IMG/VR virus record: IMGVR_UViG_2823577039_000003
Length of the DNA stretch: 20,000 bases
Source: an uncultured virus (IMG/VR IMGVR_UViG_2823577039_000003)
Taxonomy: Duplodnaviria > Heunggongvirae > Uroviricota > Caudoviricetes
Direction: 5' to 3' (one strand)
Shown here: piece after piece, positions 1 through 20,000 of the stretch
How the letters are laid out: every line of letters begins with the position of its first letter
Position numbering within the stretch: the first letter of the stretch is position 1
Notes under the pieces: generated by a model
The model's database searches: none
What the model saw: only the letters and a program-made list of their open reading frames with translations
What the model was told of the DNA's origin: nothing
Made by a program: the position numbers and the translations under genes

Positions 1-1849
1 AAGTATCATAGCCCAGAGCGTTTCCATCGCTATCTAAAGCAGGAACTAAAGCACTGGTTTGAACACTCTTGAGTGCCATAACCTTATCCATTTGGTCTAC
101 TAAACCTAATTCGTTATTAACGCCTTCAATATCTAAATCTATTTGGTCGCCCGGGAAAATAAGAGCACTCAAGCGACTTTCTGAATCCTGAATGCGACCA
201 CTAAACAAATCAGTAGTGCGAGCACCAGCATAATCAAAGTCTAAAAAGACCTTAATATATTTATTTTGAACGTCTACACTTTGGTCTGCAGTTCCAGCAA
301 CTCTGGCCAAAAGTTCATCAGCCGGAAGTGTGCTACCATCAAGGTCAGTCATTTCTTGTTCATAAACATCCACAGTGGCTACAGGAGTAGTGTCTACAGA
401 ATAGAAAAAGATTTGGGCTGCTGGGTTGGCTTCTGTCCAAGTAGGAATATTTTCTGTCCAAGCATCACCATTTTGAGGAAATCCTAAATCACTGGCAGTC
501 AAGCCAGAGTCTTCAGAATGTTGAGTAATAATTTGTAAAACAGATTGAGTAAGTTCTACCGATTGATTGGCAGTCATTAATCCACTGGTTTGAGTAGCAA
601 GGATAGCGTTTTTAGAAGCAATTTCAGTGATGGTGCCATCAATGACTTTAAAAATAGTGGCTCCATTTTTATTCTTGGCTTCAAAGAGTTCAATCTTGTT
701 AGCACTGCCGGGGCGTGACCACTTCAGAGTGAAATCAGCGATATTGTCTGAACTAAGGTTTTCTGCCTTTTGCTCGCCACCACTACCTAAAAGATTAGCC
801 ATAGTAGTAAACTTTAATTTCATTCCAGATTGGACTATAATAACACCTTGGTCGGAAAGACGAGCAGGAGTATTAGGATCGGCATCCCAATTTTCAGGGT
901 CTACCAAGAACTCACTGAACTGGAGAACACCATCTTCAGCAGCAGGAGTCAAAAGGAAATAAATTGGTTGTTCTTTTAGAGGGTAAGGATACATACCACT
1001 GGAAGTTTTGTCTCTTTCTTCCCACTTAGGGATGGACAAACGACGATTATCTGTATTAGCATTAGTATATGCCTTCTGAACCTTGGCCGTTAACTTCTCT
1101 TGCATAGCAGATTCGCCTTCTGCCAATGTAATTGCTGGTTCTTCTACAACTTCTTCAACAACTTCGGGAGTTTCTTCAGTTTCTTCGGTTTCTTCAGCAG
1201 GGGTGGGTGCGGGAGGGGATGTGGTTGGTGGTGCAGGTGGCACAGGATTCGCCGGGGTTGAGGTTGCAGTTCCTGTGAGCATTTGGTTGATACCACGGTC
1301 ACCAATAACATAACTGGCTCCAACACTAACGGGGAACTCAGTAGTATAGTTAGTTCCTGCGGCCACTTTCTTAGCCGATGCAATCCAACTGGCAGTCGGT
1401 GAACCAGAATTAGCAATTTCTAAAATGTTAGCAGCCATCTGACCATTATGATCAAAGAAGGTAGCATTGAGAGCACGAGATGGTGGTGTCACACCTGCAG
1501 GTGTAGTTTTAGCCGTCTTTTGTGTTCCAGTAGTAGCCTTGCCCCTAACTTGAATATGACGAGTATAATCATCCTTTTCTACGAGGTCATTGAAACCCAG
1601 ACGTTGTGAAATAGCATCTGCGTCTGGTAGACTTTGCTTCATAGTAGAGATTTGAGCATATCGTTGAGTATTACCTGTGGTTCCCAAAAGAGGTTTGGAA
1701 CGATTAGAAAGTGGGATAGTAAATCCATTATCATTAAGTAAATCTACCACGTCATCAATGAGTGGTCCCTTAATGACAGCATCTTTAAGAGCCTCGGTTT
1801 GAAGATACTGAATGATGGTATCACACTGAACACTATTCAGGACTGGCAT
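1..1849 (-). CDS. Large hypothetical protein (>616 aa, runs off the left edge) with a Pro/Thr- and Glu-rich linker; possible structural protein
   Basis: Absent from the ORF track because it has no stop in the window. Read by hand from ATG at 1849: MPVLNSVQCDTIIQYLQTEALKDAVIKG...PANPVPPAPPTTSPPAPTPAEETEETEETPEVVEE...ALDSDGNALGYDT, in frame at base 2. TATAAATAG lies 21 nt upstream. Confidence 0.9.
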   Translation of the reverse strand, partial: MPVLNSVQCDTIIQYLQTEALKDAVIKGPLIDDVVDLLNDNGFTIPLSNRSKPLLGTTGNTQRYAQISTMKQSLPDADAISQRLGFNDLVEKDDYTRHIQVRGKATTGTQKTAKTTPAGVTPPSRALNATFFDHNGQMAANILEIANSGSPTASWIASAKKVAAGTNYTTEFPVSVGASYVIGDRGINQMLTGTATSTPANPVPPAPPTTSPPAPTPAEETEETEETPEVVEEVVEEPAITLAEGESAMQEKLTAKVQKAYTNANTDNRRLSIPKWEERDKTSSGMYPYPLKEQPIYFLLTPAAEDGVLQFSEFLVDPENWDADPNTPARLSDQGVIIVQSGMKLKFTTMANLLGSGGEQKAENLSSDNIADFTLKWSRPGSANKIELFEAKNKNGATIFKVIDGTITEIASKNAILATQTSGLMTANQSVELTQSVLQIITQHSEDSGLTASDLGFPQNGDAWTENIPTWTEANPAAQIFFYSVDTTPVATVDVYEQEMTDLDGSTLPADELLARVAGTADQSVDVQNKYIKVFLDFDYAGARTTDLFSGRIQDSESRLSALIFPGDQIDLDIEGVNNELGLVDQMDKVMALKSVQTSALVPALDSDGNALGYDT

Positions 1850-1870
1850 AGTTATGAATGCCTCTCCCAA

Positions 1871-1879
1871 CTATTTATA
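1871..1879 (-). promoter_or_regulatory. Archaeal-type TATA box TATAAATAG
   Basis: ctatttata on +; 21 nt from ATG at 1849. Confidence 0.85.
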
Positions 1880-1893
1880 GTTTAGGGTTATAG

Positions 1894-2328
1894 TTATATT
1901 TGGCGACCTTGTTCCCTTAAACCTTTGATTGCAGATGCACGAACAAATTGATAAACACGAGAAAACCATGCTACTTGAGAGTCAAAGAAATCTACTACAT
2001 ATTGCAACTGTTTATCTACCCTACCATAAGGACGTAAGGCTACTAAAAAATCTCGGAAATTAGAATTGGCCCAAACTGATAGTCCTACATCAGAAAGTGA
2101 AGATAAAAACTCATCATTTATCATTAACTGGTCAAACAACGGAGTGCGATCTTCTTCAGTGTTGGGAACGTAGTAAGGATTGAGGCCAATAAATCTATCA
2201 GCCATTTCTAAATAGGAATTAACATGAATGCTGGTAACCCATTCCAACCAACCATCAATTTGAACTTGACAAAATCTTGCCCAAACAGGGTTGACTTCCT
2301 CAACTTCACTCTTCTTCTCCGACATCAT
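1894..2328 (-). CDS. Hypothetical protein (~144 aa, helical, aromatic-rich)
   Basis: ORF 1894..2364. The likelier start is ATGATG at 2328/2325, preceded by GTGGAGA and overlapping the end of the upstream gene. Confidence 0.8.
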   Translation of the reverse strand: MMSEKKSEVEEVNPVWARFCQVQIDGWLEWVTSIHVNSYLEMADRFIGLNPYYVPNTEEDRTPLFDQLMINDEFLSSLSDVGLSVWANSNFRDFLVALRPYGRVDKQLQYVVDFFDSQVAWFSRVYQFVRASAIKGLREQGRQI

Positions 2329-3469
2329 TCTCCACGACTCCTTCATCAATGATTTCGGCTTCAATTACTGGTTCTTCAATAATTTCTTCTTCTGGTGTTG
2401 GGTAAGAAACTACTTCGTCAAAGTCATTAGGGTTAAACTCTTCTTCTTCCCATGGGGCTTCTACTGATTCCTCGGTTTCTTCTAAGACACTCAAGTCAAT
2501 TGGTTCAAGGAAACCAGAAAAGGAGGGAACTTGTCTAACTTCGCCGTTCATTGGATTAGTATCACCTTCTAAGTTCTGTGGCACAGGCATCTTATCAGAA
2601 TCTTTGAAAGTCACTTTACTGGTATGAGAAATCTTTTGCTTTTCCATTTTCATGGCTTCATTGATTTTCTCTAATCCTAAATCTAAAGAGATGCCATCGC
2701 CTTTAGTATAATCAATAGCGTTGCTGGTTCTACCAAAGTTATTAGTTTTCAATTGGCGATCGCTGCCTTTGATTTGGTCTAAAGACATACCTTGTTCAGC
2801 AGCCAATCTTTCTAAACCAACAGTCATAAAAGTATTGTGAACTTCAGCATTGTATTCTTCTTCTTTGCTGGGTTGAATGCCCATGGCTTCTTCCCAATCT
2901 ACACCTTCTGTAAAGATATTTCTTTCAACAGGAATACCTTCATTAACTGCCCGGGGTTTGGGCATAGGTTTTACCTCGGTTTCAGGGGCGACTTCTTCGC
3001 CAACAGGTTCCATGGTTTCTCCGATGAATAATCCCATGTCGCCAGTGGACTGTGCTTCTTTAATTTGATTAAGGAAATCACGGTCTTCGTCTGATAACTC
3101 TTTCTGTTTGCCAGCGAAATATTCCATAGCGTTTTTGACTACAGGTGTGACATCAGTTAAGAACTCAATAAGACTGCCTGCAGTTTGAGCCGTAGGGCTG
3201 GAAGAAATACTATCTCCAACACCATATTTATCTAAGAAATTAAGAACAGGAACTAAGACTTTATCAGACATATCTGGGTCTACATTAAACTTACGAGCCA
3301 AATCTGCTTGATTGTTACTCCCTACCAGCATTTCCATCAAAGACTTTTGCTTTTCTTGCTTTGCTTTAGAAGTAAGTTTAGGGGCTTTTCTTTCTTGAGC
3401 CAACAAACGCTCAACTTCATCAAGTTCATCTCGTTGAATAAGATGATCAAAGGGATTATCCTCAGCCAT
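2306..3469 (-). CDS. Acidic hypothetical protein (387 aa)
   Basis: Long ORF. Start revised to MAEDNPF (ATG at 3469) because TATAAATAC lies 21 nt upstream. Very Glu-rich C-terminus. Confidence 0.88.
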   Translation of the reverse strand: MAEDNPFDHLIQRDELDEVERLLAQERKAPKLTSKAKQEKQKSLMEMLVGSNNQADLARKFNVDPDMSDKVLVPVLNFLDKYGVGDSISSSPTAQTAGSLIEFLTDVTPVVKNAMEYFAGKQKELSDEDRDFLNQIKEAQSTGDMGLFIGETMEPVGEEVAPETEVKPMPKPRAVNEGIPVERNIFTEGVDWEEAMGIQPSKEEEYNAEVHNTFMTVGLERLAAEQGMSLDQIKGSDRQLKTNNFGRTSNAIDYTKGDGISLDLGLEKINEAMKMEKQKISHTSKVTFKDSDKMPVPQNLEGDTNPMNGEVRQVPSFSGFLEPIDLSVLEETEESVEAPWEEEEFNPNDFDEVVSYPTPEEEIIEEPVIEAEIIDEGVVENDVGEEE

Positions 3470-3490
3470 AATATCCCATCGTTGTTTCTT

Positions 3491-3499
3491 GTATTTATA
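3491..3499 (-). promoter_or_regulatory. TATA box TATAAATAC overlapping the upstream stop codon
   Basis: gtatttata on +; 21 nt from ATG at 3469; contains the TAA (3495-3497) of the upstream gene. Confidence 0.75.
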
Positions 3500-4013
3500 T
3501 CTTATGGTGCCGACCAACTGCGATATCAAATCCTACTTTGAGTGCATCCACCCAAACTTCATTCATAGTTTGCCCTTCATCTCGTTGTTCACGGATAGAA
3601 GATTCTATGGCATCAGCGGCTTGGCGTAGCGAATTAGCCAAAATAGATTGTAAAAAGGAATCGTCATCTACGGAGTTAGCAGCCGACTTATCAATGAAAT
3701 CACATAATTGATGTGTTAATTTACGCATTTCTCGTTCACGGAAACTGGTTTTCACAGACATAATTTGATGAAAGAAGTCAGACTCTACGGCTTGCTTCAT
3801 TTTATCCTGTGCAGGAATGTCTTGGTCTTCTAATACTTGTAACATAGACATAAAGTTATCAAAATATTCTTCAGAATGGTCGGGGTCAGAAACTCCTATC
3901 TGGTCCATGAAAGAATCAAATTGAACTAAAAGGTTATGTTGTCGCTCTTTTTCTAAAAGACGGCGATAACTCTTCAACATGGTTTGCATACCTTTTAGAT
4001 CCAGTTTATCCAA
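3495..4013 (-). CDS. Hypothetical alpha-helical protein (172 aa)
   Basis: TTG start preceded by the strong archaeal SD GAGGTGAT, just after the upstream stop at 4025. Confidence 0.85.
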   Translation of the reverse strand: MDKLDLKGMQTMLKSYRRLLEKERQHNLLVQFDSFMDQIGVSDPDHSEEYFDNFMSMLQVLEDQDIPAQDKMKQAVESDFFHQIMSVKTSFREREMRKLTHQLCDFIDKSAANSVDDDSFLQSILANSLRQAADAIESSIREQRDEGQTMNEVWVDALKVGFDIAVGRHHKI

Positions 4014-4024
4014 AGTTAATCACC

Positions 4025-4831
4025 TCAATACTGGGGTGTATTACGATTTTGGTAGTTACGAAGTAATTCTGCATCAAAGAACTTATTGCGGTCAAAGTTT
4101 TGTTCTGCTGCTTTGACGGCTTGTTCTTTTTGACGGTTATCTTCGGCTCGCTTAATCGCAATTTCAGCCTCAGCCAGTTTTGTTCCAATGTTATCAATTT
4201 CAGAACCCAGTGAATCTATTTTACCTTTGTAATACATAGACATACCAATAGCACCACCTAATCCACCGACTACCATACCAATGGCTCCACTGGTCCATGG
4301 GGATACACCAAACATAGCAGATGCAACGGGCATATCTTTAACTGCACTGCCTGTGAAAGCATTTTCAGCAGCCTTAGCATCAGAGTGGTTGGCACTGTGT
4401 TCTACAGGGGAACGGGATTGCATACGACGGCGAACTTCTCGGTGAAGTGCTGACATATCTTTTCGGAACTTAGTAAACTCAGCATCCGATTTAATCTCGG
4501 CAGTTTCCATAGTGTGCATTAAATCTGAAAGGTCGGCATCTGACATTTCACTTAATCGCAGACTGCGTTTAACAGAGATTGAATCTTCGGCAGCAAATGT
4601 AGTATAAGTATTTTCAAACATAGGTGTCTCCTCGGCTTCTACAATACAATCAGTAATCTTTTTAAAACCACGGATTCCCTTACCACGCTCACCTAATAAA
4701 TACTTTCCGGGGCCTGTGGCATGAGCAAGATTAACAAAGGTTTCCAAGGGGATTTCCGTTTCAGAAACTATAACATCTTGACATCCTGAGTTTTTGACAC
4801 CTTTTTCGTATCGGCGGATGAAGTAGGGCAT
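4025..4831 (-). CDS. Hypothetical membrane-associated protein (268 aa) with a Gly-rich hydrophobic helix followed by a coiled coil
   Basis: GAIGMVVGGLGGAIGMSMYY segment, then heptad-like IDSLGSEIDNIGTKLAEAEIAIKRAE; TATA box 21 nt upstream. Confidence 0.88.
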   Translation of the reverse strand: MPYFIRRYEKGVKNSGCQDVIVSETEIPLETFVNLAHATGPGKYLLGERGKGIRGFKKITDCIVEAEETPMFENTYTTFAAEDSISVKRSLRLSEMSDADLSDLMHTMETAEIKSDAEFTKFRKDMSALHREVRRRMQSRSPVEHSANHSDAKAAENAFTGSAVKDMPVASAMFGVSPWTSGAIGMVVGGLGGAIGMSMYYKGKIDSLGSEIDNIGTKLAEAEIAIKRAEDNRQKEQAVKAAEQNFDRNKFFDAELLRNYQNRNTPQY

Positions 4832-4852
4832 ACCTCATATGGGACGGTTCAA

Positions 4853-4861
4853 CTACTTATA
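4853..4861 (-). promoter_or_regulatory. TATA box TATAAGTAG
   Basis: ctacttata on +; 21 nt from ATG at 4831. Confidence 0.8.
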
Positions 4862-4904
4862 CCTTTCGGACAAAATGGGACCTAAATCCGAATTACTTAT
4901 CCGA

Positions 4905-5414
4905 TTAAGACCAGACAGTAGCCAAGGCTTCATAGGCTTTATCTAAGGTATCATTATCAGGTTCTTCGCCATCTTCCATTTTACCTATAAGTTCTTGGAG
5001 GGCAGTAATAGTCATAACAATTTGTCGCCATTTGAGTTCCCTCAATCTTTCGTAAACTCCTCGTTCTTCAGCACGGTTGACAAAGTTTTTACTTTCTAAA
5101 TACTTTACCAGTGCTAAGAGGTCTAAACGCCATCTAATTCCGCCTCTGCGATCTTTAGATTGAGCGTGTTTGAACATAGGTCGGTTGCGAAGCACACCGA
5201 TAACTTCACGAGAGGTATATCTTCGTGGTTTGAGTTGCACCATTTTTTCAGAGATTTCTGTAGAGTAGCCGTAGCCTTCGTGTGCCAAGAGATAATCCAC
5301 AATATCAAAAACTAACGATTCCGTCAAGGGTAATGGACGGGTGTCTCGCTTTCGCTTTGCGGGTTTTTCTTCAGGGTCTTTTGAAAAATCATAACCCTTT
5401 TCATCCTTGGCCAT
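4905..5414 (-). CDS. Putative winged helix-turn-helix DNA-binding protein (169 aa)
   Basis: LVFDIVDYLLAHEGYGYSTEISEKM...TSREVIGVLRNRPMF...RWRL fits a helix-helix-helix-wing pattern; GAGGAGTGA SD upstream. The CDS is secure; the fold is by eye. Confidence 0.6.
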   Translation of the reverse strand: MAKDEKGYDFSKDPEEKPAKRKRDTRPLPLTESLVFDIVDYLLAHEGYGYSTEISEKMVQLKPRRYTSREVIGVLRNRPMFKHAQSKDRRGGIRWRLDLLALVKYLESKNFVNRAEERGVYERLRELKWRQIVMTITALQELIGKMEDGEEPDNDTLDKAYEALATVWS

Positions 5415-5421
5415 GAAGAGG

Positions 5422-5817
5422 TCACTCCTCTTCTTCTAACTCAGGTTCAGGAAGTCCTAAAGAGATTCTAACCATGTCTGCTTTTTCAGCATCGTAGGCT
5501 AATTTAGCATCAGCCAGTTCCATACCTTCGGCTACTTTATCCTTGATGTAGGATTTTCGGTTGGACTCAAACTCCATGAGGGCGAGAATAGCAGCATTTT
5601 CATCATCTACTTGACGACCATCATCATCGGATTCAAACAAATCTTCTACTTCTTGTTCAGCAGTCAAATAATCAGTGGCATCAACGTTGACATATTCGTC
5701 AAGTTCATCGTCCATAACTTTACCAGTTACGCCTTCTTGCATTTTTTCTACCATTTCCAAAGCCTGTGGCTTAGTTACTCTAAATCCGACTCTTTCCCAG
5801 TATCGTGTCTCGGTCAT
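5422..5817 (-). CDS. Acidic hypothetical protein (131 aa)
   Basis: ORF with TATAAATAG 22 nt upstream. Confidence 0.85.
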   Translation of the reverse strand: MTETRYWERVGFRVTKPQALEMVEKMQEGVTGKVMDDELDEYVNVDATDYLTAEQEVEDLFESDDDGRQVDDENAAILALMEFESNRKSYIKDKVAEGMELADAKLAYDAEKADMVRISLGLPEPELEEEE

Positions 5818-5839
5818 GGTAAACCATGTGGTAAACTAC

Positions 5840-5848
5840 CTATTTATA
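5840..5848 (-). promoter_or_regulatory. TATA box TATAAATAG
   Basis: ctatttata on +; 22 nt from ATG at 5817. Confidence 0.8.
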
Positions 5849-5855
5849 TCTTTTC

Positions 5856-6014
5856 TTAATTCGGAGTGACAGAAATAATTTTACGATTGGATTTAATAGC
5901 AGAAATCAATTGGTCAGGATCGGTCACAGGGTCGCCTTCTACGAATTATAAATAACCTAAATCCAGTTGGTATTGGAATAAATGACGCAAAGCATTTTCT
6001 TCGCTACGATTCAT
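5856..6014 (-). pseudogene. Small ORF interrupted by one in-frame TAA (5946-5948)
   Basis: Hand translation MNRSEENALRHLFQYQLDLGYL*FVEGDPVTDPDQLISAIKSNRKIISVTPN*; starts in an ATGA overlap with the upstream stop and fills the gap to the next promoter. Confidence 0.55.
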
Positions 6015-6433
6015 TTTTTACGCCTCTTTGACTTTTTCCGGGGTTTGGCACCAAGAGTCATGTTAACAGGAGAATCAGGGTTATCTAAATCTTGAGTCAG
6101 ACAGCGATGCCCGCAATAGGAACGAGTAGTAACGACTTTGTGCCAACGAGCAGATTTAGTTTTATGCCATCCCAAAGTAATCATGTGTCCCTGATCGAAC
6201 TTGTTATCACAGCAACTGCATTGAGCACCATCTTCGGTAGCCACTTCTCCAGTGTCGTCTAACCACTGGCCGTCATCGTCTTGTAGCAACATCCGAAGGC
6301 ATTCAATAGAACATAAAACATCGGAATTAAGATGTTCAGACCACCTACCGTTAGCATTAAACAAAGTATCGGTAAAAATAACTACAGGTTTATTAGTTTT
6401 AATCACGGTATCACACATCACGCATTGGCTCAT
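6011..6433 (-). CDS. Tandem zinc-finger protein (two CxxC...CxxxC units, TRASH/zf-FCS-like treble clef) with a basic tail
   Basis: CVMC...LCSIEC and CSCC...YCGHRC; C-terminal KPRKKSKRRKK; AAGGAG SD and ATGA overlap. Confidence 0.75.
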   Translation of the reverse strand: MSQCVMCDTVIKTNKPVVIFTDTLFNANGRWSEHLNSDVLCSIECLRMLLQDDDGQWLDDTGEVATEDGAQCSCCDNKFDQGHMITLGWHKTKSARWHKVVTTRSYCGHRCLTQDLDNPDSPVNMTLGAKPRKKSKRRKK

Positions 6434-6552
6434 TCTACCAACTCCTTAAGTTCTTGTTTCATGCCACTAATAATAAACGGAAAGTGGTAATCGTTGAGAA
6501 TCTTTTTAATACCTTCACGCATTCGCTGGACTTCATCACATTCGCAACTCAT
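6430..6552 (-). CDS. Small hypothetical protein (40 aa)
   Basis: Hand translation MSCECDEVQRMREGIKKILNDYHFPFIISGMKQELKELVE*; GAGGTGA SD; ATGA overlaps at both ends. Confidence 0.8.
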   Translation of the reverse strand: MSCECDEVQRMREGIKKILNDYHFPFIISGMKQELKELVE

Positions 6553-6920
6553 TCAATCACCTCGTATAACTGCCATTCTCCAGAAGCGAGACCATCTTTA
6601 TGAGAGAATAATCTACCGACTGGAAATCCATGGGCTTGACGCTCGTTATCGGCTCTCAATCTGCCTCCACATTCTAATTCAAAAGGTGGGTCGTGAAAAC
6701 GAGATCGCCATGCAAAAGAATCAACGGAATCAACGGCTATGGGACGAAGATGATAGGAATCATCTAATTCGCCCACAAGGACGTGAAGCCCTTGGCCGCT
6801 GGATGATACCCGATACCAGACCCTTTCGGGTCCAAAAGACTCGGCCAACTGGCTCAAAGCCTGCTGGACGATATCATTATCTATGGCGACATCATCCCAA
6901 TCAAAAGTTAACACTCCCAT
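6549..6920 (-). CDS. Minimal archaeo-eukaryotic primase (AEP)/prim-pol-like protein (123 aa)
   Basis: LTFDWD (motif I hhhDhD) and VSSSGQGLHV (motif II SxxGxH); motif III unclear. Start revised to ATG at 6920 from promoter spacing. Confidence 0.55.
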   Translation of the reverse strand: MGVLTFDWDDVAIDNDIVQQALSQLAESFGPERVWYRVSSSGQGLHVLVGELDDSYHLRPIAVDSVDSFAWRSRFHDPPFELECGGRLRADNERQAHGFPVGRLFSHKDGLASGEWQLYEVIE

Positions 6921-6941
6921 AGGAGTAATTAGTAACAACCT

Positions 6942-6951
6942 CTGTTATATA
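6942..6951 (-). promoter_or_regulatory. Variant TATA box TATATAACAG
   Basis: ctgttatata on +; 21 nt from ATG at 6920. Confidence 0.6.
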
Positions 6952-6959
6952 GTTTGAGA

Positions 6960-7649
6960 TTACTTCTTAAGCATCTTGGAAGCAAAAATACCGCCAACAA
7001 CTACGAGAGCAGCAATACCACCGTAAAGTAGGTAATTGGTTTCGTCTTCTTCAGTGTCATCGCCGTTTCCGCCATTATCAGAACCACCGTTGCCACCATT
7101 AGAACCGCCGTTGTCGCCGTTTGTGCCGTTATCACCAGTTCCGTTGTCGCCACCCGCAGGTGTGATAGGAACTACTTCATCAAGAGTGATATTGTAGGAG
7201 TCTCCACGAATCCATGGAACTTCAGTAGTTACGTTTGCAGAACCATCTGCAGGGACATAAACTACGTTTTTTCCACGGCCATCACGGTAGAGTGAGTCGC
7301 CGGGCTTAAGGTCAAAGGAAAAGGTTTGTTTGCCGGGGCGTGATAGGTTAACAGTTTGACTAACTATATCAGCAGCACTGTCAAGTGTAAAGTGGAATCC
7401 TTTATCGTATCCTGTTTTAACTCCACCACTTACGTTAGTAGTGTGAGAGCCAGCACCAGTGCCACCATCACCGATACTAAAACGACTAAAGTTGGCACCG
7501 TCATAGTTAGTAATGTTAGCACTATCAATGGTTGCTGCACCGAATTGTTTTGATGGTAGCGACATCAAACTTTCTGCGCTGAATGTTGGTAGTGGGAGAT
7601 TAGTCTCGGATTGAAACTTTCCAAATGAGTTATAGTCTACAAAGCCCAT
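6960..7649 (-). CDS. Tail-anchored membrane protein (229 aa): beta-rich domain, G/N/D linker, single C-terminal TM helix
   Basis: No N-terminal hydrophobic signal; linker GGDNGTGDNGTNGDNGGSNGGNGGSDNGGNG; C-terminus YLLYGGIAALVVVGGIFASKMLKK. Confidence 0.85.
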   Translation of the reverse strand: MGFVDYNSFGKFQSETNLPLPTFSAESLMSLPSKQFGAATIDSANITNYDGANFSRFSIGDGGTGAGSHTTNVSGGVKTGYDKGFHFTLDSAADIVSQTVNLSRPGKQTFSFDLKPGDSLYRDGRGKNVVYVPADGSANVTTEVPWIRGDSYNITLDEVVPITPAGGDNGTGDNGTNGDNGGSNGGNGGSDNGGNGDDTEEDETNYLLYGGIAALVVVGGIFASKMLKK

Positions 7650-7670
7650 GTAAAGAATAATACTCCACTA

Positions 7671-7679
7671 CTATTTATA
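7671..7679 (-). promoter_or_regulatory. TATA box TATAAATAG
   Basis: ctatttata on +; 21 nt from ATG at 7649. Confidence 0.85.
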
Positions 7680-7687
7680 TTTAACGA

Positions 7688-7846
7688 CTATTCTTCTTCG
7701 TCATCATTAGTATTTTTATGATACCAGACCAGAAGTTTACTTAACTGTTCATTTCGCCAGAGAACCCAGCGCACAAAATAAATATTCGCAAAGCCATGCA
7801 AGATCACAGCCATCATAATTAGCCATACAATTGTTAAGTCATCCAT
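7688..7846 (-). CDS. Small single-pass membrane protein (52 aa)
   Basis: Hand translation MDDLTIVWLIMMAVILHGFANIYFVRWVLWRNEQLSKLLVWYHKNTNDDEEE*; ATG 1 nt after the ATPase stop, with a GGGTGAG SD. Confidence 0.8.
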   Translation of the reverse strand: MDDLTIVWLIMMAVILHGFANIYFVRWVLWRNEQLSKLLVWYHKNTNDDEEE

Positions 7847-7847
7847 T

Positions 7848-8828
7848 TTACTCACCCGGTAATGTCATTTTATCAGTTCCCATAATCAAATCAGCGAAAT
7901 CTTTTAAGTGTCCTGAATCGCCTAAACCTTTGGGTTCATAGGGTAAACGAGTTACTCCAATAGCCGAGACATCATGTTCTTTGCAGACTTTTTGATAATT
8001 GTTAATCCATGGTTGCTGGTTCTGGTGTTCTGACCAGACCATAGCCACGGCAGGATTTTCTCCTCGGATATCAAAGTGTTGTTTGAGATCGGGAACGATG
8101 TGATTAATAATAAGTGTATTAGCAGGAAGCCCAATAGATTTCAAGAAATTGATAGTGCGATAAAACTCCATGAATCCTGCTTCAGTCGGAATGGAAACTA
8201 ACATAATTTTAGTTCTCTCGGTGTCTTCTAAAAATGATTTTAATAAATCTATTTCGTCACAGAAACTGGCCAGTAATTCTTCTAACTCATCAGTATCACT
8301 GCCTTTGAACACAATACCTTTCAGTAATTTGCCAGAAATCTTTTTCTTCATACGGCGAATCTTAAGCAACATTTCTTTAATGGTATCTGGTGCAGTCAAG
8401 GCTTTGAGGGTGTGTCCCGTAGGTGCAGTATCAAATACAATTAAATCATATTCTTCATCACGCATAAGTTCTCCGAGAATCTCACAAGCACCCCATTCGT
8501 CTAAACCGGGGAGTGCTGACATAGAGACTACATCAGTATCCATATTAGGAAAAAGATTACTAAACATAGAAGCGAAAGCCTCTTTAACTCGGGTTACTCG
8601 GCCTGAAATGGCTTTGGCAGCATCAATATTCATCGCCCAAAGATTAGTGGCAATTTCTTGAGGTGTAGAACTGATTTTAACTCCTACAGTATCGTCAGTG
8701 CTGTGAGCCGGATCGGAAGAGATAAGAATAGTTTTCAACCCTTGCTCAGCATAATAATGTGCTAAAGAAGCAGAAGTTGTGGATTTTCCCACTCCGCCTT
8801 TGCCAGTTACTAACAGTAACTTCGTCAT
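7848..8828 (-). CDS. arsA: ArsA/GET3(TRC40)-family ATPase, single-domain (326 aa)
   Basis: Deviant Walker A GKGGVGKSTT, switch I SDPAHS, LPGLDE, switch II DTAPTGHT, EPKG A-loop. Start revised to MTKLLLV (ATG at 8828), 21 nt after TATAAATAC. Confidence 0.95.
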   Translation of the reverse strand: MTKLLLVTGKGGVGKSTTSASLAHYYAEQGLKTILISSDPAHSTDDTVGVKISSTPQEIATNLWAMNIDAAKAISGRVTRVKEAFASMFSNLFPNMDTDVVSMSALPGLDEWGACEILGELMRDEEYDLIVFDTAPTGHTLKALTAPDTIKEMLLKIRRMKKKISGKLLKGIVFKGSDTDELEELLASFCDEIDLLKSFLEDTERTKIMLVSIPTEAGFMEFYRTINFLKSIGLPANTLIINHIVPDLKQHFDIRGENPAVAMVWSEHQNQQPWINNYQKVCKEHDVSAIGVTRLPYEPKGLGDSGHLKDFADLIMGTDKMTLPGE

Positions 8829-8849
8829 GGAGAAGTATAGATTCCACTG

Positions 8850-8858
8850 GTATTTATA
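8850..8858 (-). promoter_or_regulatory. TATA box TATAAATAC
   Basis: gtatttata on +; 21 nt from ATG at 8828. Confidence 0.8.
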
Positions 8859-8863
8859 TCTTC

Positions 8864-9289
8864 TTAAGCCCACTCTTCTAAGAAATCACTGGAAAACTCT
8901 TCAGATAAGTCATCTAAATCAATTTTTATAACTTCTTGCTTTTCGGTAACAATACTAAATTGACAATACAACAACTCGGTTTCATTTGCGGAAGTAATAC
9001 CACTCATAATTGATTCCCAGAGCGATAAGCACTCTAACGAGATAGTGAGGTCTTCTTTAGGAAAGAATGGGGCTTCTGGGGTGATAACCATACCTGATGA
9101 CACCAGTTCTCCAGAATAAACGGTAACTTTGCCACAAGTAATCTTGAGCATAACATAATCTGCACTATTAAAATTATCTAATGGGTGTATAATTATTTTT
9201 TCTACTCTGGTTCCGGGATCCATCTCTACAGTAGCGATGACGGAACTTGTGCGGCTTATCGGGATTTTAAAGTCTTTGCTTTTATCCAT
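8864..9289 (-). CDS. Hypothetical beta-rich protein (141 aa)
   Basis: ATG at 9289 preceded by a GGAGGG SD; alternating hydrophobic strands; acidic tail. Confidence 0.82.
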   Translation of the reverse strand: MDKSKDFKIPISRTSSVIATVEMDPGTRVEKIIIHPLDNFNSADYVMLKITCGKVTVYSGELVSSGMVITPEAPFFPKEDLTISLECLSLWESIMSGITSANETELLYCQFSIVTEKQEVIKIDLDDLSEEFSSDFLEEWA

Positions 9290-9320
9290 TTTACCCTCCA
9301 CTTTAGTATTGTGTTTTCCG

Positions 9321-9329
9321 CTATTTATG
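9321..9329 (-). promoter_or_regulatory. Variant TATA box CATAAATAG giving a ~10-nt SD-containing leader
   Basis: ctatttatg on +; 31 nt from ATG at 9289. Confidence 0.55.
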
Positions 9330-9349
9330 CTTTAGCCCTTCGTGCATCA

Positions 9350-12300
9350 CTAATTTTCCGAATCCCGGCGTTTCTCTTCCGTTTTCTGTATATCTCCGGA
9401 CGCAGAATTGCCGAAAGCGTCCACATCCATCATTTCATCAGTATCTGGATTAGGTGGAAGTAGATTTAACTGTGGGAGGAGTTCTTCAATAGATTCTTCA
9501 TCCAAGGCATAGAAATCACCTGCTAATTGTTCTTCTAAAGTTTCAGTAGCACTGGGTTTGAGAGTTCCGGCTTCTTCTCGTCGCTTACGCATTTTCCAAC
9601 CACGGTTTCTTTCTTTGAGAATATCTTGGTATTCTTGACGTTGTTTAGACATCCATTCTTCTATTTCTTCTAAAGTCATCTCGGCAGAATCTTGTTTCAA
9701 GATTTTACGTTTATACCACTCTACGTTTTCAGGGGTGACTCGGAGACCAAGATTTTGACATTCTACAGCAATAATAGAATCAATTTCATCATAAAGAACA
9801 TAATTCAACCAAACTTGAACCTTTCTACCAGTAGTTCCTGTGATTTGGTAGGCAGTGTTGCCGCTATAACAAAAAGGAACGCCTGCTCCTTGATAAGTTA
9901 GGAAAGGCATATACTGTGCATCTGCCCAAAAACCCCCACCGTTCCAAGGTGGTGCTCCTTCAGGATAGTTTAGATTAATAGGCACAGGATAATTAGGATC
10001 ATCACACCAGTAGTTAGCCCACACATAACTCAAAGAGGTATCTTGAACTCCGGTGCCTGAAGGATAAGTTTGAGTCGTATTATAATCAGCAATACCAATC
10101 CAAATAATACCATCTAAATTAGGGCTACCTTGTCTGGCAGCCCATAAACTGGAACCAAAAACAGTAGTGGCAGCACTATTAAAATTATTTACGGCAATAT
10201 TGTAAAAATCAGGAACATTACCAAAGTTTTGAGTTTGGTCTAAGAACTCACTGAAATCAGGAGTTACTGAAATCGCAGCGAATCCATTTCCTTCTTCGGA
10301 AACTGCTTTATCATTATCGGCTAACGTCATCATCCATTGAGCACGGTCTAAATCAAAATCAGCACATACTGGTCTGCGAGTAGTGGTTGCTCCACCGGGA
10401 CACAATTTATTAAATGTATTGCCGTAATTGATAATATTGAAATCAATAGAGGCGTAGTTAGGTTCGTCGTTAACGGCAGCACAAGCCCATGAACCACCAC
10501 CAAGATTATTAAATCCAATCGGTCCTTCAGAGGGCATCACTAAATATTGATATGCTAAAGTGGAATCATTAACGTGTGGATAATATTTGGAGCCTTCGCC
10601 TTCAATAGCAACCGCATTGTTAACTTTAATATTCAACGCTTCCAGACGGAGATTCTGTGTGACGTGGGTGGTTTGATTGATATCACGGACATAAATGGCC
10701 GTTCCATCGCTGGTTTGATAAAAAGCAATATCTTTCAATCCTTGCGGATCTCGCACACCAGCAACTGGGAATGGGCTGAATGGCAAATCCCATGGATTTC
10801 CTGCACTTCGGTAAGAATCCAACGAAGCATTTAATTCGTCAACCAAACTGCCTAAAGTAGTATATTGACCAGTTCCCATAGGTTGGGTGGCTCCGGGTGG
10901 GGCAACAGCATTAAGTCCTAACTCATTTTGATTGAGTATAATATCAAACTGGAAACCTGCTCCTGTGCCTGCCACATCACTGAAAAGATTACCTGTGGGA
11001 CCATCACCACACTTGGTAGTGTTAGTAGTGGGAATAGCCAGATATTGTTGAGGAATGGGATTATCAGTTTGTGGTGTAAGTGGTGAGACTCTTTTATCCC
11101 AAGAATCATAGATATCGGGGCTGGTAACAGTAGAGCCAGTATTTTGATTAAGACCATTATATGGAACTGCTAAACGGTAGACACCTCCCCACACGGGTGC
11201 ATTAGGAATAGTTGTCCATTCGTTGATAACTGGGTTAACATCCAACAGAATATTGCCGGGGTCTTGAGCATGAACTGTAGGTCCTGTAAGATTTCCAGCA
11301 CCGCCGTCAAAGGGTTTCCACCCGAGTCCTGTAGTGGTCCGATTCCAATGACCTAACATAATTTGTGCCAAACCAGTAGGTTCTCCGTAAGTATAGGTAA
11401 TGGGTTCTACATAAGTATGAAAACAAGACTTTTGGGCTGCCACTTGCTCGGTAGTTAAAGGAACTCCTTGAGTCTGAGTATAAATCCATTCCGAAGGCAT
11501 GAGAGCGATGTCTAAATACCCATCAGTATTAAAATCAGGTGCGTTGGCATTAGGTAAACAAGCAGTAGGGCTAAAGGCTGCGGTCGTTCTATCGGCTATA
11601 ATGGCTTCAGCCCAACCATACCAAGTAATGTAAGGAACAATAGTTTTAGTATCCATAGCGATGCCATTAGCACTGTCAATGGCCGTCCACGGTTGTAAAA
11701 TATATATTTCAGCACGTTTTTCATTCGTGCCTCCTGCTAATTCATTTACTTGTAGTAAAAGTCCTACATTAAAAAGTTGATTATCTGGTGCAGGATAATC
11801 AGCCCTAACTGCAGCCAACGGTTTAACAAAAGTAGCATTATCTAACGAAGAATTGGTGGGTGCGACAGTCAAATTACAGGCATTTTCAGCATTTACATCC
11901 TCTAAAGATATGTTTTGGCGAGTAAAACACTTCATCCATGTAACATTGGCATAATTAGAAACATCTGGTTCGTCTTGCCAACCACCCGCAGGTGGATTAT
12001 CTTTATTAGGGATTCCTTTTTCGGTGGCTTCAGTCCAACTGGTATTATATCCTGCGTAAGATTGACCTAAACAAGTTACAACACACAACGGTGAATAAAC
12101 AGGTTTACCTCCTGAAACTTTACAGGAATAAGTTAAAGCAGGATCGGTGGTCGGGTCTTCTAAACAATTTCCAGTAATAACGAAATAAGAGATAAGTGAA
12201 GTAGGTGCTGTGTAAACACCTGTAAAATTAAAATTATTAAAATCTGGGAAAGCATTGGATTGTTCAAAAGTAGGATAATATAAACCTTCAGGACCTGTGA

Positions 12301-13936
12301 AAGAATTAGAACCAGCAAAGGTATTGTAAGATGGTGTAATACCCGTAAGTTGACGAGGAATAAAACCATGTCTCCAGATTTCGCCATCAGTAATGGCTGA
12401 AGCAGGGTTGTTTACGCCCATTAAGGGTGTATAATAGTTGGGTTTTGGTGCATATTCAGAAAGAGAGGTCCGAGGGTAAGCATCTCCTCCGAGGGGGTTA
12501 TTTTGATACCGAGACTTGCACGATAAGAAATTAGGGGTTGAAAAAGCCATTTCTGCTGGCTTACGAATAGGGAATTGGCCTATTAAGGGTGTAGGACAAA
12601 AAGGAAAAGTGCTGGGTTGCCGAGGGGCCTCATTTTCATATTCAAAACTCGATCCAGTATTAGTTTGAGGGTAAAAAGGATTTCCACTAAACTTAGTATT
12701 TGTCATTCCGATTTGATGAGCACGATAAGTAACTTGTTCAAAAGGATAGATTTGAAGCGAACCAAAACGAGAAGCACCACTACACCAAGGAACTCTAAGA
12801 TTCGTGCCGGGGTTAAGAAATTGGGCTTGCCAATCGCCTTGGGCTATGCCTGCTGCATTCCCAGAAAAGGCACCTTGAGTGGCCATACTACTGCCACACT
12901 GATCGGGTTGTCCGTATCCAAACTGAATAAGAGGATTTTGTCCTTCTATATTACTATTTCCAATACACCAATTAAAGCCCCAATGTTCATAGGGAAACTC
13001 TATTTCGGCACCGCCAATATTAGAGTTCAAACTGGTAATTTGAGAATTAATCATCTGGGGGTTGATAGTTTTATAGATATCTGCACTATCGTTGCCAGAA
13101 TACTGGTCATTAAATATATTTACTACGAAGGAATACATAATAGGGATAAAATCTTGTTCGGCATAGATAGACCACTTATAACCAGCAGTAACATTAGTGC
13201 TGTTGTGAACCGTGGTTCCATAACCCCCGCAAGGCATATAGCCAACGCATTGAATAACTAACGGCTGAGCACCATTACCCGACAATTCAGGTTCCATGGC
13301 TTCCCAACCCTCTCTGGCAAAAGTGTTGAAACTTCTTTGGTCTATACACATATCCATTAAACCTCCTCCTTGGTTGGTTTGTTGAGGAATGGGTTCACCG
13401 GCAACAACATAAGGGTCATTAGTAGCCGGACCGTTAGACTCAGGTAATTCTAATTGAGAACGAGTCGGGAGGATGTGCCATGCAGCCGGATTATCTATTT
13501 CATCATATTTACAAGCAGCGAAGAAACCATCTAAAAATCCATTAAACTGAACATCGGGTGTCGTCCAACCGGCAGCCAAATCAGTGGGGTCCCAAGAGAT
13601 GAACTCAATCCGATCCCAGTTATTTAACGTCCACTGGTCATAATTAAGTTTACAACGATAATTTCCGCAAAGAAAAACCGTGCCGTTAGCACACATAATT
13701 TTATTTATAACCCATGAGCCGGGAACGGGTTGGATTCCTGCCCAACGTCCTGCAGACACTAAATCTATGGTTCCTTCTCCTGAGAATAAAGCACTCGCAG
13801 TAGGGTCGTTAGGACTGGCTTCTCCATAACCAATAGCACAACCATTAGTAGCATCTAAAAAAGAGTGATAAGCCCAAGCCTGATCTAAAATCTGGGGTGG
13901 TAGTTCTTCAACAGTAAGATCGAATGATAGTCCCAA
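9350..13936 (-). CDS. Very large hypothetical protein (~1528 aa), P/G/N/T/aromatic-rich beta body with a charged helical C-terminus; candidate virion/surface protein
   Basis: Uninterrupted ORF 9350..14071. The likelier start is TTG at 13936 (MGLSFDLTVEELPP), just after the upstream stop at 13941. No family recognised. Confidence 0.9.
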   Translation of the reverse strand: MGLSFDLTVEELPPQILDQAWAYHSFLDATNGCAIGYGEASPNDPTASALFSGEGTIDLVSAGRWAGIQPVPGSWVINKIMCANGTVFLCGNYRCKLNYDQWTLNNWDRIEFISWDPTDLAAGWTTPDVQFNGFLDGFFAACKYDEIDNPAAWHILPTRSQLELPESNGPATNDPYVVAGEPIPQQTNQGGGLMDMCIDQRSFNTFAREGWEAMEPELSGNGAQPLVIQCVGYMPCGGYGTTVHNSTNVTAGYKWSIYAEQDFIPIMYSFVVNIFNDQYSGNDSADIYKTINPQMINSQITSLNSNIGGAEIEFPYEHWGFNWCIGNSNIEGQNPLIQFGYGQPDQCGSSMATQGAFSGNAAGIAQGDWQAQFLNPGTNLRVPWCSGASRFGSLQIYPFEQVTYRAHQIGMTNTKFSGNPFYPQTNTGSSFEYENEAPRQPSTFPFCPTPLIGQFPIRKPAEMAFSTPNFLSCKSRYQNNPLGGDAYPRTSLSEYAPKPNYYTPLMGVNNPASAITDGEIWRHGFIPRQLTGITPSYNTFAGSNSFTGPEGLYYPTFEQSNAFPDFNNFNFTGVYTAPTSLISYFVITGNCLEDPTTDPALTYSCKVSGGKPVYSPLCVVTCLGQSYAGYNTSWTEATEKGIPNKDNPPAGGWQDEPDVSNYANVTWMKCFTRQNISLEDVNAENACNLTVAPTNSSLDNATFVKPLAAVRADYPAPDNQLFNVGLLLQVNELAGGTNEKRAEIYILQPWTAIDSANGIAMDTKTIVPYITWYGWAEAIIADRTTAAFSPTACLPNANAPDFNTDGYLDIALMPSEWIYTQTQGVPLTTEQVAAQKSCFHTYVEPITYTYGEPTGLAQIMLGHWNRTTTGLGWKPFDGGAGNLTGPTVHAQDPGNILLDVNPVINEWTTIPNAPVWGGVYRLAVPYNGLNQNTGSTVTSPDIYDSWDKRVSPLTPQTDNPIPQQYLAIPTTNTTKCGDGPTGNLFSDVAGTGAGFQFDIILNQNELGLNAVAPPGATQPMGTGQYTTLGSLVDELNASLDSYRSAGNPWDLPFSPFPVAGVRDPQGLKDIAFYQTSDGTAIYVRDINQTTHVTQNLRLEALNIKVNNAVAIEGEGSKYYPHVNDSTLAYQYLVMPSEGPIGFNNLGGGSWACAAVNDEPNYASIDFNIINYGNTFNKLCPGGATTTRRPVCADFDLDRAQWMMTLADNDKAVSEEGNGFAAISVTPDFSEFLDQTQNFGNVPDFYNIAVNNFNSAATTVFGSSLWAARQGSPNLDGIIWIGIADYNTTQTYPSGTGVQDTSLSYVWANYWCDDPNYPVPINLNYPEGAPPWNGGGFWADAQYMPFLTYQGAGVPFCYSGNTAYQITGTTGRKVQVWLNYVLYDEIDSIIAVECQNLGLRVTPENVEWYKRKILKQDSAEMTLEEIEEWMSKQRQEYQDILKERNRGWKMRKRREEAGTLKPSATETLEEQLAGDFYALDEESIEELLPQLNLLPPNPDTDEMMDVDAFGNSASGDIQKTEEKRRDSEN

Positions 13937-13940
13937 AATA

Positions 13941-14522
13941 TCACGGTCCTGTATTAGTATAATCTTTCGTGGTAGTATACGTCGTGGGTTGTGGTGTATA
14001 ACCAGTTGAGAAATCAGTAAAAGGGTTGTATTCATTACAAGTTGAATCGCCGGGAGTAAATTGAGTTTCAATTTCTACCACACGGTTGTAGGCTACATAA
14101 CGCACGTCATACCAAGTTCCCGGTGGAATCTCAATNGGAATAAATGATTTATAGGCAGGTTGGTAATTTAAAGAAACTGGAAAAGGTGCACCGATACCAG
14201 AAATACCATCGTAATCACGACCATCTAAGGTTTGGAAATAACCTGTATCATCCAACAGAATGTTGACGAAACCACGAGGACCCCAATTAGCACCTTTCAG
14301 TTCATTGGCTTGAAATCCGCCGGGGGTTGAACCCACATATTCTAACACAATAAATTGGTCGGCAGGAGTATAGAGTGATTTAGTTAAGACTCCGAAACCG
14401 TCATTGATGTTAAGTCCCACTAAAACAGATTGCTGACGAGAAGAAAGAGCATCAATTCTNATAATTGGNAGATTACCAAGATCTTGGAAATCAAACAGAT
14501 AACCCTGACGGCGAATGGCCAT
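13941..14522 (-). CDS. Hypothetical beta-rich protein (193 aa), possible structural protein
   Basis: Open frame; all three Ns fall at third codon positions; degenerate promoter (TTGATATAG, 14544-14552) at 21 nt. Confidence 0.85.
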   Translation of the reverse strand: MAIRRQGYLFDFQDLGNXPIXRIDALSSRQQSVLVGLNINDGFGVLTKSLYTPADQFIVLEYVGSTPGGFQANELKGANWGPRGFVNILLDDTGYFQTLDGRDYDGISGIGAPFPVSLNYQPAYKSFIXIEIPPGTWYDVRYVAYNRVVEIETQFTPGDSTCNEYNPFTDFSTGYTPQPTTYTTTKDYTNTGP

Positions 14523-14548
14523 AAATATATTAGGACGACGCTACTATA

Positions 14549-14905
14549 TCAAACTTTTCCTCGGGTATCATCAATGTGATTTAATCGGCGCATGGCTCTT
14601 TTAGTAAGTAATTGTTCTTTGGTGACTCGTTGAGTTTCTCCGAACAAGCGTTGTTTTTGCCGAGAGGCTCGCTTTTGTTCATCAATGGCAGCGTTAAGTT
14701 CTGGAGTAAACAAATGGTGCTCAATTTGAGAAATCCATGCGGGAGTGGTCGGAAAGAAATTAGCCGTAGGGTTGGGTGGCAAAGGCACGAGACGAGTATC
14801 GGGCTGAAGTTGGTGTCGTTGAGTTAAACCTTGGGCTTGAGCCACTCTTAACTCATGTTGTCTTTCGGCTCGCAAAGCCTTCATGAAATCTTCGTAATTA
14901 CTCAT
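14549..14905 (-). CDS. Hypothetical basic/Gln-rich protein (118 aa)
   Basis: ATG overlaps the upstream TAA (TAATG coupling). Confidence 0.8.
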   Translation of the reverse strand: MSNYEDFMKALRAERQHELRVAQAQGLTQRHQLQPDTRLVPLPPNPTANFFPTTPAWISQIEHHLFTPELNAAIDEQKRASRQKQRLFGETQRVTKEQLLTKRAMRRLNHIDDTRGKV

Positions 14906-15120
14906 TATTCTACACCCTCTGCTTCTTCTTCTTCTGAAGATTCAGGGGCAGAACCGAAGTTACGAAGCACCCACAAACCGAGACCAATAGTTCCTACGGA
15001 ACCTACGAGATACATCGCCGGGGTGTGACATCCTTTAAAGTAGAGTGAACGTAATTGAGTGATAGCCATNTAGCCACCGCCNACAATAATACCGATTCCA
15101 ACGAATCCCATAGGTGTCAT
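14905..15120 (-). CDS. Small two-TM membrane protein (71 aa) with an acidic tail
   Basis: MGFVGIGIIVGGGYMAI and MYLVGSVGTIGLGLWVL; start revised to ATG at 15120, 21 nt after TATAAATAG. Confidence 0.82.
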   Translation of the reverse strand: MTPMGFVGIGIIXGGGXMAITQLRSLYFKGCHTPAMYLVGSVGTIGLGLWVLRNFGSAPESSEEEEAEGVE

Positions 15121-15141
15121 GGTGTTACTTGGACGATACAA

Positions 15142-15150
15142 CTATTTATA
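15142..15150 (-). promoter_or_regulatory. TATA box TATAAATAG
   Basis: ctatttata on +; 21 nt from ATG at 15120. Confidence 0.85.
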
Positions 15151-15162
15151 GTTATGGAACGC

Positions 15163-15218
15163 TCAGTTGGGGTCACCACCGAGCCTTACGGCTCAGTGGC
15201 ACCCTGCCTGACCCCTGA
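15163..15218 (-). other. GC-rich structured RNA element in the 3' UTR (GNRA-capped stem-loop)
   Basis: Sense UCAGGGGUCA-GGCAGGGUG-CCACUGAGCC-GUAA-GGCUCGGUGG-UGACCCC-AA-CUGA: 10-bp stem with one U-G wobble, GUAA tetraloop, and a basal GGGGUCA/UGACCCC helix. Confidence 0.7.
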
Positions 15219-15225
15219 TTACTAA

Positions 15226-16820
15226 TCAGTTTTCAAAGATATCTAAGATACCATCACCGTCGTCATCATCATCAACGTAGTTTTCTACACCATCGTTATC
15301 AGAATCAAATTGACCTGTAGCATCGTTACCATCATTGTTTTCAAACCAATCGGATAGACCATCGTTGTCATCATCGGTATCGGTAGCGTCCCAGATACCG
15401 TCGTTGTCGTGGTCGTAGCGGTAAGAAGCCCAAGAGCCTCCTACTTCATCCACGTCAAGGATGTTATCGTTGTCATCATCAGTGTCTACGGCATCGTTGA
15501 GTCCGTCATTGTCGTGGTCTCGGCTGGCATCAGACCCGTTTTCATACAGGTCGTTGCGGTTGTCAATTCCATCGTTATCAATGTCNTAGTCAAAACGATC
15601 TTCTATGCCGTCATTATCATGGTCATAAATATCTGTGTTATCATTTCCGTCTGTAACTTCTTCTGAATCGTTGATACCATCGCCATCGTCATCGTCATCT
15701 TCATTATCGTCAATACCATCATTGTCGTGATCGGTAGGTGTNGGGTCTTGGCTATCTGGGATACCATCGTTGTCATCATCATTATCTAAATCATCAGGGA
15801 TTCCATCACCATCGTTGTCATTATCACCCTGTAATTCTTGATTATCCAATTGCTGNCCTTGTTGCTGGTCATTTTGCTGACCTTGCTGGCCTTGTTGTCC
15901 ATTTTGAGTTTGACCTTGCTGTTGCTGGTTTTGCCCGTTTTGGTTTTGGCCACCTTGGTTGCCTTGTTGTTGTTGACCTTGCTGGCCACCTTGTTCACCA
16001 CCCTGTTGTTGTTGGCCTTGACCATTGTCTTGTTGTTGACCTTGCTGGCCTTGTTGTCCTTGTTGTCCAGATTGACCTTGGCCAGATTGTTGNCCTTGCT
16101 GTCCAGCCTGTCCTTGTTGACCTTGGTTTCCTTGTTGGCCTTGTTGACCTTGCTGGCCTTGGCCNTGTCCTTGACCTTGATTTTGTCCTTGTCCTTGTTG
16201 CTGGCCTTGGCCTTGACCTTGGCCTTGGCCTTGNCCTTGGCCTTGNCCTTGTCCTTGNCCTTGNCCTTNACCTTCTNGCNNTGGCCTTGTCCTTGGCCTT
16301 CGCCTTGGTCTTCTGACTCACCGCCACCTTCAGTTCCACCATTTCCGCTTCCGGCTTGGGACTCTTGATAATCTGGGTCGTAAGCATCAGGGATGCCATC
16401 GCCATCAGAATCAGAGTATTCTCCATCGTTAGGATCATTAGGGTATGGGTCGCTGCCATCAGGCTTGCCATCTCCGTCTGTATCAGCAGAGTTGGGATTT
16501 GTGCCTCGGGCATATTCTTGAGAGTTGGTTAAACCATCACCATCGGGGTCAGCATTAGCATCTCCACCGTTAGTAGGGTTTAGTCCATTACGGACTTCCC
16601 AACCATCAGGTAAACCATCACCATCAGAATCTGGGTTGTTCATATTGGTTCCAGCGTCTTGTTCTTCTTTGTTAGTAAGACCATCGCCGTCCCAGTCTGC
16701 CCCACCATCAGAGGGGTCAAGTGGATCGGAACCTTCACCAGTTACGACACCTGCGCTCATAGCGAGCATCAGGGCAGTTAAAATTGTAAGCATCATTGTT
16801 TTGAATCTATTTTCTTTCAT
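15226..16820 (-). CDS. Secreted calcium-binding repeat protein (TSP type-3-like DxDxDG repeats) with a central Gln/Gly spacer, ~530 aa; apparent frameshift at the N-rich junction 16269-16281
   Basis: Signal-like N-terminus (TMMLTILTALMLAMSAGVVTG); DWDGDGLTNKEE/DSDGDGLPDGWE repeats. After the junction the CAA-GGN frame reads QGQGQQ... continuously into the HDNDG-repeat ORF 15226..15849. Confidence 0.85.
15850..16310 (-). repeat. Degenerate CAA-GGN (Gln-Gly) coding tandem repeat
   Basis: ccttgN / ccttgttg units repeated on +; produces the spurious Leu-rich and Lys-rich shadow ORFs. Confidence 0.9.
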
Positions 16821-16852
16821 AAGTATCTTTTCCTATATTATAAGTTATTCAT

Positions 16853-16871
16853 AGGGAACCCGCTGTTCCCT
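16853..16871 (-). promoter_or_regulatory. 5' leader hairpin AGGGAAC-AGCGG-GUUCCCU
   Basis: Perfect 7-bp inverted repeat immediately after the start site predicted from the TATA box at 16896-16904. Confidence 0.55.
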
Positions 16872-16895
16872 CTACCCTAATATAGAAGTTTCCTC

Positions 16896-16904
16896 CTATT
16901 TATA
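16896..16904 (-). promoter_or_regulatory. TATA box TATAAATAG with a ~55-nt leader
   Basis: Exact consensus, but 75 nt from ATG at 16820. Confidence 0.75.
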
Positions 16905-16921
16905 GTTTATGCGCTCGTGAG

Positions 16922-17317
16922 TCAATCGTTTTCACGCTCTTCGGCGTGGTGTTCGGCATGACAATTACCACACAAGAGTTCTAAAGTATGTAATTTATTT
17001 TTTAAATCTTTCCAAGGATAATCGGTGATTCCTCGTTGGAACCTGATGCCACTACCTCCTTGAGAGCCACCTCTTACATCGCCCCAAGGTCGCTTGTAAG
17101 ATGGATCGGTGTGATGACAATGCAAATTAGCACCAGAATAATCGCATTTCTTACATTTACCCCCTAATTGTTCCAATAACCATGCTCTTTTTGCCAAACG
17201 AAGTGCTCGTTTGTTAGAAACATTGTTAGCAATAATATCGTCACGATTTCTCTCGTAGTATTTCTTTTGATACTTCTTTTGATATTGTTTGCGTTTTTCA
17301 GGGTCTTTAAATGGCAA
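16922..17317 (-). CDS. HNH endonuclease with Zn-binding CxxC pairs (131 aa)
   Basis: CKKC...LHCHHTDP...ELLCGNCHAEHH; basic N-terminal helix PFKDPEKRKQYQKKY; likely TTG start at 17317 after an AAGGTG SD. Confidence 0.88.
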   Translation of the reverse strand: MPFKDPEKRKQYQKKYQKKYYERNRDDIIANNVSNKRALRLAKRAWLLEQLGGKCKKCDYSGANLHCHHTDPSYKRPWGDVRGGSQGGSGIRFQRGITDYPWKDLKNKLHTLELLCGNCHAEHHAEEREND

Positions 17318-17328
17318 GTTAAGCACCT

Positions 17329-17643
17329 TCAGGCATTGTCTTCTGTAAAATCGGAATCAAAATCTTCGTCTTCATCAGATACATTAATGCTTGCATCTTC
17401 GCTTTCTGGCTCATCGCCTAAGATTCGCTCTACGGTAATACGATATGTTTTACCATTTCTTTTAACTACTTTAGTAGAAACAACTGTAGTTTTTGGCTGC
17501 TTAACAGGAACAGCCTCATCCAGTGCGTCATTCATCATCTTATTCATTTCTCTTAACATATCTAAATACCAATTGTCACCATTACGATTAATATAATGAC
17601 GGTTATAGGTATTGTTTCCAAAGAACTCGTCCCAGATTGTCAT
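17329..17643 (-). CDS. Hypothetical protein (104 aa) with an acidic tail
   Basis: Start revised to MTIWDEFFG (ATG at 17643), 21 nt after TATAAATAG. Confidence 0.82.
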   Translation of the reverse strand: MTIWDEFFGNNTYNRHYINRNGDNWYLDMLREMNKMMNDALDEAVPVKQPKTTVVSTKVVKRNGKTYRITVERILGDEPESEDASINVSDEDEDFDSDFTEDNA

Positions 17644-17664
17644 ACCTAATCGTGGTGGGTGCAC

Positions 17665-17673
17665 CTATTTATA
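17665..17673 (-). promoter_or_regulatory. TATA box TATAAATAG
   Basis: ctatttata on +; 21 nt from ATG at 17643. Confidence 0.85.
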
Positions 17674-17678
17674 GGTTT

Positions 17679-17957
17679 CTACCGCTTAGTTTCATTCTGC
17701 ATGGCCTGTTTTAATCCGGGAACGTGCCATGGATCTTTGACAGTAAATGCTTCTTTAAGGAACTTAGGTTTAGGCCCACCCATTTTGGAATCGGAGCCAA
17801 TTTTTTGTCCGCCTCGTCCCGGTTTGGTTTGAGCCAGATGATTTTTTATAATTTCTTCATCTGTGATTTGGGGCTTTAATTGAGGCTCTACAGAAGATGC
17901 CTTGATATGTGCCTTTTCTTGCAGCATGGCTGCAATAATATCATCATTAGATACCAT
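17679..17957 (-). CDS. Hypothetical protein (92 aa)
   Basis: ORF fills the gap; short internal repeat VSNDDII / ITDEEII; variant promoter at 21 nt. Confidence 0.8.
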   Translation of the reverse strand: MVSNDDIIAAMLQEKAHIKASSVEPQLKPQITDEEIIKNHLAQTKPGRGGQKIGSDSKMGGPKPKFLKEAFTVKDPWHVPGLKQAMQNETKR

Positions 17958-17978
17958 AATCTAACTTTATTTTCTTAA

Positions 17979-17987
17979 CTATATGTA
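17979..17987 (-). promoter_or_regulatory. Variant TATA box TACATATAG
   Basis: ctatatgta on +; 21 nt from ATG at 17957. Confidence 0.55.
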
Positions 17988-17995
17988 GTTTCGGG

Positions 17996-19126
17996 TCATT
18001 CATAGTCCCGAATAGCAATACCTACAGGAAACCGGGGTATGCCGTCATTAGTTAATTCTTGATATTTTACAGTCAACAGTTTACCAAAATACTTTTGTCG
18101 GTTGCGGTATTTTTCTCTACGGTCGGCCTGAGTGCCTTTAGGTCGGCACTTGAATCTTTGACCTTTGGAAGTTTCACAAATCCACACCACAGTTCCAATA
18201 TCGTTGCCTTGGCCTTCCAGAGCATCCACAATCTTATATTCGGAATCGTGGAAAACCTTGTGCTTCTGAAGATTATAGGAACGCTTACCTTGTTCATAGG
18301 GTGATTTGATATTGCGGATCATGACTCCTTCATCGCCAGCAGCGAGGAACTTAGATAACAAAGCGTTGATATCGCTGTCATTGTCTACACGATAACAAGG
18401 AACCATAGTAAGTGTGCCAGTAGTATCTTTATCTACATATTGTTTAGCCTTTTTCCATCGCTGAAGAAAAGTCATATCAGGATTAGCCATATCCATAGCA
18501 TCAAATACATTTAGTTTAACTTTAGCCATGTCATCAATGTCGGTTTGGTTCTTGTAGGTTTTCTTACGAACTAATCCTACTACTCGCTGGAAATCCATTT
18601 GGTCTGAATAGAGTTCGCCATCTAAAATAAAAGTTTCAGGAAGTCCGGTGGAAATAACGGCTTTACGAATCTGGTCTAAGAGTTGGAACTCTTTTCCTTT
18701 TCGGGAGAGTAGACTCACACTACCGTCTGATTCCATCTTAGCAGTGCAACGAACACCATCAAGTTTGGGTTGGGCGATAGCAGGGAAGATAATTTTATGT
18801 CCGTGTTTTTCGTAGGGTTGAGCCAACATAGGAACGGGTGCCAGATTAACATTGATACCGTCAGTATTGAAAGTATAGCCTTGGTCTCGGTGTTTATTAA
18901 CTTTGGAATCAAACTCTAAGACGGCTTGTTCCATGGGTGTGCGTCCGGCTTTTCCGTCAACAATAATAACTCCAGCATCTTCAATAATTTTTCCACCTTT
19001 TTGACCGTGTGAGGTCTTGATAGTATAGATACCTTGATCTTCTTCAAGCCAAATAGTCCATTGAACTACATTTTTACTGGCTGTGCGTCTGTAGAAAGTT
19101 TGAGGGATACGAACTATGTTTACCAT
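17996..19126 (-). CDS. lig: ATP-dependent DNA ligase, compact viral type with a WGR-like N-terminal extension (376 aa)
   Basis: PMLA, motif I QPKLDGVR, SRKGK, motif III ILDGELY, IIIa VFDA, IV EGVMIR, V LQKHK, VI IPRFPV; no archaeal DNA-binding domain. Confidence 0.95.
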   Translation of the reverse strand: MVNIVRIPQTFYRRTASKNVVQWTIWLEEDQGIYTIKTSHGQKGGKIIEDAGVIIVDGKAGRTPMEQAVLEFDSKVNKHRDQGYTFNTDGINVNLAPVPMLAQPYEKHGHKIIFPAIAQPKLDGVRCTAKMESDGSVSLLSRKGKEFQLLDQIRKAVISTGLPETFILDGELYSDQMDFQRVVGLVRKKTYKNQTDIDDMAKVKLNVFDAMDMANPDMTFLQRWKKAKQYVDKDTTGTLTMVPCYRVDNDSDINALLSKFLAAGDEGVMIRNIKSPYEQGKRSYNLQKHKVFHDSEYKIVDALEGQGNDIGTVVWICETSKGQRFKCRPKGTQADRREKYRNRQKYFGKLLTVKYQELTNDGIPRFPVGIAIRDYE

Positions 19127-19147
19127 AGTTAGAGTAGGGGTGGCTTC

Positions 19148-19156
19148 CTATTTATA
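19148..19156 (-). promoter_or_regulatory. TATA box TATAAATAG
   Basis: ctatttata on +; 21 nt from ATG at 19126. Confidence 0.85.
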
Positions 19157-19158
19157 CT

Positions 19159-19530
19159 TTAGTCAAGGTAGATAATGGGGCAACACTTACCCATGACATC
19201 TCCAGCATCTGGGAAATCAGTAATTAGAAGAACGTTAGAAGAACCACAATATTTGAAAGCATCAGGAATATTTGTTCCACCAGCAGGCTCAAAGAGTTTC
19301 TCTACTTCTGCACGGCTCATTTTCATAAGCAGATCCATAGTAATGCCTCCACGAACCCGAGAATCAAAAGGAACGATTAGGGTGCGACCATCAATCTTTC
19401 CATCTTTGTGCATATCAAACAACATATCCAAACCTCTTTGTAGTTGAGTCATATTAATTCCATCAGCAGTTTTTATACCAACGGCGGACATACTTCCAGA
19501 GCAATCAAATAATACACAGTCAAAGGACAT
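19159..19530 (-). CDS. Minimal von Willebrand factor A (vWA) domain protein (123 aa)
   Basis: MIDAS residues DCSGS (DxSxS), GGT and LLITD. Confidence 0.85.
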   Translation of the reverse strand: MSFDCVLFDCSGSMSAVGIKTADGINMTQLQRGLDMLFDMHKDGKIDGRTLIVPFDSRVRGGITMDLLMKMSRAEVEKLFEPAGGTNIPDAFKYCGSSNVLLITDFPDAGDVMGKCCPIIYLD

Positions 19531-19547
19531 GTAAATACATTTACATG
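19528..19547. promoter_or_regulatory. Perfect palindrome CATGTAAAT-AC-ATTTACATG over the start site; candidate operator
   Basis: 9-bp arms, 2-nt spacer, between the TATA box and the ATG. Confidence 0.5.
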
Positions 19548-19551
19548 CCGA

Positions 19552-19560
19552 CTACTTATA
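19552..19560 (-). promoter_or_regulatory. TATA box TATAAGTAG
   Basis: ctacttata on +; 21 nt from ATG at 19530. Confidence 0.8.
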
Positions 19561-19621
19561 GTTATCGTCAAGTCTGACGACACTTGGTTTTACGCAAGAA
19601 CTAATTATTACTGTTGTTCAC

Positions 19622-19798
19622 TTAGTTTCTACGGAAAAGGCAACCTGCACCACAAACGAACAGAAGAAGGCCGAGACCCTTCTGAACAAATGGGAAGTCA
19701 AGAGCACTAATGCCCAAAACAGGTTGGCTTTCAGTCATAACCATGTGAAGGCCACCGACAGTAGCAGCCAAACAACAGACACTCATCATTGTATCCAT
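19622..19798 (-). CDS. Small two-TM, Cys-containing membrane protein (58 aa)
   Basis: Hand translation MDTMMSVCCLAATVGGLHMVMTESQPVLGISALDFPFVQKGLGLLLFVCGAGCLFRRN*; consensus promoter at 21 nt. Confidence 0.82.
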   Translation of the reverse strand: MDTMMSVCCLAATVGGLHMVMTESQPVLGISALDFPFVQKGLGLLLFVCGAGCLFRRN

Positions 19799-19819
19799 AA
19801 CAATAGATATGCTTAACGA

Positions 19820-19828
19820 CTATTTATA
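19820..19828 (-). promoter_or_regulatory. TATA box TATAAATAG
   Basis: ctatttata on +; 21 nt from ATG at 19798. Confidence 0.85.
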
Positions 19829-19830
19829 TT

Positions 19831-20000
19831 TTAAGGTCCTAACACTGGAGACATACCTTCGGCTGGTTCGGCATCAACGGCTTCATCTTCGTTCTTTTCT
19901 ATCCAATGAATAAGGTTTTCAGGAACTTCCGTTTCTTCAAAAATGGCTCCTACTGGACACTCGGAAATACAAGCACCGCAATCTATACACTCATCAGGGT
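19831..20000 (-). CDS. fdxA: Ferredoxin, FdxA/7Fe dicluster type, C-terminal part (5' end beyond the window)
   Basis: Hand translation ...[55 protein letters not shown]; CxxCxxCxxxCP plus the EVP..W..N extension. Confidence 0.9.

Follow-up and report, generated by a model that had tools for sequence, protein, structure and literature searches.

A Get3/TRC40-type ATPase and a small membrane protein encoded in tandem by a marine archaeal virus-like element: a possible route for tail-anchored protein delivery

Coordinates refer to the window, the whole 20,000-nt stretch of DNA that was analysed, which lies on a 136-kb contig (C16) that was probably co-binned. The genes described here all lie on the minus strand. 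The central one encodes a single-domain Get3/TRC40-type ATPase (7848..8828), assigned by Pfam, NCBIfam, PDB search, AF2, Foldseek and tree. Its open reading frame spans 7848–8873, and translation probably begins at the ATG at 8828 (MTKLLLVTGKGGVGKS...), which follows a TATA box, TATAAATA, at 8858–8851 on the same strand by exactly 30 nt; because of this start, which recurs together with the length in the closest relatives, we take the product to be 326 aa. The ATPase stop codon TAA (7850–7848) is followed after a gap of 1 nt by the ATG at 7846 of a 52-aa single-pass membrane protein (7688..7846), whose single hydrophobic segment is near the N-terminus, and the two genes probably form an operon under the same TATA box. 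Downstream lies a 229-aa protein of tail-anchor type (6960..7649), recognized by hydropathy, a structural model and homologue alignment; its ATG at 7649 comes 30 nt after a TATA box of its own, TATAAATA at 7672..7679. The block continues with a 129-aa 'LTFDWDD' protein (6549..6938), and directly upstream of the ATPase is a 145-aa protein (8864..9301). The first-pass annotation, made from the sequence, had described a single-domain ArsA/GET3 ATPase with its own promoter and long helices after DTAPTGHT, a 52-aa single-TM protein 1 nt after its stop, and a neighbour with no signal peptide whose only hydrophobic helix is C-terminal and followed by SKMLKK. The TATA box, profile matches and AF2 helices, the stop and start positions with the hydrophobic segment, and the layout of the 229-aa protein bear out all three descriptions.

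C16 looks like a large marine archaeal virus-like element. It encodes TFB and PolD, and the TATAAATA motif 30 nt before ATGs marks leaderless TATA promoters, which exceed chance: an ATG falls at +27 to +33 for 40 of 60 TATAAATA sites on the contig (27 at exactly +30), against a random-position background of 12.8%. TFB, PolD and these promoters support the earlier label of an archaeal virus-like element; no capsid gene was identified on it. The element family is about 170 kb in size and its leaderless promoter is very regular; contigs of 150–169 kb carry ATPases of the clade described below.

Both family models identify the ATPase clearly. PF02374 (ArsA_ATPase) matches with 191.2 bits (E 3e-56, cut-off 24.3) and TIGR00345 (GET3_arsA_TRC40) with 189.2 bits against a curated cut-off of 135. 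The P-loop GKGGVGKS (residues 9–16), DPAH (39–42) and switch II DTAPTGHT (133–140) are all present, and the deviant Walker A, DPAH and switch II motifs are invariant or nearly so across 27 viral-clade sequences. The AF2 model (mean pLDDT 84.5) places long predicted helices behind switch II, at 136–168 and 177–201, with a low-confidence loop at 170–173. The top sequence matches in the PDB are Chlamydomonas ArsA1, Methanocaldococcus jannaschii Get3 (142 bits) and Methanothermobacter thermautotrophicus TRC40 (138 bits). The best Foldseek matches of the model are the archaeal proteins (M. thermautotrophicus 3zq6; M. jannaschii 3ug6/3ug7; E 1e-22 to 1e-20, TM about 0.7), and the matches listed to rank 50, with repeat chains omitted, consist entirely of archaeal or eukaryotic Get3 proteins, E. 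coli ArsA not being among them. These archaeal proteins are likewise single-domain SIMIBI ATPases of similar length, about 30% identical to ours, and they can be aligned with it across the switch II helices and the insert: residues 149–198 align to the insert of both, although the viral insert is slightly shorter. By sequence and predicted fold, then, the ATPase is closest to archaeal Get3/TRC40 and not to the arsenite pump ArsA.

Relatives of this protein are annotated at source as 'arsenite-transporting ATPase' and its Pfam family bears the name ArsA_ATPase, as would suit a subunit of an ArsA-type arsenite/antimonite pump that confers metalloid resistance. We give that reading hardly any credence. 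The ArsA equivalog TIGR04291 scores 106.9 bits, far short of its cut-off of 650, on one domain rather than the tandem two. E. coli ArsA (1f48) belongs to the same Pfam family and its nucleotide-binding core is alignable, but it is a tandem two-domain protein with metalloid cysteines and no TRC40-type insert, and it aligns to residues 5–148 and 199–253 only, skipping 149–198. No cysteine of the window ATPase stands opposite C113 or C172 of E. coli ArsA, whose metalloid-binding cysteines we take to be C113, C172 and C422. In the 1f48 alignment the Cys of ...GACTTEIAAFDEF is unmatched by a Cys, residues 149–189 of the window ATPase contain none, and position 115 is C, L, M or A across the viral clade. 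The absence of arsB, acr3, arsC, arsD and arsR noted at first pass held in the scans: no ars family was found in the 27 window ORFs (Pfam; 23 also with NCBIfam) or in 117 other C16 ORFs of at least 90 aa (Pfam). The same annotation had held that grouping with arsenite-pump ArsA would count against a Get3 role; the best solved relatives proved to be archaeal Get3/TRC40 and the algal ArsA1.

As a SIMIBI protein the ATPase also draws weak ParA/MinD/CbiA matches (phrog_164, ParA-like, 49 bits; NF041546, 35 bits), and partition systems are frequent on large elements. It might accordingly be a ParA/MinD-like positioning ATPase tethered to the membrane by the 52-aa protein, placing genomes or assembly sites. 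We regard this as highly unlikely, since the ParA/MinD models stay far below their cut-offs (NF041546, 35 bits against 180; TIGR01968, 25 against 213) whereas the Get3 model passes its own, the full Get3 helical subdomain is present, and no ParB-like neighbour was found in Pfam, NCBIfam and PHROG scans of the window ORFs.

Get3/TRC40 proteins that target tail-anchored proteins have a hydrophobic, Met-rich groove, formed in the closed dimer, and bind transmembrane domains (TMDs). Hydrophobic periodicity is conserved in helices 4–9 of the ATPase clade, and this region holds seven Met residues in the window ATPase (median 7, range 4–12 in the 27 viral-clade sequences). The CxxC zinc motif of the dimer interface, which is presumably present in M. 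thermautotrophicus and M. jannaschii Get3, is absent from the window ATPase and from all 27 viral-clade ATPases. According to PMC6593721, fungal Get3 has at least four Met in the helix 4–9 region, and CxxC can be missing: Get3 of land plants and of some archaea lacks it and still dimerises, and archaeal Get3 without CxxC is able to dimerise and bind tail-anchored proteins.

A single clade (SH-aLRT 99) contains all 27 viral ATPases. It meets two Poseidoniales Get3-HSP20 proteins and one contig from a MAG labelled Deltaproteobacteria at a polytomous three-way fork (support 92); the wider group around the fork also includes the archaeal Get3 sequences and a set dominated by Bacillota. The Poseidoniales (Marine Group II) proteins count among the closest cellular relatives in this tree (34–36% identity), and in both of their loci (L101, L108) the Get3 gene is followed by SRP54. 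They are 417–422 aa long, with an ArsA_HSP20 domain detected in L101 (24 bits, cut-off 22.5) and no match in L108. The window ATPase does not have this domain, and the C-terminal extension has been lost in its lineage; some related viral ATPases (384–396 aa) keep an extension of about 70 aa with no Pfam match. As far as sequence comparison carries, the phylogeny shows that the viral ATPase descends from an archaeal (Poseidoniales-like) Get3.

A host is supported neither by a provirus nor by co-binning, because searches of genomes with the 52-aa and 169-aa proteins failed to link one, and the Poseidoniales link comes from the ATPase tree alone. The 52-aa profile was not found in two Poseidoniales genomes, and the 169-aa core protein, conserved in the related elements described below, was not found in 201 Poseidoniales genomes; among 42 genomes of the order of genome G000, it occurs in G000 only. 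The clade motif PTEAGFMEF gave no matches when genome contigs were scanned for it as a pattern, and tblastn against phage records returned only five distant ones (identity up to 31%).

Nine metagenome loci with ATPases 34–47% identical to the window ATPase are related elements with the same gene order. They share a block comprising the ATPase and the 129-, 131-, 169- and 268-aa proteins, and the 129-aa protein has phmmer matches in all nine (E 4e-30 to 7e-12). The 145-aa protein has positional counterparts of 127–165 aa ahead of the ATPase in related elements; it gave no phmmer match at E <= 1e-3, and the alignments have weak identity (15–23%) with a common C-terminal F..EW(A) end. The labels Marinimicrobia and Bacteroidota on 316-aa and 384–396-aa relatives might have marked them as cellular, and we rejected this assignment because their loci show the element's gene order.

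A 52-aa homologue directly follows the ATPase in six of the nine loci (L009, L010, L011, L012, L014, L016), where the two genes overlap or are at most 45 nt apart. A start–stop overlap or a gap of 1–2 nt is kept in five of the six as well as in the window; in L012 the spacing is 44 nt from the first in-frame ATG. No recognizable homologue was found in the other three syntenic loci (L013, L018, L019), in L015 or L017, in 69 weaker metagenome loci (L020–L088) or in 80 genome loci (0 of 149 for the last two sets together). Among the loci searched, the 52-aa protein is thus seen nowhere without this ATPase, and none of the 80 cellular homologues, unlike the viral ATPase, has it alongside. The expectation that the neighbourhood would be conserved in relatives therefore holds for the ATPase/52-aa pair in six of nine related elements and fails for the 229-aa gene, whose adjacency to the pair is specific to the window's own lineage: no 229-aa homologue occurs in any of 80 metagenome loci.

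The 52-aa ORF is evidently a real gene, since its homologues fall into 10 clusters (65–100% identity) and a profile search recovered 31 representatives at E <= 0.001. An invariant core, (Y/F)FVxW(V/I)LWR(W)N, lies at the predicted membrane–cytosol boundary, with a short helix and then an acidic tail after it; this juxtamembrane core is invariant across the family while the TM residues vary. The protein matches no known family in Pfam, NCBIfam or PHROG, and its best ESM Atlas score, 0.84, is below the useful range.

Conserved viral gene order need not mean physical partnership. The pair might be only syntenic and the 52-aa protein an unrelated holin-like, viroporin-like or exclusion factor: the 129-, 131-, 169- and 268-aa genes are also collinear in relatives, so that the conserved order extends past the pair, the 52-aa gene is missing from three syntenic loci, the 268-aa neighbour has weak holin/spanin PHROG matches (E about 0.002), and the 52-aa protein itself has no family to place it in. 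Set against these points, the tight spacing in five of six loci and the window, and the strict association with this ATPase, make a merely syntenic pair unlikely in our judgement.

The 229-aa protein has no N-terminal hydrophobic stretch. Its conserved N-terminal 45 aa lead into a predicted beta-sandwich (about 55–160), a Gly/Asn/Asp-rich linker, and a C-terminal anchor in which NYLLYGG precedes the sole hydrophobic helix (206–224/227) and the sequence ends ...ASKMLKK, with KMLKK following the helix. The anchor is nearly invariant in the 229-aa family. A fold search with the model gave no match at E <= 0.001, only generic beta-sandwich resemblance. The protein contains several NxS/T sequons, which would fit an exposed glycoprotein and need explaining if the N-domain stays cytosolic. 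RNA-library contigs from three runs cover 7089–7541, within this gene; they did not cover the ATPase gene, except for a conserved 32-nt piece whose flanks are dissimilar, and are uninformative on its expression.

Tail-anchor-type ORFs are in clear excess on C16. By a crude hydropathy rule applied to self-called ORFs they make up 18 of 165. The low-GC contigs have 15 of 1238 (odds ratio 10, p 1.7e-9), and 400 kb from two Poseidoniales genomes has 6 of 391 (p 3.6e-6). The enrichment is about 7–10-fold and held steady across 12 parameter settings. For the short related loci the figures are just 7 of 196 versus 11 of 651. There is no significant link between tail-anchor-type genes and the TATAAATA promoter on C16 (6 of 18 versus 30 of 147, p 0.23).

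These counts bear on whether the ATPase might be a general holdase, regulated by ATP, for viral proteins that are hydrophobic or prone to aggregation, with no dedicated targeting and with the 52-aa protein as one client. Another 13 ORFs on C16 carry a single hydrophobic segment at the N-terminus, and the C-terminal extension of the Poseidoniales relatives (ArsA_HSP20 in L101) and of some long viral forms would suit such a chaperone. According to PMC6593721, the TRC40 insert alone is no predictor of tail-anchor targeting, and prokaryotic homologues that carry it may be general chaperones. We nonetheless consider a general holdase fairly unlikely: the specific excess on C16 is one of tail-anchor topologies, the window's lineage has lost the extension, and the strict translational coupling with an invariant juxtamembrane motif looks like a fixed partner rather than one client among others.

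Get3/TRC40 is well understood in eukaryotes, where it works with a Get1/Get2 or WRB/CAML receptor and delivers tail-anchored proteins to membranes; its role and membrane partner are less well established in archaea and bacteria. We suggest, at slightly better than even probability, that the two genes form an operon of a large marine archaeal virus-like element in which a Get3/TRC40-type ATPase and a virus-specific 52-aa partner serve tail-anchored protein delivery. What we infer is that the ATPase binds TMDs and delivers the proteins, and that the 52-aa protein acts as receptor. The ATPase would form an ATP-dependent homodimer whose helical subdomains shield the C-terminal TM helices of the element's many tail-anchored proteins post-translationally and would bring them to a membrane, with the neighbouring 229-aa protein and a HerA-like ATPase as likely clients. 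The 52-aa protein, made in step with the ATPase, would most likely be the membrane-side partner, a docking site or adaptor where viral membrane proteins get inserted. The virus-borne GET3 module proposed at first pass thus gains from the Get3 family and fold, the conserved pair and the tail-anchor-type enrichment, and loses the 229-aa gene as a fixed member.

The eukaryotic GET/TRC pathway has a homologous ATPase of the same fold, and the proposed logic, a cytosolic TMD chaperone with a membrane docking partner, would be shared. It differs in that no Get1, Get2, Get4 or Sgt2 homologue was seen here, and the protein proposed as partner, only 52 aa long and single-pass, fell into no known family. 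Unlike archaeal Get3/TRC40, the window ATPase is encoded by a virus-like element. A bolder version, which we advance only tentatively, is a self-contained minimal GET-like pathway: the 52-aa receptor, with its invariant WxxLWRN boundary motif and short acidic tail, would dock the loaded chaperone and steer tail-anchored proteins to particle-building membranes. If true, no earlier tail-anchor targeting system would have come from a virus, and the archaeal world would gain its first candidate for a Get3 membrane partner; we know of no Get3 receptor in archaea. The ATPase and the 52-aa protein make a compact two-protein system directly testable for TMD capture and docking, and large archaeal viruses may come equipped with machinery of their own that inserts membrane proteins when virion membranes are built.

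Literature searches found no description of a virus-encoded Get3 or of this element group, and a term search of PMC11706807 found no ArsA, Get3, DP2 or TFIIB. Scans of a viral contig collection with the ATPase and with the ATPase alignment likewise returned no relative of the element family, which merits description in its own right. Near-identical DNA is present in 17 sequencing runs, and the 20 runs holding element DNA span 14 studies; the element lineage is abundant in the sea and keeps its Get3 homologue as a core gene.

On the best-supported reading, this locus encodes a virus-borne Get3-type chaperone that serves the tail-anchored (TA) proteins of the element itself and is expressed with a dedicated small membrane partner. 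This reading draws on the family and fold of the ATPase, its loss of ArsA features, the conservation of the gene pair, the origin of the ATPase and an excess of candidate clients. The three ORFs that the first-pass annotation had assigned to such a module were all found in place. The ATPase ORF (7848–8873, minus strand) has its first ATG at 8828 and encodes a 326-aa protein beginning MTKLLLVTGKGGVGKS, with the same start and length as in its closest relatives. The promoter motif TATAAATA lies at 8858–8851 (minus strand), and the ATG follows exactly 30 nt downstream. One base separates the ATPase stop codon (TAA, 7850–7848, minus strand) from the ATG of a 52-aa ORF (7688–7846, minus strand) whose product has a single hydrophobic segment close to its N-terminus; a dedicated partner of this kind would be co-expressed with the chaperone. 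A further TATAAATA motif (7679–7672, minus strand) stands 30 nt before the ATG of the 229-aa ORF (6960–7649, minus strand). The sole hydrophobic helix of the 229-aa protein spans residues 206–224/227 and is followed by KMLKK, while its N-terminus lacks a hydrophobic stretch and is not extended in frame upstream.

The motif recurs throughout contig C16, the 136,324 bp sequence (41.5% GC) of which the window is positions 116325–136324; examples within the window lie at 8851–8858, 7672–7679, 5841–5848 and 1872–1879. An ATG falls at +27 to +33 of 40 of the 60 C16 sites, and at exactly +30 for 27, against a background of 12.8% for random positions and 42/394 for low-GC contigs. This regular spacing fits archaeal TATA-driven, leaderless transcription, and suggests that the TFB of the element itself drives it. 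On C16 the motif is commonly embedded in ...AAGTATAAATAGTTG....

The ATPase scores 189 bits against TIGR00345 (GET3_arsA_TRC40; cut-off 135), and its closest solved relatives by sequence are Chlamydomonas ArsA1, M. jannaschii Get3 and M. thermautotrophicus TRC40. A role as a ParA/MinD-like positioning factor is disfavored by models that score far under their cut-offs on this protein. Were it an ArsA, a better match than 107 bits to the ArsA equivalog model (cut-off 650) would be expected; moreover, no cysteine stands opposite the metalloid ligands of E. coli ArsA, and no ars gene was found in the window (Pfam, NCBIfam and PHROG scans) or in 117 further C16 ORFs (Pfam scan). This agrees with the first-pass annotation, which lists no arsB, acr3, arsC, arsD or arsR here. 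E. coli ArsA aligns to residues 5–148 and 199–253 only, skipping 149–198. An AF2 model built from the alignment of 27 sequences from this and related elements (mean pLDDT 84.5) has helices at 136–168 and 177–201, bearing out the long helical segment described past switch II. Foldseek ranked 3zq6 and 3ug6/7 best, then eukaryotic Get3 structures, whether free, TA-bound or receptor-bound; E. coli ArsA was absent among matches listed to rank 50. Hydrophobic periodicity is conserved in the helix 4–9 region, which holds seven methionines (clade median 7). No CxxC motif occurs in the ATPase or the 27 viral-clade sequences; according to PMC6593721, archaeal Get3 without CxxC can dimerise and bind TA proteins, and the TRC40 insert by itself is no proof of TA targeting.

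Protein searches recovered a close ATPase clade (52–93% identity, 326–334 aa) from marine contigs of up to 169 kb, followed by forms of 316 aa and 384–396 aa at 43–49% identity. These latter forms were first taken as cellular, an assignment rejected as their loci carry the element's gene order. The long forms (L013:4154-5308, L014:1973-3142 and L016:815-1978 among metagenome loci; proteins P0019-P0029, P0043 and P0085) bear a beta-rich C-terminal extension of ~70 aa ending ...GATYTFK, which has no Pfam match and may be what is left of the HSP20-like domain seen in the cellular relatives. Scanning metagenomes for ATPase homologues yielded 80 loci. Nine of them (ATPase 34–47% identical) also encode homologues of the neighboring 129-, 131-, 169- and 268-aa proteins in conserved order, and this collinear, homologous block identifies them as related elements. 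Searching a collection of viral contigs gave no ATPase relative, and phage records gave distant matches only. A 1573-aa ORF (9350–14071) without a family match has same-position homologues in L009 and L010 (E 1e-24 to 3e-30) and may encode a large structural protein.

A profile of the 52-aa protein run against every ORF of the 80 metagenome loci gave six matches, all directly 3' of the ATPase (L009, L010, L011, L012, L014 and L016). Their starts overlap the ATPase stop or lie 1–2 nt past it in five of the six; the exception is L012, with 44 nt from the stop to the first in-frame ATG. The alternative that this is an unrelated small membrane protein, merely syntenic with the ATPase, draws support from three loci (L013, L018, L019) that are syntenic and lack a homologue by profile search; L015 and L017 are too short past the ATPase to judge. 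No homologue was detected near any of 80 cellular-type ATPase homologues from named genomes, nor in two Poseidoniales genomes. An exhaustive search returned 31 representatives, 29 of 44–137 aa and two long ones that match through short repeated stretches only. Residues of the TM segment vary. Fixed positions are W27, R31 and N32 with the (Y/F)FVxWVLWRN around them, after which come a short helix and a tail that is mostly acidic. As a partner of the chaperone, the protein could act as receptor, adaptor or client. Acidic tails (..EEE, ..EEWA) are common to small conserved block proteins at 5422–5817, 7688–7846 and 8864–9301 and their counterparts in L009–L016. The 145-aa protein encoded before the ATPase has positional counterparts that are only 15–23% identical to it but share an F..EW(A) end.

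A Get3-type chaperone would serve the element's TA membrane proteins, capturing and delivering their transmembrane domains. We scored ORFs as TA-type if they had one 19-residue Kyte–Doolittle segment of at least 1.6, starting after residue 40 and ending at most 30 residues from the C-terminus. C16 has 18 such ORFs of 165, an enrichment over both the low-GC contigs of its bin (15/1238; odds ratio 10, p 1.7e-9) and 400 kb of two Poseidoniales genomes (6/391; p 3.6e-6) that holds across twelve parameter variants. One encodes a HerA-like ATPase (C16:105166-106380; L008:3166-4380, minus strand) with DUF87, weak HerA matches and a predicted C-terminal TM helix; this HerA/FtsK-like P-loop protein may be a packaging or translocating ATPase bound to the membrane. 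At their C-termini (6960–7040 and C16:3664-3750, respectively), the 229-aa protein and a 303-aa TSP1-domain protein share a module of acidic linker, (F/Y)LLYG, TM and KK. In architecture the module is reminiscent of a sorting signal, although the proteins have no signal peptide at the N-terminus. Thirty clusters, each from these marine elements, make up the 229-aa family; its first 45 residues and its anchor are nearly constant and the middle is variable. The model of the 229-aa protein is a beta-sandwich without a clear structural relative by fold search. In three RNA libraries (two studies), contigs at 95–100% identity span 7089–7541 of the gene, with DNA carry-over possible. Conservation of the proposed three-gene neighborhood is partial: the ATPase/52-aa pair recurs in six loci, and a 229-aa homologue in none of the nine more distant ones. 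This absence, the TA-type frequency in short related loci (7/196 vs 11/651) and the lack of preferential linkage of TA-type genes to TATAAATA weigh against a tight ATPase–client link; a general holdase is a rival function.

C16 was recovered in a 1.63 Mb bin whose other contigs are mostly ~27% GC. It is probably co-binned, because TFIIB domains within the bin occur on C16 only and its conserved 169-aa protein was found in none of the remaining 41 genomes from that order. The archaeal-type genes of C16 encode a full-length TFB (NF001658, 319 bits), a PolD large subunit passing its equivalog cut-off (TIGR00354, 962 bits vs 702), a PolX-LigD phosphoesterase fusion, a Rad3/DinG-like helicase, an ATP-dependent ligase, the HerA-like ATPase, glycosyltransferases, Cu/Zn SOD and collagen/fibre-like proteins; PHROG matches are very few overall. 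Contig C26 has the same TATAAATA–ATG pattern (10/16 sites), and the last 300 nt of C16 recur within it at position ~3,578, so the element probably runs on to ~170 kb, split over both contigs. This is the size of the longest contigs bearing related ATPases. No capsid gene was identified, so the viral nature of the element is an inference. The element is widespread: 17 metagenome runs from marine, seawater or sponge samples dated 2014–2025 contain DNA near-identical to 6900–8900 (83–90% of the words sampled), and the 20 runs with matches in all come from 14 studies.

The ATPase tree had 65 rows, the 27 viral-clade sequences and 38 cellular homologues (43 of 80 genome loci hand-picked for taxonomic spread, less five proteins >440 aa). 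Viral rows form a single clade (SH-aLRT 99). This clade, two Poseidoniales proteins and a MAG contig labelled Deltaproteobacteria meet in a three-way fork (support 92) whose branching order is unresolved. The wider group around the fork, likewise unresolved, also takes in the archaeal Get3 rows and seven bacterial rows dominated by Bacillota; further bacterial homologues and four from archaea fall in a second group. The topology is consistent with the element having captured Get3 from its host lineage, and suggests Poseidoniales as a possible host. Probing 201 Poseidoniales genomes with the conserved 169-aa core protein revealed no provirus or co-binned copy. The Poseidoniales Get3-like proteins (417–422 aa) have a C-terminal extension, assigned to ArsA_HSP20 by Pfam in L101 only. 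SRP54 lies immediately 3' of both genes (L101:3001-5641, L108:3001-5663), placing two protein-targeting factors side by side.

Among the records listed by our literature searches, none reported a virus-encoded Get3 or this element group, and a term search of a Poseidoniales virus paper (PMC11706807) found no ArsA, Get3, DP2 or TFIIB. What is new is the viral setting of a known chaperone family and its conserved partner. Upstream of the module, in the same orientation, are an HNH endonuclease (16922–17326; PHROG 3106, E 2e-11) and an ATP-dependent DNA ligase (17996–19126; PHROG 114, 246 bits). At 15226–16820, bacterial thrombospondin type 3 repeats occur in a pair of overlapping ORFs on the minus strand (207 and 344 aa), the longer with a hydrophobic segment at its N-terminus. 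This region has the highest GC of the window (0.45–0.48), strong AT skew (−0.20 to −0.33) and scattered ambiguous N bases.
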